NCBI GenBank assembly: GCA_947626825.1
Contig: CANQTM010000001.1
Location: 32,568 to 96,567 of the forward strand
Source of the DNA: an uncultured Bacilli bacterium
GTDB lineage: Bacteria > Bacillota_I > Bacilli_A > RFN20 > CAG-631
Length of the DNA stretch: 64,000 bases
Direction of reading: 5' to 3'
The position numbers were made by a program, and so were the translations under genes. The notes below the pieces were generated by a model that saw only the letters and a list, made by a program, of their open reading frames with translations, was not told where the DNA came from and did not search any database. Below are positions 1 through 64,000 of this stretch, in pieces. Each line of letters opens with the position of its first letter. The first letter of the stretch is position 1.

Positions 1-1836
1 GGTCGTTTACCTGATATTGGAAACTTTTCTAATGATGAAAGTGTAAAAGGCTATAGATATTATCCAAAAGATGTATCTTCAATTGAAATGGCAAAATATT
101 TTGGCGCCGCTAATGCATTTAAAAAGTTATGTCCAGGCGTTCAAATTAATTTAGCTTTCTGTAACATTGCTGATTATCCTGGCGCTGTAAGACAATACAA
201 AGAAGGTAATGGTCATTTACCACATTTGATGTGGGGTACAGATCACTGCGTTCAAATGTTATCTTATGGTTATAACTATGATTTATCACATTATAGCGAT
301 AGTGCATATTATGATCAATATAATGACTATTTGATGACAAGATTTAATTATGGCGGATTCCAAGCTGCATTTCCAATTTCTTCAGAACCTTGGGGAATTT
401 TAACAAATGCTTCAGATTTAGTAAAATATAATCTTGTTTCATCAGTTCTTGATTCTGACACAAGTTTACCTTCATCAGATTATAAAAATTATGTAAGTGA
501 TTTTACATGGGAACGTTTTACTAATTCTATTACTCAAGCAACTGATATTGATAATCACCATGCTGGTATATCAAAAGTTGTTGAATGGTTTGTAGATTAT
601 TCATTACCTACAATTTATGAACAATTTATTAGAACAGGAACAGTTGATTTAACTTCTTCTGAAACGACAGAAAAAATTACAAGATTATTAACTTATGAAA
701 ATAATATTGCAACACAAAAACAAACAGTTTATAGATATGGATTAGTTGATGGTGGAGCGCCTCAAACAGGTAGCAATCCAGATACAGATACATATCCAAG
801 TGCTGCAGCTTGGAATGGTAGAGATAATTTTGTATTAGATAATTATTGTACATTCTGGGGAGAAGCTCCATGGGCAATTGGTACAGTTTCATCAAGAATT
901 AGTACAATTAATGAAGAAGCTGCAAATGGTGAAATTGATAGTGACACAGGCCAACCAATTTCTGAAATAACTGATAAATTTGATGTATTACCTTTTCCTA
1001 AATATGATTCAAGTAGTACTGCATATACAGGAATTGCTGTTGAAGGTATGACAGTTGGTAATCAATGTCCAATTGGAACAGAATGTACAGCAGAAAAACA
1101 ATTAGAAATGGATGTTGCAGCTTACTTTACAATGTTTATGGGTTTAGATCCTAGATCAATTGAATCAAGAAGTAATATTCATTACATATTTAATGGCGAA
1201 GATTATTATGGAGATGCTACATTCCCATTAAGTAAACATGGTTCTAGATTTGCATGGCAAATTGATGGTACTTTATCTGAAAATGATCCAGCAAGTGCTT
1301 ATGAAGATAACTGGCAATATCAAATGGCAAATTATTTTAAAGTATATAATGCATATGTAACAGATGGTAAAGAAGCAGATGTTGTAACATTTAGAAATAT
1401 TATGCCAGGTATTACAGCAGTTTTAGATAGTGTTTATGCAATTCCTGGAATTGGACTTGATGATTATGTTACTTGTTTAAATTATTATAATGAACCAGTT
1501 GACATTGCAGATGATACAGGTCAATCTACAACAGGTACAAGAGATATCTTTAATAAATGGCAAACTAGACATTCAGTATTTTCTGATATGGATGAGTTTG
1601 GTCAAAGAGCAGGTGGTATTTTAGGTACTGGACAATATGTATCAAAAGTTTTATCAAATCTTCAAGATTTAGAAACTGATATTAATACACACTCAATTGA
1701 AGCATGGGCTTATTTGGAAGAATGTGTTGATGCATATTATGGTGAAGGCTTATATAATATGGTTGAGAAAAATGATGATGGAACACTAACAGTTCTTAAC
1801 CAAAATAGAAATAGTTACCAAGGTTATAAAGAATAA
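1..1836 (+). CDS. Putative extracellular solute-binding-like lipoprotein, paralog A (5' end truncated by window start)
   Basis: Frame is open from nt 1. The first 29 codons (GRLPDIGNFSNDESVKGYRYYPKDVSSIE) align with residues ~100-130 of the downstream paralog. About 75% aa identity to the 2417..4438 product. The FxK..PGVxI...DY...V.Q motif resembles SBP family 1. Confidence 0.5.
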   Translation, partial: GRLPDIGNFSNDESVKGYRYYPKDVSSIEMAKYFGAANAFKKLCPGVQINLAFCNIADYPGAVRQYKEGNGHLPHLMWGTDHCVQMLSYGYNYDLSHYSDSAYYDQYNDYLMTRFNYGGFQAAFPISSEPWGILTNASDLVKYNLVSSVLDSDTSLPSSDYKNYVSDFTWERFTNSITQATDIDNHHAGISKVVEWFVDYSLPTIYEQFIRTGTVDLTSSETTEKITRLLTYENNIATQKQTVYRYGLVDGGAPQTGSNPDTDTYPSAAAWNGRDNFVLDNYCTFWGEAPWAIGTVSSRISTINEEAANGEIDSDTGQPISEITDKFDVLPFPKYDSSSTAYTGIAVEGMTVGNQCPIGTECTAEKQLEMDVAAYFTMFMGLDPRSIESRSNIHYIFNGEDYYGDATFPLSKHGSRFAWQIDGTLSENDPASAYEDNWQYQMANYFKVYNAYVTDGKEADVVTFRNIMPGITAVLDSVYAIPGIGLDDYVTCLNYYNEPVDIADDTGQSTTGTRDIFNKWQTRHSVFSDMDEFGQRAGGILGTGQYVSKVLSNLQDLETDINTHSIEAWAYLEECVDAYYGEGLYNMVEKNDDGTLTVLNQNRNSYQGYKE

Positions 1837-1851
1837 ATAGTAAATATTAAA

Positions 1852-1881
1852 AAGAAGGCATTCGATGTCTTCTTTTTTTTG
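1852..1881 (+). terminator. Rho-independent terminator after lipoprotein paralog A
   Basis: Hairpin gaaggcat-tcg-atgtcttc followed by a T8 run. Confidence 0.55.
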
Positions 1882-2416
1882 TTCTCATCGAAAACGTGGA
1901 ATTTGCGTGGGGCTTTCAAAAAAAACTCTTCAAAATCATGGTGCTTCAAAACAAAAGTGAGAATATAAAACTTACTTTTGTTTTTTTATCCAGATATTTT
2001 GAAAAATGTAATTTTTTAAATAGTAACTGCATTTATTAAAATACAAGTAAATTCAATATTTATTATATAAAACAGATAAAAAAAGGCAATTTATTAAATA
2101 TTTATAATTTTTTTGGACATAATATTTTTAATCAAAAATACAGTTGATTTTTATGCAAAATCAATTATTAAAAGCTATTCAAAAACGTGGGGTTTTTCAA
2201 CCCCACGTCATGAACAGCTTTTTTTGACTCCACAAAAAAATAAAGCCGAATTAGTAATGCTAAATGATTATTAATTTAAATTAAAATACAATTTTAACAA
2301 AGTTTTTAATTAGTAACTTTTTTCCATATTTATAAAGTTTTTTTCCATTGTTAGCATATTTTCTTAATGATATATTTAAAAAGAAGACGAATATTTACAT
2401 GGAGGTATTTTGCTTT

Positions 2417-4438
2417 ATGAAAAAAATATTAGCTTTAACATTATTTCCATTACTTACTATGACCATTGCTGGATGTGGAAATAAAACTAATACTGATTCT
2501 AATAATAGTGGAGATAGTAATTCGCCAGTGACAACATGGCCTGAGGAACAACAAGAAGATATTTATGGTGTTTTACCTGAAGAAGTAAAAAATGCCAATG
2601 TTTCAATTGATTTGCTTGTTTACATTGAAGGCCAACAAAAGCGTCTTCCTGATATTGGAAATTTTTCTAATGATCCTAGTAAACCAGGATATAGATATTA
2701 TCCAAAAGATGTTTCAGCTATCGAATTGTCAACATTATTTGGGGCTGCTAATGCATTTAAAAAGTTGTGTCCAGGTGTTCAAATAAATTTATCTTTTTGT
2801 AACATTGATGATTATCCTGGTGCTGTAAGACAATATAAAGAAGCTAATGGCCATTTGCCACAATTAATGTTAGGAACAGAACACGTTGTACAAATGCTTG
2901 CACAAGGATATTGCTATGATTTATCACGTTATAGTGATAGTGCATATTATGAACAATATAACGATTATTTTATTTCAAGATTTAATTATGGTGGTTTTCA
3001 AGCAGCTTTTCCTGTATCAGCAAGTCCATGGGGAATTTTAACAAATGCAACAAGTTTAGAAGATTATAATATTATTTCATCAGTTATTGATCCAAATACA
3101 AATTTACCTTCTCAAGAATATAAAAATTATATAAATGATTTTACATGGGAACGTTTTGCAAAGACAGTTAAGGATACTAACGATAGAATAAATGATTACC
3201 ATGCTGGCATATCTAAACCAGTAGAATGGTTTGTTGATTATTCATTACCATCAATTTATGATCAATTCATAAGTACAGGTACTGTTGATTTTACATCAGA
3301 AGAAGCATTGGCAAAAATCACTAGATTATTGGAATATGAAAATGAAATTGCAAATAATGCTGTTTATAAATATGGTATTGATCCATCAAGTAATATAGTT
3401 TACACAGGAAATGAAGCATATTTTAATGGTGCTGCAGGTTGGAATGGTAAAGATAATTTTGTTGTAGATCAATATTGCACATTTTGGGGTGAAGCACCAT
3501 GGTCAATTGGTGTTGTTTCTTCAAGAGTACAAACTCTTAATGAAGAATATAATGAAGGAAAAACGACACAAGAAATTACAGAAAAATTTGATGTGCTTCC
3601 TTTTCCAAAATTTGATTCAAACAGCACAGCATATACAGGAATTGCAATTGATGGATATACAATTGGAAACCAATGTCCAATAGGCACTGAATGTACTGCA
3701 CAAAAACAATTAGAAATGGATGTTGCTGCATATTTTACAATGTTTCTTACTTTAGATCCTAGAGCAATTGAATCAAGAGCAAATATTCATTATATATTTA
3801 ATGATGAAGATTATTATGGTGAAGCCTCATTCCCATTATGTAAACAAGGATCTAGATTTGAATGGCAAGATAATCCAGAAGTTTCAAAAGATGATCCAGC
3901 AAAAGATTATGCAGATAATTGGCAATATAACATGGCTAACTATTTGAAAGTATACAATACATATATAACAAATGATGAGGAACCTGATGTTGTAACATTT
4001 AGAAATATTATGCCTGGTTTAACAGCACTTTTAGATAGTGTTTATGCAATAAATGGTATAGGTGATGATTATATCACATGTCTAAATTATTATAATGAAC
4101 CAGTAGATATTGCTGACGAAACAGGACAATCATCAACAGGCACAAGAGATATTTTCAAAAGATGGCAAGAAAGATATACTACTTTTGCTGATAAAGGGCC
4201 TGATGGTCAACCATCAACAGGAGTTTTAGGCACTAGTCAATATGTATCAAATGTTTTAGCTAATCTTGAAGATTTAGAAAATGATATAAATAAAAATTCA
4301 ATTGAAGCTTGGGCATATTTACAAGAATGCGTTGATGCATATTATGGAGAAGGTAATTACAAAATTATTGGAAAAGATTCCGATGGTAAAATTGTTGTCT
4401 TAAATGAGGCAAGAAATAATTATAAAGGACATAGATAA
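2417..4438 (+). CDS. Putative solute-binding-like lipoprotein, paralog B
   Basis: GGAGGT RBS lies 8 nt before the ATG at 2417. Signal peptide with lipobox LLTMTIAGC. Full-length paralog of 1..1836. Confidence 0.55.
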   Translation: MKKILALTLFPLLTMTIAGCGNKTNTDSNNSGDSNSPVTTWPEEQQEDIYGVLPEEVKNANVSIDLLVYIEGQQKRLPDIGNFSNDPSKPGYRYYPKDVSAIELSTLFGAANAFKKLCPGVQINLSFCNIDDYPGAVRQYKEANGHLPQLMLGTEHVVQMLAQGYCYDLSRYSDSAYYEQYNDYFISRFNYGGFQAAFPVSASPWGILTNATSLEDYNIISSVIDPNTNLPSQEYKNYINDFTWERFAKTVKDTNDRINDYHAGISKPVEWFVDYSLPSIYDQFISTGTVDFTSEEALAKITRLLEYENEIANNAVYKYGIDPSSNIVYTGNEAYFNGAAGWNGKDNFVVDQYCTFWGEAPWSIGVVSSRVQTLNEEYNEGKTTQEITEKFDVLPFPKFDSNSTAYTGIAIDGYTIGNQCPIGTECTAQKQLEMDVAAYFTMFLTLDPRAIESRANIHYIFNDEDYYGEASFPLCKQGSRFEWQDNPEVSKDDPAKDYADNWQYNMANYLKVYNTYITNDEEPDVVTFRNIMPGLTALLDSVYAINGIGDDYITCLNYYNEPVDIADETGQSSTGTRDIFKRWQERYTTFADKGPDGQPSTGVLGTSQYVSNVLANLEDLENDINKNSIEAWAYLQECVDAYYGEGNYKIIGKDSDGKIVVLNEARNNYKGHR

Positions 4439-4447
4439 AATAAAGAA

Positions 4448-4476
4448 GGATAAGCAAACAAATGCTTACCCTTTTT
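4448..4476 (+). terminator. Rho-independent terminator
   Basis: ggataagca/tgcttaccc stem followed by a T run. Confidence 0.45.
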
Positions 4477-4509
4477 AATATTTGCAAAGTAAGATATAAT
4501 AATCAATGA

Positions 4510-4995
4510 TTAATTTTTGTTTTTCATATAATCAGTATCAATCATTTGATCGATTGTTACATCATCAACTTTAATTTTCAATTTAGTTTCACCAATAATA
4601 TCAATTAAATATTTATATTCGATATCTATAGTAATATTTTGATTTTCATAATTCATTGCAACACAAGTTGGATTTTTAACCACTTGGGCGTGAATTTCAT
4701 TTTTATCATTTAAAATAGTTTTTTCTTGAGTAAATGTATAAGGAATTTCATATTTGAAAGGGAATTGCATCTTGTACATTTCACAATTTGTGTCGTTGTC
4801 ATAACCATACCAAAAAAATGCATCGTATGTTCCTTCAATATATATATCTTGATTTTCTCGAGATAATTTGTAATTATGATTAATAATCCAACATCCTAAA
4901 ACTTTTGACACATCATGATTAACATTAACAGTTTTGGTTTCAAAAACATCTTTTTTTCCTTTAGCTATAATAGCTTTAGTTAAAATTTCTCTATA
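4510..4995 (-). CDS. Hypothetical protein
   Basis: ORF with ATG (MYREIL) preceded by GGTGAT. No recognisable motif. Confidence 0.4.
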   Translation of the reverse strand, partial: YREILTKAIIAKGKKDVFETKTVNVNHDVSKVLGCWIINHNYKLSRENQDIYIEGTYDAFFWYGYDNDTNCEMYKMQFPFKYEIPYTFTQEKTILNDKNEIHAQVVKNPTCVAMNYENQNITIDIEYKYLIDIIGETKLKIKVDDVTIDQMIDTDYMKNKN

Positions 4996-5050
4996 CATAC
5001 AAATCACCAATAAAAAATATGATGAAAATTTTAAAATTATTACTTAAATA

Positions 5051-5347
5051 TTATTTTTGTTTGCTTTTTAATAATTGCATCATAAGTTCTTTGTTATCTT
5101 CTATTAAACTTTTTTTCCAAAATGAAGTGGTAATACCTTTTAAATAAAATAATCGATATACATCATCCGCAGATAAATCAAATATTAGAATCATACGCAT
5201 TATTTCAATTTGTGAAAAAGGTATTTTACCACATTCTTTCTCACGATAATTTCTAACACTTATACCAATGAAAAAACTCATTTCTTTTTGAGTTAGGCAA
5301 AATGATTTTCGTAATTCTACAATATTTTTATAACCTACTGATTTCAT
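5051..5347 (-). CDS. XRE-family helix-turn-helix transcriptional regulator
   Basis: HTH signature LRKSFCLTQKEMSFFIGISVRNYREKECGK. GGAGAAC RBS before the ATG (MKSVGY). Confidence 0.6.
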   Translation of the reverse strand: MKSVGYKNIVELRKSFCLTQKEMSFFIGISVRNYREKECGKIPFSQIEIMRMILIFDLSADDVYRLFYLKGITTSFWKKSLIEDNKELMMQLLKSKQK

Positions 5348-5478
5348 TTTTTGTTCTCCTAAATTAAGTATAAACAAATATAAAAATACTTTTTGTCGAA
5401 CTTTGTTGCAAATCAATAAAATAAATAGCGGCCAAACAAATTATAATAGTAATAATTTATTTTTTCCATCTTTATTTT

Positions 5479-6297
5479 TTATAAATAATATATCATTGAA
5501 AATAGTCCTAGCAAAAACAAATATAATGAATAATATTTATATTTTTTTTCTAAATTTATTTTAAAAAAATATTTTAGTGATATTAAAGTAAATATAAAAG
5601 CTACAATCATGGCAACAATATATAAATAAATTGTGTTTTCATAAAATTGTTTTTGAAAATCATTTTCAAAAATGGATAAAAATGCCGAACCTATTGAAAT
5701 TGGTAATAGCAATAAAAAAGTAAATTCTTTGCCCTTTTGTTCATTTAATTTAGCAATTTTACTGCCAAATAAAGTTGTACCACTTCTTGAAATGCCAGGA
5801 AAAATGCTAAAAGATTGAAAAAATCCAGTAATTAATGTGTTTTTTAAACTATAATTTGATTGATTATTATTTTTAATTTTACTTGAAAGAAACAATATTA
5901 AACTTGTTATTAGAAAACCAAGGGCAACATATATGCCATTATCAAAAAAAATTTCAATAATTGGTTTAAATATAAATCCAAATATAGCTGCAGGTATTGA
6001 GGCAATTATTAAAAATATTATTGTTAAAAAATCTTTTTTAAATTCAATTTTTTTCTTAAATATAAATTGAAAAGAATTTTTTATGATTTGCTTTAATGAT
6101 TTAAAAAAGAAAATAATTAAGGCCAAAGAACTGGCTAAATGTAAATAAATAGTTAAATCTAATTGATTTATTGTTTGAATATTTAACAAATCAAATGTCA
6201 ATGCTAAATGTCCACTACTACTTATCGGTAAAATTTCAGTAATACCTTGAATAAATCCAATAATAATATATTTTAAGATCTCTAAAATTTTTTGCAT
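5479..6297 (-). CDS. uppP: Undecaprenyl-diphosphatase UppP/BacA
   Basis: Motifs GITEILPISSSGHL and PGISRSGTTL. Eight-TM profile. Confidence 0.8.
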   Translation of the reverse strand: MQKILEILKYIIIGFIQGITEILPISSSGHLALTFDLLNIQTINQLDLTIYLHLASSLALIIFFFKSLKQIIKNSFQFIFKKKIEFKKDFLTIIFLIIASIPAAIFGFIFKPIIEIFFDNGIYVALGFLITSLILFLSSKIKNNNQSNYSLKNTLITGFFQSFSIFPGISRSGTTLFGSKIAKLNEQKGKEFTFLLLLPISIGSAFLSIFENDFQKQFYENTIYLYIVAMIVAFIFTLISLKYFFKINLEKKYKYYSLYLFLLGLFSMIYYL

Positions 6298-6372
6298 AAA
6301 ATCACCTAATAAATGCTATGCAAAAAGTTAAAAAAATAATATACTTATATTAAATAAAAGGAGCAAATAATT

Positions 6373-8553
6373 ATGCCTATAAAATTTAATTCAAAAGATA
6401 ATGTTTTACATTTGTATAACAAAACAATTTCTTATTTGATTTTTATTAGTAATGATAAAGGACTGATTCATTTATATTTTGGACCAAACTTGAAAAAGTA
6501 TGATTTAGATACCTTGGTTTATCACACTATTCATTACAATTCAAAATATGTAGATGGTCAAGAAAAATTTAATAGTTTGTTTGATTTAAATGATGAGACA
6601 TCAATGATGGAGTTTCCTGATTTTGGAACAGGTGATTATCGTTCAGTTGCTGTTAAGATAAAAAATTCATATGGTGATTGTACGACAGATTTTCAATATA
6701 AGAAACACAAAATAACAAAAGGTAAAGGAAAATTAGAAGGACTTCCTTCACTTTATGGAACAGAAAATGATTTTACAACTTTGCAAATTTTCCTTCAAGA
6801 TAAAGTAAGTAAAGTAGAAGCTGTTTTGGAATATAATATCATGGAAAATTATCCAATTATTACACGTAATGTTAAATTGGTTAATAAATCATCAAATGAT
6901 ATAGTATTAAAATATTTATATTCTGCTTGTCTTGATTTTCCAACAATGGATTATAATTTCTATTATTTAACTGGTCAATATTGTAAAGAAAGAACAATAA
7001 GACATAACAAAGTTCAACCAGGTATTCAAATGATTTCTTCTTTAGAAGGAAAATCTTCGCATCACACAACACCATTTTGCGCATTGACTAGTTTAGATGC
7101 ATGTGAAGATTATGGTGATGTTTATTCTATTAATTTTATTTATTCTGGCAATTTTGAAATACGTGTTGAAACAAGTCCTTGTGATTCAACAAGATTGCTT
7201 GTTGGTATTAATCCTGAAACTTTTGAATATTGTTTAACACCTTACGAATCTTTCCAATCACCAGAAGCAGTTTTACTTTATACAAATAAAGGTTTAGGTG
7301 AAATGACAAGAATATATCATAAAGTATTCAATAATCATTTAATTAGTAAAAGATGGCAAACAACAAAAAGGCCATTACTTTTGAATTCTTGGGAAGGATG
7401 TATTTTTGATTTTGATACTGAGAAATTATTAAAAATAATTGATGAATCTCACGAATTAGGTATTGAAATGTTAGTTTTAGATGATGGTTGGTTTGGTAAA
7501 AGAAATAGCGATACTTCATCACTAGGAGATTGGTATGTTAATAAAGATAAAGTTGATCTTCATAAAGTAATCAATCATCTTCATAAATATAATATGAAAT
7601 TTGGTTTGTGGTTTGAACCTGAAATGATTTGTCCTGATTCAGATTTATATAGAAAACATCCTAATTATGCAATAAAATCAAATAACAGATATCCTACATT
7701 AATGCGTCACCAAATGGTCTTGAATATGACTTCTAAAGAAGTGTGTGATAATGTTTATCAGCAAATTTCTAAAATGTTAGATGAATATGAAATTGATTAT
7801 ATTAAATGGGATCATAATCGTTCCATTACTGAAGCATATAGTAAAGAATTAGGTTATAAACATATGGGTGAATTTTATCATCGTTTTATTTTAGGAACAT
7901 ATAGCATTTTAGAAAAAATTAACACAAATTATCCTAATGTTTTGATTGAATCATGTTGTGGTGGCGGTGGTCGTTATGATGCTGGTATGTTATATTATGG
8001 TCCTCAAGTTTGGACTAGTGATGAAACAGATGCCATTGCACGTCTTACAATTCAAGAAGGAACAAGTTTTTGTTTTCCATGTTCATCAATGGGAAGCCAT
8101 GTAACTGCCAATCCAAGAACAAATTACAATACTAAAGCAAAAGTTGCCATGATGGGTACATTTGGATATGAATTGAATCCATTGACACTTAGTCAAGATA
8201 TAAAAGAAATGATAAAACAACAAATTAAAGAATATCATCAATATTATAATTTAACTCATTTTGGCAATTTATATCGACTTATTAGTCCAAGTGTTAATCC
8301 ATATAAAGCATCTTGGATGTTTGTTTCAGATAATAAAGATGAAGCTTTATTTACATATGTTGTGCCATTAAGAGGCCCTCAAAGTTTAAGTTATATCAAA
8401 CTTAAAGGCTTAGATGAAAATAAAGATTATTATTGTCCACAATTAGATAAAACATTTAATGGCAAATTTTTAATGACTTATGGTTTGAGATTAACATTTG
8501 CTTGGGTTGATACAGGACAAGCAATATCTTATTATTTTAAAGAAGTAAAATAA
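6373..8553 (+). CDS. Alpha-galactosidase, glycoside hydrolase family 36
   Basis: GH36 motifs LDDGWFG.R, KFGLWFEPEM, IDYIKWDHNR and CCGGGGRYD. AAGGAG RBS. Confidence 0.8.
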   Translation: MPIKFNSKDNVLHLYNKTISYLIFISNDKGLIHLYFGPNLKKYDLDTLVYHTIHYNSKYVDGQEKFNSLFDLNDETSMMEFPDFGTGDYRSVAVKIKNSYGDCTTDFQYKKHKITKGKGKLEGLPSLYGTENDFTTLQIFLQDKVSKVEAVLEYNIMENYPIITRNVKLVNKSSNDIVLKYLYSACLDFPTMDYNFYYLTGQYCKERTIRHNKVQPGIQMISSLEGKSSHHTTPFCALTSLDACEDYGDVYSINFIYSGNFEIRVETSPCDSTRLLVGINPETFEYCLTPYESFQSPEAVLLYTNKGLGEMTRIYHKVFNNHLISKRWQTTKRPLLLNSWEGCIFDFDTEKLLKIIDESHELGIEMLVLDDGWFGKRNSDTSSLGDWYVNKDKVDLHKVINHLHKYNMKFGLWFEPEMICPDSDLYRKHPNYAIKSNNRYPTLMRHQMVLNMTSKEVCDNVYQQISKMLDEYEIDYIKWDHNRSITEAYSKELGYKHMGEFYHRFILGTYSILEKINTNYPNVLIESCCGGGGRYDAGMLYYGPQVWTSDETDAIARLTIQEGTSFCFPCSSMGSHVTANPRTNYNTKAKVAMMGTFGYELNPLTLSQDIKEMIKQQIKEYHQYYNLTHFGNLYRLISPSVNPYKASWMFVSDNKDEALFTYVVPLRGPQSLSYIKLKGLDENKDYYCPQLDKTFNGKFLMTYGLRLTFAWVDTGQAISYYFKEVK

Positions 8554-8578
8554 AATTATCATTTAAATAATTAAAAAG

Positions 8579-8609
8579 TCGAGAACATTTTGAATTTCTC
8601 GGCTTTTTT
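8579..8609. terminator. Bidirectional terminator between the alpha-galactosidase gene and ispE
   Basis: gtcgagaa/ttctcggc hairpin flanked by A and T runs. Confidence 0.45.
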
Positions 8610-8628
8610 CAATGTATAAAATAAATAA

Positions 8629-9495
8629 TTAAAAAATTGTCTTTATTGTTTTATAAACGCCACAAATATCATAATCATTTTTATTAAATATTTGTTTTGC
8701 TTGTTTATATGGCAATGATTTTTCTGAAATAGCAAAGCATGCAGAACCAGAACCAGTTAATGAAACTATTTCAAAACCACATGAACGCATTCTTGTTAAA
8801 ATATCTAAAATATCTTTATTAAGTTTACATGCACTATCCATTAAAGAATTTGCAATATTTTTAGCAATTAATGAAAAATTGTTATTTTCTAATGCTTCTA
8901 TCAATTTATTATTATTTGAATGAGGCATATTTTTGTAATCAAGATTGTTATAAACATCTTTAGTTAAACATCCACTTTTTGGCTTAACAACAAAAATATT
9001 AGCATGAAATTTAGAATTAATTAAATCAATTTTAGTTCCTGTGTCTCTTACTCTTGCAAAACCACCATTAACCATATAAGCACCATCTGATGTTATTGAA
9101 TTTAAAAAATTTCTTTGGGCCAAATAATCCATTTTTTTCTTAAAATGATTGTTTAATATTTTTAATATAGTGGCAGCATTGCTAGAGCCACCACCAAGGC
9201 CACTACAAGCAGGTATATTCTTGATAAGTTTAATTTTAATAGAAAAATTTAAATTATAATATTTTTTAAATTTTTCAACGACTTTATAAATTAAATTATT
9301 ATGATCAGTAGGAACGTTTTCATCATTACATTCAATCATTATTTTATTATTATTATTATCGTTTAAAATATGAACATTAATGGTATCATATAAATTAATA
9401 GAACAATTAACCATATCTAATGTATGTAAATTAGTTGGTTTACTTTTATTTAATACATTTAATGATAAATTAATTTTTGCATAACTTTTTGCCAT
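8629..9495 (-). CDS. ispE: 4-diphosphocytidyl-2-C-methyl-D-erythritol kinase IspE (GHMP kinase)
   Basis: N-terminal AKINLSLNVL and GHMP motif PACSGLGGGSSNAA. Confidence 0.7.
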   Translation of the reverse strand: MAKSYAKINLSLNVLNKSKPTNLHTLDMVNCSINLYDTINVHILNDNNNNKIMIECNDENVPTDHNNLIYKVVEKFKKYYNLNFSIKIKLIKNIPACSGLGGGSSNAATILKILNNHFKKKMDYLAQRNFLNSITSDGAYMVNGGFARVRDTGTKIDLINSKFHANIFVVKPKSGCLTKDVYNNLDYKNMPHSNNNKLIEALENNNFSLIAKNIANSLMDSACKLNKDILDILTRMRSCGFEIVSLTGSGSACFAISEKSLPYKQAKQIFNKNDYDICGVYKTIKTIF

Positions 9496-9630
9496 ATAAT
9501 TTTTCTCCTTTGTAGCTATATTTTCCCTATTTTTATTATATCATTATAATAAAATATGTGATAAAATATTTTTTGCAAAGGAAACATTAATAAATAGTTT
9601 GTTCATGATTATTTATTAATAAAAGAAAAT

Positions 9631-10197
9631 ATGAACGATTATTCAATCTTATTTTTTTCTATATCAATGATAATTGTCTTTTTATATAGAATTATTTTTG
9701 GAATATTTTTACTTTGTAAGAAGAAATATATTATTGATGAAAAATATTATATAATGGTTTTTTATTGTTCTTTGGTTGCTATTTTAGTTTTATTTACTAA
9801 TTGGTGGATTGCAGGTTTAATTTTATATGCTTTATTGCCCTTTGTGCTTTTATTATATGTTTCGTTTGCACCAACTAGAAAATATTGGTTAGTTAATGGC
9901 TATGAACTTAGTGAAGCAACATTTTTAAATCAATTAATAATTGATAATCCCAAATTGAAAGATACAACTTATAGAGTTAATCATTTTCAAATTATAAAGA
10001 AAAAATCGGAACATAAAACTAAAATAGAATTCAAAAAAATTTCATTTGAAGAAAAAGAAAAAATTTTAAATGGCCTAATTCAAGTTTGTAAAGAAAGAGT
10101 CAAAAAATCAAACAAACATGAATTAATAACAATCTTTCTTTACTTAATTTTGATATTAATTTTAATTATAATTATAATTCTTACTATATTTTTATAA
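9631..10197 (+). CDS. Hypothetical membrane protein
   Basis: N- and C-terminal hydrophobic helices. Sits in the position of yybS upstream of gdpP but is not obviously related to it. Confidence 0.4.
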   Translation: MNDYSILFFSISMIIVFLYRIIFGIFLLCKKKYIIDEKYYIMVFYCSLVAILVLFTNWWIAGLILYALLPFVLLLYVSFAPTRKYWLVNGYELSEATFLNQLIIDNPKLKDTTYRVNHFQIIKKKSEHKTKIEFKKISFEEKEKILNGLIQVCKERVKKSNKHELITIFLYLILILILIIIIILTIFL

Positions 10198-10239
10198 CAA
10201 TTATTTGTTATAATAGTTTAAACAAAGGTGGGATTTTTA

Positions 10240-12249
10240 ATGTTTAAAAAGATAAAAAAAGATAGAGGAAATATATTATTGATATTTCTTATAGAATTTA
10301 TTATTTCTATAAGTTTGGTTTTAATTGCTTTCTTCCTTGACAATTATGAAATAGTACATATCTATTCGATATATGTCATGCTTTTATATTTTATTTTGAT
10401 ATGTTTTATCAATATATTTTTAATGTCTCATTTTTTAAATAAAGCAGAAAAATATCTAAATAGAACAGATATTACGATTGCATCTATTTTTGGTAATGAA
10501 GTGGCTCCAGTATTCGAATTTGGCAATATTGTTATTTTAGTTTATAACGAAGTTGAAGAGATTATTTGGATTTCCCAAACCACTTTATTAAGGAAAGAAG
10601 ATATATTAGGGCAAAAAATATATGAATTGATTCCTAAATTTGATGAATTATCATTAATGAGTAATTCAAAAGACGTTTATGTTAATTTAAATGGTAAAAC
10701 ATTTCAAATTGAAATTAATATTGGTATGAGAGTCATTTATTTAAAAGATACAACATCTCAAGTATTGCAAAGTGAAAAAATGGAAATGGAAAGACCTTTT
10801 ATTGGCCATATTGTTATTGATAATTATCAAGATGTTTATGTTTCTTTACAAGAATCTTCATTTGTTTTACATGTAAGTGAAGTAAAAGAATTAATTAATA
10901 ATTTTGCTAAAAAATATAATTTATTTATTCGTTCTTATAATAATGATTCATTTTTAATTATTGGTGAAGAAGAAAATTATTTAAATATTGCTAAAGATAA
11001 ATTTTCTATCATGGATGAAATGCGTGAAATGGCTGAAAAAAATGATAATCCTTTAACAATATCAATTGGTATTGGAAAAGGTAATACCACAAGTATTTTA
11101 AGAACAAGTGAATTGTCTTATATGGCTTTAAATATGGCATTATCACGTGGTGGTGATCAAGTAGTTATTAATGCTTTTGGTAAACCATTAGAATATTATG
11201 GTGCCAAAAATGAAATAAAACAAACAAGATCCCATGTTAGAGGACGTGTTCTTGCTGCATCATTAGCAAATTTAGTTAAAGCTAGCAAAAATGTTATTAT
11301 CACTGGGCATAAAAATGCCGATTTTGATGCTATTGGAGCTTCTCTTGGTATCTATGCAATTTGTAAAAGTTTAAAGGCAAATGCTTATGTATTATATGAA
11401 GATGATTTAATTGAACTTTATACAAAACGTGCTTTTAAATCAACATTTACTTCATCTGAAATTTCAGAAATGACAATTTCCAATCAAAAAGCTTTGCAAA
11501 TTGCTACAGAACAAACTTTATTAATTATTGTTGATACGCATAATAAAGATATGATTTTATTACCTAAACTTGTAGACATATGTAAAGATATTTGTGTTAT
11601 TGACCACCATAGAAAAGGAGATTCATTTATTGACAATCCTATTTTCCAATATCATGAACCCCAATCAAGTTCTGCTTCCGAATTGGTTACTGAACTTATT
11701 TTCTATCAAGCTAATAAAGTAAATTTATCTGAAGATATTGCTAATTTCTTATTAGCAGGAATGAGCTTAGATACTAAATTTTTCAAGGTTGGCACTAGTG
11801 GTAAAACTTTTGAAATGGCTATGATTTTGAAAAATTATCAAGCAAGTAGTGAAGCTGTCAGCGATTTCTTTAGAGAAGAATATGAAGAGAAAAAATTATT
11901 AAGTAGTATTGTCAATAGTGCTACTGCCATCGCTGTAGGAATTTATATGGCAAAAGCTAGCGAAGATGATATTATTACTCGTACTACATTATCTAAAGTT
12001 GCAGATGAAATATTAGATATTAAAGGAGTTCAAGCTGTTTTTGTTATTGGTAGAACAGCTAAAAATCAAATATCTATTAGTGCAAGATCAACACCAGATT
12101 TTAATGTTCAATTAATTATGGAATCATTAGGTGGTGGGGGCCATTTTTCCAAAGCGGCCACTCAAATTGAAAATACTTCAGTTGAAAATGCTGCATCTGC
12201 TTTAAGAGAAAAAGTAAAAATATATTTACGAGATGGAGGACGCGTTTAG
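10240..12249 (+). CDS. gdpP: Cyclic-di-AMP phosphodiesterase GdpP (DHH/DHHA1)
   Basis: Two N-terminal TM helices, a PAS/GGDEF-like middle region, DHH motif VIDHHR, and DHHA1 GGGGH. AAAGGTGGG RBS before the ATG at 10240. Upstream of rplI-dnaB as in Bacilli. Confidence 0.8.
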   Translation: MFKKIKKDRGNILLIFLIEFIISISLVLIAFFLDNYEIVHIYSIYVMLLYFILICFINIFLMSHFLNKAEKYLNRTDITIASIFGNEVAPVFEFGNIVILVYNEVEEIIWISQTTLLRKEDILGQKIYELIPKFDELSLMSNSKDVYVNLNGKTFQIEINIGMRVIYLKDTTSQVLQSEKMEMERPFIGHIVIDNYQDVYVSLQESSFVLHVSEVKELINNFAKKYNLFIRSYNNDSFLIIGEEENYLNIAKDKFSIMDEMREMAEKNDNPLTISIGIGKGNTTSILRTSELSYMALNMALSRGGDQVVINAFGKPLEYYGAKNEIKQTRSHVRGRVLAASLANLVKASKNVIITGHKNADFDAIGASLGIYAICKSLKANAYVLYEDDLIELYTKRAFKSTFTSSEISEMTISNQKALQIATEQTLLIIVDTHNKDMILLPKLVDICKDICVIDHHRKGDSFIDNPIFQYHEPQSSSASELVTELIFYQANKVNLSEDIANFLLAGMSLDTKFFKVGTSGKTFEMAMILKNYQASSEAVSDFFREEYEEKKLLSSIVNSATAIAVGIYMAKASEDDIITRTTLSKVADEILDIKGVQAVFVIGRTAKNQISISARSTPDFNVQLIMESLGGGGHFSKAATQIENTSVENAASALREKVKIYLRDGGRV

Positions 12250-12259
12250 GAGGAAACCT

Positions 12260-12706
12260 ATGAAAGTAATTTTAATACAAGATGTTAAAAATGTTGGTAA
12301 GAAAGACCAAGTTGTAGAAGTCTCAGAAGGATATGCTAACAATTTCTTAATAAAAAAAGGTTTAGCAATTGTTCAAAACAAAGCTAATTTAAATGATTTA
12401 AATCGACAAAAAGAAGAAAGTAAAAAACTAGATATTTTAAAAAGAGAAGAAGCAGTCGAATTAAAAAATAAGTTAATGAATATTGTTGTTGTTTTTAAAA
12501 CTCAAGCTGGTCTTGAAGGACGTCTTCATAATGCTATAACATCAAAAATGTTAGAAGATGAATTAAATAATATTTATAATATTAAAGTTGACAAGAAAAA
12601 TTTTAAAAATTTTATGCCAATTAAAGCTTTAGGTAAAGCTACTGTTGATGTAATTTTATATAAAGATATTATTGGCAAAATTAATATTGAAGTTGTTGAA
12701 AAATAA
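12260..12706 (+). CDS. rplI: 50S ribosomal protein L9
   Basis: MKVILIQDVKNVGKKDQVVEVSEGYANNFL. GGAGGA RBS. Confidence 0.85.
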   Translation: MKVILIQDVKNVGKKDQVVEVSEGYANNFLIKKGLAIVQNKANLNDLNRQKEESKKLDILKREEAVELKNKLMNIVVVFKTQAGLEGRLHNAITSKMLEDELNNIYNIKVDKKNFKNFMPIKALGKATVDVILYKDIIGKINIEVVEK

Positions 12707-12730
12707 TAAGTCTTAGGAGGGCTAAGAAGT

Positions 12731-14116
12731 ATGGATTTACCTTTTAATGCCGAAGCCGAAAAACAAGTTTTAGCAAATATGATATTTTCTCAGGATATTT
12801 TGATAGATACTTTATCAAGATTAACTGTAGATGATTTTTATGTTACTGAACATAAAATTATTTTTACTACTTTAAAAAATATTTTTGAAAGTAATAAAGC
12901 AAAAGTAGAACCATATGCATTAATAGATAAACTTTCTATTGATGGAAATTTAGAAAAAGTCGGGGATGCTTCATATATTTTAGAATTGGTAGATTCATAT
13001 CATGATATTGCAAATGCAACTTATTATATAAATTCTGTTTCTGAAAAAGCAATTTTAAGAAATATTATTGTTTTTTCAAATAATGTGGTTAATAAATGGC
13101 CGCAAGAATCATCTGGTGATATACCAAGTTATATAAACAAAGTTGAAAAAGAAATCACAGATATCACTAAAAAAAGAAGAGTTGAAGATTTTGTTCCTAT
13201 TACTGAAGCTTTTGATCGTTATAAAACAAGAGTGGCCTACATTAAGCAAAATGGAGCTAATGTTGATGGATTAACAACAGGATATAGTATTTTTGATAGT
13301 ATTACATTTGGATTTAAACCAAGTGAAATGACAATTTTAGCTGCAAGACCATCAGTTGGAAAATCAGCTTTAGCCTTAAATTTTTTATATCGTGTAGCTT
13401 TAAGAACTAAAAAACCATGTGTTTTTTTCTCGTTGGAAATGGGACTTGATTCCTTAACTGATAGGATTTTAGCTTCTAAAAGTGGTGTTGCAAATAGAAA
13501 AATTCAAACAGCAAATTTTAATAAAGAAGAAGAAAGACGCCTTCATAATGCTATGAGAGATATTTCTAATTCAAATTTATTTATTGATGAAACTCCAGCT
13601 ATTAAAGTTGTTGAAATTCGTGCAAAAGTTAATAAATTATATTCACGTTTTGGTGAAATGGGCTTAATTGTTATTGACTATATTGGTTTAATTACTCCAG
13701 ATGTTAAAAATAAAAAAGATGTTCCAAGAAGTTTAGAAATAGGTGAAATTTCTGCATCATTAAAAGCTTTAGCAAGAGATTTTAAATGTCCTATTTTAGT
13801 GCTTGCTCAATTAAACCGTAATGTAGATGATAGAAAAGATAAAACACCTATTTTTTCTGATTTGAAGGAATCGGGTTCTCTTGAACAAGATGCAGATGTT
13901 GTATTGTTTATTGATAGACCAGATTATGGAAAAAACGAAAAAAATGATCAAGAAGCTAATGATGATAAAGCTTCTGATTCAATGGTTAAAGTCATTGTTG
14001 CTAAAAATAGAAATGGTAGTACAGCTACTATTGATTTTATGTTTCAAAAGCATATTAGCCGTTTTGTCGAAATGGATAACACATTTGAAAATGAAAAAAA
14101 AGAAAATGAAGGATAA
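12731..14116 (+). CDS. dnaB: Replicative DNA helicase DnaB (DnaC in Bacillus nomenclature)
   Basis: Walker A GARPSVGKSALAL. RecA-like C-terminal domain. Conserved N-terminal FNAEAEKQVL. Confidence 0.85.
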   Translation: MDLPFNAEAEKQVLANMIFSQDILIDTLSRLTVDDFYVTEHKIIFTTLKNIFESNKAKVEPYALIDKLSIDGNLEKVGDASYILELVDSYHDIANATYYINSVSEKAILRNIIVFSNNVVNKWPQESSGDIPSYINKVEKEITDITKKRRVEDFVPITEAFDRYKTRVAYIKQNGANVDGLTTGYSIFDSITFGFKPSEMTILAARPSVGKSALALNFLYRVALRTKKPCVFFSLEMGLDSLTDRILASKSGVANRKIQTANFNKEEERRLHNAMRDISNSNLFIDETPAIKVVEIRAKVNKLYSRFGEMGLIVIDYIGLITPDVKNKKDVPRSLEIGEISASLKALARDFKCPILVLAQLNRNVDDRKDKTPIFSDLKESGSLEQDADVVLFIDRPDYGKNEKNDQEANDDKASDSMVKVIVAKNRNGSTATIDFMFQKHISRFVEMDNTFENEKKENEG

Positions 14117-14118
14117 GT

Positions 14119-14889
14119 ATGAAGTATTATTTGTTAGCTAGTGGCTCTGGCGGTAATTGTACCGCTTTAGAAAATGATAAACACGAAATATTGTTGATAG
14201 ATTGTGGCCTAGCCATTAAAGAAATAAAAAATAGGTTAAAACAAGTTAATCTTGATTTTTCAAATGTCAAAAAAGTTTTAATCACACACATGCATACAGA
14301 CCATGTAAAATCATTAAAATATTTTGATGAAAAAGATGTTTATATTAATTATTTATGTGGTATGAATGAATATAATCAATTTGATTATTACCAAACATTA
14401 GAAATTTTAGATTTTAAAATATATACATTACCATTATCACATGATACTCAAGGAACAACAGGTTTCTTAATTGAATATAATGGCGAAAAGATGGCTTATA
14501 TAACTGATACAGGCTATGTACATGAAAATGTTCAAAAAATAATTAATAATTGTGATATATATTGTTTTGAAAGTAATCATGATCCTAGACTTTTAATGTT
14601 AACTAAAAGGCCAATTATGTTAAAGCAAAGAATTTTATCTTCAGTTGGTCATTTATCTAATCAAGATAGCGCATATGTCTTAGGAAATATTATTGGGCCA
14701 AGAACTAAAGAAATTGTTTTTCTTCATCGCTCTTTAGAAGCAAATAGTGAAGAAATGTTACTTGAAACATTTTTGCAAATAATGGATAAAATGAAAGTGG
14801 ATATTTCAAAAATTAAAATTAATATTGCTAAACAAGATGAACCAATTATATATGGGCAAAATACACCATTAATAAAAATTACTAATTGA
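14119..14889 (+). CDS. MBL-fold metallo-hydrolase, YycJ/WalJ-like
   Basis: HMHTDH metal-binding motif and SGSGGNC N-terminus. Confidence 0.65.
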   Translation: MKYYLLASGSGGNCTALENDKHEILLIDCGLAIKEIKNRLKQVNLDFSNVKKVLITHMHTDHVKSLKYFDEKDVYINYLCGMNEYNQFDYYQTLEILDFKIYTLPLSHDTQGTTGFLIEYNGEKMAYITDTGYVHENVQKIINNCDIYCFESNHDPRLLMLTKRPIMLKQRILSSVGHLSNQDSAYVLGNIIGPRTKEIVFLHRSLEANSEEMLLETFLQIMDKMKVDISKIKINIAKQDEPIIYGQNTPLIKITN

Positions 14890-14933
14890 TAAAATATTAA
14901 AATTATTTTATAATTTGTGCATGGTGAACAAAA

Positions 14934-15482
14934 ATGATAACAAATAAAGCATATTTTAAATTGGAAAATCCAAATGAAAGAAATATTTTAAAAAAAATAT
15001 TAGAAGAATCTTTTCAAGAAATTTCTATAAATTGGTTAAATGATGTTGCAACATTAGAAACAGTTAATAAAGAAAATTTTCAATTACAATTATGCAAAAT
15101 TTTATCAACTGCATTTTTGGATTTTAATTTACAAGTTTCTTTTTTAATTGTTCCTTTTTTTAATGATATTTTTTTAAAATACATTTATAAACTAAATTCT
15201 GAAGTTGCAAGTGCTTTTGAAATATTTATAAGATATATTGATGATCCAATAGTAAAAAAAGATTCTATAGCATTAGTGAAAAAAATAAGTGATAATGATT
15301 TAGATACATTAAAAGCATTTTTAAAATGTAATGCAAATTCTTCTTTAACCGCTAATGAATTATATGTTCATAGAAATACTTTAAATTATCGCATTAATCA
15401 TTTAATAAATGATTTAAATATTGATATAAGAGACTTAAATACTTTGATGTTTTTAAATTTAATTATTAATATTTGTGCATAG
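14934..15482 (+). CDS. Putative transcriptional regulator with PucR-type C-terminal HTH
   Basis: C-terminal LTANELYVHRNTLNYRINHLINDLNIDIRD matches the PucR/CdaR HTH_30 pattern. Confidence 0.45.
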   Translation: MITNKAYFKLENPNERNILKKILEESFQEISINWLNDVATLETVNKENFQLQLCKILSTAFLDFNLQVSFLIVPFFNDIFLKYIYKLNSEVASAFEIFIRYIDDPIVKKDSIALVKKISDNDLDTLKAFLKCNANSSLTANELYVHRNTLNYRINHLINDLNIDIRDLNTLMFLNLIINICA

Positions 15483-15542
15483 TGCACAATACATTTTTAA
15501 AATTATGATGTATAATAATATCAAACAAAAGGAGAAATTCAT

Positions 15543-16739
15543 ATGGCAACATTAAAATTTGTAAATATTAATAAAGTTTACGATAGTAAAGTTCAGGCTG
15601 TTTTTGATTTTAATTTAGATGTAAGAGATAAAGAATTTATTGTCTTTGTTGGCCCATCAGGTTGTGGTAAAACAACAACATTAAGAATGGTAGCTGGACT
15701 TGAAGAAATTACTTCTGGAGAATTGTATATTAATGATCGTTTAGTTAATGATATTGCTCCAAAAGATAGAGATATTGCAATGGTTTTCCAATCATATGCC
15801 CTATATCCTCATATGACAGTATTTGACAATATGGCATTTGGTTTGAAACTAAGAAAAATTCCAAAAGAAGAAATTGAAAAAAGAGTTAATGAAGCAGCTG
15901 CTATTTTAGGCCTTGAACCTTATTTAAATAGAAGACCTAAAGCATTATCAGGTGGACAAAGACAAAGAGTTGCACTTGGAAGAGCAATTGTTAGAAATCC
16001 TAAAGTTTTCTTAATGGATGAACCTTTAAGTAACCTAGATGCAAAATTAAGAGTACAAATGAGATCTGAAATTGCAAAAATTCACCAAAGAGTAGGTGCT
16101 ACAACAATTTATGTTACTCATGACCAAACAGAAGCTATGACAATGGCAACAAGAATTGTCGTTATGAAAGATGGTCATATTCAACAAATTGGTACACCAA
16201 AAGAAGTTTATAACTATCCAGCAAATGTTTTCGTTGGTGGCTTTATTGGCGCTCCAGCAATGAACTTTTTACGTGGAAAATATATAGATGGTAAATTTGT
16301 TATTGAAGCTGATAAAACTCAAAGAAGAATTGAAATTGAATTAACAGAAGAATTACGTTTAAATATTCAAGGTTATGAAAATGAAGAAGTTATTTTAGGT
16401 ATTAGACCTGAAGATATTTATGTTGATGGACCAATGGTTGAAAAATATCCTGGTGCTACAACAGAAATTGAATGTGATGTTGTTGAACTTTTAGGCCACG
16501 AATTAATTGTTTATGGTTTTATGAATGGTCAAAGAATTATTATTAAAACAAGTGCAACACATGATATTCAAGTTCATGATAAATTAAACTTTACGTTTGA
16601 TATGAGTAGAGCTCATTGTTTTGATCCAACAACAACAACTCGTCTTGTTTATAAGAAAGAAAAACTTGGTGCTCAAAATAATGAAAATGTAGAAACTGAT
16701 GAAGCAGAATCATTAGAAAACACTGATAAAGCCAAATAA
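15543..16739 (+). CDS. Sugar ABC transporter ATP-binding protein (MsmK/MalK/MsmX type)
   Basis: Walker A GPSGCGKTT, signature LSGGQRQR, Walker B FLMDEP, plus a C-terminal TOBE/MalK regulatory domain. No cognate permease is adjacent. Confidence 0.8.
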   Translation: MATLKFVNINKVYDSKVQAVFDFNLDVRDKEFIVFVGPSGCGKTTTLRMVAGLEEITSGELYINDRLVNDIAPKDRDIAMVFQSYALYPHMTVFDNMAFGLKLRKIPKEEIEKRVNEAAAILGLEPYLNRRPKALSGGQRQRVALGRAIVRNPKVFLMDEPLSNLDAKLRVQMRSEIAKIHQRVGATTIYVTHDQTEAMTMATRIVVMKDGHIQQIGTPKEVYNYPANVFVGGFIGAPAMNFLRGKYIDGKFVIEADKTQRRIEIELTEELRLNIQGYENEEVILGIRPEDIYVDGPMVEKYPGATTEIECDVVELLGHELIVYGFMNGQRIIIKTSATHDIQVHDKLNFTFDMSRAHCFDPTTTTRLVYKKEKLGAQNNENVETDEAESLENTDKAK

Positions 16740-16834
16740 TTATTTTGTAGACAATTAAATATAAAGCAATTATAATTGAAAATGTAAGCAATCCCAACTA
16801 TAATTGCTTTTTTGTTGTAAAAGGATAAAGAAAT

Positions 16835-18706
16835 ATGGCAATATTATCAGTAAATAATTTATATAAATCATATAATGGCAATGTCATTTTAGATGATATT
16901 TCTTTTACTATTAATAAAAATGATAAAGTTGCAATTGTTGGCGATAATGGCGAAGGAAAAACCACCTTATTAAAGATTTTAACAAAAGAAATAGAAGCAG
17001 ATAAAGGAAATATTTATATAGATGATAATAACGTTATAGGTTACCTTTCACAAAATATTATTAATGATGTATCAAATACTTTATTAGAAGAAATGGAAAG
17101 TGCTTTTTTAGATTTGCATAAAATAGCTAAAGAAATGAATGAATTAGTTGACAAAATGGCAATTTATGAAAACAAACAATATATTGAAAGATATTCATAT
17201 TTGCAAGAATTATATCTTAATAAAGGAGGGTATGAATATCAATATCAAATAAAACAAATGCTTAATAAATTTGGTTTTGATGAATCATATTATCAAAGAA
17301 CATTAAAATCTTTTTCTGGTGGTGAAAGAACTAGGGTGGCATTTGCAAAACTATTATTAAAAAATCCATCTATATTATTGCTAGACGAACCTACAAACCA
17401 CTTGGATTTAGCAATGATAGAATGGTTGGAAAAATATTTAAAATCATATTCTGGTACAATTGTTTTGGTTTCACACGATCAGGTTTTTATTGATAATATT
17501 GTTACTAAAATAATTGAAATTGAAAATCATAAGGCAACAATGTATACAGGCAACTATTCAACTTATGTTATTGAAAAGCAGCAAAATTATGAACATTTAT
17601 TAAAATCTTACAAAGTTCAAGAAAAAGAAATAAAACGATATGAAATGTTGATTCGAAAATTTAAACCAAAACCAACAAAAACATCTTTTGCTCAGCAACT
17701 TGAAAAAAAATTAGATAAAATGGAAAAAATTGAGTTGCCAAAAATAAAAAAGAAAAATATACATGCCAAATTAGAAAGTAACTTAAGTCCTTATAATGTA
17801 AAATTACATGTTTGTGAAAATTTATTATTTGGTTATAATAATGTTGCACTAACTGAACCATTAAATCTTTTAATTAAAAATCAGGATAAAATATGTATTA
17901 TGGGTAAAAATGGTTCTGGAAAAACAACAATGTTAAAATGCATAATGCAAAATGAAAATAAAATTAGTGGATTTAATAATGATCTAAGAGACAACATAAA
18001 ATATTTTTATTTTGATCAAACTCAAGAAATTCTCAATCCAGATTTAACTTTATTTGATACTATACATGATGAATTTCCATTAATGAATGATAGCGAAGTT
18101 AGAAATATTTTAGGTAGATTTTTATTTAGTGATGATGAAGTTTTTAAATATAATAGTGACTTATCTGGTGGAGAAAAAATTCGCCTTATCTTTGCCATCA
18201 TTTCTTTAAGAAATTATGATATTTTATATCTAGATGAACCTACAAATCATCTTGATTTTACAACAAAAAGAGTTATTTCAGATATATTAGAAGATTATCC
18301 TGGAACTATTGTTATGGTTTCTCATGATCGTTATTTTGTAAACAGAGTGGCAAATAAAATTATTTATTTGATGAATAAAAAATTTATTATTGAAGATGGA
18401 AATTATGATCATTTTATTTCTTTACATGATTTATCAAGTGATTCAATTAATTTTATGAATAAAAAGGATAACATAAAAGCTAAACCACAAAATATCATTA
18501 ATAAAAATAATAAAAATTTAACAAAAGAAAAAATCAAATTAGAACAAAAATTAGAAATGTTACTAAATGAATTAGATGAATTAAATAATAATATAAATGA
18601 TGATAAAGAATATAATTGGATTGATTATCAAAATATGCAAAAGCAAATAGAAAATAAAGAACAAGAAATCGATGAATTAATTAAGAAATTAGAATCATAT
18701 AATTAA
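16835..18706 (+). CDS. ABC-F family ATPase (two ABC cassettes, no TMD) with C-terminal coiled coil
   Basis: Two Walker A motifs (GDNGEGKTT and GKNGSGKTT) and two LSGGE signatures. Coiled-coil tail. Confidence 0.75.
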   Translation: MAILSVNNLYKSYNGNVILDDISFTINKNDKVAIVGDNGEGKTTLLKILTKEIEADKGNIYIDDNNVIGYLSQNIINDVSNTLLEEMESAFLDLHKIAKEMNELVDKMAIYENKQYIERYSYLQELYLNKGGYEYQYQIKQMLNKFGFDESYYQRTLKSFSGGERTRVAFAKLLLKNPSILLLDEPTNHLDLAMIEWLEKYLKSYSGTIVLVSHDQVFIDNIVTKIIEIENHKATMYTGNYSTYVIEKQQNYEHLLKSYKVQEKEIKRYEMLIRKFKPKPTKTSFAQQLEKKLDKMEKIELPKIKKKNIHAKLESNLSPYNVKLHVCENLLFGYNNVALTEPLNLLIKNQDKICIMGKNGSGKTTMLKCIMQNENKISGFNNDLRDNIKYFYFDQTQEILNPDLTLFDTIHDEFPLMNDSEVRNILGRFLFSDDEVFKYNSDLSGGEKIRLIFAIISLRNYDILYLDEPTNHLDFTTKRVISDILEDYPGTIVMVSHDRYFVNRVANKIIYLMNKKFIIEDGNYDHFISLHDLSSDSINFMNKKDNIKAKPQNIINKNNKNLTKEKIKLEQKLEMLLNELDELNNNINDDKEYNWIDYQNMQKQIENKEQEIDELIKKLESYN

Positions 18707-18844
18707 TTGTTATTTTATTAAATAAATATAAAAAAATAATTAAGGACAATAATTGAAAAAGTAGAAATGTATTTTCATAGTGTTTATTTTTTTAAATAAA
18801 AATAGTATAATTAAATAGCAAACTTTCAAAGGAGACTAACTAAT

Positions 18845-19324
18845 ATGCCAAATATCAATAAAAAAGAAGTTGTTACAAAAGAATATTATGATGAATTACA
18901 GGCCCAATATAGACATTTACTTGATGTTGAAAGACCACAAGTTTTGCAAGAATTAGCAGAAGCTCGTTCTCAAGGTGACTTATCAGAAAATGCTGATTAT
19001 GATGCTGCTAGAAATAAACAAGCTGAAATAGAAGCAAAAATTAGAGAAATTGAATATACTTTAAGTAATATTGAAGTAGCACGTGAAAAAACTTCTAAAA
19101 ATAAAATTAATGCTACTAGTACAGTTGTACTTTTAGATTGTGAAGATAATGAAGAATATACTTATCAATTAGTTGGTTCTATTGGTTCAGATCCTAATAG
19201 TTTTAAAATTACTACTGAATCTCCATTAGGAGCAGCATTACTTGGTAAAGAAGTCGGCGATGAAGTTGAAGTTATTTGTGGCGATGGCTCAAGTTATAAA
19301 GTAATTATCAAAGCAATAAAATAA
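18845..19324 (+). CDS. greA: Transcription elongation factor GreA
   Basis: N-terminal coiled coil followed by an FKBP-like C-terminal domain. DLSENADYDAAR motif. Confidence 0.85.
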   Translation: MPNINKKEVVTKEYYDELQAQYRHLLDVERPQVLQELAEARSQGDLSENADYDAARNKQAEIEAKIREIEYTLSNIEVAREKTSKNKINATSTVVLLDCEDNEEYTYQLVGSIGSDPNSFKITTESPLGAALLGKEVGDEVEVICGDGSSYKVIIKAIK

Positions 19325-19378
19325 ATTAAAGTAATTATAAAAGAAAATCACTAAGATAATTGTAGGAGGATGTTTTTT

Positions 19379-19915
19379 ATGAAAACAATTATTGGAGTGA
19401 TTTTTTTAGTTTTTTTAATAGTTATTGGCATGAGCGCTATTGAGTATAATGAAGCACTATTTTATAATAGTGCAGGTTTACAAAAAAATAGTACTGAAGT
19501 AAGTAATGATATTTTTTCAAGTGAAGAAGATACAACATATGAAGTTACATTGTCTGGTGAAATTAAAAATGAAGGTTGTTATACAGTAAATGAAGGAGAT
19601 TTTTTATTAAATGCCATTCAATTAGCCGGAGGTTTAACAATTAATGCAGATGCTACTTGTTTTAATAATTATTTACCTATAACTGAAGATTTATCTATTT
19701 ATATTCCTGCCACAAGTGATATAAATAAAATATCATTGAATAAAGCAACAATAGAAGAATTAATGAGTTTATCTGGTGTTGGACAAACCATTGCTAATCG
19801 CATAATTGATTATCGTTATAATAATGGCGGTTTTAAATATCTTGAAGAAATAATGAAAGTTGATGGTTTAGGACAAGCCTTTTTTGAAAAATCTAAAAAT
19901 AAAATATGTCTTTAA
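19379..19915 (+). CDS. comEA: Competence protein ComEA (helix-hairpin-helix DNA-binding)
   Basis: N-terminal TM helix. C-terminal HhH LNKATIEELMSLSGVGQTIANRIIDYR. GGAGGA RBS. Confidence 0.75.
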   Translation: MKTIIGVIFLVFLIVIGMSAIEYNEALFYNSAGLQKNSTEVSNDIFSSEEDTTYEVTLSGEIKNEGCYTVNEGDFLLNAIQLAGGLTINADATCFNNYLPITEDLSIYIPATSDINKISLNKATIEELMSLSGVGQTIANRIIDYRYNNGGFKYLEEIMKVDGLGQAFFEKSKNKICL

Positions 19916-21969
19916 AGGGAAGTATATTTTATCTATTTTTAAGTGCTATATTAGGAATTGGATTTGCCTATACTCATTCTATTATTATAATTGTTGCTTC
20001 AATAATATTATTAATAATAATTTTTAAAAAATTTTCATATCAAAACGCTATTATTTTTTTAGTGGTTTTTCTGTTTTTTAATCTATATCGCATAAATAAA
20101 GAACCAATTGTAAAAAATGATGATTTTAATAATGTAGTAATTGTCGAAGAAACAAAACCAAGTTATATGATAGTTTATAGTAAAGATAACAAATGTAAGT
20201 ATTTAGTTTATCTTGAAGAAGAAACATTTCAAATAAAAGATCAATTATCAATAAAAGGAAATATAAAAAAAATTGAAAATGATTTAGAATTAGATGTTTT
20301 TGATTTTAAAGAATATTTAAATCATCAACGTGTTTTCTTTGAGTTAGAACCAATTGAAATTGATGTTGTTAAAACAAATCAATCACTATCAAATAATATT
20401 GTAAACAAATTAACATCTAAATTAACTGATGAAAGTTATGCAATGACCCAAATGCTTCTTTTTAATGATAAATATGCCGATGTTGAAACTTATAATGCCT
20501 TAAAAAATATTAATGCTTTACATCTATTTGTTGTTTCTGGATTTCATATATCATTTTTCTTTAATTTGATTATGAAAATTTTTAAAAAGAAAAAAAATAT
20601 AGGTTATATTATTGCTTTTAGTATTATATCTATTTATGTTTTTTTACTTGATTTTTCTATAAGTGCTACAAGAGCATTATTAACATTAATTTTAATAACA
20701 TTTTGTAATAAAATTTTTAATAGACTTGATTGTATTTCATTGACTGGATTATTATTTTTATTGATAGAACCTTTAAATATTTTTAATTATTCTTTTATTA
20801 TGACCTATCTTATGACAATCACAATAACTTTTTCAAGCAATGCTTTAAAAGATTATCATAAAATAATCCAGTTATTAGTAAATTCATTAATTTGTTTTTT
20901 AGCAATGATGCCTATTCAATTATTATTAAATTACAAAATTAATTTTATTAGTTTATTAAGTAATATTATTTTAAGTTATATTGTAATGGGAATTTTTATT
21001 TTATGTTTATTTGGTTTGCCTTTGTCTTTAATTAATGGCAATTTATTTGGAAAAATATATGAAGTTTTTAATAATTTAGTTAATAAAATTAGTCAAATTG
21101 ATTCCTCAATAACATTTGGCAGTTTAAATGTTTATTTATTAGTTGCATATTATGCTATATTTATATTATTTATTTTTTATTTAGAGAAGAAAGAAATATC
21201 CAAAATTGCCTTAAATATTACTTTAATATTTTTCTTTTTTATTTGTTTATATAATCGTAATTTCTTTGTATTTTATCAACAAGTTACTTTTTTAAATGTA
21301 TATCAAGGTGATTGTGCCATTATACAAGATTCATTTAATGGCAAAGTGATGCTAATTGATACAGGAGGACTTACTAATTATGATATAGCTAATAAAAAAA
21401 TAATGCCATATTTAAATTATCATGGCATAAGAAAAATAGATGTTGTTGTAATATCGCATAATGATTATGATCATTGTGGAGCTTTAGAAACTTTAAAAAA
21501 AGAAATAGTTATTAAACAAATAATAAATGATCCAAGCATTGAAAATATTAAGATGGGGAAAATTAATTTAGAAAATTTAAATAAATATTATACTAATTCT
21601 AGCAGTGAAAATGATCATTCTTTAGTTTTATATGGGAATATATGTAATTATAATTTTTTGTTTACTGGTGATATATCAAAAACAATTGAAAAACAAATTA
21701 TTACAAATAATCCTTATTTAGATGTTGATATATTAAAAGTTGCTCATCATGGCTCAAAAAGCTCAAGTGATAGTGAATTTATAGAAGCAATATCACCAAC
21801 ATATGCTATTATAAGTGTAGGAGCCAATAATTTTTATGGCCATCCTACTAAAGAAGTATTGGATATTTTAAATAAAAATGATGTAATTGTTTATCGAACA
21901 GATATAAATGGTACCACAAGATTTAAAGGAGAAATATTTAATAAATGTTTTATAGATAGTGCAAAATAA
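19906..21969 (+). CDS. comEC: DNA internalization channel ComEC/Rec2 with C-terminal MBL domain
   Basis: Polytopic membrane domain plus a C-terminal metallo-beta-lactamase domain (HNDYDHCG, VAHHGS). Confidence 0.8.
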   Translation: MSLKGSIFYLFLSAILGIGFAYTHSIIIIVASIILLIIIFKKFSYQNAIIFLVVFLFFNLYRINKEPIVKNDDFNNVVIVEETKPSYMIVYSKDNKCKYLVYLEEETFQIKDQLSIKGNIKKIENDLELDVFDFKEYLNHQRVFFELEPIEIDVVKTNQSLSNNIVNKLTSKLTDESYAMTQMLLFNDKYADVETYNALKNINALHLFVVSGFHISFFFNLIMKIFKKKKNIGYIIAFSIISIYVFLLDFSISATRALLTLILITFCNKIFNRLDCISLTGLLFLLIEPLNIFNYSFIMTYLMTITITFSSNALKDYHKIIQLLVNSLICFLAMMPIQLLLNYKINFISLLSNIILSYIVMGIFILCLFGLPLSLINGNLFGKIYEVFNNLVNKISQIDSSITFGSLNVYLLVAYYAIFILFIFYLEKKEISKIALNITLIFFFFICLYNRNFFVFYQQVTFLNVYQGDCAIIQDSFNGKVMLIDTGGLTNYDIANKKIMPYLNYHGIRKIDVVVISHNDYDHCGALETLKKEIVIKQIINDPSIENIKMGKINLENLNKYYTNSSSENDHSLVLYGNICNYNFLFTGDISKTIEKQIITNNPYLDVDILKVAHHGSKSSSDSEFIEAISPTYAIISVGANNFYGHPTKEVLDILNKNDVIVYRTDINGTTRFKGEIFNKCFIDSAK

Positions 21970-21981
21970 TGTATAATATTT

Positions 21982-22953
21982 ATGAGGAATTTAAAAATGA
22001 TAAGGTTATTAATTAGTGAATCTTCGATTTTACTTAAATCAAAATTAAATAATTATACAAATGATGTTTTAGAAAGCAAAAACGAATTTAATTATTGTGT
22101 TTTTGATTTTGAAGAAACATCTTTAGATGATATTATAACAACATTAGAAAGCCCTTCTTTTTTTGGTGAAAAAAAAGTAATTGTTTGCAAAAACCCATAT
22201 TTTTTTAAAGATGAAAAAATGAAATTACCTTTTGAAAACAATTTAGAACAATTTTTGAAATATTTAAGTAATCCTAATCCAGACAATGATTTAATTGTTG
22301 TGTGTCCAGAAAAATATTATAATAACAAAAATAAATATTTTAATGCATTAAGCAAAGTATCAGAAGTAGAAAATTTATTATTTGAAGATGAAAAGGATTT
22401 TACAAATTATGCCAATATGTTATTGAAAGGAACTAAAATTTCTTTAGATAATGATGCTAAAAATTTATTAATAAATAGATGTCTTGGTGATGTTTGCAAA
22501 CTTGAAAGAGAAATTGCAAAATTGTCATTATATCCTGAAAAAATAGATGTTGATATAATTAATAAAATGGTAGCTAAACCATTAGAAGATGATGTTTTTG
22601 AATTATCAAATGCTATTTTGAAAAAAGATCATAAACAAATAATGCAGATATATAATGATTTAAAACTTTTAAAAATAGAACCAATTAATTTAATTAGTTT
22701 ACTTGCTAATCAATTTCGTTTAATGTTACAAGTTAGTATCTTAAAAAATCAAAATTTAACAGATAATGAAATTGCTACTACTTTAAATGTACATCCTTAT
22801 AGAATAAAACTAGCTAAACAATATATCCAACAAAATTATTCTTTAAATACAATAAAAAATATTTTATTAGATTTATCTGATTTAGATTATAAAATTAAAA
22901 TAGGCGAATATGATCGTTATGTCGATTTTGAACTTTTTTTAGCAACAAAATAA
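21982..22953 (+). CDS. holA: DNA polymerase III delta subunit HolA
   Basis: Sits after comEC as in Bacilli. Its length and helical C-terminal domain fit HolA. Confidence 0.6.
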   Translation: MRNLKMIRLLISESSILLKSKLNNYTNDVLESKNEFNYCVFDFEETSLDDIITTLESPSFFGEKKVIVCKNPYFFKDEKMKLPFENNLEQFLKYLSNPNPDNDLIVVCPEKYYNNKNKYFNALSKVSEVENLLFEDEKDFTNYANMLLKGTKISLDNDAKNLLINRCLGDVCKLEREIAKLSLYPEKIDVDIINKMVAKPLEDDVFELSNAILKKDHKQIMQIYNDLKLLKIEPINLISLLANQFRLMLQVSILKNQNLTDNEIATTLNVHPYRIKLAKQYIQQNYSLNTIKNILLDLSDLDYKIKIGEYDRYVDFELFLATK

Positions 22954-23022
22954 GATTTGTAAATTTCACTGACATTTTGCCAAAAAATATGATAAAATAT
23001 TATTAGTTAAGGGGGATTTCAC

Positions 23023-23520
23023 ATGTTTTCAATTAATGATTGCGTAGTGCATAAAACAGCAGGTGTTTGCATTATAAATAATATTGTTTATTGTGATTTT
23101 GGCAATGGAAAACAAGAATATTATTATTTGCTCCCTAAATATCCAACAACAACAAATAAATCTTTAGAAATTTATCTTCCTGTTGATAAAGAAACTAATT
23201 TTATACGTAAACCAATTGATAAAGATACAGCTGAATTAATTATCAAATCATTTCCACAAATGGACATTTTTTGGGTAAACGATAGTAAAGCACGAAAAGC
23301 AAAAATTGAAGAAATTTGGCATAGTGGTAATTTTGTTGAATTGTGCCGTGTTGTAAAACTTTTATACAAAAATCAGGAAGAATTACCACGACCAATTAGT
23401 CCAACAGAAAGAGTAATGCTTAATAAAATAAGAAATCATGTTTTTGATGAATTTGCTATTGCTTTAGATATTATGCCTGAAAATGTTGAAAATTATATAA
23501 ATAATCATGTTTTAAATTAG
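23023..23520 (+). CDS. CarD/CdnL-family RNA-polymerase-binding transcriptional regulator
   Basis: N-terminal MFSINDCVVHKTAGVCII...GKQEYYYL matches the CarD_TRCF RNAP-interacting domain pattern. GGGGGA RBS. Confidence 0.5.
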   Translation: MFSINDCVVHKTAGVCIINNIVYCDFGNGKQEYYYLLPKYPTTTNKSLEIYLPVDKETNFIRKPIDKDTAELIIKSFPQMDIFWVNDSKARKAKIEEIWHSGNFVELCRVVKLLYKNQEELPRPISPTERVMLNKIRNHVFDEFAIALDIMPENVENYINNHVLN

Positions 23521-23533
23521 AAAGGATAATAAA

Positions 23534-24700
23534 ATGTTTGAAAAAAATAAATTGTTACCATTTCTTGTTTTATCTTTATCATTAATGATTTGTAGTTGTG
23601 ATACCATAAATAATTCAGATTCATCAATTGATACTAGTACTGACACTGCTTCTTTAGAAAATTCATCAACAAATGAATCAAGTTCTAGTCTTAATTCTTT
23701 AGATTCATATAAAGAAAACGAACATGATGATACAATCTATACTACTTTAGTAAAATTAGATGATATTAAAATTGAAATTAATGAAAGATATAGTTTAAAA
23801 AGAGCTTTAAAATCATTAAAAGATGTTAAAGTTACTTTTAAAGATGAAGATATTGCAACTTTTGATGATACCACAAAACAAGTAATAGGTCTTAAAAAAG
23901 GTGTAACTGCTCTAATTTTATCTTCTCAAGACAAACTCCAAAAAGTATATGTTCAAGTTGATGATATTGGAAAATATAGTGGTAATTTTAGTTTTGATTA
24001 TTTTCATCTTGAAGATAAAAAAATTGTCGCATTTGGTGATTCTGTTACGGCTGAAGCAACAATTGCTCCAAGCAAAACATATTATACTTTGTTTGCTGAA
24101 CATTTTAATATGATAAAAGTTAAAAATTATGCTATAGGTGGTACTACTGGGACATATGCATATTTTGGCTCTAATGTAAATAAAGAATATAGTTATGAAA
24201 CACCATATCTTGATGGCTGTAGAGTTGTAAATAATGCTGTTAATAATAATGAAATAAATGATGTCGATTATGCTTTTATTGCTTATGGTCATAATGATCA
24301 ATATTTTCAACCACCAATTGATGTTAAGGGCGATGAAAATGTAAACATTAATAATTTTTCAACTTGTAATTCATTTAGTGGTAGTTATCGTTTTATGATT
24401 AGCAAGTTAAGATCTGCTAATCCAAATATAAGAATTATTTTATTAGGTTGTACATATTCTGAATATGATAAAACAAATCCAACACGATATGCAGTTGATA
24501 AAGACCACCCTATAACTTATGCTGATTATTGCCAAGCAATTGATGACATTTCTATTGAAATGAGATGTCGTTTAATACTTCCTTGGAATTATATGAAACA
24601 ATATTTTGATTATAATAATGGTGGATTTTATTATAAAGATTCAGTTCATTTAACTGGAAATGGTCATCAAAAATTATATGAATATATAATTGAAAATTAA
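23534..24700 (+). CDS. SGNH/GDSL hydrolase lipoprotein with N-terminal Big_2-like region
   Basis: Signal peptide with lipobox (LMICSC). GDS block FGDSVT, GHND block, and DSVHLTxxGH catalytic block. Confidence 0.6.
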   Translation: MFEKNKLLPFLVLSLSLMICSCDTINNSDSSIDTSTDTASLENSSTNESSSSLNSLDSYKENEHDDTIYTTLVKLDDIKIEINERYSLKRALKSLKDVKVTFKDEDIATFDDTTKQVIGLKKGVTALILSSQDKLQKVYVQVDDIGKYSGNFSFDYFHLEDKKIVAFGDSVTAEATIAPSKTYYTLFAEHFNMIKVKNYAIGGTTGTYAYFGSNVNKEYSYETPYLDGCRVVNNAVNNNEINDVDYAFIAYGHNDQYFQPPIDVKGDENVNINNFSTCNSFSGSYRFMISKLRSANPNIRIILLGCTYSEYDKTNPTRYAVDKDHPITYADYCQAIDDISIEMRCRLILPWNYMKQYFDYNNGGFYYKDSVHLTGNGHQKLYEYIIEN

Positions 24701-24715
24701 ATAATTTATAAAAAA

Positions 24716-24742
24716 ATGGCAACTAATCGTTGCCATTTTTAA
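24716..24742. terminator. Bidirectional rho-independent terminator
   Basis: atggcaac-taatc-gttgccat hairpin followed by a T run. Lies between convergent genes. Confidence 0.6.
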
Positions 24743-24751
24743 TGATATGAC

Positions 24752-25282
24752 TTATTCAATATCTATAACGCCATAGCCTCCACTTTTTCTTTTATAAACG
24801 ACAGAAACAGTGTGATCTTCAATATCTTCATATATAAAGAAATCATGGTCTGTTGAATCCATTTCCATAATAGCATCATCTAATGTCATTGCTTGTGGAT
24901 GAATAGTTTTATTTTTAATATAAATATCTTCTTTTGGCTCATCTTCATCTAAAACGCCAAATGTTCTGCCAAGATTTGTTTTATTACTTGAACGATCAAG
25001 ACGAGCTTTTACTTTTTTGATTTGTGAAATTAATTTATCAACTGCAATTTCAACAGCATCTAAAAGTTCATCTGATTCAACTTCACTTCTTAATAGTAGA
25101 TAAGGAGTAGGAATTGTAATTTCTACTTTTGACCTATTATTTCTAAATTTAACAACAATACGGCAATCAAAATTTTCACTTTTATAAAGTAGTTTTTCAA
25201 CTTTTGAAAATTCATTAATAATTTTTTCTTGTACTTTTTGAGAAATTTTGGTTGCACCACTACAAATAAATTGATATTTCAT
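24752..25282 (-). CDS. hpf: Ribosome hibernation promoting factor (long HPF)
   Basis: RaiA/YfiA-fold N-terminal domain plus a C-terminal dimerisation domain. GGAGGT RBS before MKYQ. Confidence 0.7.
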   Translation of the reverse strand: MKYQFICSGATKISQKVQEKIINEFSKVEKLLYKSENFDCRIVVKFRNNRSKVEITIPTPYLLLRSEVESDELLDAVEIAVDKLISQIKKVKARLDRSSNKTNLGRTFGVLDEDEPKEDIYIKNKTIHPQAMTLDDAIMEMDSTDHDFFIYEDIEDHTVSVVYKRKSGGYGVIDIE

Positions 25283-25381
25283 ATAAACGTACCTCCTAGA
25301 TATATTATACATCTTAAATTTTAAAAAAATAGACTTTTAATATAAGTCATATTATGATAGAATAGACTTGTTGAGTACGAA

Positions 25382-25921
25382 TTATAAAAAATTTTCTTTT
25401 AAAAAATTACTAATTGTATCGATGCTTTTTTGTGATAAAGATATTTTACCGTTTGTTTGTTTATTCATTCTTGAAATACGTCTTTTACAAATAGAACGAA
25501 TTGCATCTACTTTTAAATATGAATGAGCATTGGCATTTTCTAAATTTAATTCATCAATAATACCCAAATCTAAACTTAATTTACTACTTGGAATTGGCTT
25601 GCTTGATAATGGAATAACTATAATATTACCTAAATCAATGGCCCAAACAACAGCATAATGTCCTTTTTTATTCATATCTGATAATTCAGTTCCTACATTA
25701 ATGCCAAATTCAACCCAAACAATGTCTCCTTTTTTTAAATCATCTGGTTGTGGTAAATAACTACTTTTTTGTAATGATTGTTTTAAATATGTTGTTTTTT
25801 TATCAAACCATTCTACAAATTCAGTGGCAATTTCACTATCAATATTTGCTAATTTTTTTTCAATGCTTTGTGTGACTTTAACAAATTTTTCTTGGGCCTT
25901 TTTGTCACGCTTATATTTCAA
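25382..25921 (-). CDS. MazF/PemK-like domain protein with ~60-aa N-terminal extension
   Basis: KKGDIVWVEFGINVGTELSDMNKKGHYAVVWAIDLGNIIVIPLSSK aligns to the EndoA/MazF core ([30 protein letters not shown]...AAITAQ). Starts 12 nt after rimO. Confidence 0.5.
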   Translation of the reverse strand: MKYKRDKKAQEKFVKVTQSIEKKLANIDSEIATEFVEWFDKKTTYLKQSLQKSSYLPQPDDLKKGDIVWVEFGINVGTELSDMNKKGHYAVVWAIDLGNIIVIPLSSKPIPSSKLSLDLGIIDELNLENANAHSYLKVDAIRSICKRRISRMNKQTNGKISLSQKSIDTISNFLKENFL

Positions 25922-25933
25922 ATAATCACCTCA

Positions 25934-27229
25934 TTAGAAGTTACATTCTCCTTCTACATCATATGCAGTGACTTTTTTAATTTTTACTTTAACATATTCT
26001 CCTATGATTAAGTCTTTTTTACTATGGATGATAAAACGTCCATCATCAGCATCTGGTGCATAGAGATAACTTCTTCCATAATAATTATTACCATCATAGT
26101 CCTCAATTAATACATCATGAACTTCATTAATTCTTTTTTTGTTTAATTCTAAAGAAATTTTTTGTTGTAATTCCATAATTTCTTTAACTCTTTGTTTTGC
26201 GACTTTTTTTGATATTTGGCCTTTTAAATTATAAGCAATTGTATTTTCTTCTTTTGAAAAAGCAAAGGCACCTAAATGGTCAAATTTAACTAAAGAAATA
26301 AATTCTTTTAGTTCTAAAAAATCTTGTTCATTTTCTTGTGGAAATCCTAAAATTAATGTTGTTCTTAAAACAGCATTAGGAATATTTTTTCTTATTTTTT
26401 CTATAATATTTAAATATTTTTCTTTTGTTCCTGTACGCCCCATTAAATTTAATAATCTATTATTACAATGTTGAATTGGAATATCAAAATAAGGCATTAA
26501 ATTATGGTTTTCTTTAAAAATATTAATTAATTTATCAGTAATTCTATCAGGATATAAATACAAAACTCGAAAATAAGTTTGAGAATTTAATTTTACTAAA
26601 TCTAATAATAATTCTTCTAAACCATAATTTGTATATATATCTTTTCCATAACGAGTTGGATCTTGTGCTATAACTATAATTTCTTTTTTACCTAAATAAA
26701 TAAGGCGTTTTGCATCATTAATAATTTGTTCTTTAGTATATGAATGATAATCATTTCTAATAATAGGAATAGCACAATATGCACAGCGATTTGAACAACC
26801 TTCACCTATTTTAAGATATGCAACAGGCAAAGGATTAGACAAACTTCTTTTTAATGGATCATATGTTTTAGGCAAATTTTCATTAAATAATTTATTTAAT
26901 TGTTCACCAATGGTGTCATATTCATCAACACCAACAATTAAATCAATTTCAGGGATATCTTTTGCAAGTTCTTGTTTATAGCGCTTAGCTAAACAACCAA
27001 TAACAACAAGAAAAGCATTAGGGCTTTTTTGTCTAATTACATCAAAAATAGTATCTATTGCTTCTTTTTTGGCACTTTCGATAAATCCACATGTATTGAT
27101 AAAAATAGCATCACTAGTAGGAATATCATCGATTATTTGAATTTCACGACTTTCTTTAAGTAAACCTAAAATATATTCGCTATCTACTAGATTTTTTGCA
27201 CATCCTAAAGATATAAATGATATTTTCAT
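25934..27229 (-). CDS. rimO: Radical-SAM methylthiotransferase, RimO-like (MiaB family)
   Basis: N-terminal MTTase domain MKISFISLGCAKNLVDSE, radical-SAM CSNRCAYCAIP, and a C-terminal TRAM domain. Confidence 0.7.
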   Translation of the reverse strand: MKISFISLGCAKNLVDSEYILGLLKESREIQIIDDIPTSDAIFINTCGFIESAKKEAIDTIFDVIRQKSPNAFLVVIGCLAKRYKQELAKDIPEIDLIVGVDEYDTIGEQLNKLFNENLPKTYDPLKRSLSNPLPVAYLKIGEGCSNRCAYCAIPIIRNDYHSYTKEQIINDAKRLIYLGKKEIIVIAQDPTRYGKDIYTNYGLEELLLDLVKLNSQTYFRVLYLYPDRITDKLINIFKENHNLMPYFDIPIQHCNNRLLNLMGRTGTKEKYLNIIEKIRKNIPNAVLRTTLILGFPQENEQDFLELKEFISLVKFDHLGAFAFSKEENTIAYNLKGQISKKVAKQRVKEIMELQQKISLELNKKRINEVHDVLIEDYDGNNYYGRSYLYAPDADDGRFIIHSKKDLIIGEYVKVKIKKVTAYDVEGECNF

Positions 27230-27230
27230 A

Positions 27231-28181
27231 TTATAAAAGATTGTCTAAAGAAACGATTAATTGCTCTATTTCTGCTAAATTTTTACATTTAGCGCCCGCA
27301 GCATTATCGTGTCCTCCTCCATTAAAATTAGTTGCTACATCATTGATTTTAATTCCACGTGAACGAATAGATACACGCCATTTGTATTCATCTTCAACTT
27401 CAATATCTTCTGTTACTTGTACCCAAATTTTAATTTCTTCATAGCCTGAATATAAATTAACAAAAGCTTTCACTTGTTCACGCCAAATATTAAAATCTTT
27501 TAAAGTTTGATCTGAAATAATATAATAAGCAACACCTTTATCTGTGAACTTTGTAATTTCATAAATATATTTAATAATTTTTAAATCACTAATTGATTTG
27601 ACATACATTTTGTTATATATATCTTGAAAATCAAATCCTGTTTTAAATAATTTTGCACATATTTTAAAAGTTTTTTCATTAGTATCTGAATATTGAAAAC
27701 GTCCACTATCACCAACAATACCACTATATAAATAATAAGCACATTCTTTTGAGATGGTCTTTTTGAATGAAATTAACATGTCTGCAATAATTTCAGCAGC
27801 TGCTGAAGCGTGTTCATTAACAAAAGAAATGTCTCCAAAAATATCACAAAGTGGATGGTGATCAATTTTTATAACACAATTTGCTTTTTCAAGATATTCT
27901 TTGCCATCAATTCTTGGCTGATTTGCAACGTCAACCACAATGCATAAATAATTATCTAATTCTTGTTTTAATGTATCAGTTACAGGATACAATTTTGGTG
28001 AAAAAATTTTATGTGGCTCACCAAGAGCATAAACCTTTTTTTTAGGAAAATTATCTTTTATCCAATATAGTAAACCAAATTGGGAACCAGAAGCATCAAA
28101 ATCAGGAGCTTCATGTCTTAAGATAATAATTGTGTCATATTTAATAATAGCATCTAAAACTTTTTTATAAATCTTATTCAT
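27231..28181 (-). CDS. nrnA: DHH/DHHA1 phosphoesterase NrnA (nanoRNase/pAp phosphatase)
   Basis: DHH motif KIDHHP and DHHA1 GGGH. Confidence 0.7.
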   Translation of the reverse strand: MNKIYKKVLDAIIKYDTIIILRHEAPDFDASGSQFGLLYWIKDNFPKKKVYALGEPHKIFSPKLYPVTDTLKQELDNYLCIVVDVANQPRIDGKEYLEKANCVIKIDHHPLCDIFGDISFVNEHASAAAEIIADMLISFKKTISKECAYYLYSGIVGDSGRFQYSDTNEKTFKICAKLFKTGFDFQDIYNKMYVKSISDLKIIKYIYEITKFTDKGVAYYIISDQTLKDFNIWREQVKAFVNLYSGYEEIKIWVQVTEDIEVEDEYKWRVSIRSRGIKINDVATNFNGGGHDNAAGAKCKNLAEIEQLIVSLDNLL

Positions 28182-29400
28182 GTTTTAGACCCTTAATAAT
28201 TTCATATGTATCTTTACACATCATTAATTCTTCATTTGTTGGAATGACAAATACATCTATTTTTGAATCTTTATTTGAAATTAAATATCCTTTACCCCCA
28301 CAAATTTCAACTTTATTTTTCTCACCAACAGTATATTCAATTCCTAAAGCTTTAGAAATCATAGGAATAAGAACACTTCTAGTTGAAATTGAGTTTTCTC
28401 CAACACCTGCTGTTAAAACAATGGCATCACAACCACCAAGTTCAACAAAATATGAACCAATAAATTGAGCAATTCTTGTACAATAAACTTTTCTAGCTAA
28501 AAAACTATTTTTATCATTTTCAGCTTCGCCTTTATCAATATCTCTCATGTCACTTGATCTATTATTTGACATACCAAGCAAACCAGAATCATAATTACAA
28601 ATATGATTCATTTCATCAGGAGTAAGGTGCTCTTTATTCATAATATATGTTAAAATTGATGGATCTAAATCACCGCTTCTAGTACCCATAGCAATACCAC
28701 CAAGAGGAGTAAATCCCATTGATGTATCAACAGACTTACCATTTTCAATAGCACAAATTGAAGCGCCACTTCCTAAATGACAAGAAATTAGTTTTACATC
28801 TTTTTTATAATATTCTTTCATAACAGAGGCAATATATTTATGAGAAGTTCCATGAGCTCCATATCTTCTAATTTTATAATCTTTATAATAATGATATGGA
28901 AGAGGATAAATATATCTTTCTTCTGGAATTGTTTGATGGAAAGCAGTATCAAAAATCATAGTATGAACTGCATTAGGAATAATTTGTTTAAATGCTAAAT
29001 AACCATCATGTTCAGCTTTGTTATGATGTGGTGCTAGTTCAGCAAGTTCTAACACTTTGTTTTCAACATCTTTAGTAACAATTTCAGCTTTTGAAAAATA
29101 TTCTCCTCCTTGAACAATTCTATGTCCAACACCTTTTATATCATCAACTTTGTCGATAATATGAAATTCAGTAAATTTATCCATTATGGCTTTAACAGCA
29201 TCAGGATGATTATTAATTACTGCATCTCTAATTTCCCATGTAGAGTTTTTATCATCTTGATAATTATATTTAACAGTTACAATTGCATCTTTCAAACCTA
29301 TTCTTTCAACCTGTGCTTTAGCAATTAATGTTTCACTTGGCATTTCAAGTAATTGGACTTTTAAAGAAGAACTTCCAGCATTTACAGCTAATATTTTCAT
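28174..29400 (-). CDS. ackA: Acetate kinase
   Basis: MKILAVNAGSSSLK N-terminus. Conserved acetokinase motifs. Confidence 0.9.
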   Translation of the reverse strand: MKILAVNAGSSSLKVQLLEMPSETLIAKAQVERIGLKDAIVTVKYNYQDDKNSTWEIRDAVINNHPDAVKAIMDKFTEFHIIDKVDDIKGVGHRIVQGGEYFSKAEIVTKDVENKVLELAELAPHHNKAEHDGYLAFKQIIPNAVHTMIFDTAFHQTIPEERYIYPLPYHYYKDYKIRRYGAHGTSHKYIASVMKEYYKKDVKLISCHLGSGASICAIENGKSVDTSMGFTPLGGIAMGTRSGDLDPSILTYIMNKEHLTPDEMNHICNYDSGLLGMSNNRSSDMRDIDKGEAENDKNSFLARKVYCTRIAQFIGSYFVELGGCDAIVLTAGVGENSISTRSVLIPMISKALGIEYTVGEKNKVEICGGKGYLISNKDSKIDVFVIPTNEELMMCKDTYEIIKGLKHE

Positions 29401-29514
29401 AAATAAAACCTCCGTTTTTTAAATAATTTTCACCATTAATTTTACTATTTGCATAGTAAAAAGTCAAAAAGTATTATTGAAAGAAAAAAGGTATTCAATT
29501 ATAATTATCTGTAT

Positions 29515-29603
29515 GAAGAAATACCCAAGCGGTTTAAGGGGGCAGTTTCGAAAACTGCTAGAGGTTAACACCTGCAAGGGTTCGAATCCCTTTTTCTTCG
29601 CCA
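29515..29603 (+). tRNA. tRNA-Ser (anticodon CGA)
   Basis: Acceptor stem GAAGAAA/TTTCTTC, anticodon stem GCAGT/ACTGC with loop TTCGAAA, long variable arm, T-arm AAGGG-TTCGAAT-CCCTT, discriminator G and encoded CCA. Confidence 0.8.
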
Positions 29604-29767
29604 GTTACGGACAATGATTGCAAAGAATCATTTATAAATATAAAAAATTTAATTGGTTTAATTTTTAATAAAAATGTTTTAAATCGACATTTTTTAAAAA
29701 TTATGTTGCTTAATTTAATAAAACGTTTTGCTAAAATGTAGGTGTAAAAAAAGGAGAAATTTAAAAA

Positions 29768-30118
29768 ATGAACACAGATAAAATTTATGCAGAACGTATT
29801 GCAACAGAATATGCCCCAAAGGATGATATGAAAATTAAACAATTAAAAAAATTAGATAACAAAGCAAAACAACCAGCTAATATTTTTGCTTATTCATTTG
29901 GTATAATAAGTGCAATTATTTTAGGTGTCGGTATGTGTTTATCAATGAAAGTTATTGGCTCTGGAAATATTGCTATGATTTTAGGAATATTAATTGGAAT
30001 AATTGGTATTATCGGTTGTAGTGTAAATTATTTTATTTATAAAAAGATGCTAGCCAAAGGTAAAAATAAATACGGAAATGATATAATAAAACTTGCAAAA
30101 GAAATTAGTGAAGAATAA
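29768..30118 (+). CDS. Small hypothetical membrane protein
   Basis: AAGGAGAAA RBS. Two central hydrophobic helices. Confidence 0.45.
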   Translation: MNTDKIYAERIATEYAPKDDMKIKQLKKLDNKAKQPANIFAYSFGIISAIILGVGMCLSMKVIGSGNIAMILGILIGIIGIIGCSVNYFIYKKMLAKGKNKYGNDIIKLAKEISEE

Positions 30119-30147
30119 TAAAATAATTTTGAAAGGAAAGTAAGCAT

Positions 30148-30741
30148 GTGAATAAATCAGAAAGTAAATATTACCATACTTCACTTTTAATGAATCAAGC
30201 CTTTGTTGAACTATTAAACAAAAAAGAATATGAATTTATAACAATTAAAGAAATATGTAAAAAGGCTGGAGTTAATCGTTCAACATTTTACTTGCACTAT
30301 GATAACATAAATGATTTATTATTAGAGACAATATCTAATATCAATAAATCATTTTTTGAAGTTTTTAAAGATAAAGAGTTATCTTTAAAAATAAATAATA
30401 ATTCCAAAAAAGATTTAATACTTATTACTCCTTACTATTTAATTCCTTATTTAAATCATGTTAAAGAAAATAAAATAATTTATAAACTTTCAACAAAATA
30501 TCCTCTTTTAATGCGATCAATAGAAAAATATAAATATTTACAAAATGAAGTATTATTTCCAATTTTTAAAAATTTTGATATTGAAGAAAAATGGCAAAAA
30601 TATATTTCATCTTATTATATTAAAGGAACATATGCAATAATTGAAGAATGGATTAAAGATGATTGCAAAGAAGATGTAAATGAAATATGCCAACTTATTA
30701 TAAAATGTGTAAGACCTTATGAGCAAAATGAAAATAATTGA
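30148..30741 (+). CDS. TetR/AcrR-family transcriptional regulator
   Basis: HTH TIKEICKKAGVNRSTFYLHY. Apparent GTG start. Confidence 0.6.
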   Translation: MNKSESKYYHTSLLMNQAFVELLNKKEYEFITIKEICKKAGVNRSTFYLHYDNINDLLLETISNINKSFFEVFKDKELSLKINNNSKKDLILITPYYLIPYLNHVKENKIIYKLSTKYPLLMRSIEKYKYLQNEVLFPIFKNFDIEEKWQKYISSYYIKGTYAIIEEWIKDDCKEDVNEICQLIIKCVRPYEQNENN

Positions 30742-31384
30742 ACATATAAAAAAGATAAAAAACGATTTTTCTTATAGAACTACATTATCAACGATATTTT
30801 CTTTATTAATAAATTTGGTTTTCATTATATATAATGGATATTTAGGAATTAAATATTATGATGCTTTTTCAATAGGAATAACAATTTATTATGCATTATT
30901 GTTTTGGGTGATGTTAGCAACGCTTATTGTAGAAAGAAATATTGTTAAAAATAATAAAGAGCAAAAAGATAAAATAAGAATAAAAAATTATAAAATCTCA
31001 TCCATTTTTATTTTTATTATTGATTTTAGTCTTATTGCTCCAATTATTTTAATGGTTGTAAATCCAAAAGATGTGAATTTTGGATTAATTCCTGCTATTG
31101 TAATGGCCACTTATTGTGTTTATAAAATAATAAAAGCAATTATAAATTATAAAAAATCTAAAAAAACAAATAATTTATCAATAGTTTTGCTTAAAGAAAT
31201 AAATATTATTGGTGCAATTGTTTCTATATTAAACTTACAACATACTTTAATTATGGTTAATGGAGGTATGAATGATGATATGAAAACATTATCTTTTGTT
31301 TCAAGTGTTGGCTTTATTATATTAATCATAATGTTTTCAATATTTTCTTTTGTTAAAAATAAAACTTTATATAAAGAAAAATAA
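30719..31384 (+). CDS. Hypothetical polytopic membrane protein
   Basis: Four to five hydrophobic helices. Overlaps the end of the TetR gene, so the two are probably co-transcribed. Confidence 0.45.
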   Translation: MSKMKIIEHIKKIKNDFSYRTTLSTIFSLLINLVFIIYNGYLGIKYYDAFSIGITIYYALLFWVMLATLIVERNIVKNNKEQKDKIRIKNYKISSIFIFIIDFSLIAPIILMVVNPKDVNFGLIPAIVMATYCVYKIIKAIINYKKSKKTNNLSIVLLKEINIIGAIVSILNLQHTLIMVNGGMNDDMKTLSFVSSVGFIILIIMFSIFSFVKNKTLYKEK

Positions 31385-31404
31385 AAATAATAAAATTATA
31401 TTTC

Positions 31405-31540
31405 TTGACAAGTAAGTTGTCAAAATAGTAGAATGATTTCGTTAAGTTTCTAATAGAAAATATTTAGAAAATTTTAATGGCTTTGTAACGTTTTATTTGC
31501 AAATGTGTTTTTTGTAAAAAAAAACGTTTTTTTTGTTTAA
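31405..31540 (+). promoter_or_regulatory. pyrG promoter (TTGACA-18-TAGAAT) with overlapping palindrome and leader hairpin / putative attenuator
   Basis: -35 TTGACA at 31405-31410 and -10 TAGAAT at 31429-31434. Inverted repeat TTGACAAgtaaGTTGTCAA. Leader hairpin aacgtttt...aaaacgtt followed by a T8 run. GAAGGAG RBS. Confidence 0.45.
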
Positions 31541-31562
31541 AACATTGTGAAGGAGTGGTAGT

Positions 31563-33170
31563 ATGAAATATGTTTTTGTTACAGGCGGTGTTGTTTCAGG
31601 ATTAGGAAAAGGTATTGTAGCAGCTTCTTTAGGAAGATTACTAAAATGTAGAGGATTAAAAGTTGCAGCCCAAAAATTTGATCCTTATATGAATATTGAT
31701 CCTGGAACTATGAATCCAATTCAACATGGTGAAGTTTATGTAACTGAAGATGGCGCAGAAACAGATTTAGATTTAGGCCACTATGAAAGATTTATTGATG
31801 AAAATTTGACAAAATATTCAAACCTTACTAGCGGTAAGGTATTTTGGAAAGTTCTTAATAAAGAAAGGAATGGTGAATATGATGGACAAACAGTACAAAT
31901 TATTCCCCATGTTACAAACGAAATCAAACGATTTATTAAGAAAAATGCTGATTTAACACAAGCAGATGTTATGATTACTGAAATTGGTGGTACTATTGGT
32001 GATATTGAAAGTCAACCATTTTTAGAAGCAATTAGACAATTTTCTATTGAAGTTGGTCGTAAAAATTGTTTATTTATCCATGTATGTTTAGTACCATTTA
32101 TTGCTGGATCATATGAATTTAAATCAAAGCCAACACAACATTCAGTAAAAGAATTACAATCAAATGGTATTAATCCTGATATTATTATTACAAGATCTGA
32201 AACTGATTGTGGTGAAAAAATTCGTCAAAAAATAGCATTATTTTGCAATGTGGAAGAAGATTGTGTTATTCAAAATTCAACTGCTAAATGTTTATATGAA
32301 GTACCTTTGATGCTTCATAAAAATGGTTTAGATAAAGTTGTTTGTCGCAAATTTGGATTTAGAAAAAAATGTGATTTAACTATTTGGAAAGAAATGGTTA
32401 AGTCAATACATAGTAGAAAAAATAAAGTAACTATTGCCTTGGTTGGAAAATATGTTACTTTACATGATTCATATTTATCAATTATTGAGGCATTAAATCA
32501 TGCTTCATATGCTAATCATGTAAATGTTGAAATCAAATGGATTGATAGCGAAAAAGTAAAAAAATCAACTATTAAAAGCCTTTTTAAAGATGTTTATGGA
32601 ATTATAGTTCCTGGAGGATTTGGCAATAGAGGTATTGAAGGAATGGTTTTAACATGTCAATATGCAAGAGAAAAAAATATACCTTATTTTGGTATTTGTT
32701 TGGGCATGCAAGTTGCTGTTATTGAATATGCAAGAAATGTCGCAAAAATATCTGATGCCACTAGTGGTGAATTTTCAAATAATGGCAGTAAAGTTATTGA
32801 TATAATGGAAGATAAAAAAGGTAAAATTATTGGTGGAACAATGCGACTTGGTGCATATCCTTGTAAAATTAAAGATGATAGCATTATGCAAAGAGCATAC
32901 AATCAAGAACTTGTTGAAGAAAGACATAGACATCGTTATGAATTTAATAATGAATATAGAAAAATTTTAGTAGACAAAGGACTTTTTATTAGTGGAACAT
33001 CACCTGATAATAAAATTGTTGAAACTATAGAAGTAAAAGAAAACAAATTTTTTATTGGTGTTCAATTCCATCCAGAATTTAAAAGTAGACCTAATGCAGT
33101 TCATCCATTATTTTATCATTTTGTTAAATGCTCAATTGAAAAAATGGTAGGTGAGAATGTTGAAAAGTAA
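31563..33170 (+). CDS. pyrG: CTP synthase
   Basis: MKYVFVTGGVVSGLGKGI N-terminus. GATase domain GICLGMQ. Confidence 0.9.
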   Translation: MKYVFVTGGVVSGLGKGIVAASLGRLLKCRGLKVAAQKFDPYMNIDPGTMNPIQHGEVYVTEDGAETDLDLGHYERFIDENLTKYSNLTSGKVFWKVLNKERNGEYDGQTVQIIPHVTNEIKRFIKKNADLTQADVMITEIGGTIGDIESQPFLEAIRQFSIEVGRKNCLFIHVCLVPFIAGSYEFKSKPTQHSVKELQSNGINPDIIITRSETDCGEKIRQKIALFCNVEEDCVIQNSTAKCLYEVPLMLHKNGLDKVVCRKFGFRKKCDLTIWKEMVKSIHSRKNKVTIALVGKYVTLHDSYLSIIEALNHASYANHVNVEIKWIDSEKVKKSTIKSLFKDVYGIIVPGGFGNRGIEGMVLTCQYAREKNIPYFGICLGMQVAVIEYARNVAKISDATSGEFSNNGSKVIDIMEDKKGKIIGGTMRLGAYPCKIKDDSIMQRAYNQELVEERHRHRYEFNNEYRKILVDKGLFISGTSPDNKIVETIEVKENKFFIGVQFHPEFKSRPNAVHPLFYHFVKCSIEKMVGENVEK

Positions 33171-35247
33171 TATTTTAAATATATTTGAAAAAGATGTTTT
33201 TACTGATAAATTAATGAAAAAAAGTTTGTCAAAAAAAATTTATAAACAATATCAAAAATTAATTACCAATAAAACACCTTTAACGATAGATGTTGCAAAT
33301 GAAATTGCAAAAGCAATGAGAACGTGGGCTATGAAGAAAAAAGTAACTCATTTTACTCATTGGTTTCAACCACTTACTGGTATTACTGCTGAAAAACATG
33401 ATAGTTTTTTAGATAAAGATTTAAATAATAAACCAATAAGTATTTTCACAGGAAAATCATTAATTAAAGGTGAACCTGATGCGAGTTCTTTTCCAAGTGG
33501 TGGAATGAGGAGTACTTTTGAAGCAAGAGGTTATACAGTTTGGGATCCAGCATCACCAGTTTTTATTCTAAATAATACTTTATATATTCCTACTGCCTTT
33601 TGTTCATATAGTGGAGAAGCTTTAGATAAAAAAACACCTTTATTAAAAAGTATTGAACTTTTAGATGAAAAAGCCACAAAACTTTTAAGCATATTAGGCT
33701 ATCAAGTTGATAAAGTTGATACAACAGTAGGTGCTGAACAAGAATATTTTTTAATAGATAAAGAAGTATATAAAAAAAGAATCGATTTAATGAATTGCGG
33801 ACGAACTTTATTTGGAGCAAGACCAGTAAAAGGACAAGAATTAGACGATCATTATTTTGGTCAAATTAAAAATCGTGTTGCAAATTATATGGCTGATTTA
33901 GATAAAAAGTTATGGGCTGTTGGTATTTATTCAAAAACGGAACATAACGAAGTTGCTCCTGCACAACACGAACTTGCTTCAGTATATGCTTATACTAATG
34001 TTGCTACTGATAATAATCAATTAACAATGACAATTATGAAACAAACGGCTTTTGAACACCAAATGGTTTGCTTATTACATGAAAAGCCTTTTGAATATAT
34101 AAATGGTAGTGGTAAACATAATAATTGGTCTTTATCGGCTAATAATGAAAATCTATTAAATCCAACTAAAAATCCTAAAAATAATATTAGATTTTTATTA
34201 CTTTTAACAGCAATTATCGAAGCTGTTGATAAATATAGTGATCTTCTTAGAATATCTGTTGCCAGTGCTAGCAATGATCATAGGTTAGGTGCAAATGAAG
34301 CACCACCAGCAATTATTTCTATTTTTCTAGGAAATGAATTAACAGATATTTTAGATTCTATTGAACAAAGTAAAGATTATCATCAAAAAATTCGTGAAAG
34401 AATTGATTTAAAAATTCAATCAATTCCTGAACTTATTAAAGATACATCCGATAGAAACAGAACGTCGCCATTTGCTTTTACAGGTAACAAATTTGAATTT
34501 AGAATGGTAGGTTCAAGTCAATCACTTGCAGATCCTAATATGATTTTAAATCTTATCGTTGTAAGTGTTTTAGATGATTATATTAAAGAATTAGAAAATG
34601 CTACTAATGTTCCTGAAAAAGCATTAGAAATTATAAAAAAATCTTATAAAAACCATAAAAGAATTATTTATAACGGAAACGGTTATTCAAAAGAATGGTT
34701 AGAAGAAGCAAAGGCAAGAGGACTTAATAATTTAAAAGATACTGTTTCTTCATTACAATGTTTATTAGAAAAGAAAAATATTGATTTGTTTGAAAAATAT
34801 CACATTTTTTCTGAAAAAGAACTGCACGCACGTTATGAAATATTGTTAGAAAATTATTATAAAACAATATATATTGAAGCAGAGACAATGTGTGAAATGT
34901 TATATAAAAATATTTTGCCCGACATTTTTTCATATAAAAATTTCCTTGCTTTAGAAATTCATAATTTAGAAAAAATAAAATGTAGCGCTATTTATGAAAA
35001 AGAACTTTTAAATAAAATAAATGATTTATGTGATAGAATTAATGTTAGTGCTAAAAAATTAACAAATACTATTGAAAAATTTAAAATGGAAAACGATACA
35101 TATTCTAAAGCAAAATATTGTCATGATGTAATGTTATCGTCAATGGAATTTTTGCGTAAAGATGTTGATAATATTGAACCATTAATTCCTAAACAATTTA
35201 ATAGTTTGCCAACATATGCAGATATTTTATATAGCGTCAATGATTAA
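33151..35247 (+). CDS. glnN: Glutamine synthetase type III (GlnN-like)
   Basis: ~700-aa GS with N-terminal TVGAEQEYFLID and catalytic-domain motifs. Overlaps the pyrG stop. Exact start uncertain (GTG at 33151 or ATG at 33157). Confidence 0.65.
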   Translation: MRMLKSNILNIFEKDVFTDKLMKKSLSKKIYKQYQKLITNKTPLTIDVANEIAKAMRTWAMKKKVTHFTHWFQPLTGITAEKHDSFLDKDLNNKPISIFTGKSLIKGEPDASSFPSGGMRSTFEARGYTVWDPASPVFILNNTLYIPTAFCSYSGEALDKKTPLLKSIELLDEKATKLLSILGYQVDKVDTTVGAEQEYFLIDKEVYKKRIDLMNCGRTLFGARPVKGQELDDHYFGQIKNRVANYMADLDKKLWAVGIYSKTEHNEVAPAQHELASVYAYTNVATDNNQLTMTIMKQTAFEHQMVCLLHEKPFEYINGSGKHNNWSLSANNENLLNPTKNPKNNIRFLLLLTAIIEAVDKYSDLLRISVASASNDHRLGANEAPPAIISIFLGNELTDILDSIEQSKDYHQKIRERIDLKIQSIPELIKDTSDRNRTSPFAFTGNKFEFRMVGSSQSLADPNMILNLIVVSVLDDYIKELENATNVPEKALEIIKKSYKNHKRIIYNGNGYSKEWLEEAKARGLNNLKDTVSSLQCLLEKKNIDLFEKYHIFSEKELHARYEILLENYYKTIYIEAETMCEMLYKNILPDIFSYKNFLALEIHNLEKIKCSAIYEKELLNKINDLCDRINVSAKKLTNTIEKFKMENDTYSKAKYCHDVMLSSMEFLRKDVDNIEPLIPKQFNSLPTYADILYSVND

Positions 35248-35356
35248 AAATTAAAAAAATAGAAACACTTTTAAAAGATACAATTTAAGAAAAATATAAA
35301 AAGTGTTTTTATTTTACTAATTAATTTAGTATAATTAAACAAATGGAGGTTAATTT

Positions 35357-36760
35357 ATGCAAAAAGATCAAATATTAGAAATCTTAAATGCCGCTTTGTC
35401 AAGTGGTGGTGATTACAGTGAATTATTTTTTGAAGATACGAATTCTAGAAATTATTTATTAGAAAATAGCAATGTTTCTACTGCCCTAACTTCAAATGTT
35501 TATGGCTGTGGAATTAGAATTTTGAAAAAAGATAAATGTGTATATGGATATACTAATGATATTTCTTTTAATAATTTATTAAAAATGGCTAATTCTTTAA
35601 AAGATAGTTTTGAAGGAGAAAGAATTCTTAAAGTTACTAAATTAGAAAATGTTAAGAGTGCAAATCGTAATAAACCTATAATACCATATGATAAAATGCC
35701 ATTAGATAAACAAATTTCTTTATTAAAAGAAGCTAGTGAAGTGGCATTAAATTATGATGAAAGAATCAAAAAGGTGGATATAAATTATAGTTTTAAAACA
35801 CAATTAGTAACTATATATAATAGCGATGGTAAAATAGTAAAAGATAGCCGTACAAGAGGCCGAGTTTATATAAATGCAATTGCTGTTAAACCAAATGCTA
35901 TGCAAGTTGGTGGAAAAGGCCCAGGGGCACAACGTGGCTTTGAATTTTTTAATGAATTAATAGATTTAAAAGAATATGCCAAAGAAGCAGCAAGAATTGC
36001 TATTACAATGTTAGATGCTGATGATTGTCCATCAGGAGAAATGCCTGTCATTATTGATAATGGTTTTGGTAGTGTTATTTTCCATGAAGCTTGTGGACAT
36101 GGCCTAGAGGCAAGTTCAGTTTCTAAAAATTTATCGATATTTTCAAATAAAAAAGGCCAAAAAATTGCTTCAAATATTGTAAATGCTTTTGATGATGGAA
36201 CAATTGCTGGTGGTTGGGGTTCTGGAAATTTTGATGATGAAGGCAATCCAACACAACGAACACAACTTATTAAAGATGGTGTTTTAATAAATTATTTAGT
36301 TGATAATTTTAATGGTCGAGCTATGAATGAAAAAGGAAATGGTGCTTGCCGAAGAGAATCATATAAATATGCACCAACTTCAAGAATGTCAAATACTTTC
36401 ATTGGCAATGGTACATCAACAAAAGAAGAAATTATTGCTAATACTAAGTTTGGCTTATATGCAAAATCTTTAGGTGGCGGTTCTGTAAATCCAACAACAG
36501 GAGATTTTAATTTTGCAGTTCAAGAAGGATATTTAATTGAAAATGGTAAAATAACAAAACCTGTGAAAGGTGCTACATTAATTGGCAATGGTGCAAATAT
36601 TTTATTTAATATTGATATGGTTGGTAATAATCTTTTAAGAGAACAAGGAATGTGTGGTGCCGCATCTGGTTCAATTCCAGCTGATGTTGGACAGCCAACA
36701 ATAAGAGTTAAATCAATTTTAGTTGGTGGAACAGGAGGAAAAATCAAAAATGAACTTTAA
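35357..36760 (+). CDS. tldD: TldD-family metalloprotease
   Basis: HEACGHGLE motif. GGAGG RBS. Confidence 0.75.
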   Translation: MQKDQILEILNAALSSGGDYSELFFEDTNSRNYLLENSNVSTALTSNVYGCGIRILKKDKCVYGYTNDISFNNLLKMANSLKDSFEGERILKVTKLENVKSANRNKPIIPYDKMPLDKQISLLKEASEVALNYDERIKKVDINYSFKTQLVTIYNSDGKIVKDSRTRGRVYINAIAVKPNAMQVGGKGPGAQRGFEFFNELIDLKEYAKEAARIAITMLDADDCPSGEMPVIIDNGFGSVIFHEACGHGLEASSVSKNLSIFSNKKGQKIASNIVNAFDDGTIAGGWGSGNFDDEGNPTQRTQLIKDGVLINYLVDNFNGRAMNEKGNGACRRESYKYAPTSRMSNTFIGNGTSTKEEIIANTKFGLYAKSLGGGSVNPTTGDFNFAVQEGYLIENGKITKPVKGATLIGNGANILFNIDMVGNNLLREQGMCGAASGSIPADVGQPTIRVKSILVGGTGGKIKNEL

Positions 36761-38069
36761 TAAATATTTTTCATATGCAAAAGAAAAAGGCTTTTCAGAT
36801 ATTGAATTTAAAACAATAACTCATAATAACTTAGCTATTCAAATTTTTCATAAAAATGTTGAAAATTATCAAATATCAGAAAATGAAGTTATTTATATTA
36901 GAGGCATTTTTAATGGTAATTTAGTTTCAGGTCAAACAGAAAATAAAAACAATATTACTGATATTATTGATATTATGGCTTTAAATGCTAAATTAATTGA
37001 TGAAAAAAAAGAACAAGAAATATTTAAAGGATCAGATAAATATAAAAATTTTAAAACATATAATGATTCTTTCAATCAAAAAAGTTCAAATGAAAAAATT
37101 AATATGTGCTTAGAACTTGAAAATAAAGCATATGATTATGATTCAAGGATTGTTGATGTGGAAGAAGTATCTTATGAAGAAGTTACTTCAGCTATGAAAA
37201 TAGTTAATTCAAAAGGTCTAAAACTTTCATATAAAGTTAATTATGCAATGCTTGTTTTATCTGTTGTTGCAAAAAGTGAAAGTGATGTGCGTACTAGTTT
37301 TTCTTATCAAGTAAAAGATAACCCTAATGATTTTGATTTAGATTATCTTGTTAAAAAAGCCTGTGATGATGCTATTAATTCTTTAGATGGTCAACAAATT
37401 AATTCTAAAAAATATAAAGTGATTTTATCACCAAATGTTTTTGCTTCTTTTGTTTCATTTTTACTAGAATCAGCATCAGGAGAAAAAATTAACAAAGATA
37501 AATCGCTTTTAAAAGATAAATTAGATAAAGAAATAGCGTCTAAAAAACTAACAATCATTGAAAATCCATTAAATAAAAATTATCCATATTATTATAGAGC
37601 ATTTGATGATGAAGGTGTTGCAACTTATAAAAAAACAATTATAGATAAAGGAATATTAAAAACATATCTTTATAATATTGAAGAAGCCAAAGTTGCTAAA
37701 GTAAATTCTACAGGTAATGGCTATGGTGGTTCAAAAATTGGTATTACTACATCTTTTGTAGAAATAAAACCAAGCAAAAAATCATTAGATGATTTATGTC
37801 TAATGGTTAAAGATGGAGTTTTAATAAATAATGTTCATGGTCTTCATGCTGGCATGAATCCATTATCAGGAGATTTTTCTTTACAAGCAAGCGGCTATAT
37901 AATTGAAAATGGTAAAATTGCCAAACCAGTGAATCTTATTACCATTGCTGGTAATTTGTTTGAAATGTTTAAAGATATTAAAGAAGTAGGAAATGATATC
38001 TTTGTAACTTATGGTGGTATTTCAACACCATCAGTATTTATAAAAAAATTGGCAATATCAAGTAAATAA
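36750..38069 (+). CDS. pmbA: PmbA/TldE-family protein (TldD partner)
   Basis: PmbA_TldD fold. GGAGGA RBS before the ATG at 36750. Overlaps the tldD end. Confidence 0.65.
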   Translation: MNFNKYFSYAKEKGFSDIEFKTITHNNLAIQIFHKNVENYQISENEVIYIRGIFNGNLVSGQTENKNNITDIIDIMALNAKLIDEKKEQEIFKGSDKYKNFKTYNDSFNQKSSNEKINMCLELENKAYDYDSRIVDVEEVSYEEVTSAMKIVNSKGLKLSYKVNYAMLVLSVVAKSESDVRTSFSYQVKDNPNDFDLDYLVKKACDDAINSLDGQQINSKKYKVILSPNVFASFVSFLLESASGEKINKDKSLLKDKLDKEIASKKLTIIENPLNKNYPYYYRAFDDEGVATYKKTIIDKGILKTYLYNIEEAKVAKVNSTGNGYGGSKIGITTSFVEIKPSKKSLDDLCLMVKDGVLINNVHGLHAGMNPLSGDFSLQASGYIIENGKIAKPVNLITIAGNLFEMFKDIKEVGNDIFVTYGGISTPSVFIKKLAISSK

Positions 38070-38081
38070 AAACAATCGAAA

Positions 38082-38118
38082 AGAAGTGGCCCACTACAAC
38101 CACTTCTTTTCTTTTTTT
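38082..38118. terminator. Bidirectional rho-independent terminator
   Basis: gaagtgg/ccacttc hairpin followed by a T run. Lies between convergent genes. Confidence 0.55.
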
Positions 38119-38153
38119 ACACACAAACTTATCGCTTGAGAACAGTAGACAAT

Positions 38154-38522
38154 TTAATTTTTGATTGGTAATGCTAGTTTTATTTGATTTGCATATTCAC
38201 TAGCCATTAAACCAACAACTAGTGTGACTTTATTTGTTGATTTAACAATACCAATACCAGCTAATTTAAGTTTATCATCATCTATTTTTTTATAATCTTT
38301 TAAGACTAATGATAATCTTGAAGCAATAGCTTTAACTTCAAGAATGTTATTTACTCCGCCAACCGCTAAAATAATATTTTGATAATATTGTTTAGCATCA
38401 GCATTGATTGCTTTTTTCTTTTTTAAAGCAACTAAATAAATAATTAAAAAAGTAACTAAAGCAATTATTAATAAAGCAGCAATGATTGAAACAATTAAAA
38501 TAATAATTTCTTGTGTTGTCAT
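38154..38522 (-). CDS. Membrane-anchored PTS EIIB(Glc)-like domain protein lacking the phosphorylatable Cys
   Basis: N-terminal TM helix. AVGGVNNILEVKAIASRLSLVLKD aligns to the EIIB(Glc) motif GGxxNIxxxxxCxTRLR with Cys->Ala and RLR->RLS. Confidence 0.5.
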   Translation of the reverse strand: MTTQEIIILIVSIIAALLIIALVTFLIIYLVALKKKKAINADAKQYYQNIILAVGGVNNILEVKAIASRLSLVLKDYKKIDDDKLKLAGIGIVKSTNKVTLVVGLMASEYANQIKLALPIKN

Positions 38523-38532
38523 ATTTCTACCC

Positions 38533-39162
38533 CTATAAAATTTTCTTTAAATTTTCTTTAAGTTTATCATAGGCTTTTTGGGTTAAATGAATACCATCTA
38601 GTGTATCATCAAGACTTAATGAATCATTTTTGTCAGCTAAGATTTTATATAAATCAAATACTTGAATGTTATCTTTTGGATTGTCCATTTTTCTAATTAA
38701 TTCATTAAGACCTTTAACCTTTAAAATATCACGACAAGCAGGATAAATGTTTTCAACATGTTTAGCTTCATAATAACAAGGTGGAGTAATTGTTGCTATA
38801 ATAATTCTAACATTAGGTAAATTTTCTTTTAACATGTAAACAATATCATGAATATTATTTATAATTTGTTCTAAAGTATAACCATCGCAAATATCATTGC
38901 TGCCAATAAATAGATATACTATTTTTGGATGTATAGCAATAACACGATCAGTTAATGTCATCAAAACGCCTTGACTTTTATCTGATACGATCCCCCTATT
39001 TATACATTTTAAATTAAAATCACTAACATCCATCATCTCTACTATTGAATCTCCAAGAAAACAAATATCACATGAATCATTTGTTTTGTTTTCTTCCATA
39101 AATTGATTCATTCTATCATAGAAATGTTGATATGTTTGAAAGATAACTTTGTTCATAACCAT
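38533..39162 (-). CDS. SGNH/GDSL-family hydrolase (cytoplasmic)
   Basis: Blocks CFLGDSIVE, LFIGSNDI and DGIHLT. Confidence 0.6.
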   Translation of the reverse strand: MVMNKVIFQTYQHFYDRMNQFMEENKTNDSCDICFLGDSIVEMMDVSDFNLKCINRGIVSDKSQGVLMTLTDRVIAIHPKIVYLFIGSNDICDGYTLEQIINNIHDIVYMLKENLPNVRIIIATITPPCYYEAKHVENIYPACRDILKVKGLNELIRKMDNPKDNIQVFDLYKILADKNDSLSLDDTLDGIHLTQKAYDKLKENLKKIL

Positions 39163-39264
39163 CCTTTATTTATTGCTATTTTGTGTCTTGTATAGCTCAA
39201 GAAATTTTATAAATTAATTATAGCAAATAATTAAAGTGATTAGCAATTTAAAATAACAACATTA

Positions 39265-40761
39265 TTATCTTTGCACTTGAGGTGCTTGTATATTATTATC
39301 ATCTTCAGAAAAATATTGATAGTATTTATAATTATAGTAATGATAATAACTTGAACCTCTATATGCTTTCTTTTTGATGCCATTTAAAACAAAACCTAAG
39401 ACAGGAATTTTTGAAAATTCTATCTTTTTCATTGTTGCATCTAACGAATTATTTGTTGTTACTTCATAACGAACAGCTAGAACAATTCCTGAAATAACTT
39501 TAGATAATTCTAAGACATCTGTAACTGCATTAATTGGAGGAGTATCAATGATGATATAATCATATGTACTACTCAATTCTTCTACTATGATTTTCATTTG
39601 TGCTGAACCTAATAGTTCAGATGGATTTGGGGGTAGCGGCCCAGCACAAATTAAATCCAAATTTGGAACGACATCTTTTTTAATGCTTTCATCCATAGTA
39701 CTATCTTTACTAATAAGCGTTGATAGTCCTTTTTCATTAATCACATTAAAAATTTTGTTTTGCTGATTTTTTCTTAAATCAGCATCTATTAACAATACCT
39801 TCTTGCCGGCTTCAGCTAAGGCAATAGACATATTAGCAGCTAATATTGATTTTCCTTCACTTGGATTAGCACTACTTACAGCTAAAATTTTCTTTTCAAA
39901 AGGTGATAGAGAAAAAATGACATTCATTCTAATTGTTTTAAAACTTTCCGTAATATAAAATGGAGTTTCTTCATCTGTTATTTTAAATGGATGAACCTGT
40001 TTTTCCTTTTTCTTTTTTTCGCTTGAATATTGTAAAACTTCTCCAATAATAGGCTTTTTATATTTTTTATCTAATATTTCTGTAGATTTAATAGTGTTGT
40101 CTATAGCGTCTAAAAACAAACATACTAAAACACTTATTATAAAACCTAAAATTAAACCAATTAAAGTATTTGAAAATAAATTTGGAGATACAGGTATTTT
40201 ATAAACAAAAGCATCTTCTGTTTTTTGTAATTCTCCTGCATTAATGGCCTTTTCAGTTGATGGCTTACTTTCTGAAAATAAAGCATTACATAGAGCTGCA
40301 GATAAATATGGATCTTTTGTTGTTGCTTCCACATTTATGACATTTGTATCTTCTTTATAACGAATAGAATAACATTTCTTAATTGATGAAGTTTTAACTT
40401 TATTATCACTACTAAAACTAAAATTATTTTTTAATACATCATTACTAATGTAATATGTTTCTTTATAATCAGTTGATTGCAATTTAGCATAAACATCTTC
40501 AATTACTTTATCATCTAATAACACTTCTATAAAAGTATTAGCAAGTTTCTTTGATTCAACTATATCTTGTTCACTATTTGGCAAATTGGAATTCTTTTCA
40601 ATGCGAACATAGAAATTCATATGTGATGAATATTTAGGTGCTATCAATGTTTTGGTAACTGTAAAAGCTACTAGCCCAGCACAAAATGTAATTAAGATAA
40701 TTAATTTTATTTTTGACAGTAATAAACTAAAAAAGTTTCTTACAGAGTAGTTGCTGTTCAT
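39265..40761 (-). CDS. Fused Wzz chain-length-determinant / BY tyrosine-protein kinase (Wzc/CapAB-like)
   Basis: Two TM helices flank a periplasmic-type Wzz region. Walker A SANPSEGKS, A' VLLIDADLR, Walker B IIIDTPP, and a C-terminal Tyr cluster YRGSSYYHYYNYKYYQYF. GGAGAAAAA RBS before MNSNYSV. Confidence 0.75.
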   Translation of the reverse strand: MNSNYSVRNFFSLLLSKIKLIILITFCAGLVAFTVTKTLIAPKYSSHMNFYVRIEKNSNLPNSEQDIVESKKLANTFIEVLLDDKVIEDVYAKLQSTDYKETYYISNDVLKNNFSFSSDNKVKTSSIKKCYSIRYKEDTNVINVEATTKDPYLSAALCNALFSESKPSTEKAINAGELQKTEDAFVYKIPVSPNLFSNTLIGLILGFIISVLVCLFLDAIDNTIKSTEILDKKYKKPIIGEVLQYSSEKKKKEKQVHPFKITDEETPFYITESFKTIRMNVIFSLSPFEKKILAVSSANPSEGKSILAANMSIALAEAGKKVLLIDADLRKNQQNKIFNVINEKGLSTLISKDSTMDESIKKDVVPNLDLICAGPLPPNPSELLGSAQMKIIVEELSSTYDYIIIDTPPINAVTDVLELSKVISGIVLAVRYEVTTNNSLDATMKKIEFSKIPVLGFVLNGIKKKAYRGSSYYHYYNYKYYQYFSEDDNNIQAPQVQR

Positions 40762-41076
40762 AAATATTTTTCTCCTTTTGTAGATATATTTTTTGAAAAA
40801 AGGCAATAATAAAAATAAGTCATCTTTCGCGTTTATGCTTAAAATGGTTATTAAATATCTACGAAATGATTATATTACTTATTAATTTGTAATTTCAAGA
40901 AAAATTTTTTAAAAAAGTATTGCATATTTGATAAATTATGTAATATAATATATATTTTTGTAAAAAAATAAAAAAATATGTCGAAAATCACTAATTTTTT
41001 ATTTGAATCACAAATTATCAATAAAAATAAAAAAAGAATTTGTAATTTTTTAAAGAAGGATACATTTTTAAATCTT

Positions 41077-41202
41077 TGGACATTTAAATATTTAACTAAT
41101 TTCCTTTTTGTGCTATATTGTGTATAGGTAGTTAAATAAAAAACCATAGTAAAAATTCAATAGTAATTTCCGTTTGTCAAACTAAATTGCTACTGCTAAA
41201 TG
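41077..41202. repeat. Direct repeat copy 1 (~126 bp, ~97% identical to 42172..42296)
   Basis: The string tggacatttaaatatttaactaatttcctttttgtgctatattgtgtat(a/g)ggtagttaaataaaaaaccatagtaaaaattcaatagtaatttccgtttgtcaaactaaattgctac is present twice. Contains an extended -10-like TGCTATATT. Confidence 0.85.
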
Positions 41203-41298
41203 TATATTTGTTGATGAGGTTTCCTATCTTTATTGATTTTCACAATATTTAGAAAAGAATTCTAAAAATAAATTAAGAAAATATAACAAAATAAAATG

Positions 41299-41335
41299 CT
41301 GAACCTTTAAAATTTGTTCAGCAATTTTTTTTTAA
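41299..41335. terminator. Hairpin plus T run (bidirectional terminator candidate)
   Basis: gctgaac-ctttaaaattt-gttcagc followed by T9. Confidence 0.5.
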
Positions 41336-41365
41336 ACTATTAGAAGGTTGTTTGGGATTTACTTT

Positions 41366-41826
41366 TTATTTTTTTTCGTTCCAAATTCTTCTTGATTCAT
41401 TTAATGATATACTATTAGCTCCACCATCGCTATCAGGATATGTTTCTCCATATGTTTCATTTTCCCACCCGCATATTGGACAAATGTCATAATCATCAAC
41501 ATCTTTAAAAGTATATTTACCACATACTGGGCATTTATGTTTTATTGGCTTTGGGGCAATTGATGATAAATAATTATAATTTTTGTTTTTCTTTCTTAAT
41601 TTTAAAAAATTATTTCTTAATTCTTCTATATCATGGCCTTCTGAATCTTTAGCTTTTGGATTTTCTAGTTGCTCAAGATTATATTTCCAACCACAAATAT
41701 AACAAAAGCGATCTAATCCATCTTCCCCCCTCATTAATTAGAATTTTGGTTAATTTGGGAAAATAAAATTCGTTGCACACAGGGCATTTAGTTGGTCTAT
41801 ATTTTTTTTCCTTCATGTTATTTTTC
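41366..41826 (-). pseudogene. Tandem CPCC-family cysteine-rich zinc-ribbon protein, frame broken at a G6 (C6 on + strand) homopolymer
   Basis: ATG at 41826 (MKEKKYRPTKCPVCNEFYFPK...) continues into the annotated 41366..41734 frame only if the G-run at 41725-41730 is one base shorter. The C-terminal CPVCGKYTF..YDICPICGWE..GGANSISL matches the CPCC domain. Confidence 0.5.
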
Positions 41827-42171
41827 CTTTCTTTTCTTTTGATTTAAATAGTACTTATATTCATCCTGAGGACAAAAACAAGTAATTACAATTCCATTTT
41901 TACTGATAATTGCAAATTCATTAGTCTTTATATTGTATTTAAAAGTAGATCCTTTTTTATCAACAAACAAGTTTTCTGTTTAAGTTTTCCTTATTTATTT
42001 TTAAATTTTTAGAGGAATAAAAAGTAATACTAACTTATTAAATAAAGTAATTCTATAAAATAGTATGTAATATTATTTTTATATAGTATTTTTGTTCAAT
42101 TCCTTTTCTATAATGATTTATAACAAATTATCATAATATTGTAAACACATAAAATTTATTTTTTAAATTTC

Positions 42172-42296
42172 TGGACATTTAAATATTTAACTAATTTCCT
42201 TTTTGTGCTATATTGTGTATGGGTAGTTAAATAAAAAACCATAGTAAAAATTCAATAGTAATTTCCGTTTGTCAAACTAAATTGCTACCGTTAATG
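42172..42296. repeat. Direct repeat copy 2
   Basis: See copy 1. Similarity continues at lower identity for ~35 bp beyond both ends. Confidence 0.85.
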
Positions 42297-42336
42297 CCTA
42301 TTTTTTTTAGTGGTTTCCTACTTGTTATTTTAATTT

Positions 42337-42410
42337 GTTACTTTAAAAGTGCTGGTTTTAAAGTAACATCTTTAGGATTGATTTCTACAATCCTAATTTT
42401 TTTTAGAAAT
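42337..42410 (+). terminator. Two consecutive hairpins upstream of nagA (second is a canonical intrinsic terminator)
   Basis: gttactttaaa-N9-tttaaagtaac, followed by aggatt-N11-aatcct and a T9 run. Confidence 0.45.
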
Positions 42411-42560
42411 CATCACTGTAATAAATTGATTGTAATTTATATATAAAAAAATATTTAATTTATTTTTTTAAAATTATTTTAATTGTGAAATAGACATTTA
42501 AAAATTATCTTTTTTTTTAATTTTTAGTAGTGTAAAATATTTTTTGTGGAGGGACAAAAA

Positions 42561-43691
42561 ATGGTCATTAAAAATTTAAAAATTGTTACTTTAAAAAAGA
42601 TCATTGAACATGGTTATATTGAAATAACAAATACAAAAATTACTAATATACAAGAAGGCGATTATAACAAAGATGATTCTGATGTCATAGATGGTCAAAA
42701 TCACATAGCCATGCCTGGTTTTATTGATATTCATATTCATGGCTCTTGTGGTATTGATTTTATGGATGCTGATGTAGAAGATATAAAAACTATTGCTAAA
42801 GCATTATATAGTGAAGGAACAACAACATTTTTAGCTACAACTTTAACAAGTGATACAAAATCTTTAGAAAAAGTATGTAAGGTTGTTGCTAAGGCCAAAA
42901 AAGAAGTTGCTTCTTTAGGTGGTATTCATTTTGAAGGGCCATATATTAATGCTAAATATAAAGGTGCCCAAAATGAAGCTTTTATTAGAGACCCAAACAT
43001 AGAAGAATTTAATCATCTTGTAAAATTGTCATCTAATAATGTTCGTTATATTTCTTTAGCACCTGAAAAAAATAATGCTATGGAATTTATTGCTAATGCT
43101 GTAAAACATGGAGTAACTGTTTCTGCTGGTCATACAGATGCAACATTTAATGATATTGAAAAAGCAATCTCATATGGATTAACTAATACAACTCATACTC
43201 ATAATGCAATGAGTGGTCATCATCATAGAAATCCTGGCGTAGTAACTGCAGCAATGTATTTTGATAATTTGTTTACAGAAGCTATTTGTGATGGCATTCA
43301 TGTTTGTCCAAATTCTTTAAAAACATTTTATAAGATAGTTGGACCTGATAGATTTATCATTGTTACTGATGCATTGCTTGGAAAACATTCAAATATAAAT
43401 GAATTTAAATTATTTGGTTTAGATTGTATTAAAAAAGACGGTGCTGCTTATTTAACAACAGGGCCTTTGGCTGGATCTTTGTTAACAATGGATCAAGGTG
43501 TTAGAAATATGCGTGATTATACAAATGCATCATTAATTGATTTAGCTAAAATATCTTCAACTAATGCTGCAAGAGCACTTCATTTTAAAGATCGTGGTGT
43601 TTTAGCAAAAGGAAAATTAGCCGATATTGTTTTACTTGATGATTCTTTAAATGTTGTTAATGTTTATAAACTTGGAGAAAAAGTTTATTAA
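42561..43691 (+). CDS. nagA: N-acetylglucosamine-6-phosphate deacetylase
   Basis: HIHG metal-binding motif and amidohydrolase fold. GGAGGG RBS before the ATG at 42561. Confidence 0.8.
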   Translation: MVIKNLKIVTLKKIIEHGYIEITNTKITNIQEGDYNKDDSDVIDGQNHIAMPGFIDIHIHGSCGIDFMDADVEDIKTIAKALYSEGTTTFLATTLTSDTKSLEKVCKVVAKAKKEVASLGGIHFEGPYINAKYKGAQNEAFIRDPNIEEFNHLVKLSSNNVRYISLAPEKNNAMEFIANAVKHGVTVSAGHTDATFNDIEKAISYGLTNTTHTHNAMSGHHHRNPGVVTAAMYFDNLFTEAICDGIHVCPNSLKTFYKIVGPDRFIIVTDALLGKHSNINEFKLFGLDCIKKDGAAYLTTGPLAGSLLTMDQGVRNMRDYTNASLIDLAKISSTNAARALHFKDRGVLAKGKLADIVLLDDSLNVVNVYKLGEKVY

Positions 43692-44230
43692 TGTATTTTG
43701 ATGATGTAAATAAAAAATATTTAATATTAGATATTGAAGGTAATTCTTTGGCAGATGAAAGCCAAAGAAAAATAACTCAATTTGCTGGAATTGTTTTGCA
43801 AAACCATCATGAAGTTCAATTAATTAATTGGTACAATCGAAATGTTAATTTAATAAATCCTTATGTAGTTAGAATGAACAAAATTTCTGTTGAATATTGT
43901 AAAAAAATAGGATATGCAGAAAAACATTTAATAAATAATATTTATCAATTATTAAAAAATTGTGATGTTATTTATGCTTATGGTTGTGAGTTTGATAAGG
44001 CAATTTTAAAATTAATGTTTGCTAAATATCATTTAGATATTAACAAAGTAGTTTTGTATGATGTTATCAACGATGTTAAAAAATATTTAAATCCATCAAA
44101 AAACAAATTAGAAGTTGCTGCTATGGAATATGGTTTTCAAAAAACATCATTCCATGATGCATTAGTAGATTGCTATGCCACTTTACATTTAATGAAAACT
44201 ATAGAAACAATGAAAGGAATAACCAATTGA
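43691..44230 (+). CDS. DEDDh-family 3'-5' exonuclease (DnaQ-like domain)
   Basis: Exo I LILDIEG and Exo III FHDALVDCYAT. Start overlaps the nagA stop (TAATG). Confidence 0.55.
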   Translation: MYFDDVNKKYLILDIEGNSLADESQRKITQFAGIVLQNHHEVQLINWYNRNVNLINPYVVRMNKISVEYCKKIGYAEKHLINNIYQLLKNCDVIYAYGCEFDKAILKLMFAKYHLDINKVVLYDVINDVKKYLNPSKNKLEVAAMEYGFQKTSFHDALVDCYATLHLMKTIETMKGITN

Positions 44231-44676
44231 TGATTTATCTTGTGTGTGTTGGCAATTTAAAAGAAAAATATTTGGAATTGGCTTGTAGTGAATATAGTAA
44301 AAGAATAAGTCGTTATAGTCAAATTAAAATAATTGAATGTAAAGAATCAATAGTTAATAATATTAATGTGGCTTTAAAAAATGAAGCCCAAGACATTATT
44401 AAGTCCTGCAAAGGTTATGTTATTAAACTTGCTATCAATGGTGAACAATTAAGTAGTGAACAACTAGCAAAAAAAATAGAAAATATAACTGTAAATGGTT
44501 ATTCTGACATTACTTTTATTATTGGTTCATCATATGGATTAGATGAAAATATTAAAGCAGATTTTTCTTTAAGCATTTCTAAAATGACATTTCCTCATCA
44601 ATTGGCAAGAGTTATTTTACTTGAACAAATTTATCGTGCATTTACGATTTTAAATAATACTCCTTATCATAAATAA
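44230..44676 (+). CDS. rlmH: 23S rRNA (pseudouridine1915-N3)-methyltransferase RlmH
   Basis: SPOUT-fold length and motifs. ATG overlaps the preceding TGA (TGATG). Confidence 0.7.
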   Translation: MIYLVCVGNLKEKYLELACSEYSKRISRYSQIKIIECKESIVNNINVALKNEAQDIIKSCKGYVIKLAINGEQLSSEQLAKKIENITVNGYSDITFIIGSSYGLDENIKADFSLSISKMTFPHQLARVILLEQIYRAFTILNNTPYHK

Positions 44677-44678
44677 AA

Positions 44679-44709
44679 AATAAGTGTTAAATTCACTTAT
44701 TTTTTATTG
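44679..44709. terminator. Rho-independent terminator
   Basis: ataagtg-N7-cacttat followed by T6. Confidence 0.5.
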
Positions 44710-45730
44710 TTAGCTTATGATATTGTTTTTTTGTTTTTAAATTTACAATTATTTCATGAGGATCAATTTTATTTAATAATGCTAAAGATTCAATTGGAAC
44801 ATTATGTCCAAAAATTTCTATTTCATTATTTAAATCAAAATAACTATTTGAAAAAAATGTAGAATAATCCATAGAAATTTTTCCTGCTTGTTTTAAAAAC
44901 GCATAATTTGTATATACAATTGAGTCATTAAATCTTGGTAATCCTTGTCCATAACCTATTGGTAAAATATATAAATATCCATCACTTGAAGTAGTATATG
45001 ATAAATCATAACCTACTTGTTCATTTTTTTTGATTGTTTTAATATCTAAAATTGGAGCTTTCAATGTTAATGCCAAATGTAAAAAAGTACTTCTTTCGCC
45101 AATGCCATAAAGTTTAAGACCAACTCTAATATAATTTGTTATATTATCAAAATATTCATTTAATGAATTAGAAGCATGGCAATGTATAATCAAATTTTTA
45201 TAATTAAGCATTTTTACTAATTTTTCAAATTTATAATAAAAAGCATGGTCTTTATCATCTGTAGGAATATGGGTTAAAGCACCGACCAAGTTATAATTTT
45301 TTGGTTTACTATTTAATATTTTAATAGCTTTTATTGCATCAATCTCATTTAGTCCAAGTCTATTCATTCCTGTATTAAATTTAATATGAAAAGGAATGAG
45401 ACTATTTTTTAATAATTTTAATTGATCTAAAGAATTTAAAATAACACTAATATTATATTTTTTAATAAAATCAAGATCATTTTCATCAAAAACATTTAAA
45501 TACAAAATATCTTTAGCAAAATTATTTTCTCTTAATAATTTTGCTTCATTTAGATGATTAATAGCAATAATAAGGCCATCTTCATTTTCTAAAGTTTTAG
45601 CAATTTCTATTAAACCTAAACCATATGCATTATCTTTTAAAACAGCAATAACATTTTTTTTATAAAAACATTTAAGATGACGATAATTATAAAGTATGGA
45701 ATCTAAATCAATATGAAGTATTGCTTCTTT
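44693..45730 (-). CDS. alr: Alanine racemase
   Basis: PLP-lysine motif AVLKDNAYGLG. Confidence 0.8.
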   Translation of the reverse strand, partial: KEAILHIDLDSILYNYRHLKCFYKKNVIAVLKDNAYGLGLIEIAKTLENEDGLIIAINHLNEAKLLRENNFAKDILYLNVFDENDLDFIKKYNISVILNSLDQLKLLKNSLIPFHIKFNTGMNRLGLNEIDAIKAIKILNSKPKNYNLVGALTHIPTDDKDHAFYYKFEKLVKMLNYKNLIIHCHASNSLNEYFDNITNYIRVGLKLYGIGERSTFLHLALTLKAPILDIKTIKKNEQVGYDLSYTTSSDGYLYILPIGYGQGLPRFNDSIVYTNYAFLKQAGKISMDYSTFFSNSYFDLNNEIEIFGHNVPIESLALLNKIDPHEIIVNLKTKKQYHKLTIKNK

Positions 45731-45856
45731 CATAAAATCACCCATTTAATAGTATGATGTTAAAAGAAGTTTCATACTTAAATAAATTTAGATTTAAAAT
45801 ATTATAAAAAAAGTTCAAAAACCTAATAGTTCTTGAACTTTTAAAAATAAATTAAA

Positions 45857-46429
45857 TTAATAAAGGATAATTCCAATGCCGCCTGTAACTGTAGCTATAA
45901 TTCCAGTAGTCATTGCATATGCTTTAACATTTCCAAATTTACAACATAATGAAATCATAACGCCACTAACAATTAATAATCCAGCAATAACGAAATCCAT
46001 AACTAACCAAAATCTATTGCTTCTATGACTAATAATAAATTTTATAAGGATTAATAAACCATATACTCCAATTAAAATACCAGCAATAAGATAAATGTAG
46101 TAATTTAAATCTGTAGCAAAACGTACTAATAGGACACCACATATAATTAATAAAATACCAATTAGTAAATTAATAGTTGCACCTTTTGTTTTGTCCTTAT
46201 CTTTATCTTTTTTAAATAAAGTTTTTAAATTTCCTGAGCACAATAAAACGCCAACTAGTAACATAATAACACCAACCAATTCAATTATACTTTGAAAAAA
46301 TTGTTCATTGTTTAATAATAGTAGCATTACTCCAAAAAGTGCTGTTATAAAACCAGCATAACGAACTGCGGCATTACCAAAGATGTCGTTTTTTGCACCA
46401 TTGAACATGTTTTTCATTGTTCTTGCCAT
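45857..46429 (-). CDS. Hypothetical membrane protein (HdeD/DUF308-like)
   Basis: Six short TM helices with small-residue-rich repeats. Confidence 0.35.
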   Translation of the reverse strand: MARTMKNMFNGAKNDIFGNAAVRYAGFITALFGVMLLLLNNEQFFQSIIELVGVIMLLVGVLLCSGNLKTLFKKDKDKDKTKGATINLLIGILLIICGVLLVRFATDLNYYIYLIAGILIGVYGLLILIKFIISHRSNRFWLVMDFVIAGLLIVSGVMISLCCKFGNVKAYAMTTGIIATVTGGIGIILY

Positions 46430-46550
46430 AATAATTTCCTCCGTTTTCTTCTAGAAATATTTTATCATTTTTCATTTGGTTTGACTACTACAAAATAAAA
46501 AAAGATGATAACTTTTATATATTATCATCAATTTAATAAATTATTTAAAA

Positions 46551-47471
46551 TTAATTATCTAATTTTTCAACATCTTGTTTTGGCTTAGAAGTTTTCTTTT
46601 TAACATAATATTCACTAAGTAAAACACTAGCACAGCCTAATATTAGGCTAAATATAGAAAAAACGATAGTTAATGCATCAAATTTTACATTATATTCTGA
46701 AGATGTTATTGTAGAATAAATTATACTAAATGGCGATGCAACTAATAAGCCTAAAATTGTACAATAAATTGTCTTTGGAAATTTATTAAATAATTTTTCA
46801 ATTAATTTTGATACACCAACCAAACCAATTATGCATCCTAAAGAAAAACATACAAATAATAATACTCTAGGCCAATAATCTTGAGATCCAAATTCAAAGA
46901 TGTTTGTTAACCATTCTTTAATGTTAGTCATTATAAATGTGTAATAACCAAAAGCCATTAAAATTAATGAACCACTTATACCAGGTATAACCATAGCAGA
47001 TGATGATAAAGCGCCTAATAAAAATAAAATTATATATGTTGATACAGAAAAGCCTTTATCATTATTAGATTCTCCATTTTTACTAGCAATTGGTAAAATT
47101 ACCAAAATTGCGATTGCAATAATAAAGAAAATTACATCATAAACTTTTAATTTGCCTTTTTTGGACTCTTTAAATATTTGAGGAATACTGCCAATAACAA
47201 GTCCAACAAAGAACATAATTGTTATAAAAGGAATAACTTCTAATAATTTTGCAATTGTAAACATAGCAACAGCAAATCCAACAATAATTCCTAAAAACAA
47301 TGACCAACTTTTTTTAACTACATTTTTGAAATCATTAAACACATTGGCAAATGCATAAACAAATAAATCATATATTCTTAACATTACAGCCATAGTTCCA
47401 CCTGAAAATCCAGGAATGATATTGGCAATTCCTATGGCAATGCCTTTAAAAAAATGTATAACATGTTTCAT
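46551..47471 (-). CDS. DUF368-family membrane protein (putative polyprenyl-phosphate transporter PopT-like)
   Basis: Duplicated PG[FI]SG[GS] motifs (IIPGFSGGTMAVML and VIPGISGSLILMAFG). Start is either the ATG at 47471 or the TTG at 47504 overlapping the rbfA stop. Confidence 0.55.
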   Translation of the reverse strand: MKHVIHFFKGIAIGIANIIPGFSGGTMAVMLRIYDLFVYAFANVFNDFKNVVKKSWSLFLGIIVGFAVAMFTIAKLLEVIPFITIMFFVGLVIGSIPQIFKESKKGKLKVYDVIFFIIAIAILVILPIASKNGESNNDKGFSVSTYIILFLLGALSSSAMVIPGISGSLILMAFGYYTFIMTNIKEWLTNIFEFGSQDYWPRVLLFVCFSLGCIIGLVGVSKLIEKLFNKFPKTIYCTILGLLVASPFSIIYSTITSSEYNVKFDALTIVFSIFSLILGCASVLLSEYYVKKKTSKPKQDVEKLDN

Positions 47472-47500
47472 ATTAATACCTAAATGCCGTTTTATTCGGT

Positions 47501-47842
47501 TCAATCTTTCTTTTTGCTTTCATTTAATAATTGTTCAATATGACGATAATTATCAATAGATTCATCAATTTTAAACACTATTTCAGGTACTTTTCTTAAT
47601 GCAACTTCGTGACCAAGTTCTGTTCTAATGAAACCTTTTATTTTATTTAATGCTTCGAATTTTTCATGATTTGGATCATTTAAAATAGATACATAAACAT
47701 AGCAATATGATAAATCTCTGGTAACTTTAGCTGCAGTTATTGTAACAAATCCTATCTTATCACTTTTAACTTTATATTGAACTATATCTGAAATAGCTTT
47801 TTGAACAATACTTGATATTCGATCTGTTCTCTTTTCGTTCAT
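47501..47842 (-). CDS. rbfA: Ribosome-binding factor A
   Basis: KH-like RbfA motifs. Position after infB. Confidence 0.85.
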   Translation of the reverse strand: MNEKRTDRISSIVQKAISDIVQYKVKSDKIGFVTITAAKVTRDLSYCYVYVSILNDPNHEKFEALNKIKGFIRTELGHEVALRKVPEIVFKIDESIDNYRHIEQLLNESKKKD

Positions 47843-47844
47843 TT

Positions 47845-49728
47845 TTATTTCCTTTCAACTTCTTGCATCTCATATCCTTCGATAATATCTAATTCTTTAA
47901 TATCATTATATCCATCAATCATCATACCACATTCAAATCCTTCTTTAACTTCTTTGACATCATCTTTGAATCTTTTTAGTGATGATAATTTCCCCTCATA
48001 AACGACAATACCAGCACGAATTAGACGAACAGTAGCATTAGATTTAATTACACCTAATGTTACATAACATCCAGCAATAACGCCTACTTTACCAACTTTA
48101 AATGTTTGTCTTACTTCTGCCTGTCCTGTAACAACTTCTTTATAAATTGGTTTTAGCATGCCTTTCATTGCGGCTGTCATTTCTTCTAATAAATTATAAA
48201 TAATATTATGAAGACGTATATCAACTCCTTCTTCAAGTGCTTTTCTTCTAACAATTGAATCAGGACGAACATTAAATCCATAAATAATTGCATTACTTGT
48301 TTTAGCAAGTAATACATCTGATTCTGTAATTGCACCTGCATATGATGCAATGACATTTACAGATACATCTTCTACTTTTAGTTTCTCTAAAGCATTTTTA
48401 ACAGCTTCTGCAGAACCTTGAACATCAGCTCGTATAATAACATTAATTTCTTGATGTTCACCTGATGTTGCAATAAATGATTCAAGCGTATTAGCACTTG
48501 TTACTTTTCTTTCTGATAATATTTTTGCTTCTTTACGTTTAGCAGCGATTTCTCGCGCCATTTTTTCGTTTTCAAAAGCCATGAATTTATCGCCAGCTGT
48601 AGGAACATCTTGTAATCCAGAAACTTCAATTGGTGATGAAGGTCCAGCTTCAGATAATTGTCTTCCAAAATCATCTCTTAATTGTCTTACTTTACCAAAA
48701 CATGTACCAGCGACAACACAATCACCTATTCTTAAAGTCCCATTTTGAACTAAAAATGTTGCAATAGGTCCTCTTTGTTTATCAAGTTTGGCTTCAACAA
48801 TTGTACCTAATGCATATCTATTAGGGTTAGCTTTAAGATTTTCCATTTCTGCAACAAGCAAAATTGTTTCTAACAATTCATCAAGACCTGTACCAACTTT
48901 GGCAGAAATCTTTCGATAAATTGTACTTCCTCCCCATTCTTCAGGCATTAAGCCTAAATCTGACATTTGTTGAACAACTCTATCATAATTAGCTGCAGGT
49001 TTATCCATTTTATTGACTGCAACAATAATTGGTACGTGAGCGGCTTTGGCGTGGTTTACTGCTTCAATTGTTTGTGGTTTCACACCATCATCGGCAGCAA
49101 CTACAATAATAACAATATCAGTTATTTTTGCTCCTCTAGCACGCATTTCTGTAAATGCTTCATGTCCTGGAGTATCAATAAAAGTAATTTTGTTTCCTTT
49201 AACTGTTGTTTGATAAGCACCAATATGTTGTGTAATACCACCAAATTCACCGGCAACAACTCGAGATTTTCTAATTGCATCTAATAATGTTGTCTTACCA
49301 TGGTCAACATGTCCCATAATAGTAACAACAGGTGGTCTTTCGACAAGCATCGTAGGATCATCATTTATTTCCATTTCTTCAAAATTTTCTAAAGCAACTA
49401 TTTTTTCTTTTTGTACTTCATATCCAAATTTTAATGCGACAAGTTCAATATAATCATCATTCAATGTTGTATTGACATTAACCATAATTTTTTCTAAAAA
49501 TAAAGAGCGGACAATATCAACGGCTGAAACACCTAATTTTTCAGAAAGTTCTGTGACAGTTAGTGGTCCACTATAAACCAAAACACCATCATTTAATTTG
49601 TTTTTAATATCTTGCTTATTCATTTTATGATTATTAACATTTGATATTAAAGAACCTTTTTTCTTGTTTTGGAAATGTTGACTTTTATTATTAGGTTTTT
49701 TATTTGAATAGTTTTTGTTAGTTCCCAT
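47845..49728 (-). CDS. infB: Translation initiation factor IF-2 (short N-terminus)
   Basis: G-domain [20 protein letters not shown] and NKMD. Confidence 0.95.
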
Positions 49729-50041
49729 TTGAAAATCCTCCTTTATTTAAATTTTCTAAAAATTTCTTAGTTAAATTAGCATCTAAAATACCAAACGAAG
49801 AGATATTTTTATTAAAAATGTGATACATTTCATCTTTTGTTAAAAGATTAATATAAGGAATGTTGTAATATTGGCATTTATCACATAATTTTTTTTGATT
49901 TGCATGTCCCATGTCAGTTGCCATTACAACCAAATTAATTTTTTGAAAACGAAGTTTATATAAAAGTGTTTCACCAAAGCAATAATTATTTGATTTTGCA
50001 ATAATACGGAGTGTATTTATATATAAACTATTGTTGTTCAT
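49718..50041 (-). CDS. ylxQ: L7Ae/L30e-family RNA-binding protein YlxQ
   Basis: Position between ylxR and infB. L7Ae-like length. Confidence 0.6.
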   Translation of the reverse strand: MNNNSLYINTLRIIAKSNNYCFGETLLYKLRFQKINLVVMATDMGHANQKKLCDKCQYYNIPYINLLTKDEMYHIFNKNISSFGILDANLTKKFLENLNKGGFSNGN

Positions 50042-50297
50042 TGATAATTATTTTTCTTATCCTTTCGTAAACGGCACTATCTATTTGACATTCAAGAGCC
50101 TTTTCTAAATTTTTATTTTTAATTGCTAATTCTAATACTGATAAATCTTTTTTGATATAAGCACCTCTACCATTTGCTTTAGAACTTAAATCTACAAATA
50201 CTTCACCTTCATTATTTTTAACGATTCTTAATAAATCTTTTTTTGGTAAACGTTCTTGTGTAACAACACATTTACGTAATGGTATTTTTTTAATCAT
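50028..50297 (-). CDS. ylxR: YlxR/RnpM (DUF448) RNA-binding protein
   Basis: PLRKCVVTQERLPKKDLLRIV..GRGAYI motif. Confidence 0.75.
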   Translation of the reverse strand: MIKKIPLRKCVVTQERLPKKDLLRIVKNNEGEVFVDLSSKANGRGAYIKKDLSVLELAIKNKNLEKALECQIDSAVYERIRKIIINEQQ

Positions 50298-50299
50298 TA

Positions 50300-51925
50300 T
50301 TAATCCTCATCATCATAATAATCGTCGAATTCATCATAATCGATGTCTTCATCATATTTGCTTGCTTCTTCTGCTTCTTCTTGTTCTTGTTCAGCTTGAA
50401 TAGATTTTAATTCTTCTTCAGTATAAATAGGAAGAGCTGGAGAAACTTGCTTTTTAACTTCTACTTTTGGTTCATCTTCAGCAGGTTTTTCTACTTGTTT
50501 TTTAGCAGGTTTTCTTCTACTTGGAGTTTGTTTGTCTTCATTATTTGATGAAGAATTTAATGCTGCTTCTAATTCACTAAAGGCATTAAGTGATTTATTT
50601 GTTGTTGGTTTAACTTTTGGTTCTGTTGGTGTTACTGGAATAGTTGTTGGTTCAACAACTGTTTCAATAATATTATTATCAATAGTTGGTGTTGTTTCAA
50701 TTTCAGGTTCAATTGTTTCATTAACTTTCTTTTCTTCAACAATTGGTACTGATTTATTTTCATTATCAAGTTTTGCTGTTCTAATTCTTTTAGCATTTTC
50801 AATAATCTTTAGGTCTTCGACATTTACATATTCATAGCCTTGTTCAACAGCCTCTTCTTCTTTTTTAATGTCAATTTTCCAACCAGTTAATCTAACTGCT
50901 AAATTAACATTTTGTGCTTCTTTTCCAATAGCTAAAGAATATTGATCATTATTAACAATTGCTCGGCAAGATTTTGTATTTTCATCAATCATTTGCATAC
51001 CAGTAACAATTGCAGGTTTTAAAGCATCAGCTACATATAATAAAGGATTATCACTATAATTAACAACATCAATTTTTTCATTGTTTATATAACTCAAAAC
51101 ATGACTGATGGTCATTCCATGAGGACCAATACAAGCACCACTTGGATCTACATTTGGATCTTTTGAATAAACTGAAACTTTAGTTCTTGAACCAGGTTGA
51201 CGAGCGACACCTTTAATTTCTACAGTGCCATTTGCAATATCTGATATTTCCATTTCCATTAAACGGACAATAAATCTAGGATTAGTTCTTGAAACAATAA
51301 CAGGGGCTCCTGTAGCTGTTTTATCTACTTCTTCAACATATACTTTAACATTTTGTCCTTTGATAAAATTATCACCAGGCAACATATGATTTTTATTTAA
51401 ATATGCATTTGTATGATTATCAAGTTTTATAATACAATGTTTTGATTCAACTGCATCAACAACACCTGTTAATATATCTCCAACTCTATTTGAAAAGTTT
51501 TTAACAACTTGTTGTTTTTCTGCTTCTCTTAATTTTTGTTTGAAAACGCTTTTTACTTGCATTGCTGCCATTCTTTTGAAAGATGAAATATCAATTGGTG
51601 TTTTTACAACATCACCAATATTATATTGAACACCAGTTTCTTCAAATGCTTCTTCAGGATCAGTTTCAAAAACATCATCTTTTATTTCTTCAACAACATT
51701 TTTGATTTTAAACATTTCAATTTTCCCAGTATTTAAATCAATATTAACTTCCAAAATTGTATCAGTGTAATCTTTAGTTGCTCTAAAATAAGCTTTCTTT
51801 AAAGCTTCACTCATTGCATCAACTACTACATCTACAGGTAAAGCTTTATCTTTACATAATTCACTAAAAGCTAAAGCAATATTTTGTTCTTCACTAACAG
51901 CTGTTTGTTTTACTTTTCTTGGCAT
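50300..51925 (-). CDS. nusA: Transcription termination/antitermination factor NusA with long Pro/Thr-rich and acidic C-terminal tail
   Basis: NusA N-terminal domain, S1 and KH domains. Confidence 0.9.
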   Translation of the reverse strand: MPRKVKQTAVSEEQNIALAFSELCKDKALPVDVVVDAMSEALKKAYFRATKDYTDTILEVNIDLNTGKIEMFKIKNVVEEIKDDVFETDPEEAFEETGVQYNIGDVVKTPIDISSFKRMAAMQVKSVFKQKLREAEKQQVVKNFSNRVGDILTGVVDAVESKHCIIKLDNHTNAYLNKNHMLPGDNFIKGQNVKVYVEEVDKTATGAPVIVSRTNPRFIVRLMEMEISDIANGTVEIKGVARQPGSRTKVSVYSKDPNVDPSGACIGPHGMTISHVLSYINNEKIDVVNYSDNPLLYVADALKPAIVTGMQMIDENTKSCRAIVNNDQYSLAIGKEAQNVNLAVRLTGWKIDIKKEEEAVEQGYEYVNVEDLKIIENAKRIRTAKLDNENKSVPIVEEKKVNETIEPEIETTPTIDNNIIETVVEPTTIPVTPTEPKVKPTTNKSLNAFSELEAALNSSSNNEDKQTPSRRKPAKKQVEKPAEDEPKVEVKKQVSPALPIYTEEELKSIQAEQEQEEAEEASKYDEDIDYDEFDDYYDDED

Positions 51926-51942
51926 AATAAATTAACTCCTTT

Positions 51943-52419
51943 TTAAAATTTAACTGCAATATGTGCCTTTTGAATATTATCAAAAGAAATTTTTATTTGT
52001 TTTGTTCTTGTTTTATCTTTATATGAAATTAAGATATCATCATCATTAACTTCTATCAAATCGCCAGTATAACTAGGCATTTCACCTTTATTATATTTTT
52101 TCAAATAAACTGTAATATAATTATTTAAATTATTAATAAAATCTTGTTTATTATTAAGTGGCTTTTCGATTCCAGGTGAACATACATCTAAAATATATGA
52201 ATGGTCAATAGGATCAATTTCATCTAATTTTTTTGAAACTAAATTAGAAATAAATTCAGCAGTTTCAAAATCCATAGAGCCATCTTTTTTTTCAATTGAT
52301 ACTCTTAAAATCCAATTTCCATCTTCTTTAACATATTCAAGATCATATAAATTAAGATTATTTTCAGTGACAATTTTACTTATGTCTGGTTTTACTTTTT
52401 TAATGATATCATCATTCAT
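51943..52419 (-). CDS. rimP: Ribosome maturation factor RimP
   Basis: Immediately upstream of nusA. Length fits RimP. Confidence 0.75.
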   Translation of the reverse strand: MNDDIIKKVKPDISKIVTENNLNLYDLEYVKEDGNWILRVSIEKKDGSMDFETAEFISNLVSKKLDEIDPIDHSYILDVCSPGIEKPLNNKQDFINNLNNYITVYLKKYNKGEMPSYTGDLIEVNDDDILISYKDKTRTKQIKISFDNIQKAHIAVKF

Positions 52420-52432
52420 TTTTTGACTCCTT

Positions 52433-52463
52433 ATAAAACAAAGAGTGAGGTTACTTCCTCACT
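52433..52463 (-). terminator. Rho-independent terminator upstream of the rimP operon
   Basis: Minus-strand hairpin agtgagg/cctcact followed by CTTTGTTTT. Confidence 0.45.
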
Positions 52464-52514
52464 TCTTGAAAATATAATACATTTTTTCAAAGAAAAAATC
52501 AATATAAATTTTAA

Positions 52515-52871
52515 TTATGGTCTAAATCTTGGCACATAACTAATATCTTCATTATTTCTTGAATCTCCATTAACTACTAATGGTAATGGTTCCTCATTAA
52601 CTATTTTACCCGTTATAACATCATTTCCAACAGTATTATAAGGTATATTATTATATTGAGGATATTGCATTGAATTAGTTGGCAATATTTGTGTGTTATA
52701 GGCGTATGGATTATAGTTATAGAATTGTTGAGGTGGATAATTATAGTATGGTTGTTGATTGAAATAACCATTGTTGTAATATGGATATTTATTATTTTCT
52801 ACTGCAGCGCCACCGACACCACCAATAACAAGTCCACCTAAGAAAGGAATTAGTCTATCATCATTTCTCAT
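52515..52871 (-). CDS. Hypothetical protein with an N-terminal glycine-zipper helix and Tyr/Asn/Gln/Pro-rich low-complexity region
   Basis: LIPFLGGLVIGGVGGAAV followed by YPYYNNGYFNQQPYYNYPPQQFYNYNPYAYNTQ. Confidence 0.45.
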   Translation of the reverse strand: MRNDDRLIPFLGGLVIGGVGGAAVENNKYPYYNNGYFNQQPYYNYPPQQFYNYNPYAYNTQILPTNSMQYPQYNNIPYNTVGNDVITGKIVNEEPLPLVVNGDSRNNEDISYVPRFRP

Positions 52872-52882
52872 AAAAAAACCTC

Positions 52883-53464
52883 CTAATTTATCATATGATA
52901 ATTAGAAGATCTTGGATATTTTAAATATTTTTTTAATTTATAAATTGGTAATCCAACGATATTATTGTAATCGCCTTTAATTTTTGTAATAAATTTTTTT
53001 GCTTCACCTTGAATTGCATATGCACCAGCTTTATCATAAATTGTTTTTAATTGACAATATAAATTAATTTCTTGTTCTGTTAATTCTTTAAAAGTCACTT
53101 TACTAGTACATGAAAACTTTTTTAAATAATTTTCTTTAATTATGCAAACTCCTGTAATAACTAAATGAGTTTTACCTGATAATAATGAAATCATTCTTTT
53201 TGCATCTTCTTCATCTTTTGGCTTTCCAAGAATTTGTTTATCAATCAAAACAATTGTATCAGCGCCAATAATTAAACTATCTGGATGCTTTTGATATATC
53301 TCTAATGCTTTTTGTGTTGCCAAATGTTTTGAAATAGATTTTAAAGGCCATTTATTATCGATAATTTCTGGATTTTTAGGAACGTCAATAGTAAATTGAT
53401 CACAAATTTTATTTAATAATTCTTTTCTTCTTGGTGATTTACTTGCTAAAACAATCGGTAACAT
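52883..53464 (-). CDS. maf: Maf-family nucleoside triphosphate pyrophosphatase
   Basis: LASKSPRRKELL N-terminal motif. Confidence 0.8.
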   Translation of the reverse strand: MLPIVLASKSPRRKELLNKICDQFTIDVPKNPEIIDNKWPLKSISKHLATQKALEIYQKHPDSLIIGADTIVLIDKQILGKPKDEEDAKRMISLLSGKTHLVITGVCIIKENYLKKFSCTSKVTFKELTEQEINLYCQLKTIYDKAGAYAIQGEAKKFITKIKGDYNNIVGLPIYKLKKYLKYPRSSNYHMIN

Positions 53465-53466
53465 AA

Positions 53467-55197
53467 TTAGTCTCTTTTAATAAGTATTACTGGAATAACA
53501 ATTGGTTCTCTTTGAGTTCTTTCAAATACAAACTCAGAAGTAGCCTTTTTAATGGTATTTTTAATATCAGTAAGACTTACTCTTTCTTTCAATAATTTAC
53601 TTAAAGCATCATATACTACTCTTTCAGCTTCAACTAATAGTTCTCCCCATTCTTTTAAGAAAATAAAACCTCTTGAAACGATTGATGGTGGTTTAAGCAT
53701 GTTCATGTTTTTAATATCTATAGGTACAACTACAGATATTAAGCCATCATTTCCTAAACGAATTCTATCTTTAATTACATTTTCATCGATTCCATTAATA
53801 TCTTTACCATCAATATATTTAGTGGCTATTTCTAATTTTTTACCTCTTCGAACTTCACCTTTATACATTACTAAAATATCGCCATTTTCACATATAAATG
53901 TTTTATCTTTATTAACAATTCCAACCATTACTGCTAAATCAGCATGTAATTTTAGCATTCTATATTCACCATGAATTGGCATAAAATATTTTGGACGTAC
54001 TAATTTTAACATTAATTTCAATTCTTCTCTTTGTGCATGTCCAGAAGTATGAATTGAATATAAAGAACTATTAACAATAACTTCAGCGCCTTGCTTTGAC
54101 AACATATTAATTACTTTAGTTACTGGAGCTAAATTTCCAGGAATTGGATTTGATGAAAATACAACAGTATCTCCTGGAATTATTTTAATTACTTTATGTG
54201 TATTATTTGCAATTCTACTTAATGCTGCCATTGGTTCACCTTGTGAACCTGTACATAAAATTAATAATTCATTTAAGTTTTGATATGCAGAAATTTTAGC
54301 TGTTTCAATATCGTAAATATAATTATCTGGACATCTAATATATCCGAGTTTACGACCTGTTGAAATAGCGTTTTCCATTGAACGACCAAAAACTAGAATT
54401 TTACGATTATATTTTACTGAAGCCTCAATTATTTGTTGAATTCTATGTACATTACTTGCAAATGTAGCAATAATAATTCTTCCAGTAGCATTTTTAAAGA
54501 TTTCATGTAATGATTTTGCAACATCTCTTTCAGATTTTGAAGAACCTTCAACTTCGGCATTTGTTGAATCAGCCATGTATAAAGTGACACCTTGGTCACC
54601 TAAAGTGGCAATTTTTGAAATGTCAATATCTTGACCTATAGGTGTTAAATCTATTTTAAAATCACCAGTTTCAACAATTCTACCATTTGGTGTATCAATA
54701 CAAACACCTAATGAATCAGGAATAGAGTGTGTTGTTGCAAAAAAAGAAATTTTCATAGCTCCAATTTTTATAATATCATTTGGATCTATTTCTTTAATTC
54801 TAGTTAAATAGTTTAAATTATCTTCATCTAATTTATTTTTAATTAATCCAGCTGTTAATTTTGAAGCGTAAATAATAGGAATATTAACGGTTTGAATTAA
54901 AAAAGGAATGCCACCAATATGGTCTTCATGACCATGAGTGATAATCAAGGCTTTAATTTTAGATCTGTTTTTAATTAAATGTTGAAAATCGGGAATAACA
55001 TAATCGATTCCTGGTAATTCATTTTCGGGGAATTTGACACCAGCATCAATGATAATCATACTATTTCCATGTTCAATACAATACATGTTTTTTCCGATTT
55101 CATTAAGTCCACCTAAAGCATAAATATAAGTTTTTACTAACTTGTTTTCTAAATCTTGATTGCTAGACGCACCTAAATTATTTTGTTTAACTTCCAT
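53467..55197 (-). CDS. rnj: Ribonuclease J
   Basis: HxHxDH motif THGHEDHIG in a beta-CASP MBL architecture. Confidence 0.9.
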   Translation of the reverse strand: MEVKQNNLGASSNQDLENKLVKTYIYALGGLNEIGKNMYCIEHGNSMIIIDAGVKFPENELPGIDYVIPDFQHLIKNRSKIKALIITHGHEDHIGGIPFLIQTVNIPIIYASKLTAGLIKNKLDEDNLNYLTRIKEIDPNDIIKIGAMKISFFATTHSIPDSLGVCIDTPNGRIVETGDFKIDLTPIGQDIDISKIATLGDQGVTLYMADSTNAEVEGSSKSERDVAKSLHEIFKNATGRIIIATFASNVHRIQQIIEASVKYNRKILVFGRSMENAISTGRKLGYIRCPDNYIYDIETAKISAYQNLNELLILCTGSQGEPMAALSRIANNTHKVIKIIPGDTVVFSSNPIPGNLAPVTKVINMLSKQGAEVIVNSSLYSIHTSGHAQREELKLMLKLVRPKYFMPIHGEYRMLKLHADLAVMVGIVNKDKTFICENGDILVMYKGEVRRGKKLEIATKYIDGKDINGIDENVIKDRIRLGNDGLISVVVPIDIKNMNMLKPPSIVSRGFIFLKEWGELLVEAERVVYDALSKLLKERVSLTDIKNTIKKATSEFVFERTQREPIVIPVILIKRD

Positions 55198-55269
55198 TTT
55201 TATCCTTCCTTTTTAAATCCGCTATAGCAAAAATATTCTAACATATTATCAAAAAAATTTAAAGATTGT

Positions 55270-55611
55270 TTATAATTTTGAAAGTGCTTTCAAAATGTTT
55301 TTTTCATTTTTTCTTAAAATTAGTCTCTGTTTTATTAAATTTGTGCAGCCAAATAAAACAATAACATCAAAATCATATGGTATATTAGTACATAAACGAA
55401 TTGTTATTTTTTTCTTTTTAAATAAATCATTAACTTTATTAGCTAAAGTTGGTTCACATTTTGAACCATAATAAATATTGACTCCTAAAAAAAATCCATA
55501 ATCAAAACCAAAATAAAGTTTTTTATTATCTTTATCTTTTAAAACTTCCCTAATTCTTTTTAAAAAAATATTTTCAAAAGAATTTTTTGGCCAGTTTTGT
55601 ATGAAAATCAT
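55270..55611 (-). CDS. Hypothetical protein
   Basis: ORF only. YFGFDYGFFLGV weakly resembles an RNase-H-like fold start. No confident assignment. Confidence 0.3.
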   Translation of the reverse strand: MIFIQNWPKNSFENIFLKRIREVLKDKDNKKLYFGFDYGFFLGVNIYYGSKCEPTLANKVNDLFKKKKITIRLCTNIPYDFDVIVLFGCTNLIKQRLILRKNEKNILKALSKL

Positions 55612-55643
55612 TTATTATCACCATTAAAGTATATGATTATTAT

Positions 55644-56924
55644 TTATTCATTATCATTTTCTTTATCATTTTCAGTTGGTTCTAGATTAGTTATTGAAAC
55701 TCTTTCAATAGTAAATTGTGTAGCACTAATAATTTTTATGCGATAATGCCCGAATGTAAAACTTTCTTTTTCTTTAGGGAAATGTCCTAATTGATCAATA
55801 ACCCAACCACCAACAGTTGTATAGATATTATCATAGTTTTCGTAATCATATTCGATAGTATCGAAAAAATCATAAATATTCATATCACCAGCAACAGTAA
55901 ATGTTTTTTGATTAACTTTGTGATATTCTTCATTTTCTTCTTTGTCTTTTTCATCATAAATATCACCAACAAGTTCTTCAATGATATCTTCCATTGTCAA
56001 TATTCCTAAAGTTCCACCATATTCATCTTTTACAATGGCCATATGGATATGATATTGACGCATTTGTTTTAAAATTTCTGAAATTGATTGCGTTTGGAAA
56101 ACATATAATGGTTCAGTTAATAAATTGTTTATATCAATTGAATCACCATTTAAATGTTGTTTTATAATTTGTTTGGTATTTAAAATTCCAACAATGTTGT
56201 CAATATTATCTTTAAAAACAGGAATACGGGAATAATTCAACAATTTTGGATCATTTAATAAAGCATTGATATCATCATCAATATCAAAAGCATATACATC
56301 AGTACGATGCTTCATGATTTCAACAGCATCAACATCAATAAAATCGATTGCGTTTGTTATAAGAGTTTGAATATCTTCATTAATCAATCCTTGTGCTTCT
56401 AATGTATCAACCATTTCAATTAATTCATCATCTGTAACTTGAACTTTCTTTTTCTTTTTTGACAATAATTTATTAAATCCTTTTAAAGATATTTGTACAA
56501 TGAAAGTAATAGGATAAAAAATAATTTGAAAAAATTTTAAAGGAAATGAAAACAATTTACTAAAATTAAATGCATAACTTGTAGCAAGGGATTTTGGAAT
56601 TATTTCACCAAAAACTAAAATTACAAGAGTCATAATAATAGCAGCTAAAGTTTCTGCATTGTTTGGAAAAGTTTGAATTAATAAAATGGTAGCTAAGGAT
56701 GTTGCAGTAATGTTAACTAAATTGTTTCCAATTAAAATTGTTGTTATTGTATCGTTATAGTTATTGACAAAATAGTTAGCTAATTTTGCACCTTTTTCAT
56801 TTTTAGTTACAGCTCTTTCTAAACGAACTTTATTAACCTTTGCCAAAGCAATTTCAATTCCAGAAAAGAATGATGACAAAATCACACACAAAATTATTAA
56901 AATAACAATGATTACCTTATTCAT
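55644..56924 (-). CDS. CNNM/CorC-family protein (DUF21 + CBS pair + CorC_HlyC)
   Basis: Four TM helices, CBS domains, and a C-terminal transporter-associated domain. Confidence 0.75.
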   Translation of the reverse strand: MNKVIIVILIILCVILSSFFSGIEIALAKVNKVRLERAVTKNEKGAKLANYFVNNYNDTITTILIGNNLVNITATSLATILLIQTFPNNAETLAAIIMTLVILVFGEIIPKSLATSYAFNFSKLFSFPLKFFQIIFYPITFIVQISLKGFNKLLSKKKKKVQVTDDELIEMVDTLEAQGLINEDIQTLITNAIDFIDVDAVEIMKHRTDVYAFDIDDDINALLNDPKLLNYSRIPVFKDNIDNIVGILNTKQIIKQHLNGDSIDINNLLTEPLYVFQTQSISEILKQMRQYHIHMAIVKDEYGGTLGILTMEDIIEELVGDIYDEKDKEENEEYHKVNQKTFTVAGDMNIYDFFDTIEYDYENYDNIYTTVGGWVIDQLGHFPKEKESFTFGHYRIKIISATQFTIERVSITNLEPTENDKENDNE

Positions 56925-57964
56925 GATTTTTTCTTCTTCTTTCCTTCATTACTTTCATCAATATCACCAACTAAACGTTCTAAAACATCTTCCATTGTAA
57001 TAATTCCAACAGTTTTATCTTTGTTATCTTTAACAATAGCCATATGTGTTTTCTTTCTTTTAAATTTCATAAAAACTGTTTTTATTTCAGAAGCTGGTGT
57101 AGTAAAAATAGGCTTAACCAACATGTCTTCTAAGTTATATTGTTCATTTGACATTAATACTTTAAGTAATTTTTGCAAATGTAAAATACCAATTATGTTA
57201 TCTATATTTCCTTTATATACAGGAATTCTTGTATATGGATTATCTAAAACATAATCAATTAATTGTTCTCTATTTAAGTTTAAATCAATATTATATGCTA
57301 CTATTTTATTTTTTGGGCACATAACATTTTTAACTCTAATACTTTTAAAATCAACAGCTGATTGAATAATTTGCTTTTCTTGTTCTTCAATTAAACCTTC
57401 TTGTTGAATATTTCCAACAATTTGTTGAAAATCTTCTTCATCAATTAAAGGATCTTCTTTTTTTGCTTTAAATATTTTTTTTAATAATCCTATCAAACCA
57501 CTAAATAATAAAGAAATAGGTGTTAAAATCCAAGCTAAAGCAAAAATTGGGTAAACAATAATTTTAACTATAAAATTAGCAAATGTTTTACCAATATTTT
57601 TAGGAATTATTTCACCAAAAAAGAATACTATTAATGTTGAAAAAATAATAGCAAATAAAGAACCTACTTCTTCTCTTGACATATTTTGAAAAAAAGTAGT
57701 ATTTTGCACTAAATTTGTGCATAAAATTGTGGCTAAAATAGAAATTAAAATATTAACAATATTGTTGCCAATTAAATTGGTAATAATATATTTATCAAAA
57801 TTATTTAAGCATCTAACTACAAGTTTAGAACTTTTTTTCCCATCATCTGCTTCAACTCTTAATTTTATTTGATCACAATATGAAAAAGCACTCTCACTCA
57901 TTGAAAAAAAAGCCGAAAGAAATAAAAGTATAACCAATAGTATAGATCTGGTCAGGCTCGACAT
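56921..57964 (-). CDS. CNNM-family protein (DUF21 + CBS pair), tandem paralog lacking the CorC_HlyC tail
   Basis: Same architecture minus the C-terminal domain. Overlaps its downstream neighbour by 4 nt. Confidence 0.7.
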   Translation of the reverse strand: MSSLTRSILLVILLFLSAFFSMSESAFSYCDQIKLRVEADDGKKSSKLVVRCLNNFDKYIITNLIGNNIVNILISILATILCTNLVQNTTFFQNMSREEVGSLFAIIFSTLIVFFFGEIIPKNIGKTFANFIVKIIVYPIFALAWILTPISLLFSGLIGLLKKIFKAKKEDPLIDEEDFQQIVGNIQQEGLIEEQEKQIIQSAVDFKSIRVKNVMCPKNKIVAYNIDLNLNREQLIDYVLDNPYTRIPVYKGNIDNIIGILHLQKLLKVLMSNEQYNLEDMLVKPIFTTPASEIKTVFMKFKRKKTHMAIVKDNKDKTVGIITMEDVLERLVGDIDESNEGKKKKKS

Positions 57965-58008
57965 AAAAGCTCATCACACTCCAAAGCATATTAATTGCAT
58001 ATATATAA

Positions 58009-58599
58009 TTATAACAAGAAAAATTGAGTTTTCAATGTTTTTATATTTTTAAGTCCTTCATAAATAAAATTGCTAATTAAATAAATAAACCCACTAAATT
58101 CTATAATTGCAAAGATAACATATAAAATAATTCCAAAAATTAAACCAAGACATAATGAACTATAACTTCCTTTATAAAAAATTAATATGCTTATAGCAAA
58201 AAGCAAATATTTTCCAATAAAAGATACTAATAAAATAGTAAAAATTAGTAACTTTTTACTTAAAAAGTTCCAATTTATGAAAATAAACTTTAAACATAAT
58301 AAAATAGCAAAAAATATTAAAAATAATATAGGAGCTATATTTAAATTATTGAAAAAGGCACCAATGACATTCATAACGACTTGAAAATTAACAAATTCAG
58401 TTTGCCCTATTTCATGATATATTTGACCTACAATGCCATTATTTAAAATTGTATCTAATTCGTTTTCACTTAAACTATAACATTTAAATAAAGGAAGCAT
58501 TGCAATTAAATCTTTTATAATAAAAATTCCTGCCAAAAAAGCCAAAATAAATAGGCCAAAATTAATTATAAATTCGCATAATTTTTGATTTTTTGACAT
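58009..58599 (-). CDS. Hypothetical polytopic membrane protein
   Basis: About five TM helices. No motif recognised. Confidence 0.4.
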   Translation of the reverse strand: MSKNQKLCEFIINFGLFILAFLAGIFIIKDLIAMLPLFKCYSLSENELDTILNNGIVGQIYHEIGQTEFVNFQVVMNVIGAFFNNLNIAPILFLIFFAILLCLKFIFINWNFLSKKLLIFTILLVSFIGKYLLFAISILIFYKGSYSSLCLGLIFGIILYVIFAIIEFSGFIYLISNFIYEGLKNIKTLKTQFFLL

Positions 58600-58747
58600 T
58601 TAAATCACCAATAAATATTATAACTTTAAAATATTTGAAAGAAAACACTTTTCTATAATATTTAAAAATATTATTGAAAATCGCTTGCGTTTTGTGTTAT
58701 TATATTTAAGCGTATGTAGTATTTGTTTTTTTAGGAGGTATTACGTA

Positions 58748-59551
58748 ATGAAAAAAATTAAGGCATTTTTTGCTAGAGTTGGTAATTATATTAAAAATAC
58801 AGCTTGGATTCAACCTTTGTTGATTGTTATAGTTATTTTCGTTCTTTTATTTTCTTTAGCACCAATTACTGGTTGTACTAAATCATTTTGGGCTAGAGTA
58901 ACAACAGTTAATAAAATGGATAAAATTTCTTATAAAGAATATATTGAAAAAATTAAAGGTTCAAAAGAAGATGATAAATTTATCATTGTCTTTACTCAAG
59001 AAAATTGTGATGTTTGCCCTATGTTCTATAAAAATATGAATGATTATTTAAAAAATGATTATGGCAAAAAAGCACAAGATTTTGAAATTTTTAATGTTGA
59101 TTTGTCAACTAAATCTAGCAAAGTAAAAATTAATGGTTCAAAATATCAAGTTTATAAAGATAAGACATTAGGATTAGTTTCTCCTACAAGTTATGCAAGC
59201 AATGAAATTATTGCCCAAGATTATGCTAAAAAACTTGATGAAAGAATTAAAACATTCAATGAAAGAGCTTTTGATGGTGCTAATAGCAGTGAATTAGAAC
59301 CTGTAAGTGAAAGTGCTTATACATATTTATCAACTCCATTAGTTATTTGGTATGAAGGTGGTTTAGAAACTAGAATTTCAAATAAATATGATTCTCTTGA
59401 AAAACAATCAGATAACAAAAAAGTTAAAACAACTGAATTTAAAAAGTACATTGAAAACTTTGAAGGTGAAACTAAAGCTGAATGGAATGATGAATTTGAT
59501 TTAACATTCAGTGAATATAAAAACATTAAGGATGCATTTGAAGAGCACTAA
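58748..59551 (+). CDS. Membrane-anchored thioredoxin-like CxxC protein
   Basis: AGGAGGT RBS. N-terminal TM helix. Thioredoxin-fold-like FIIVFTQENCDVCPMF. Confidence 0.55.
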   Translation: MKKIKAFFARVGNYIKNTAWIQPLLIVIVIFVLLFSLAPITGCTKSFWARVTTVNKMDKISYKEYIEKIKGSKEDDKFIIVFTQENCDVCPMFYKNMNDYLKNDYGKKAQDFEIFNVDLSTKSSKVKINGSKYQVYKDKTLGLVSPTSYASNEIIAQDYAKKLDERIKTFNERAFDGANSSELEPVSESAYTYLSTPLVIWYEGGLETRISNKYDSLEKQSDNKKVKTTEFKKYIENFEGETKAEWNDEFDLTFSEYKNIKDAFEEH

Positions 59552-59566
59552 TTAAAGTGCTTTTTT
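59543..59566 (+). terminator. Hairpin plus T run between the two thioredoxin-like paralogs
   Basis: agcact-aattaa-agtgct followed by T6. Confidence 0.4.
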
Positions 59567-59573
59567 CTTAAAA

Positions 59574-60230
59574 ATGAAAAAAGGATTTCTCCTTTCAATT
59601 ATTTTATTAGCAAGTTTTGTTAGTTGCGCTAATGAAAATGATTTGGCATTAAAAACTATCACCTACAAAGAATATATAAATAAAGTTTCTAATGAAGTTG
59701 AAAATGATAGAGATATATTTATTTTTACGACATCAACTTGCACACATTGTCAAAAAATTAGACCACTTTTAAATAAATATGTTGCTTTAAATCCAGATGT
59801 TAATATTTTTGAATTATCTTTAGATGTTAAAATTTCTACTTTTGGTGATAATACATATATATTTAAAGATAGTTCAATGGGATATTTCACTGGTGATGCA
59901 AAAGATGATTGTATAAAATCATTGGATAATCGTATTGCTTTATATGCTAATGCAAATAATTTAGAAAATAATTCTAGTACTAATGCTTTATATTCTCCAA
60001 TCGATATTGAAGGAAATAGCAAATATATGTATGTTTATACTCCATTAATTATTTTTTATGAAAGTGGTTTAGAAGTAAATATTATTAATAATGTTGAAAG
60101 TTTATTAACATATGATAAAAAAAATAAAATTGAATATGATTCATTTGCTAAAATATTTGAATTTCCAACAGAAAAAAATCAATGGGATAAACCATTTGAT
60201 TTAACTTATTCAACTGCTTTTACTCTTTAA
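59574..60230 (+). CDS. Thioredoxin-like CxxC lipoprotein (paralog of the preceding gene)
   Basis: Lipobox LASFVSC. IFIFTTSTCTHCQKI motif. Shares C-terminal blocks (PL[VI]I[WF]YE.GLE and FDLT[FY]S) with the upstream paralog. Confidence 0.55.
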   Translation: MKKGFLLSIILLASFVSCANENDLALKTITYKEYINKVSNEVENDRDIFIFTTSTCTHCQKIRPLLNKYVALNPDVNIFELSLDVKISTFGDNTYIFKDSSMGYFTGDAKDDCIKSLDNRIALYANANNLENNSSTNALYSPIDIEGNSKYMYVYTPLIIFYESGLEVNIINNVESLLTYDKKNKIEYDSFAKIFEFPTEKNQWDKPFDLTYSTAFTL

Positions 60231-60258
60231 TGTCTACTTTGTGTAGACATTTTTTTTA
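60230..60258. terminator. Bidirectional rho-independent terminator
   Basis: atgtctac-tttg-gtagacat followed by T8. Confidence 0.6.
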
Positions 60259-60265
60259 TAAAAAA

Positions 60266-60876
60266 GTGATAAATAATCACTTAACGATTATATAAATCTA
60301 TATCAATACCGCATTTAGGAGGCAAACTATCACTAAGATTCCAAAACGTTTTATCAAATGTAGCGTTAATTTTTGTATAAGTTTGTGATTCATTGAATGG
60401 AAAATAAATAATCATTTCGTCTTCAAATTCAGGTATATCATAATAACTAATTGGAAAGACGCCCTCAGACCAAGATTGCATATATTCACCATTTGCAAAA
60501 ATATGATCAACACCACGAATATATGCTATAACTAAATTATAATTACAGTTTTCAGATTCAGATAAGTTGTTAATTAATTTTATTTCAAATCCTTTACTAT
60601 TAATAGATATAAACTCTACATCATAAGAAAAATCATATTCAAGATAATCATATTCACTATTGTTGACTTCCCATCTATCTCCAGGTGAATATTTTATAAC
60701 TTTTTCACCATTTGAACATGATATAAGAGGAATAGTCAAAGAAAGAATCATTATTTTTTTTAACATCTTCATTTCCTCCTTTGTTGTCATCATTATATCA
60801 TATTAAATGTTTATTGACAATTTATACAATTCACGATATTGTTAAAAAAATTAACCTGCAATATATGGAATTGTCC
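60266..60876. repeat. ~611 bp duplicated segment, copy A (~85-90% identical to 62704..63317)
   Basis: Carries the lipoprotein gene, its TTGTCA-17-TGATATAAT promoter and RBS, and a remnant of the 3' end of an upstream gene. Confidence 0.9.
60281..60772 (-). CDS. Secreted lipoprotein of unknown function, copy A
   Basis: AAGGAGGAA RBS lies within the annotated MMTTKEE, so the true start is MKMLKK. Lipobox LISC. Confidence 0.6.
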   Translation of the reverse strand: MKMLKKIMILSLTIPLISCSNGEKVIKYSPGDRWEVNNSEYDYLEYDFSYDVEFISINSKGFEIKLINNLSESENCNYNLVIAYIRGVDHIFANGEYMQSWSEGVFPISYYDIPEFEDEMIIYFPFNESQTYTKINATFDKTFWNLSDSLPPKCGIDIDLYNR

Positions 60877-61052
60877 ATTTAGATTTTCTTAGTTAATTTA
60901 GATTTGGTGTCATTTATTTGCCATTTTCTCAATTAATTTTTTTAGTAGAAAATCTAATTTTTTAAATTATATATATATTGTCAAATTGATTTATATATTC
61001 ATATTTTGCAAATGTAAGGAATGTAAAACAAATTTAAAAATTATAATTAGCA

Positions 61053-61355
61053 TTAAATTTGCTCATCGCTAGTACTACTTTTTTTAAATATTTGTTTAAT
61101 AATTTGATTTGCACCTGTAGAACTTGCACCACTTACAATTCCAACACCTAATGCAAACCATACATTATCTGCATTTAATATCATTTTAGGAGCAGTAAAA
61201 TAAATTAAAACACCCAATATGCCCCCAATAACTGCAACTAATATTGGAATCAATTTGTATGCTTCTTGCTTCTTTTTAAATAAAATCTTGTAAATTTCTC
61301 CTATGATATAGCAACATACAACTATAATAGGAACACATGTAAAATTCATCATCAA
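61053..61355 (-). CDS. Phage-type holin (phiLC3/A118 Hol-like, class with GxxxG-rich second TM helix)
   Basis: Three hydrophobic helices. LIPILVAVIGGILGVL...VGIVSGASSTGANQIIKQIFKK resembles the A118/phiLC3 holin family, recalled from memory. Confidence 0.45.
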   Translation of the reverse strand: MMMNFTCVPIIVVCCYIIGEIYKILFKKKQEAYKLIPILVAVIGGILGVLIYFTAPKMILNADNVWFALGVGIVSGASSTGANQIIKQIFKKSSTSDEQI

Positions 61356-61400
61356 TTAACCTCCTTCTTAAAATGAATTTTTAGTAATTTAAAATTTTAA

Positions 61401-61706
61401 TTATGTATTATCTAGTTTATACATGTCATCAACTCGTTTCGTAACATTAACTACTGACTCTTCAACTTTTGCAAGACGCTCAGCAATATTACGATCACGC
61501 TCATCTACTTTATTTAAGTTTTTTTCAACTCGATCTACACATGCTTTGATATAACCAATATCTGAAAACATCACCCCTTCTGTTTTACCATCAGTTCTTT
61601 GTTCTTGCTTATCGCTTCTTTTAAATGCTAAATAAGCAAATACAATACTTGAAATAGATGCAAAGAAACCTACTAAAATAACAATTAATTCAAAAGTCAT
61701 AACCAT
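61401..61706 (-). CDS. BhlA/UviB-like holin-like protein (N-terminal TM helix + charged coiled-coil tail)
   Basis: Architecture match: a TM helix at residues 4-27 followed by a Lys/Glu/Asp/Arg-rich helix. Confidence 0.4.
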   Translation of the reverse strand: MVMTFELIVILVGFFASISSIVFAYLAFKRSDKQEQRTDGKTEGVMFSDIGYIKACVDRVEKNLNKVDERDRNIAERLAKVEESVVNVTKRVDDMYKLDNT

Positions 61707-61865
61707 CAGCTCCTTAATCTTTTTGTTAAGAAATTTATTTCTTCATAAATAAGGAAACGAAAAGTTCAAAAGTACATGGTTTATTTTTAACTTTTTATTT
61801 TAATAAATAACATTAAAACAAAAAAATGTTAACGCCTTTTGGGCATTAACACTTTTAAAAAATTA

Positions 61866-62684
61866 TTAAAATATTTTATATGTTTTTGTTATATCATGTG
61901 ATTCGATGAAATCATTATATTCCACAATATCACAAGATCTATGAAATGCATTTAAAATTATTGATGCTATGTATTTTTTACTTTCATTTATTGTTTTAAA
62001 TGAAATAGGATTGTTAAATAATACCACGAGATCTACGTCGCTATTTTTGTGATATTCATTTTTATACATAGAACCAAACAAGAACATTGATTTAATTTCT
62101 TTTTCTACTAATTCATCTTTTTTACTTTGAAGTAAATTTATTATTTCTTCTTTTAAATTATGGTTATTTTCATTATTATTGATAAATAATGTATTAAAAT
62201 AACTATATAAAAAATATATACGAGAATTAACATTTTTTATTGTTTGATAAACTTCATACAAATTTGCTGGTGGTACACACGGATAATTGTATTGTCTTGT
62301 CAAATATATAGTCAATAGTAGAAAAAACAAATAACTTTCAGATGATGCCATTTCTTTAAATTTTATTAGATATCTATCTAACCATTCAAACACACGAATT
62401 CCTGGTTTTATTCTTTCAATTATTAAGTCAAGATTTACAATCTTCTTGTCATATATCATTTCAAAACATCTTTTATATTCTAATTCATTAGAATTAATTG
62501 GTAATGAATATATCATTTGGAACAATTTAAAATAATTTAATATTTCCTGATTAAAATTTGTATCGTTATTTTGTATTCTAAAAGTAATTTTCTTTATATC
62601 ATCGTATTTATGAACACCATAATAATTGTCATAAAATGATGATATTACTTTGCAAGGAAACGTTGAAGTATATGTTGTATCCAT
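61866..62684 (-). CDS. Protein with a C-terminal minimal nucleotidyltransferase (Pol-beta superfamily) domain and an N-terminal uncharacterised helical domain
   Basis: FLFGSMYKNEYHKNSDVDLVVLF fits the GS-x(9-13)-DhD NTase motif. Confidence 0.5.
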   Translation of the reverse strand: MDTTYTSTFPCKVISSFYDNYYGVHKYDDIKKITFRIQNNDTNFNQEILNYFKLFQMIYSLPINSNELEYKRCFEMIYDKKIVNLDLIIERIKPGIRVFEWLDRYLIKFKEMASSESYLFFLLLTIYLTRQYNYPCVPPANLYEVYQTIKNVNSRIYFLYSYFNTLFINNNENNHNLKEEIINLLQSKKDELVEKEIKSMFLFGSMYKNEYHKNSDVDLVVLFNNPISFKTINESKKYIASIILNAFHRSCDIVEYNDFIESHDITKTYKIF

Positions 62685-62703
62685 TTTTACTCCAAAAAAA
62701 TAA

Positions 62704-63317
62704 GTTATAAAATAATCACTTAATGATCGTATAAATCTATATCAATACCGCATTTAGGAGGCTCACTATCACTAGGATTCCAAAACAAATTATCAAATGT
62801 AGCGTTAATTTTTGTATAAGTTTGTGATTCATTGAATGGAAAATAAATAATCATTTCGTCTTCAAATTCAGGTATATCATAGTTGGGTCTTGGAAAGATC
62901 ATGCCTTCAGTATGAAATTGTATAAATTCACCATTGGCAAAAATATAATCCACTTCACGAATAGATGCTATAACTAAATTATAATTACAGTTTTCAGATT
63001 CAGATAAGTTGTTAATTAATTTTATTTCAAATCCTTCACTATCAATAGATATAAATTCTACATCATAAGAAAAATCATATTCAAGATCATCATATTCACT
63101 ATTGTTGACTTCCCACCTATCTCCAGGTGAATGTTTTATAACTTCTTTACCATTTGAACACGATATAAGAGAAATAGTCAAAGAAAGAATCATTATTTTT
63201 TTTAACATCTTCATTTCCTCCTTCGTTGTCATCATTATATCATATTAAATGTTTATTGACAATTTATACAATTCACGATATTGTTAAAAAAATTTACCTG
63301 CAATATATGAAATTGTT
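62704..63317. repeat. ~614 bp duplicated segment, copy B
   Basis: See copy A. Confidence 0.9.
62720..63214 (-). CDS. Secreted lipoprotein of unknown function, copy B
   Basis: Same promoter, RBS and signal peptide as copy A. Mature part ~85% identical. Confidence 0.6.
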   Translation of the reverse strand: MKMLKKIMILSLTISLISCSNGKEVIKHSPGDRWEVNNSEYDDLEYDFSYDVEFISIDSEGFEIKLINNLSESENCNYNLVIASIREVDYIFANGEFIQFHTEGMIFPRPNYDIPEFEDEMIIYFPFNESQTYTKINATFDNLFWNPSDSEPPKCGIDIDLYDH

Positions 63318-64000
63318 TCATTACACTTTATAACATTTCCATGACTATAATTACTTTTATAAACATTATAATATTGAGCATTATTAGGATCCTCTATTGC
63401 CTCATCATAAATACCATTTATAATGTCGTTCATAATAGGATAGTTTGTTAATTCGAATTCCATTTTGTCATTATGAATCCATGAATCTATCAAATCTTCT
63501 AATACTTGCAAACCAGTAACTAATAAAGCAGATTCTAAGTTGAAAGATGGCAAGCAACAATTTTTATAACAAGTTTTATATGTTCCATATTGGTAATAAC
63601 AATTTCCGCACATAAATTGTTTTGAGTTATAACATTCTAAGGACCTATCTGTTATACCAACAATTTTAGCGTTTTCAATATCGGTTTGTTCACCAATTGA
63701 AACTAATCCATCAAATGGATATTTATAAATACTATTTGGAATATATACACCATTATAATCACAATAACCAGGAATTACCTTGAACAAATGTCCTGAAACA
63801 CTTGAAATTACTGTTAAGTTAGGTCTATTTGATAATTTATTCCATCGTCCTTTAACATCATCGAAATAATCAGATTTAGCTAAGATCTCAACACATTCCT
63901 TATATTTTTTGGCAGTTCCTGGTTTGTCTTGAATTACTTCATACAAATCTGTTCCAAAAATTTTTGTAAGTACATTTACATTGATTAATTTTTTTGCCAA
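63284..64000 (-). CDS. Cys-rich hypothetical protein, N-terminally truncated by window end
   Basis: Open frame runs to nt 64000. Cys cluster CYNSKQFMCGNCYYQYGTYKTCYKNCC. Its last eight codons are duplicated upstream of lipoprotein copy A. Confidence 0.4.
   Translation of the reverse strand: MAKKLINVNVLTKIFGTDLYEVIQDKPGTAKKYKECVEILAKSDYFDDVKGRWNKLSNRPNLTVISSVSGHLFKVIPGYCDYNGVYIPNSIYKYPFDGLVSIGEQTDIENAKIVGITDRSLECYNSKQFMCGNCYYQYGTYKTCYKNCCLPSFNLESALLVTGLQVLEDLIDSWIHNDKMEFELTNYPIMNDIINGIYDEAIEDPNNAQYYNVYKSNYSHGNVIKCNETISYIAGKFF

Follow-up and report, generated by a model that had tools for sequence, protein, structure and literature searches.

So far, lipase toxins paired with immunity lipoproteins have been described for the type VI and type VII secretion systems. 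[quoted passage not shown] Orphan immunity genes are common in these systems, which are Gram-negative and T6SS-delivered. The Rhs/CDI polymorphic toxins have orphan arrays of toxin-tip and immunity modules. The Lif foldase is another kind of membrane-anchored protein, an all-alpha steric chaperone of about 340 residues. In Staphylococcus aureus, TslA is a type VII-secreted phospholipase toxin, which is inhibited by TilA, a lipoprotein of variable copy number (PMC10730906). Compartment-specific immunity was described for EsxX with ExiAB and ExiCD: the extracellular immunity genes also occur as orphans, and the cytoplasmic immunity travels with the toxin (PMC12744356). The C. difficile PaLoc encodes the TcdR sigma factor and the TcdE holin, and shows holin-dependent release of signal-less toxins (PMC3369941). 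The Tc toxin of Yersinia entomophaga is released via a type 10 secretion system (T10SS) (PMC10847048).

The locus described here belongs to a chromosomal island of an uncultured, very AT-rich gut bacterium. The window, which is the whole stretch of 64,000 nt that was analysed, contains two lipoprotein genes within a direct repeat, and a lipase-like hydrolase gene lies upstream of one of them (Table 1). Copies A and B appear to be two functional genes for a small lipoprotein on the outer face of the membrane, the dedicated partner of the hydrolase. With moderate confidence, the hydrolase is considered to be a lipase effector, the lipoprotein its immunity protein, and copy A an orphan copy of the immunity gene.

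Table 1. Features of the lipoprotein repeat locus and its surroundings (positions in the window)
Feature	Position	Strand	Description
Repeat copy A	60260-60874	-	33-nt hydrolase-gene tip with premature stop, promoter, RBS, lipoA and 21 nt downstream
lipoA	60281-60766	-	Intact 161-aa lipoprotein, 84% identical to lipoB
Copy A promoter, predicted	60792-60820	-	TTGTCA-17-TATAAT preceded by TG
Hydrolase-gene tip in copy A	60842-60874	-	33 nt, premature stop
AT-rich junction	60875-60955		81 nt between NTase stub and copy A
NTase pseudogene stub	60956-61066	-	Decayed first ~37 codons of a second NTase gene, two in-frame stops
Holin, Hol44 family	61053-61352	-	99 aa; PF16079 48.9 bits (cut-off 29.2); phrog_1129 holin
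XhlA-like membrane protein	61401-61700	-	99 aa; phrog_1863 5.7e-17; Pfam XhlA 15.4 bits, under cut-off
Conserved 37-nt motif	61740-61776	-	TGTACTTTT-N4-TTTT-N-G-NN-TCCTTATTTATGAAGA, 5' of XhlA-like gene
Terminator-like hairpin and T-run	61822-61856	-	Directly 3' of NTase1
NTase1	61866-62684	-	272 aa, third cassette gene
Repeat copy B	62698-63316	-	Last 33 nt of hydrolase gene, promoter, RBS, lipoB and 22 nt downstream
lipoB	62720-63208	-	162-aa lipoprotein, signal peptide MLKKIMILSLTISLIS/C, mature part all-beta (predicted)
lipoB promoter, predicted sigma-A type	63234-63262	-	TTGTCA, 17 nt, TG-N-TATAAT; extended -10
Hydrolase, 3' part	63284-64000	-	Residues 184-421 and stop of a 421-aa lipase-like α/β hydrolase
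Hydrolase catalytic residues	Asp280 63710-63712; His403 63341-63343	-	Codons checked
Hydrolase conserved Cys306, 317, 327, 331	63632-4, 63599-601, 63569-71, 63557-9	-	Codons checked

Comparison of the two repeat regions by blastn gave a single alignment of ~615 nt with sharp edges (91.9% identity, 619 columns, 4 gap columns, E = 0), and similarity was undetectable by blastn outside either edge. Repeat finding and MAFFT were concordant. The initial annotation had proposed a segmental duplication of ~611 bp at 60266-60876 and 62704-63317; the duplication was reproduced, and these coordinates are at most 6 nt off the blastn edges. The common promoter (TTGTCA-17-TATAAT), RBS, signal peptide and gene body that it described were also found in both copies: the RBS AAGGAGGAAATGAAGATG is identical, and both ORFs are intact. 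Its reading of the upstream-gene tips was borne out as well. The 33 nt preceding the promoter encode TISYIAGKFF* in copy B, the true end of the upstream hydrolase gene, and TIPYIAG*FF* in copy A; a full-length hydrolase gene at copy A, whose loss the initial annotation proposed, would have left no more than this 33-nt tip. A contig from another sample (L006) also carries both copies in the same order, and two further contigs (L007 and L008) cover the region from the holin gene through copy A; therefore the two-copy arrangement is not an assembly artefact of the window. The holin/NTase island proposed between the copies was only partly upheld. The NTase, XhlA-like and holin genes are present; however, the NTase gene is not an insertion but the third gene of a cassette, and the XhlA-like and holin genes are part of a conserved operon framework.

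The full-length hydrolase was taken from contig L006 (99.2% identical to the window), which supplied the sequence past 64000. The Ser152-Asp280-His403 triad is intact and conserved across 28 homologues; the nucleophile Ser152, within GHSQGG, falls just past the window end. The 28-sequence alignment showed that GHSQGG, D280 and C331 are invariant, and that H403, C306, C317 and C327 are nearly so. The AF2 model (pLDDT 91) has its best PDB fold matches among the secreted family I bacterial lipases, and the closest matches in both sequence and fold are the family I.1 and I.2 lipases. The Pfam matches to PGAP1 (24.2 bits vs cut-off 24.3) and Tle3 (PF24322, E = 0.019) fall under the cut-offs, and none of the structures among the 50 best fold matches is labelled a Tle effector. 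The triad and the fold are those expected of a lipase effector, and enzyme activity is predicted. No family member has a signal peptide, and no LXG, PAAR or VgrG-type domain was found in the hydrolase. The Cys spacing (C-x10-C-x9-C-x3-C) fits disulfides better than it fits a zinc site of the CxxC kind, and suggests an extracellular protein; the hydrolase could also remain cytoplasmic, with its four Cys binding metal. This family is rare (31 clusters among 5.8 billion proteins), with members on phages and genomic islands, and the upstream ORF has no housekeeping function. The initial annotation also suggested a polymorphic toxin-immunity or bacteriocin-immunity array. The locus fits a toxin-immunity pair plus an orphan copy of the immunity gene, in which the hydrolase would be toxic and the lipoprotein would neutralise it. 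The polymorphic part of the idea was not sustained: the hydrolase diverges over its full length, with no constant body and variable C-terminal tip, and is not a modular toxin of the Rhs/CDI type.

Both lipoproteins contain the lipobox L-I-S-C, and their differences are concentrated at residues 83-110. The mature form has about 140 residues. Similarity to known immunity proteins was detected neither in sequence nor in fold; there is no Pfam family match, and the lipoprotein belongs to neither the TilA (DUF576) nor the Tli family. The promoters of copies A and B score 11/12 plus TG, the best promoter-like match on either strand in 60150-64000, and a near-consensus extended -10 promoter lies in the hydrolase-lipoprotein spacer of 8/9 distinct, divergent related loci. 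Only 3 sites differ between the copies in the 105 nt 5' of the ATG (2.9%), vs ~8% in the coding part. The copy number varies among relatives, a point that the initial annotation had proposed to check: there are two lipoprotein genes in the window lineage, and one each in L001, L086 and L020. In L089, an orphan homologue (P0038) is separately promoted, and no hydrolase gene lies within 6 kb of it. P0038 is a free-standing orphan on a mobile element of a different organism; the element has a relaxase, two serine recombinases and other small proteins, including two more lipoproteins.

The position of the lipoprotein gene also recalls that of a hydrolase helper, such as a membrane-anchored foldase, anchor or activator of the Lif kind, the second copy being a rearrangement by-product. 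The genes of family I.1 and I.2 lipases precede a membrane-anchored foldase gene, and the gene order here is strictly conserved. However, a small all-beta lipoprotein is unlike Lif. A helper would not need its own promoter bypassing the enzyme gene, and would be useless without the enzyme, yet orphan copies stay intact where there is no lipase gene. The helper role is considered very unlikely, and Lif itself was rejected as a match.

The hydrolase, lipoprotein and NTase1 genes occur in this order in every related locus found, except that the NTase is missing in one. A lipobox protein is encoded immediately 3' of the hydrolase gene in all full loci examined, at hydrolase identities of 25-100%; the lipoprotein is the fixed partner of the hydrolase there. 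The lipoprotein is the fastest-diverging member of the cassette, in step with the hydrolase. NTase1 was seen only alongside the hydrolase, and the lipoprotein also occurs alone. Three settings of the cassette were found. The first is temperate phages, including three phage-like contigs (L012-L014) with terminase, portal and capsid genes, where the cassette sits in prophage accessory regions beside DNA methylases. The second is a housekeeping cluster, in which it stands alone between rplQ and ecfA (L019). The third is an operon of an alternative sigma factor, an XhlA-like protein, a holin and an RHS toxin. Within this operon, the three genes are swapped as one unit, because the framework proteins of L020 and L001 are 86-96% identical and the cassette proteins are far less so (hydrolase ~40%, lipoprotein ~28%, NTase1 ~27%).

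In NTase1, an N-terminal helical domain of unknown family precedes a C-terminal nucleotidyltransferase domain of the Pol-beta type, which carries the GS...SDVD...D motifs and scores above the Pfam cut-offs for Polbeta (43.2 bits) and NTP_transf_2 (40.8 bits). The NCBIfam MntA antitoxin model gave 3.4e-8 and 33.3 bits vs a cut-off of 60, and neither a HEPN domain nor an RX4-6H motif was found. A type VII toxin-antitoxin (HepT-MntA) was rejected: the NTase motifs are there, but the MntA score is below the cut-off and the partner is a hydrolase. The cassette also matches no known anti-phage defence system, including CBASS, in PADLOC 2.0. The NTase alone was matched, to the candidate singleton PDC-S09 (2.9e-13) and, weakly (E = 0.0057), to a model for a cyclase; no model fitted the hydrolase, lipoprotein, XhlA-like protein or holin.

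These matches bear on a different function, namely defence by a module of the abortive-infection or toxin-antitoxin type. In it, the NTase would sense, signal or act as an enzymatic antitoxin, and the hydrolase would be a cytoplasmic effector that destroys the membrane upon phage attack. The PDC-S09 and MntA matches, the hydrolase without a signal peptide, the autonomous and mobile cassette (alone in L019, beside DNA methylases in prophages), and the neighbouring MC2/CTD6 conflict system in L001 and L086 would all agree with this function. However, an MNT-like NTase would lack its HEPN partner, PADLOC matches neither the hydrolase nor the lipoprotein, and the Cys pattern suggests an extracellular hydrolase. 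An extracytoplasmic lipoprotein with its own promoter and orphan copies has no clear role in an intracellular switch. In such a module, the lipoprotein would have a side role, e.g. shielding siblings from the enzyme of dying cells, with the duplicate as a spare. The defence module is considered unlikely.

The operon framework extends on both sides of the cassette. The sigma factor gene lies just past 64000 (TIGR02937, a general sigma-70/ECF superfamily model only, 46 bits vs cut-off 42.9). No endolysin gene follows the holin gene in the window, and none is present in any related locus inspected. The conserved 37-nt motif has 1 match within the window vs 0 expected, and a second copy lies upstream of the hydrolase gene, just beyond the window. 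Each locus spanning both sites has exactly two motifs, always at the same two positions, in three lineages. The locus's own sigma factor may recognise this motif as its promoter. The corresponding operon of L001, L086 and L020 also has the holin, and ends in a signal-less RHS/PT-HINT polymorphic toxin; no RHS/PT-HINT protein was found in the window. In these relatives, a second NTase gene overlaps the holin stop. The stub in the window shares 73-79% identity with L001, L086 and L020 (blastn, E 1e-8 to 8e-10), and tblastn gave 40% identity across 37 codons with 2 stops. It is a deletion scar, the remnant of the downstream NTase-NTase-RHS segment demonstrably lost beside copy A. The 81-nt junction has no match among the fetched loci or elsewhere in the window.

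The phage-derived parts of the framework (sigma factor, XhlA-like protein and holin) and the phage-like contigs might also point to a phage-captured pair. The lipoprotein would then be a prophage-type superinfection-exclusion or surface-masking protein, the hydrolase an accessory enzyme of phage entry or lysis, and the two copies would widen the exclusion specificity. A constitutive promoter, rapid divergence and stand-alone copies are compatible with exclusion. However, there is no reason for exclusion genes to stay linked to, and co-diverge with, a hydrolase and an NTase family-wide, and the chromosomal loci lack virion genes yet have an RHS toxin. The PHROG exclusion families were unmatched, and no homologue was found in GenBank phages or IMG/VR. 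Such an exclusion function is quite improbable.

The deletion scar also bears on copy A. The duplication might be a neutral scar of the RHS-segment deletion, with a functionless copy A whose similarity is maintained by conversion from copy B. Copy A adjoins the scar and the 81-nt junction, the dN/dS of lipoA vs lipoB (0.67) is also compatible with relaxed constraint, and conversion tracts were observed. Copies A and B swap tracts by gene conversion across samples in both directions, as seen in mosaic alleles from metagenome assemblies, part of them low-coverage. Three independent samples (L087, L007 and L009) share one B-A-B mosaic allele at the B position, and an A-B-A allele is at the A position in L006. 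This bidirectional conversion, with A-type tracts at the B position in three samples, does not agree with maintenance from copy B. Copy A also retains an intact ORF, lipobox, RBS and promoter at ~8% divergence, and the coding part has changed more than the promoter region. A neutral origin of this kind is therefore given a low probability. L006 and L087 have the same hydrolase (P0007) and different lipoprotein alleles at the B position; the variable patch therefore does not follow the hydrolase encoded alongside it, a point against the immunity function of the lipoprotein. As direct repeats, copies A and B can delete the intervening NTase-XhlA-holin segment, and one contig (L088) shows this deletion form.

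A lipase effector with an immunity lipoprotein might work as follows. The locus's own sigma-70-family factor would activate the two promoters of the same motif, one for the hydrolase gene and one for the XhlA-like and holin genes. The signal-less hydrolase would exit through holin lesions or by lysis of a subpopulation, and would attack the membrane lipids of neighbours from outside the cell. The lipoprotein, made continuously from its own sigma-A promoter, would bind and block the hydrolase at the surface, which would confer immunity. By analogy, NTase1 may have a cytoplasmic protective role: co-transcribed with the lipoprotein, it would protect the producer internally like the MntA-type nucleotidyltransferase antitoxins. 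Toxicity, export and hydrolase-lipoprotein binding are likewise inferred. The 37-nt motif common to the hydrolase and the XhlA-like/holin genes is the one hint of holin-dependent release. The cassette lacks the holin and the sigma factor in L019 and L012-L014; therefore holin export cannot be the general route.

If this is right, lipase toxins paired with immunity lipoproteins would extend to the poorly known uncultured gut Bacilli, where delivery would follow a different logic, through phage lysis or through a holin together with a dedicated sigma factor. A compact three-gene cassette is defined, which moves among phages, housekeeping clusters and RHS toxin operons. The repeats provide a case of what directly repeated immunity genes do in natural populations: they gain diversity through gene conversion, and they can remove the export genes that they enclose. 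Use of an NTase as an enzymatic cytoplasmic immunity factor for a lipase is possible, and would be new if true. A broader proposal is tentative and, taken as a whole, doubtful: an undescribed self-contained weapon cassette of uncultured gut Bacilli and their temperate phages, with a signal-less lipase toxin, an extracellular immunity lipoprotein and a cytoplasmic NTase that would render the toxin inert within the producer by nucleotidylylation. Its chromosomal PaLoc-like export framework, consisting of the sigma factor and the XhlA-like/holin pair and lacking an endolysin, would also release the signal-less RHS toxin, and its orphan lipoprotein copies would be traded among strains by gene conversion.

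Compared with the Rhs/CDI systems, the locus likewise has an immunity-like gene after a 3' fragment of a toxin gene, repeat recombination, and an RHS toxin in the locus of relatives. However, the retained tip is only 33 nt, and the unit exchanged is the whole three-gene cassette. The Tle-Tli systems share with it a GxSxG hydrolase, an extracytoplasmic lipoprotein partner and orphan copies; they differ in that the Tle3 match is below the cut-off here and the best fold matches are family I lipases. A T6SS or type VII linkage was rejected, with no targeting domain in the hydrolase and with a sigma factor, an XhlA-like protein and a holin as neighbours. The PaLoc and the T10SS resemble the locus in the dedicated sigma factor, in the phage-type holin without a full lysis cassette or endolysin, and in the signal-less toxins (the hydrolase, and RHS in relatives). 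In contrast, the payload here consists of a lipase-like enzyme accompanied by an immunity-like lipoprotein and is probably aimed at other bacteria, and the RHS gene was deleted in the window's lineage. As with the immunity genes of EsxX, NTase1 occurs only with the hydrolase and the lipoprotein also alone (PMC12744356); the proteins are entirely unlike, and the cytoplasmic role of the NTase is conjectural. Like other effector-immunity systems, the locus has an adjacent lipobox partner gene, a variable copy number and an orphan immunity-like gene. The TslA-TilA pair is similar in its lipase-type antibacterial effector in a Bacillota relative, and in the adjacent surface lipoprotein gene, which is separately promoted and varies in sequence and copy number (PMC10730906). 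There is no sequence or fold relation, since TilA is a DUF576 protein and the lipoprotein here has no Pfam family; the locus here also has a holin, a sigma factor and a third gene, the NTase. The effector and immunity functions proposed here are analogous, not homologous, to those of TslA-TilA and Tle-Tli.

The window carries two direct repeats, copy A and copy B, which are 91.9% identical across 619 alignment columns, 4 of them with gaps (blastn, E = 0), well beyond chance. As the initial annotation had described, each copy contains a lipoprotein gene (lipoA or lipoB) with its promoter, its RBS, and the 3' tip of the gene upstream. The RBS is identical in the two copies, and the promoter is the top match on both strands of 60150-64000. 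The signal peptides read MLKKIMILSLTI(S/P)LIS↓C. No similarity was detected past either repeat edge by blastn of the two regions, and no third copy is present within the window. The genes of the repeat region all lie on the minus strand, from the hydrolase gene, which encodes a lipase-like protein, to lipoA. Their order, 5' to 3', is hydrolase, lipoB, nucleotidyltransferase (NTase1), hairpin, XhlA-like gene, holin gene, spacer, and copy A with lipoA. The same arrangement with both copies was found on the related contig L006, and L007 and L008 cover the part from holin to copy A. These independent contigs come from other samples; therefore, the repeat is not an artefact of the window's assembly.

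Features of the repeat region and its surroundings (window positions)
Feature	Position	Strand	Description
Hydrolase gene	exits window at 64000	-	
Copy B	62698-63316		direct repeat
3' tip of upstream gene, copy B		-	33 nt; reads TISYIAGKFF, stop
Promoter, each copy			TTGTCA-17-TG-N-TATAAT; score 11/12
lipoB	62720-63208	-	162 aa, intact ORF
NTase1	61866-62684	-	Polbeta and NTP_transf_2, over Pfam cut-offs
Terminator-like hairpin	61822-61856	-	3' of NTase1
37-nt motif, site 2	61740-61776		before XhlA-like gene
XhlA-like membrane protein	between hairpin and holin	-	phrog_1863, 5.7e-17
Hol44-family holin	3' of XhlA-like gene	-	PF16079, 48.9 bits vs cut-off 29.2
Spacer	holin to copy A		178 nt
NTase gene stub	60956-61066	-	37 codons, two in-frame stops, 73-79% DNA identity
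Junction	60875-60955		81 nt, stub to copy A
Copy A	60260-60874		direct repeat
3' tip of upstream gene, copy A		-	33 nt; reads TIPYIAG, stop; AAA-to-TAA change gives the early stop
lipoA	60281-60766	-	161 aa, intact ORF
Thioredoxin-fold paralogues	58685-59551; 59574-60230	+	tandem pair
Multi-pass membrane protein	58009-58599		196 aa, no family match
CNNM/CBS (CorC-type) transporter paralogues	55644-57964	-	tandem pair
Transposase-flank matches	1883-1941; 2170-2250		~89% identical to ISL3 flanks in L087

The window covers residues 184-421 of the hydrolase. The full 421-aa protein was obtained from L006 (99.2% identical to the window), which extends this ORF past 64000 as the initial annotation had proposed; no signal peptide was found. 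The full-length query identified 31 homologous clusters among 5.8 billion proteins, nearly all of about 420 aa. The full length was needed for this search; the C-terminal 238 aa alone found a single homologue. An alignment of 28 sequences showed that GHSQGG (Ser152) and Asp280 are invariant, His403 is nearly so, and Cys306, 317, 327, and 331 are conserved. A signal peptide is absent from all 28 members, most of which start with MSSI. Pfam gave only borderline alpha/beta-hydrolase matches (PGAP1, 24.2 bits vs cut-off 24.3; Tle3, E = 0.019). In the PDB, the sequences closest to the hydrolase are lipases of Burkholderia and Pseudomonas, aligned around the nucleophile elbow. The AlphaFold model is confident (pLDDT 91, pTM 0.90), and its top Foldseek matches are the Proteus, Pseudomonas, and Burkholderia family I lipases. 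Because of the conserved triad, the PDB sequence matches, and the confident lipase-fold model, the hydrolase is predicted to be a lipase or esterase with an intact catalytic site, from a family that is rare and undescribed. It is not the housekeeping enzyme that the initial annotation had considered as an alternative.

The family is found in only three genomes of the GTDB species representatives, labelled 'bacterium', 'Bacilli bacterium' (sheep colon), and 'Anaeroplasmataceae bacterium'. Phage and plasmid databases yielded nothing: the hydrolase had no tblastn match and 60200-64000 no blastn match in GenBank phages, and IMG/VR contained no relative. In L001-L005, contigs of five different samples with relatives of the window locus, a +1 frameshift within a poly-A tract breaks the hydrolase gene into 140- and 267-aa ORFs; the lipoprotein gene is intact there. 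The L001 site (L001:9935-9945, A8 vs A7 in L086) is immediately 5' of the GHSQGG codons. Either the split gene is a pseudogene that has become fixed, or the tract is prone to slippage and phase-variable.

The lipoproteins are mutually homologous but fast-diverging, with 18% to 62% identity to lipoB and a conserved KYSPGDxW motif. The L020 lipoprotein matches the family profile with an hhalign probability of 90%. When 1.84 billion representative proteins were scanned in full with HMMER, eight hits reached E <= 0.001, two of which (585 and 984 aa, multi-stretch) appear spurious; the profile had no match in JGI metagenome contigs. The structure model, from 7 sequences, is only moderate (pLDDT 69). 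No resemblance to known immunity proteins was found in sequence or fold. A second lipoprotein of L020 (142 aa, L020:10236-10664), encoded between the NTase1 and XhlA-like genes, was rejected as a family member (hhalign probability 2.7%). This unrelated protein may be another immunity-like gene product.

One homologue, P0038, stands alone on L089, a 138-kb contig of a spore-forming Firmicute. It has its own promoter, with a hairpin upstream, and no hydrolase gene within 6 kb. Next come several small unannotated proteins in a row, among them a membrane protein and two further lipoproteins. Its element (L089:5986-10102) contains a MobL relaxase and two large serine recombinases, and as a whole looks like an immunity-gene island. 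The linkage of the lipoprotein to its upstream gene, proposed at first from the window, is obligate in the loci read, with lipoA and P0038 as the stand-alone copies.

In every readable locus, the hydrolase gene is followed by genes for a 147-182-aa lipobox protein and a 265-278-aa NTase; the exception is L017, without the NTase. The cassette NTases share an N-terminal domain. This three-gene cassette was found in three settings. In the phage-like contigs L012-L014, it has DNA methylase genes on one side and genes for the large terminase, portal, and capsid on the other. With such a location, the lipoprotein might instead be a phage superinfection exclusion factor. In L019 (8001-10537), the cassette stands alone between rplQ and ecfA of an otherwise conserved rpoA-rplQ-ecfA-ecfA-ecfT cluster; therefore, the three genes are mobile as an independent unit. 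A defence or toxin-antitoxin module might be considered for such a cassette; PADLOC found no system matching the hydrolase or the lipoprotein. In L001, L086, and L020, a chromosomal operon comprises a sigma factor, the cassette, an XhlA-like protein, a holin, two further NTases (NTase2 and NTase3), and a giant RHS/PT-HINT protein that lacks a signal peptide. The framework proteins (sigma factor, XhlA-like, holin, NTase2) of L020 and L001 are 86-96% identical, whereas the hydrolase, lipoprotein, and NTase1 share ~40%, ~28%, and ~27% protein identity; therefore, the three genes were swapped as one unit.

A divergently oriented three-gene system adjoins the RHS-bearing locus (L001:5332-8558 and L086:586-3737). 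It contains MC2 and CTD6 domains, families described from NTP-dependent conflict systems, and a 599-aa protein with a weak AAA_23 match in L086. The window's lineage has an ISL3 transposase in this place; in L087, its gene is just 5' of the sigma-factor gene, past window position 64000. The two window segments similar to its flanks could represent a MITE-like remnant or the ends of an IS.

In 8/9 distinct divergent loci, the short spacer between the hydrolase and lipoprotein genes contains a sigma-A promoter that is close to consensus and has an extended -10. The promoter is located 22-40 nt 5' of the lipoprotein start, even amid unalignable flanking sequence. Thus, expression of the lipoprotein, and of NTase1 as far as the terminator, can proceed without that of the hydrolase. 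Each locus covering both sites has exactly two copies of a 37-nt motif (TGTACTTTT...TCCTTATTTATGAAGA): one just 3' of the sigma-factor gene, before the hydrolase gene; and one before the XhlA-like gene (chance expectation, 0 matches). The sigma factor of the locus scores 46 bits on TIGR02937 (cut-off 42.9), and the two motif copies are read as putative promoters for it. This pairing suggests that the hydrolase and the holin might be co-induced by the locus sigma factor.

The next NTase gene of L001, L086, and L020 starts in overlap with the stop codon of the holin gene. Of this NTase gene only a decayed stub survives in the window, followed by the junction and copy A; therefore, NTase2, NTase3, and the RHS gene were lost in the window's lineage. 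No source could be assigned to the junction, and copy A is joined to the deletion scar. Copy A may have its origin in a second complete cassette; alternatively, a duplication may have taken along no more than 33 nt of the hydrolase gene.

The lipoA and lipoB genes differ at ~8% of coding sites, with dS 0.12, dN 0.08, and dN/dS 0.67; a ratio below 1 is no proof of diversifying selection. The amino-acid changes cluster at residues 83-110, and many are charge-altering or non-conservative. Only 3 sites differ in the 105 nt 5' of the ATG. Contigs from other samples were typed at 55 copy-discriminating sites. Three independent samples (L087, L007, L009) have a B-A-B mosaic at the B position, and an assembly artefact was rejected for this allele. 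At the A position, L006 carries an A-B-A mosaic; L006 and L087 have an identical hydrolase but different lipoprotein alleles. In L088, a hybrid copy links the hydrolase gene straight to the thioredoxin-like gene. This is the form expected from repeat recombination deleting the NTase1, XhlA-like, and holin genes, or it could be a collapsed assembly at this low coverage (~2x). Both copies are kept, and they recombine. The duplication might be a neutral scar, or the lipoprotein a foldase-like helper; the intact orphan copies and the bypass promoter speak most strongly against these two rival readings.

The remaining window is ordinary chromosome (DnaB, IF-2, NusA, RimP, RNase J, CTP synthase, GdpP, ComEC) with G+C of ~25%. 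The thioredoxin-fold paralogues converge on lipoA from the opposite strand. They are membrane-anchored, share 31% aa identity, and have CxxC motifs CDVC and CTHC. Weak sub-threshold matches were found to the bacteriocin-maturation disulfide isomerase PedC/BrcD (E = 0.007) and to TrbB (1.3e-5). These proteins could aid oxidative folding of an exported Cys-rich protein. They were rejected as part of the cassette, being unlinked to it in other lineages. The multi-pass membrane protein follows the CNNM/CBS pair.

The best-supported reading, on balance a probable one, is that the locus encodes a lipase-type effector, a surface immunity lipoprotein, and an orphan immunity copy. The lipase-like enzyme appears intact and lacks a signal peptide, and its Cys pattern looks like that of an extracellular protein. 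Its extracytoplasmic partner is obligately linked, fast-evolving, and separately promoted. The genes are exchanged as a cassette, which resides in phages and in an RHS/holin conflict locus, and stand-alone lipoprotein copies exist (lipoA, and P0038 in L089). The effector reading has weak points: the cassette also occurs without a holin (L012-L014, L019), the lipoprotein is unlike any known immunity protein, and one and the same hydrolase is paired with different lipoprotein alleles in L006 and L087. The toxin-immunity array of the initial annotation is favoured in its effector-immunity part with an orphan; copy A may have lost a cognate upstream gene, of which its 33-nt tip would be the remnant.

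A literature search found no description of the components, namely the families of the hydrolase and of the lipoprotein and the NTase linked to them. The delivery context also appears undescribed: a holin and sigma-factor framework shared with an RHS toxin, and carriage by phages. Duplication of an immunity-like gene as an orphan is already familiar. TilA, a lipoprotein that varies in copy number, inhibits the lipase toxin TslA (PMC10730906). Orphan extracellular immunity genes occur, and cytoplasmic immunity remains with the toxin (PMC12744356). By analogy, NTase1 might be a cytoplasmic protector, which would account for an orphan that has the lipoprotein gene alone. Signal-less toxins are released by holins with a dedicated sigma factor (PMC3369941), and a Tc toxin containing RHS is released by a holin-based system (PMC10847048). 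Published systems cover each element of the effector-immunity logic: the TslA-TilA pair, compartment-specific immunity, and holin release.

Follow-up and report, generated by a model that had tools for sequence, protein, structure and literature searches.

A holin gene pair without a wall hydrolase and its putative part in toxin release from an uncultured gut Bacillota

We think it reasonably probable that two small membrane-protein genes in an uncultured gut member of the Bacillota are a domesticated phage lysis module, stripped of its endolysin, through which a chromosomal toxin locus releases its products. The genes lie in a stretch of 64,000 nucleotides from an uncultured Bacilli bacterium (contig CANQTM010000001.1, positions 32,568 to 96,567 of the forward strand), referred to here as the window. 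The full locus was read from metagenome contig L001, which is identical to the window and runs past its end, and it consists of a sigma-like regulator, a 421-aa hydrolase, a lipoprotein, a Fido+MNT nucleotidyltransferase, the pair and a second lipoprotein. Judged by sequence, the pair resembles the TcdE and UviB systems but uses different protein families. No description of a locus of this type was found in a full-text search of the literature on holins with polymorphic toxins or type 10 secretion systems (T10SS). The features of the locus that fall in the window are as follows.

60281-60793, minus strand: lipoprotein 2 (170 aa), an orphan copy of the candidate immunity gene within a duplicated segment
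60794-60874, minus strand: upstream part of the duplicated segment (60260-60874), with a hydrolase 3' fragment and a promoter copy
60963-61066, minus strand: stump of the next nucleotidyltransferase gene, which reads MSKFNANYNF and then stops
61053-61355, minus strand: predicted holin of the Hol44 family (Phage_holin_5_2) by Pfam and PHROGs, likely start 61349, 99 aa
61401-61706, minus strand: phrog_1863-type, weakly XhlA-like single-pass membrane protein (the partner), likely start 61700, 99 aa
61740-61782, minus strand: promoter-like motif AAACCATGTACTTTT-N-TTTTCGTTTCCTTATTTATGAAGA, 43 nt, upstream of the pair and conserved in related loci
61822-61856, minus strand: intrinsic terminator after the nucleotidyltransferase gene, with a 15-pair stem and a T run
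61866-62684, minus strand: 272-aa accessory protein with an N-terminal Fic/Fido-fold domain and a C-terminal MntA-like minimal nucleotidyltransferase domain
62720-63235, minus strand: lipoprotein 1 (171 aa, lipobox LISC), candidate immunity protein to the hydrolase
63234-63262, minus strand: sigma-70 promoter before lipoprotein gene 1, TTGTCA-17-TATAAT with an upstream TG
63284-64000, minus strand: signal-less lipase-like alpha/beta hydrolase, C-terminal 238 of 421 aa, candidate cargo toxin, continuing past the window end (L001)

The two neighboring minus-strand ORFs of the pair, at 61053-61355 (100 aa) and 61401-61706 (101 aa), had been noted in the initial annotation as side-by-side small genes, and both are real: each has an AAGGAG(G) ribosome-binding site, and each is under purifying selection, with dN/dS of 0.045-0.15 for the partner and 0.16-0.39 for the holin. 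Gene callers on identical metagenome contigs chose ATG starts giving 99 aa for both, and the partner gene is separated from the holin gene by 45 nt in the window. The holin has strongly hydrophobic segments at residues ~1-19 and ~35-53, then a Gly/Ala/Ser-rich third segment (~58-80) and a Lys-rich tail (KQIFKKSSTSDEQI), which agrees with the three-segment build first proposed, with the third segment the weaker. The expected build of the 101-aa protein was likewise recovered, in that a single N-terminal transmembrane helix (7-25) is followed by a highly charged helical region containing 16 K/R and 17 D/E residues; this charged domain is probably cytoplasmic.

Profile searches upheld the holin status of the 100-aa protein and overturned both family labels that had been attached to the pair. 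The 100-aa protein matched Pfam PF16079 (Phage_holin_5_2, holin superfamily V) with 48.9 bits against a cut-off of 29.2, over positions 1-76 of the 76-position model, and in PHROGs it matched the holin families phrog_1129 (3.8e-13) and phrog_1299. By these matches it is a true holin of the Hol44/Phage_holin_5_2 family, with predicted holin activity. The A118/phiLC3 label found no support, since the Pfam search gave no Phage_holin_1 match at E<=1; that model does detect a genuine member in viral locus L113 (7e-30). For the 101-aa protein, labeled as BhlA/UviB, no Holin_BhlA match was obtained at E<=1 in the Pfam search, and the likeness to BhlA/UviB (TCDB 1.E.27) is one of architecture only. 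It instead matched phrog_1863 over its full length (5.7e-17), while XhlA (Pfam PF10779) aligned to the helical part only with 15.4 bits, under the 34.7 cut-off. On this evidence it is a member of phrog_1863 that is weakly XhlA-like. Homologues of the partner number 557 in all, with hundreds that are 75-94% identical, and its soluble domain is extremely conserved, with 28 invariant positions among 28 sequences.

The partner has relatives in isolated phages (26-33% identity) and in 53 IMG/VR contigs (up to 47%), and where examined these genes follow tail genes and precede a holin and an endolysin. Examples of such cassettes are phiCp-B, Bacillus phage LY4 and the viral loci L071, L103 and L113, with Amidase_2, and the partner-before-holin order is also found in phiCp-B, LY4 and viral contigs. 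The chromosomal clade of the partner is distinct from these phage relatives, with 57-94% identity. Among the 40 window ORFs scanned with Pfam there was no phage structural, integrase or lysin gene, which bears out the original remark that lysin, capsid and integrase are missing, and the window flanks hold housekeeping genes (Alr, RbfA, NusA, RNase J and CNNM transporters). A prophage past the window end was considered and rejected, as in the ~1.6 kb seen on L001 the sigma-like gene is followed by the N-terminal part of an ABC-3C CTD6 protein; the contiguous prophage that the initial annotation had named as a refuting finding does not appear in these ~1.6 kb. In L117 and L119 the layout past the pair locus is the same as in L001, and metabolic genes lie further out. 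Host genes in the window include CotE, Alr, BacA and a DUF368 undecaprenyl-phosphate translocase-like protein, and the host is most likely a spore-forming, wall-bearing member of the Bacillota. Related MAGs are labeled 'Mollicutes' or Anaeroplasmataceae, which would allow a wall-less host with no need of an endolysin; this reading was rejected because of CotE, alanine racemase, BacA and the DUF368 protein. Because the host is most likely walled, the missing lysin is meaningful.

A connection between the pair and toxins comes from 39 related genome loci from gut MAGs. A Hol44 holin adjoins the partner in 36 of them, and 33 have a same-strand ORF of at least 1,000 aa within ~3 kb downstream of the pair; the remaining six contigs break off too early to show whether they have one. 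The large proteins of these pair-led operons are 1,000-2,400 aa long and signal-less, and are RHS toxins where tested. Both large ORFs that were scanned encode RHS/YD-shell proteins, and related contigs have several more by annotation; PT-HINT and a variable toxin tip are present in some of them, and in L049 the RHS gene is followed by one for a SUKH-3 immunity protein. No signal peptide was found at the N-terminus of any of ~45 large ORFs, and scans of seven accessory ORFs, like the Pfam annotations of related contigs, showed no endolysin. Regulator, partner and holin form the constant core of these loci, while the cargo arms differ: L021 and L119 have both lipase and RHS arms, L008, L009 and L023-28 have RHS only, L117 has a broken lipase and RHS, and the window locus is lipase-only. 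Some genomes hold several paralogous pair loci, and the pair keeps its place beside toxin operons in dozens of species. This comparison gives good support to the earlier idea of a lysin-less holin pair for toxin release, in which the function is one that we infer and from which both family labels have to be dropped.

The Cys-rich ORF that had been noticed near the pair is present, and it proved to be the C-terminal 238 aa of the 421-aa lipase-like hydrolase that leaves the window. In an alignment of the hydrolase family the motif GHSQGG (Ser152) and D280 are invariant, H403 is nearly so, and four cysteines are conserved (C306/C317/C327/C331). The protein matched PGAP1 essentially at threshold (24.2 bits, cut-off 24.3), a PDB profile search returned Burkholderia and Pseudomonas lipases (3e-7), and family I lipases were the top Foldseek matches of its AF2 model (pLDDT 91); the match to Tle3 was insignificant (E 0.019). 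Neither the hydrolase nor any of its homologues examined has a hydrophobic N-terminus. A scan of the genome collection with the 421-aa protein as query gave no match. Additionally, hydrolase-lipoprotein modules were observed at distant loci with no pair nearby (L016, L017), and in L015 the hydrolase, lipoprotein and nucleotidyltransferase genes form a moron-like insert within a phage genome.

A lipobox lipoprotein gene lies one or two genes after every hydrolase homologue examined (L001, L007, L015, L016, L021 and L022). Profile searches with lipoprotein 1 matched no family, including any known immunity family. As originally described, the pair sits between duplicated lipoprotein genes, with copies at 62720-63235 and 60281-60793 that share 92% DNA identity; the differences in lipoprotein 2 cluster at residues ~90-118 and at the C-terminus. 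Upstream of lipoprotein 2 the last ~26 nt of a hydrolase gene are kept at 60842-60867, and the orphan arrangement recurs in independent samples (L001, L003 and L116). The promoter before lipoprotein 1 has 11 of 12 consensus matches and an extended -10, and its second copy lies before lipoprotein 2 at 60792-60820. A strong sigma-70 promoter of its own at each lipoprotein copy fits the expectation for immunity genes, and the lipoproteins are candidate immunity proteins to the hydrolase.

The Fido-fold domain of the 272-aa protein is missing the canonical Fic motif, and the role of this nucleotidyltransferase in the locus is putative. Homology to L021 and L022 by blastn runs from the promoter through the pair and ends at 60963, and the close relatives L117 and L119 have a full arm of two nucleotidyltransferase genes and an RHS gene. 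The stump at 60963-61066 therefore marks a deletion of this arm in the window strain, and the window encodes no RHS polymorphic toxin (its largest ORF is 726 aa). The strain has lost its RHS arm and kept the pair, and so represents a natural 'lipase-only' version of the locus.

Upstream of the pair, the 43-nt motif includes the blocks ACTTTT and CTCCTTAT and is followed by a short hairpin (61728-61743). A copy that is 88% identical precedes the hydrolase gene on L001, and 18 distinct instances with fixed spacing were found before pair and hydrolase genes, restricted to loci that also carry the sigma-like gene. A structured RNA leader was rejected as the identity of the motif, which matched no Rfam family, and the promoter reading is favored because the motif adjoins a ribosome-binding site in L026. 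The regulator, a protein of 155 aa encoded just past the window end, matches Sigma70_r4_2 (region 4) and a generic sigma70-ECF superfamily model (46 bits, cut-off 42.9), and the activity of the motif may depend on it. Kinship with TcdR or UviA was sought by tblastn against plasmids and phages and set aside, as the search gave region-4 matches or nothing.

A mechanism that would account for these features begins with the sigma-70-family regulator, which would switch on two promoters with the common motif, one leading to the signal-less, Cys-rich, lipase-like hydrolase gene and the other to the pair. The holin and its single-pass partner would then permeabilize the cytoplasmic membrane and allow the folded toxin to leave the cell, as would the giant signal-less RHS toxin in related genomes. 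Exit might follow a non-lytic holin pathway or require the death of a subpopulation in which host autolysins open the wall. The lipoproteins, made from their own housekeeping-type promoters, could shield sister cells from the lipase at the outer face of their membranes, and the Fido+MNT nucleotidyltransferase probably nucleotidylates a component to control it. Export by the pair is inferred, and several observations weigh against it. How a protein of 47 kDa or of more than 200 kDa would cross the peptidoglycan with no dedicated hydrolase is unexplained, a puzzle sharpened by PBSX, in which XhlA, XhlB and the endolysin XlyA are all needed for lysis and vesicle release (PMC5589764). The main cargo class, the RHS toxins, has been deleted in the window strain, the organisms are known from MAGs alone, and the modules of L016, L017 and, inside a phage genome, L015 have no pair nearby. 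Further points against release are that the regulator matches sigma region 4 and a generic ECF model, with no detectable similarity to UviA or TcdR, and that the lipoprotein belongs to no known immunity family.

Closest to the release reading is a rather unlikely version of it in which the pair acts by altruistic lysis only, killing a subpopulation of producers whose toxins leak out after autolysins break the wall; it is a sub-variant that differs solely in what becomes of the producing cell, which would die as it does through colicin lysis proteins and YenLC. The lysis of specialized Yersinia cells that depends on the T10SS provides a precedent (PMC10847048), Hol44-family holins are phage lysis proteins, and the loci show no sign of a dedicated channel or ATPase. 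However, no peptidoglycan hydrolase is encoded in the loci examined, the conservation of the partner's soluble domain suggests specific protein contacts over plain membrane damage, and TcdE and TpeE can work without lysis (PMC9527704). It is far less credible, and to us barely worth entertaining, that the pair is a functionless leftover of a decayed prophage lysis cassette beside unrelated genes. Both proteins do descend from phage lysis-cassette families, and the nucleotidyltransferase stump and duplicated fragment show that the window locus has decayed. Yet decay of the pair itself is hard to reconcile with its strong purifying selection, its hundreds of 75-94% identical homologues, its conserved synteny with toxin operons and paralogous copies, the motif it has in common with the hydrolase gene, and the lack of any other phage gene in the window or related loci.

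A role in abortive infection is improbable in our estimation, less so than the leftover, and has to be reckoned with since an ABC-3C conflict system borders the island. The regulator, nucleotidyltransferase, hydrolase and pair would together be a suicide module with ABC-3C as its sensor. In most sigma-type loci the regulator has a divergent ABC-3C operon upstream of it, of the MC2/CTD6 kind or a variant with DUF2326/MC7/CTD11, and one also lies just past the window end; the L015 trio is a moron-like phage insert; and PADLOC assigns the MNT domain to its candidate family PDC-S09. This generic domain is nevertheless the sole match, and PADLOC recognizes no system and leaves holin, partner and hydrolase unmatched. 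Moreover, the tightest and most general partner of the pair is an RHS polymorphic toxin with immunity genes behind it, a hallmark of interbacterial competition, and lipoprotein partners that are expressed constitutively are more in keeping with protection against a secreted lipase than with a suicide effector that acts inside the cell.

Release of toxins by the pair would have counterparts in systems already known. Holin-dependent toxin release has been described from a few clostridial pathogens and from the Gram-negative T10SS, and its mechanism is still debated. TcdE, TpeE and TcsE secrete signal-less clostridial toxins (PMC9527704, PMC8878733), UviA and UviB accompany Bcn5 bacteriocins (PMC9527704), and a Yersinia T10SS lysis cassette releases RHS-containing Tc toxins (PMC10847048). 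The locus described here differs in its holin family, in a single-pass partner of unusual conservation and in having no wall hydrolase, and the pair is the invariant leader of polymorphic-toxin operons across many uncultured gut Bacillota. It is possible, although we hold this wider claim only tentatively, that it represents a hitherto unrecognized two-protein export route, free of any peptidoglycan hydrolase, by which uncultured gut Bacillota release folded antibacterial toxins that lack a signal, with giant RHS and lipase-like cargo, driven by a dedicated sigma-like regulator through a specific promoter and gated by Fido+MNT nucleotidyltransferases. If so, the exit of signal-less RHS toxins from Gram-positive cells would be explained, no T7SS signal being present in these loci. 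It would also give the polymorphic-toxin field an additional secretion route and a Gram-positive counterpart of the T10SS, and offer studies of non-lytic holin transport a minimal system of two proteins whose promoter and regulator are defined.

The C. difficile PaLoc, with the sigma factor TcdR, the holin TcdE, the endolysin remnant TcdL and the toxins TcdA and TcdB, and its relatives with TcsE and TpeE (PMC9527704, PMC3369941, PMC8878733) have in common with this locus a phage-derived holin at a chromosomal toxin locus, signal-less cargo, a sigma-type regulator and no functional endolysin. In contrast, the holin here is of the Hol44/Phage_holin_5_2 family and not of the TcdE family (TCDB 1.E.19) or BhlA (1.E.27), a second membrane protein (phrog_1863) is obligatory, and membership of the regulator in the TcdR family is not demonstrable. 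The cargo also differs, with lipase-like hydrolase and RHS toxins and their immunity genes in place of large glucosylating toxins, which points to antibacterial use. The UviA-UviB-Bcn5 loci of Clostridium perfringens likewise bring together a sigma factor with a small holin and an antibacterial protein that lacks a signal, and UviB and the partner have the same overall build of N-terminal transmembrane helix and charged helical tail. However, neither protein of the pair gave a BhlA-family match, and Bcn5 loci are always accompanied by an N-acetylmuramoyl-L-alanine amidase (PMC9527704), none of which was found here.

In xhlA-xhlB-xlyA of the Bacillus subtilis PBSX element a small membrane partner also stands directly before the holin, and the partner described here has homologues in Clostridium and Bacillus phages, among their phrog_1863 members. 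Such cassettes follow tail genes and end with an endolysin, and PBSX lysis needs all three genes (PMC5589764), whereas here nucleotidyltransferases and toxins take the place of the endolysin. The T10SS of Serratia (ChiWXYZ), Salmonella (TtsA) and Yersinia (YenLC) are similarly lysis cassettes repurposed for large folded proteins, and their cargo includes RHS-repeat-containing TcC subunits (PMC10847048). They consist of a holin and a peptidoglycan hydrolase, often with spanins, in Gram-negative bacteria; the present host is a Gram-positive-type Bacillota, and neither a peptidoglycan hydrolase nor a spanin was found in the window or the related loci examined. Unlike the Tle/Tli pairs of type 6 secretion, the hydrolase and lipoprotein are not accompanied by a T6SS, although they show the same order of a Ser-Asp-His lipase-like toxin candidate and then a lipoprotein as candidate immunity protein. 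The second lipoprotein copy, which keeps a 3' fragment of the toxin gene, resembles the orphan modules of Rhs and CDI loci.

Near the end of the window, on the minus strand, lie two adjacent small open reading frames (ORFs) that the initial annotation had read as an A118/phiLC3-type holin and a BhlA/UviB-like protein. Metagenome contig L001, which is essentially identical (99%) and reaches about 1.6 kb beyond the window end, supplies the order of the whole locus, listed here in the direction of transcription (window minus strand) and followed by a convergent gene pair:

Past the window end, first in the locus: 155-aa sigma-70-family protein (Sigma70_r4_2, 6.9e-9; generic sigma70-ECF, 46 bits against a cut-off of 42.9)
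Running off the window end, second: 421-aa hydrolase
Third, after the hydrolase: lipoprotein 1
Fourth, ahead of the pair: 272-aa nucleotidyltransferase (NTase), with a terminator after the gene
61401-61706, minus strand, fifth: partner ORF, 101 aa, AAGGAG(G) ribosome-binding site ahead
61053-61355, minus strand, sixth: holin ORF, 100 aa, AAGGAG(G) ribosome-binding site ahead
Seventh: lipoprotein 2
58685-59551 and 59574-60230, plus strand: two paralogous thioredoxin-like genes with CxxC, convergent with the locus

Both small ORFs are present at the lengths first described, and gene callers on identical metagenome contigs use ATG starts that give 99 aa for each. In the downstream protein, two strongly hydrophobic segments are followed by a weaker third one rich in Gly/Ala/Ser and by a Lys-rich tail. 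This protein matched Pfam Phage_holin_5_2 (Hol44 family) across the whole model at 48.9 bits (cut-off 29.2), as well as PHROG holin families 1129 and 1299, and so remains a holin; the Pfam profile search returned no Phage_holin_1 (A118/phiLC3) match at E<=1, and that family label falls away. The BhlA/UviB assignment of the partner was not borne out by the Pfam profile search, which gave no such match and just 15.4 bits against XhlA (cut-off 34.7); the partner instead matched phrog_1863, annotated as 'unknown function', at 5.7e-17 in PHROGs. It has a single N-terminal transmembrane (TM) helix followed by a very charged helical region, and the positive charges directly after the helix suggest that the soluble domain faces the cytoplasm.

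Phage relatives of the partner share 26-33% identity with it in isolated phages, and 53 IMG/VR contigs carry relatives at no more than 47%. Where their context was examined, tail genes stand directly before them and a holin and endolysin directly after; Clostridium phage phiCp-B and Bacillus phage LY4 are examples. The relatives in viral loci L103 and L113 are followed by a Holin_SPP1 or Phage_holin_1 holin and then an Amidase_2 endolysin, and in viral locus L071 a small unassigned ORF precedes the Amidase_2 endolysin. The pair thus corresponds in layout to genes one and two of a PBSX-like xhlA-xhlB-xlyA lysis cassette, in which the membrane protein XhlA is believed to cooperate with the holin (PMC5589764).

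The third gene of such a cassette is missing. The 40 window ORFs examined with Pfam are of the kinds usual on a chromosome (among them DnaB, L9, GdpP, ComEC, DNA polymerase III delta subunit, CTP synthase, glutamine synthetase III, acetate kinase, NusA, RimP, RbfA, Maf, RNase J and CNNM transporters) and include no phage or lysin gene, in agreement with the initial annotation. In a wall-less host, as the labels 'Mollicutes' or 'Anaeroplasmataceae' of several related metagenome-assembled genomes (MAGs) imply, a missing endolysin would be trivial. The window, with a G+C content of 21-31%, encodes CotE, alanine racemase, BacA and a DUF368 undecaprenyl-phosphate translocase-like protein, which indicate a spore-forming, wall-bearing member of the Bacillota. 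The presence of the CotE spore-coat gene (4510-5010, minus strand) in a genome of about 25% G+C, whose relatives often bear these labels in MAG records, suggests that the labels are loose.

Homologues of the partner are detectable in number (557, the best 120 being 71-94% identical). Scanning a single genome for each species gave 41 loci, of which 39 show 57-94% identity to the partner; their sources are gut MAGs with the labels Bacilli, Anaeroplasmataceae, 'uncultured Mollicutes', Erysipelotrichaceae, CAG:449 and CAG:324. Gene maps place a Hol44 holin beside the partner in 36 loci, and 33 of the 39 close relatives have, on the same strand and beginning no more than about 3 kb downstream, an ORF of at least 1000 aa; the contigs of the remaining six end too soon to show one. 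RHS/YD-shell proteins are encoded by the two such ORFs that were scanned with Pfam and by several that carry annotation on related contigs; PT-HINT and a variable toxin tip (e.g. LHH) occur in some, and L049 has a SUKH-3 immunity protein next. No hydrophobic N-terminal signal sequence was found among about 45 large ORFs. Between holin and toxin lie one or two NTases, or an aBig_2 protein and a Mur-ligase-like protein, and none of seven scanned genes in this interval encodes a peptidoglycan hydrolase. Several genomes carry two or three pair-led loci.

The aBig_2 arrangement marks a second subfamily (L031, L033, L043, L044, L047-L051 and others), in which the aBig_2-domain protein (N-terminus MNEFKDR..YPNRK) and a Mur-ligase-like enzyme of about 450 aa replace the NTases downstream of the holin, before the large toxin ORF. 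A different protein of about 250 aa is encoded upstream, where the small sigma-like gene sits otherwise.

The nearest relatives of the window locus, L117 and L119 (hydrolase and NTase 73-77% identical), have the full order of divergent ABC-3C genes, sigma-like gene, hydrolase, lipoprotein, NTase, partner, holin, NTase, NTase and large ORF. In L117 the large ORF encodes an RHS/YD-shell protein of 2405 aa; in L119 it is unannotated, 1855 aa long and runs to the contig end. The window strain departs from this order after the holin. Its homology to L021/L022 (84% at the nucleotide level) extends from the promoter region through both pair genes to about 100 nt into the next NTase gene, ends at 60963, and is followed after an 88-nt gap by a duplicated segment comprising the 3'-terminal ~26 nt of the hydrolase gene, a sigma-70 promoter and the lipoprotein gene:

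61066-61034, minus strand: NTase gene stump, reading MSKFNANYNF, then a stop codon
60260-60874: second copy of the segment, 92% identical

The homology break, the stump and the second copy show that the NTase-NTase-RHS-immunity arm has been deleted, with an orphan immunity-type module in its place. An assembly artefact is ruled out as the source of the junction by its recurrence in the independent samples L001, L003 and L116. L117 presents the converse, a split hydrolase gene with the RHS arm intact, and the lipase arm is absent altogether from L008, L009 and L023-L028. Regulator, partner and holin form the constant core, around which the cargo arms vary. Both pair genes are maintained, also in the strain without the RHS arm; dN/dS against seven orthologous loci lies at 0.045-0.15 (partner) and 0.16-0.39 (holin).

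The ORF near the pair that had been noted as Cys-rich is the C-terminal 238 aa of the 421-aa protein, a lipase-like alpha/beta hydrolase. GHSQGG and Asp280 are invariant in the family alignment, His403 is nearly so, and four cysteines are conserved; a profile search matched Burkholderia/Pseudomonas lipases at 3e-7, and the AF2 model (pLDDT 91) had Proteus, Pseudomonas and Burkholderia lipases as its top Foldseek matches. The hydrolase has no signal peptide. Since a lipobox lipoprotein lies within one or two genes after every hydrolase homologue examined, and each of the two lipoprotein copies in the window has its own near-consensus extended -10 sigma-70 promoter, we infer that the hydrolase is a toxin of lipase type that is secreted, and the lipoprotein its immunity protein, exposed on the surface. 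L015 (10001-14336), a real phage genome, has a hydrolase-lipoprotein-NTase trio inserted where the small-terminase/methylase genes give way to the large terminase, with Amidoligase_2 and GGACT genes after the trio; the candidate toxin-immunity module is therefore mobile and carried by phage. Of the two thioredoxin-like proteins, one has a lipobox, as a lipoprotein does, and the second is anchored by a TM segment; both are weakly similar to TrbB and to the PedC/BrcD bacteriocin-maturation disulfide isomerases. Their substrates might be the Cys-rich, presumably secreted hydrolase or the lipoproteins, which they would oxidise; their genes were not seen beside the locus in other species.

A 43-nt block at 61782-61740 recurs before the hydrolase gene in L001 (88% identity over 67 nt). 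Across loci, 18 distinct versions with strictly fixed spacing give the consensus TAGACCrTGTACTTTT, 4-5 variable bases, TTTTCGACTCCTTATTTATGAAGAG. Instances with both conserved blocks all stand before the pair or the hydrolase gene, and only in loci with the sigma-like gene; the block directly adjoins the ribosome-binding site in L026, and a search of Rfam returned no match. The simplest reading of these observations is that the motif is a promoter for the dedicated sigma-like regulator. In one lineage (L007 at 9859 and 9944; also L010-L012) it is tandemly duplicated before the pair, 85 nt apart.

The best-supported explanation is a phage-derived lysis module stripped of its endolysin, which, controlled by a dedicated regulator, would now release signal-less toxins. 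The proposed mode of action resembles that of TcdR/TcdE/TcdA-B, TpeE, TcsE and UviA/UviB/Bcn5 and, more distantly, the T10SS releasing RHS-containing Tc toxins (PMC9527704, PMC8878733, PMC10847048). The locus is not a member of any of these systems, because its holin family differs, its partner is not BhlA, it is without the wall hydrolase that Bcn5 loci and T10SS include, and its regulator has no detected similarity to TcdR/UviA. A role in defence or abortive infection, suggested by the constant ABC-3C neighbour and by the occurrence of the trio within a phage genome, is a less likely reading; it fits poorly with the RHS/immunity linkage, and PADLOC recognised no system. The literature searched in full text, with incomplete coverage, did not describe this locus type or RHS operons led by a holin pair in Firmicutes, and Rhs, XhlA and Hol44 all go unmentioned in a 2022 review of holin-mediated translocation.

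Most sigma-type loci have an ABC-3C conflict system upstream of the sigma-like gene and divergent from it (L001 2-103, minus strand, beyond the window end; L007 2926-6146; L117 5332-8558; L119 586-3737). It consists of an ATPase of about 600 aa with MC2 and CTD6, the CTD6 N-terminus in L001 being 94% identical to the CTD6 proteins of related loci, and in one case of DUF2326, MC7 and CTD11; a variant occupies L008 5991-8455. As the subtype varies while the position stays the same, there are hints of functional coupling to the locus beyond shared ancestry alone. Adjoining the locus, a 196-aa ORF (58009-58599, minus strand) had no match at E<=1 and looks by eye like a multi-pass protein. Farther off, ORFs of 582 aa (88-1836, plus strand) and 696 aa (2348-4438, plus strand) had no Pfam match at E<=1e-5, and a 179-aa protein (25382-25921, minus strand) carries a MazF/PemK-like toxin domain with an N-terminal extension of about 60 aa.

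What the first reader, a model, noticed from the sequence alone, without database searches (positions are those of the whole stretch)
61866..62684. Protein with a C-terminal minimal nucleotidyltransferase domain and a novel N-terminal domain inside the holin/lipoprotein island
Residues ~195-272 carry the hG[GS]-x11-DVD Pol-beta-superfamily signature (FLFGSMYKNEYHKNSDVDLVVLF) plus downstream acidic residues. The ~190-aa N-terminal part has no recognisable motif. The helix-first, MNT-last domain order is the reverse of most HEPN/MNT or AbiEii-type systems. It sits where an anti-phage or toxin-modifying (nucleotidylating) enzyme would be expected, and might adenylylate or otherwise modify the neighbouring toxin or holin.
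Basis: partly seen in the sequence, partly recalled or inferred. Interest (0 to 1): 0.5.

Follow-up and report, generated by a model that had tools for sequence, protein, structure and literature searches.

The report
Fic-like domain fused to MntA-type nucleotidyltransferase
The gene encodes a real, rare two-domain enzyme, a motif-less Fic-like helical domain fused to an intact AMP-transferase-type domain, that always follows a lipase-like toxin candidate and a lipoprotein and probably helps protect the producer cell.

Summary
The ORF at 61866-62684 (-) is real (272 aa). Its C-terminal part is a bona fide minimal nucleotidyltransferase: Pfam Polbeta/NTP_transf_2 above threshold, an exact MntA motif GSX10DXD plus a third Asp, all invariant in 37 relatives.

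The family is rare: 48 clusters among 1.84 billion representatives, essentially one architecture. In 12/12 loci the gene is third in a cassette: lipase-like alpha/beta hydrolase without signal peptide, then a fast-evolving lipoprotein, then this gene. Cassettes lie in prophages, in defence islands, or, as here, beside a sigma-like gene and a phage holin pair.

The lipoprotein and this gene have their own sigma-70-type promoter and a terminator. The hydrolase and holin units share a different 44-nt element. This is colicin-like "attack versus protect" wiring.

Best reading (inferred): a cytoplasmic safeguard that docks and nucleotidylates the toxin, by analogy with MntA. It is a new variant of a known kind; the mechanism is untested.

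The parts
61866..62684 (-). Whole gene: 272-aa Fic-like + MNT protein ('FicL-MNT'), stop codon included
   Evidence: ORF list; nine full-length relatives of 266-272 aa; 48 clusters with the N-domain profile
62169..62684 (-). N-terminal all-alpha domain (residues 1-172), Fic/Fido-like fold without the Fic motif; invariant I14, Y27, K31, P139
61869..62153 (-). C-terminal minimal nucleotidyltransferase (MNT) domain, residues 178-272
62031..62075 (-). Catalytic motif G204-S205-X10-D216-x-D218 (GSX10DXD)
   Evidence: Invariant in 37 sequences; identical in form to the MntA motif defined in PMC7641770
61929..61931 (-). Third catalytic Asp, D252
   Evidence: Invariant column; counterpart of MntA D71
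61822..61856 (-). Intrinsic-terminator-like hairpin plus T-run immediately after the gene
   Evidence: Terminator scan; fold -23.2 kcal/mol, z -5.8; the same hairpin occurs in L010 and a different one in L008
62720..63208 (-). Lipoprotein gene (162 aa from MLKKIM; lipobox LISC), candidate extracytoplasmic immunity protein, 35 nt upstream of FicL-MNT
   Evidence: Signal peptide plus lipobox Cys in 14/14 middle genes; fastest-evolving cassette member; duplicated in the window
63234..63262 (-). Sigma-70-type promoter TTGTCA-17-TGnTATAAT between hydrolase stop and lipoprotein start
   Evidence: Scan, 11/12 with TG. Equivalent promoter in 7/9 loci against 2.7% of control windows.
63284..64000 (-). 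3' part (238 codons) of the 421-aa lipase-like alpha/beta hydrolase gene; the gene runs off the window
   Evidence: Full gene in L001. GHSQGG elbow; Ser152, Asp280 and His403 conserved. Closest solved relatives are family I.1/I.2 lipases. PGAP1 24.2 bits. No signal peptide.
61740..61783 (-). 44-nt promoter-like element TAAACCATGTACTTTT-N5-TTTCGTTTCCTTATTTATGAAGA upstream of the XhlA-like/holin pair; a second copy lies upstream of the hydrolase gene, outside the window
   Evidence: Shared element in L001, L008 and L010; unique in the window, 0 expected
61401..61706 (-). 101-aa N-terminal-TM plus coiled-coil protein, XhlA-like (context, not a conserved partner)
   Evidence: phrog_1863 62 bits; weak XhlA hit
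61053..61355 (-). Holin, Phage_holin_5_2 / Hol44 family (context, not a conserved partner)
   Evidence: Pfam 48.9 bits; PHROG holin families
60281..60820 (-). Second, orphan-like copy of the lipoprotein gene with its promoter and the last ~35 nt of the hydrolase gene
   Evidence: Direct repeats at 92% identity; alignment; promoter 60820-60792

Best explanation
The gene encodes a cytoplasmic two-domain protein. The C-terminal domain is an MntA-type minimal nucleotidyltransferase with a complete catalytic set (GSX10DXD plus a third Asp). The N-terminal domain has the all-alpha Fic/Fido fold but has lost the Fic active-site motif, so it probably acts as a binding module rather than an enzyme.

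The gene is the third member of a small mobile cassette. First comes a lipase-like alpha/beta hydrolase without a signal peptide, read here as an antibacterial, membrane-attacking toxin released by holin action or phage lysis. Second comes a fast-evolving lipoprotein, read as immunity on the outer face of the membrane. Third comes this protein.

Proposed mechanism (inferred): FicL-MNT is the inner half of self-protection. Its Fic-like domain docks the hydrolase, and the MNT domain transfers a nucleotide (most likely AMP) onto a hydroxyl of the hydrolase, or of itself. This keeps the toxin silent in the producer's cytoplasm, as MntA does to HepT.

What is shown: the domain identities, the catalytic residues, the cassette linkage and the promoter/terminator layout. 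What is inferred: the toxin and immunity roles, the target, and the chemistry.
For: MNT identity:
- Pfam above cut-off.
- GSX10DXD and D252 invariant in 37 sequences; the motif equals the experimentally defined MntA motif (PMC7641770).
- The nearest solved sequence is the protein-AMPylating antitoxin MntA.
- Structural match to MNT and MntA.

Fic-like N-domain:
- Two independent AF2 models.

Linkage:
- Hydrolase, lipoprotein and FicL-MNT occur in that order in 12/12 loci, down to 21-25% identity.
- The genes overlap or abut in L011 and L015.

Toxin/immunity reading:
- Lipase-type elbow and triad.
- No signal peptide on the hydrolase; lipobox in 14/14 middle genes.
- The lipoprotein evolves fastest: mean identity 27% against 42% for the hydrolase.
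- An orphan-like duplicate carries a hydrolase 3' stub.
- An RHS toxin sits in the same operon in L008.
- Precedent: TslA lipase with TilA lipoprotein immunity (PMC10730906).

Protective side of the wiring:
- An internal sigma-70-type promoter with extended -10 lies before the lipoprotein in 7/9 loci, against 2.7% of controls.
- A terminator follows FicL-MNT.
- The hydrolase and the XhlA/holin unit share a different 44-nt element next to a sigma-like gene.
Against: - There is no direct evidence that the MNT domain acts on the hydrolase, or on any protein.
- A covalent block on a toxin meant for release would have to be reversed or be partial.
- The TslA precedent manages without any cytoplasmic immunity.
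- Domain-domain geometry is uncertain: pTM is 0.62 for the full model, and no coordinates or PAE were available.
- Toxicity of the hydrolase and immunity by the lipoprotein are themselves untested.
- Several loci lie in defence islands or prophages, which fits an anti-phage role equally well.
Confidence: 0.4

Rival explanations
1. Anti-phage (abortive-infection type) triad. The hydrolase is a suicide effector that destroys the cell's own membrane. FicL-MNT is a guard that keeps it modified and inactive until infection disturbs it, following type VII TA or Hailong logic. The lipoprotein is an accessory or exclusion factor.
For: - Cassettes sit among defence genes: ThsA_Macro/TIR/DUF4365 in L015/L016, AAA_23+MC2+CTD6 in L008/L010, AAA_13 in L062.
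- Cassettes also sit at accessory positions of prophages.
- The MNT domain hits PADLOC candidate PDC-S09 at 48 bits.
- There is a weak structural match to Hailong HalB.
Against: - No PADLOC model matches the hydrolase, the lipoprotein or the N-domain.
- An exported lipoprotein conserved in 14/14 cassettes, orphan-like lipoprotein duplication and an RHS toxin in the same operon are hallmarks of interbacterial toxin-immunity loci rather than of Abi systems.
- A separate constitutive-type promoter for lipoprotein plus NTase fits immunity genes.
Confidence: 0.2
2. Toxin maturation or export accessory. FicL-MNT binds the hydrolase as a chaperone or adaptor, comparable to TlaA1/TlaA2 for TslA or Lif for family I lipases. 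Alternatively it adds a nucleotide needed for activity or release.
For: - Strict linkage to the hydrolase (12/12 loci).
- In L008 two further helical-N-domain + MNT paralogs sit directly before an RHS toxin gene, and one of them has an N-domain homologous to this family (hhalign 95%).
- The lipase toxin TslA needs helical partner proteins.
- The hydrolase elbow resembles foldase-dependent family I.1/I.2 lipases.
Against: - The gene is driven by the constitutive-type promoter it shares with the lipoprotein. It is separated by a terminator from the holin unit, and the holin unit shares its element with the hydrolase. An export factor would be expected on the induced side.
- A fully conserved catalytic set is not needed for a chaperone.
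- Holins are absent from most cassettes.
Confidence: 0.15
3. An autonomous nucleotidyltransferase unrelated to its neighbours. It might modify a small molecule (ANT/Lnu-like resistance or protection of a lipid or cell-wall substrate) or a nucleic acid, with the N-domain as substrate-binding domain.
For: - Weak NCBIfam hits to ANT(9), 25 bits, on the NTase core.
- NTase plus helical-domain architectures are typical of antibiotic NTases.
- MTPAP-like weak hit.
Against: - All these hits lie far below cut-offs (25 against 340 bits) and cover only the NTase core.
- The invariable gene order with hydrolase and lipoprotein over very divergent members argues for a joint function.
Confidence: 0.1
4. 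A fused toxin-antitoxin of the HEPN/MNT or AbiE kind: the N-terminal domain is a HEPN-like or other toxin domain neutralised by its own MNT.
For: - Fused MNT-HEPN modules exist and self-AMPylate (PMC13000451).
- An invariant Tyr (Y27) is present in the N-domain.
Against: - No conserved Arg or His, hence no Rx4-6H, in the N-domain.
- No DUF86, AbiEii or DUF1814 Pfam hit.
- The Fic-like domain lacks the Fic motif, so it is unlikely to be a toxin.
Confidence: 0.04

Closest known systems
[quoted passage not shown]
   Same: Same NTase family, with the same GSX10DXD motif plus a third Asp. It is the best solved sequence relative (E 5.5e-6) and a structural match. The proposed logic is the same: an enzyme that silences a neighbouring toxin by AMPylation.
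   Different: MntA is about 100-140 aa, has no extra domain, and is paired with a HEPN RNase carrying RX4HXY. Here there is a ~170-aa Fic-like N-domain and no HEPN gene, and the partners are a lipase-like hydrolase and a lipoprotein. It scores 33 bits against the 60-bit cut-off of NCBIfam MntA.
FhepTA, fused MNT-HEPN proteins (PMC13000451)
   Same: An MNT domain covalently fused to a second domain from a toxin-type superfamily; self-modification through a linker is a precedent.
   Different: The domain order is reversed (MNT is N-terminal there). The partner domain is an active HEPN RNase, not a motif-less Fido-like domain.
Class II Fic proteins (C. difficile Fic 4x2c, human FICD 4u04, SoFic 3zcn)
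   Different: No HxFx(D/E)GNGRxxR in any member, no Pfam Fic hit, and no profile similarity. A flap could not be verified. This protein should not be filed as a Fic enzyme.
TslA-TilA lipase toxin / lipoprotein immunity cassette of Bacillota (PMC10730906); Tle/Tli of T6SS
   Same: A lipase-type toxin plus an adjacent, multi-copy, fast-evolving immunity lipoprotein, together with one or more accessory genes, in a short cassette.
   Different: TslA carries an LXG-like domain and uses the T7SS with small helical partners. No nucleotidyltransferase is involved. Here no T7SS signal was seen, and release is presumably by holin or phage lysis.
Colicin/bacteriocin operons and sigma-plus-holin toxin loci (UviA-UviB-Bcn, TcdR-TcdE); comparison from own knowledge
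   Same: Toxin and release genes sit under a dedicated inducible regulator, while protective genes have their own constitutive promoter. A small sigma-like gene lies next to a holin-dependent, signal-peptide-less toxin.
   Different: None of these loci contains an NTase. The sigma-like protein here reaches only the generic sigma70-ECF model (46 bits). Regulation is inferred from sequence motifs alone.
Antibiotic nucleotidyltransferases (ANT(4'), ANT(9), Lnu) and Hailong HalB
   Same: The Pol-beta NTase core. In ANT/Lnu the core is combined with a helical domain. HalB is an MNT-type enzyme that keeps an effector off.

Membership tests
MNT / Pol-beta minimal nucleotidyltransferase (Pfam PF18765, PF01909) | Profile HMM score above the curated cut-off | tested here: met
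   43.2 bits against 26.9, and 40.8 bits against 21
MNT / Pol-beta minimal nucleotidyltransferase (Pfam PF18765, PF01909) | GSX10DXD motif plus a third metal-binding Asp | tested here: met
   G204 S205 X10 D216 x D218 and D252, invariant in 37 sequences; motif definition from PMC7641770
MNT / Pol-beta minimal nucleotidyltransferase (Pfam PF18765, PF01909) | NTase fold superimposable on solved MNT structures | tested here: met
[quoted passage not shown] | NCBIfam MntA equivalog score of at least 60 bits | tested here: not met
   33.3 bits
[quoted passage not shown] | Adjacent HEPN (DUF86) toxin with RX4HXY | tested here: not met
   The neighbours are a lipoprotein and an XhlA-like protein; there is no HEPN hit. 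The N-domain has no conserved Arg or His.
[quoted passage not shown] | AMP transfer to a Tyr of the partner protein | not testable with these tools
   Needs mass spectrometry or radiolabelling
Fic/Fido | Fic fold (helical core alpha2-alpha5 with flanking helices) | tested here: met
Fic/Fido | Signature motif HxFx(D/E)GNGRxxR (or the Doc/AnkX variants) | tested here: not met
   0 of 37 members; not even [GA]N[GK]R is present
Fic/Fido | Sequence or profile similarity (Pfam PF02661; profile-profile) | tested here: not met
   No Fic hit for 34 N-domains at E up to 10; hhalign against 9 Fic proteins gives probability 0.07%
Fic/Fido | Beta-hairpin flap (target dock) and inhibitory helix (S/T)xxxE(G/N) | tested here: inconclusive
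   The model shows only single-residue bridges at residues 4 and 62. SxxxDN occurs in 21/37 members. No coordinates were available.
HEPN | Rx4-6H motif and four-helix HEPN fold | tested here: not met
AbiE (AbiEii / DUF1814 NTase toxin with AbiEi) | DUF1814 profile match and an AbiEi-type antitoxin neighbour | tested here: not met
   No such Pfam or PADLOC hit
Lipase toxin + lipoprotein immunity cassette (TslA/TilA-like, Tle/Tli-like): context of the gene | Alpha/beta hydrolase with a lipase-type GxSxG elbow and a Ser-Asp-His triad | tested here: met
   GHSQGG invariant; D280 invariant; H403 in at least 90%. Best PDB relatives are family I.1/I.2 lipases, E 6e-6.
Lipase toxin + lipoprotein immunity cassette (TslA/TilA-like, Tle/Tli-like): context of the gene | Adjacent exported lipoprotein that evolves fast and occurs in multiple or orphan copies | tested here: met
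   Lipobox in 14/14; mean identity 27% against 42% for the hydrolase; duplicate with a toxin 3' stub
Lipase toxin + lipoprotein immunity cassette (TslA/TilA-like, Tle/Tli-like): context of the gene | Antibacterial lipase activity neutralised by the lipoprotein | not testable with these tools
   Needs enzyme and competition assays
Known anti-phage defence systems (PADLOC-DB 2.0) | All components match the models of one system | tested here: not met
   Only the MNT core hits candidate models (PDC-S09, 48 bits). The hydrolase and lipoprotein have no hit.

The most novel reading that the evidence does not exclude
A pseudo-Fic domain has been recruited as the target-docking module of a different AMP-transferase (MNT). 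Together they form an enzymatic, cytoplasmic immunity factor for a holin- or phage-released lipase toxin. This would be a two-compartment immunity system, with a lipoprotein outside and covalent nucleotidylation inside. It would extend type VII ('enzyme antitoxin') logic from HEPN RNases to secreted interbacterial toxins.
Probability: 0.25. Interest if true: 0.75.

Novelty: new variant of a known kind. Interest (0 to 1): 0.55.

Why it matters
MNT-type nucleotidyltransferases are very abundant, but only the HEPN-paired ones have a known job. This family shows the same catalytic core joined to a Fic-shaped domain that has lost its own AMPylation motif. It is locked into a lipase-like toxin / lipoprotein cassette that travels on prophages and conflict islands of low-GC gut Bacilli.

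If the enzyme silences the toxin, three things follow. It would be a new class of enzymatic immunity for interbacterial toxins. It would be an example of a dead enzyme fold reused as a substrate adaptor. It would also be a clean three-gene system for testing how signal-peptide-less toxins are kept safe before lysis-type release.

If instead the cassette is a defence system, it would add a lipase-effector system with an MNT guard. Either way the N-terminal domain deserves its own family entry.

Tried and rejected
- Active Fic enzyme: rejected (motif 0/37).
- Sequence-level tests of Fic homology gave nothing. These were a Pfam scan of 34 N-domains, a PDB profile search, and hhalign against an alignment of 9 plasmid-borne Fic proteins fetched for the purpose (probability 0.07%).
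- A paralog elsewhere in the window (the other 272-aa ORF at 5479-6297): it is an unrelated polytopic membrane protein.
- Searches that found nothing:
  - tblastn against plasmids and phages.
  - PHROGs for the three cassette proteins.
- The GTDB genome scan found only one decayed copy.
- The metagenome scan with the hydrolase alignment returned only generic lipase elbows and was unproductive.
- The afdb50 fold library was unavailable.
- Literature searches for Fic-MNT fusions or MNT-lipase cassettes found no description.
- Holin as the NTase target: set aside, because holins accompany only the closest relatives.

Full report

Yes. An ATG-initiated ORF of 272 codons plus stop lies at 61866-62684 on the minus strand, preceded by a GGAG ribosome-binding site (sequence).

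Pfam places residues 180-258 in the Pol-beta minimal nucleotidyltransferase families above their curated thresholds. PF18765 scores 43.2 bits against 26.9, and PF01909 scores 40.8 bits against 21.

The motif is G204-S205-X10-D216-V-D218, with a third Asp at 252.

The gene is not a chance ORF. Nine full-length relatives (34-80% identity, 266-272 aa) exist among 5.8 billion proteins. A profile of the N-terminal 185 residues finds 48 clusters among 1.84 billion representatives. Almost all are 260-278 aa, so there is a single architecture; the shorter hits look like fragments.

In an alignment of 37 members the invariant residues are I14, Y27, K31, P139, G204, S205, S215, D216, D218, F247 and D252.

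**2. The C-terminal domain**

The motif is exactly the GSX10DXD that was shown by mutagenesis and crystallography to drive tri-AMPylation of HepT by the antitoxin MntA. A third Asp (D71 in MntA) binds the second metal (PMC7641770).

It is still not a canonical MntA. It scores 33 bits against the 60-bit NCBIfam cut-off, and there is no HEPN partner.

**3. The N-terminal domain**

By sequence it matches nothing:
- no Pfam or NCBIfam family;
- no hit for any of 34 N-domains scanned individually;
- no PDB sequence;
- no PHROG.

The defining Fic motif HxFx(D/E)GNGRxxR (PMC3667792) is absent from all 37 members. A profile-profile comparison with nine genuine class II Fic proteins, fetched from plasmids for this purpose, gives no signal.

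I therefore call the domain Fic/Fido-like in fold, probably a very divergent and catalytically dead relative. It is not a member of the Fic enzyme family. HEPN is excluded: there is no conserved Arg or His, and there are no HEPN hits.

**4. Genomic context**

In every locus where an intact gene could be read (12/12), the two genes immediately upstream are the same. This holds even for members only 21-25% identical.
- The first is a 399-424-aa alpha/beta hydrolase.
- The second is a 111-184-aa protein.

The hydrolase (window 63284 to beyond 64000) has these features:
- no signal peptide;
- an invariant GHSQGG elbow;
- a conserved Asp280 and His403;
- four conserved Cys.

Its elbow region is closest to family I.1/I.2 bacterial lipases.

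The middle protein carries a signal peptide and a lipobox Cys in 14/14 cases. It is the fastest-evolving member: mean pairwise identity is 27%, against 34% for FicL-MNT and 42% for the hydrolase.

In the window the lipoprotein gene is duplicated (92-93% identity). The duplicate includes its promoter and the last ~35 nt of the hydrolase gene. This is an orphan-module pattern typical of toxin-immunity loci.

The cassette is mobile. It occurs in three kinds of place:
- between the ParB-methylase and terminase genes of prophages (L018, L065-67);
- among defence genes (L015/16, L008/10, L062);
- in the window's lineage, behind a sigma-70/ECF-type gene and in front of a phage-derived XhlA-like gene and a Hol44 holin.

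In L008 the same operon continues with two further 'helical N-domain + MNT' paralogs and an RHS toxin. One of the paralogs has an N-domain homologous to this family.

**5. Transcription layout (from sequence)**

A strong sigma-70-type promoter with extended -10 (TTGTCA-17-TGnTATAAT) sits in the short spacer between hydrolase and lipoprotein (63262-63234). An equivalent promoter is found in 7 of 9 loci that have a spacer, across five lineages, and it is a perfect 12/12 match in L065. Only 2.7% of equal-length control windows score as well.

A stable terminator hairpin directly follows FicL-MNT (61856-61822; z -5.8).

Immediately after it lies a 44-nt element (61783-61740). This element recurs, nearly identical, upstream of the hydrolase gene just after the sigma-like gene, in three loci, and nowhere else in the window.

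So the hydrolase and the holin unit share one special promoter-like element, while lipoprotein plus FicL-MNT form a separately promoted, terminated unit. This is the layout of colicin- and bacteriocin-type loci, where toxin and release genes are induced and immunity is constitutive (comparison from general knowledge).

**6. Most likely function**

Shown:
- an intact MntA-type catalytic core;
- a motif-less Fic-like domain;
- obligatory linkage to a lipase-like hydrolase and a lipoprotein;
- co-transcription with the lipoprotein.

Inferred:
- the hydrolase is an antibacterial, membrane-directed toxin released by holin action or phage lysis;
- the lipoprotein is its external immunity protein, as for TslA/TilA (PMC10730906);
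- FicL-MNT is the internal safeguard.

In this reading its Fic-like domain docks the toxin and its MNT domain nucleotidylates it, or itself (the invariant Y27 is a candidate; compare the self-AMPylating fused MNT-HEPN proteins).

I put this at about 0.4. The main weaknesses are these:
- nothing links the enzyme chemically to the hydrolase;
- a covalent block on a released toxin needs a way out;
- TslA needs no internal immunity;
- the Fic likeness rests on predicted structure only.

Rivals:
- an abortive-infection-type defence triad with the MNT as guard (0.2);
- a maturation or export accessory (0.15);
- an unrelated small-molecule or nucleic-acid NTase (0.1);
- a HEPN/AbiE-type fused TA (0.04).

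**7. Novelty and verdict**

No paper in the searchable library describes a Fic-like/MNT fusion or an MNT in a lipase-lipoprotein cassette. No curated family covers the N-domain. The cassette proteins are absent from PADLOC, PHROGs, the plasmid and phage collections, and IMG/VR at the sensitivity used.

The catalytic domain and the general logic are known, so I rate this a new variant of a known kind.

Interest is 0.55. This is a clean, testable three-gene system with an unexpected pseudo-enzyme domain, but the mechanism is still only inferred.

Noticed in passing
window 58685-59551 (+) and 59574-60230 (+): Two paralogous thioredoxin-fold proteins with CxxC (CDVCP, CTHCQ) and N-terminal membrane or lipoprotein anchors sit next to the island. 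The hydrolase has four conserved Cys, so extracytoplasmic disulfide formation for the released toxin is conceivable.
   Followed up: partly
window 60281-60820 (-) versus 62710-63270 (-): The lipoprotein gene is duplicated at 92-93% identity, together with its promoter and a ~35-nt stub of the hydrolase 3' end. The copies differ in a short divergent patch (FIQFHTEGMIFPRPNY against YMQSWSEGVFPISYY), as expected for an orphan immunity module.
   Followed up: yes
window 61740-61783 (-); L001 855-900; L008 and L010 equivalents: A 44-nt element (TA[A/G]ACCAYGTACTTTT-N5-TTTMGWYTCCTTATTTATGAAGA) is repeated upstream of the hydrolase and of the XhlA-like/holin pair. It is probably the target promoter of the adjacent sigma-like protein.
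   Followed up: partly
L008 8318-9157, 9157-9996 and 10013-15577: Downstream of the holin lie two more 279-aa 'helical N-domain + MNT' paralogs and then an RHS-repeat protein of more than 1855 aa. This suggests such MNT fusions accompany different toxins.
   Followed up: partly
L015 9015-9233: A 72-aa ORF directly after the FicL-MNT gene carries a Doc/Fic motif remnant (YNDGNKRTA; Pfam Fic E 0.0095). It may be a relic or a coincidence in a defence island.
   Followed up: no
L018 10888-12336; L021 2809-4143; L065 10379-11873: In the prophage-type loci the cassette is followed by an Amidoligase_2 gene and a GGACT/AIG2 (gamma-glutamyl cyclotransferase-like) gene. This is another conserved accessory pair of unknown role.
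   Followed up: no
L007 5450-6136 (uncultured Bacilli MAG MGBC100287, mouse gut): A decayed cassette: a lipoprotein gene followed by a 64-aa stub of the FicL-MNT gene, with no hydrolase. It was the only hit among 185,579 species-representative genomes.
   Followed up: partly
window 55644-57964 (-): Two tandem paralogous DUF21/CBS-domain (CNNM/CorC-type) membrane proteins lie just outside the island.
   Followed up: no
window 29515-29600 (+); whole window: A single tRNA gene is the only Rfam hit. GC is about 25% throughout, so the island is not compositionally distinct from its surroundings.
   Followed up: no
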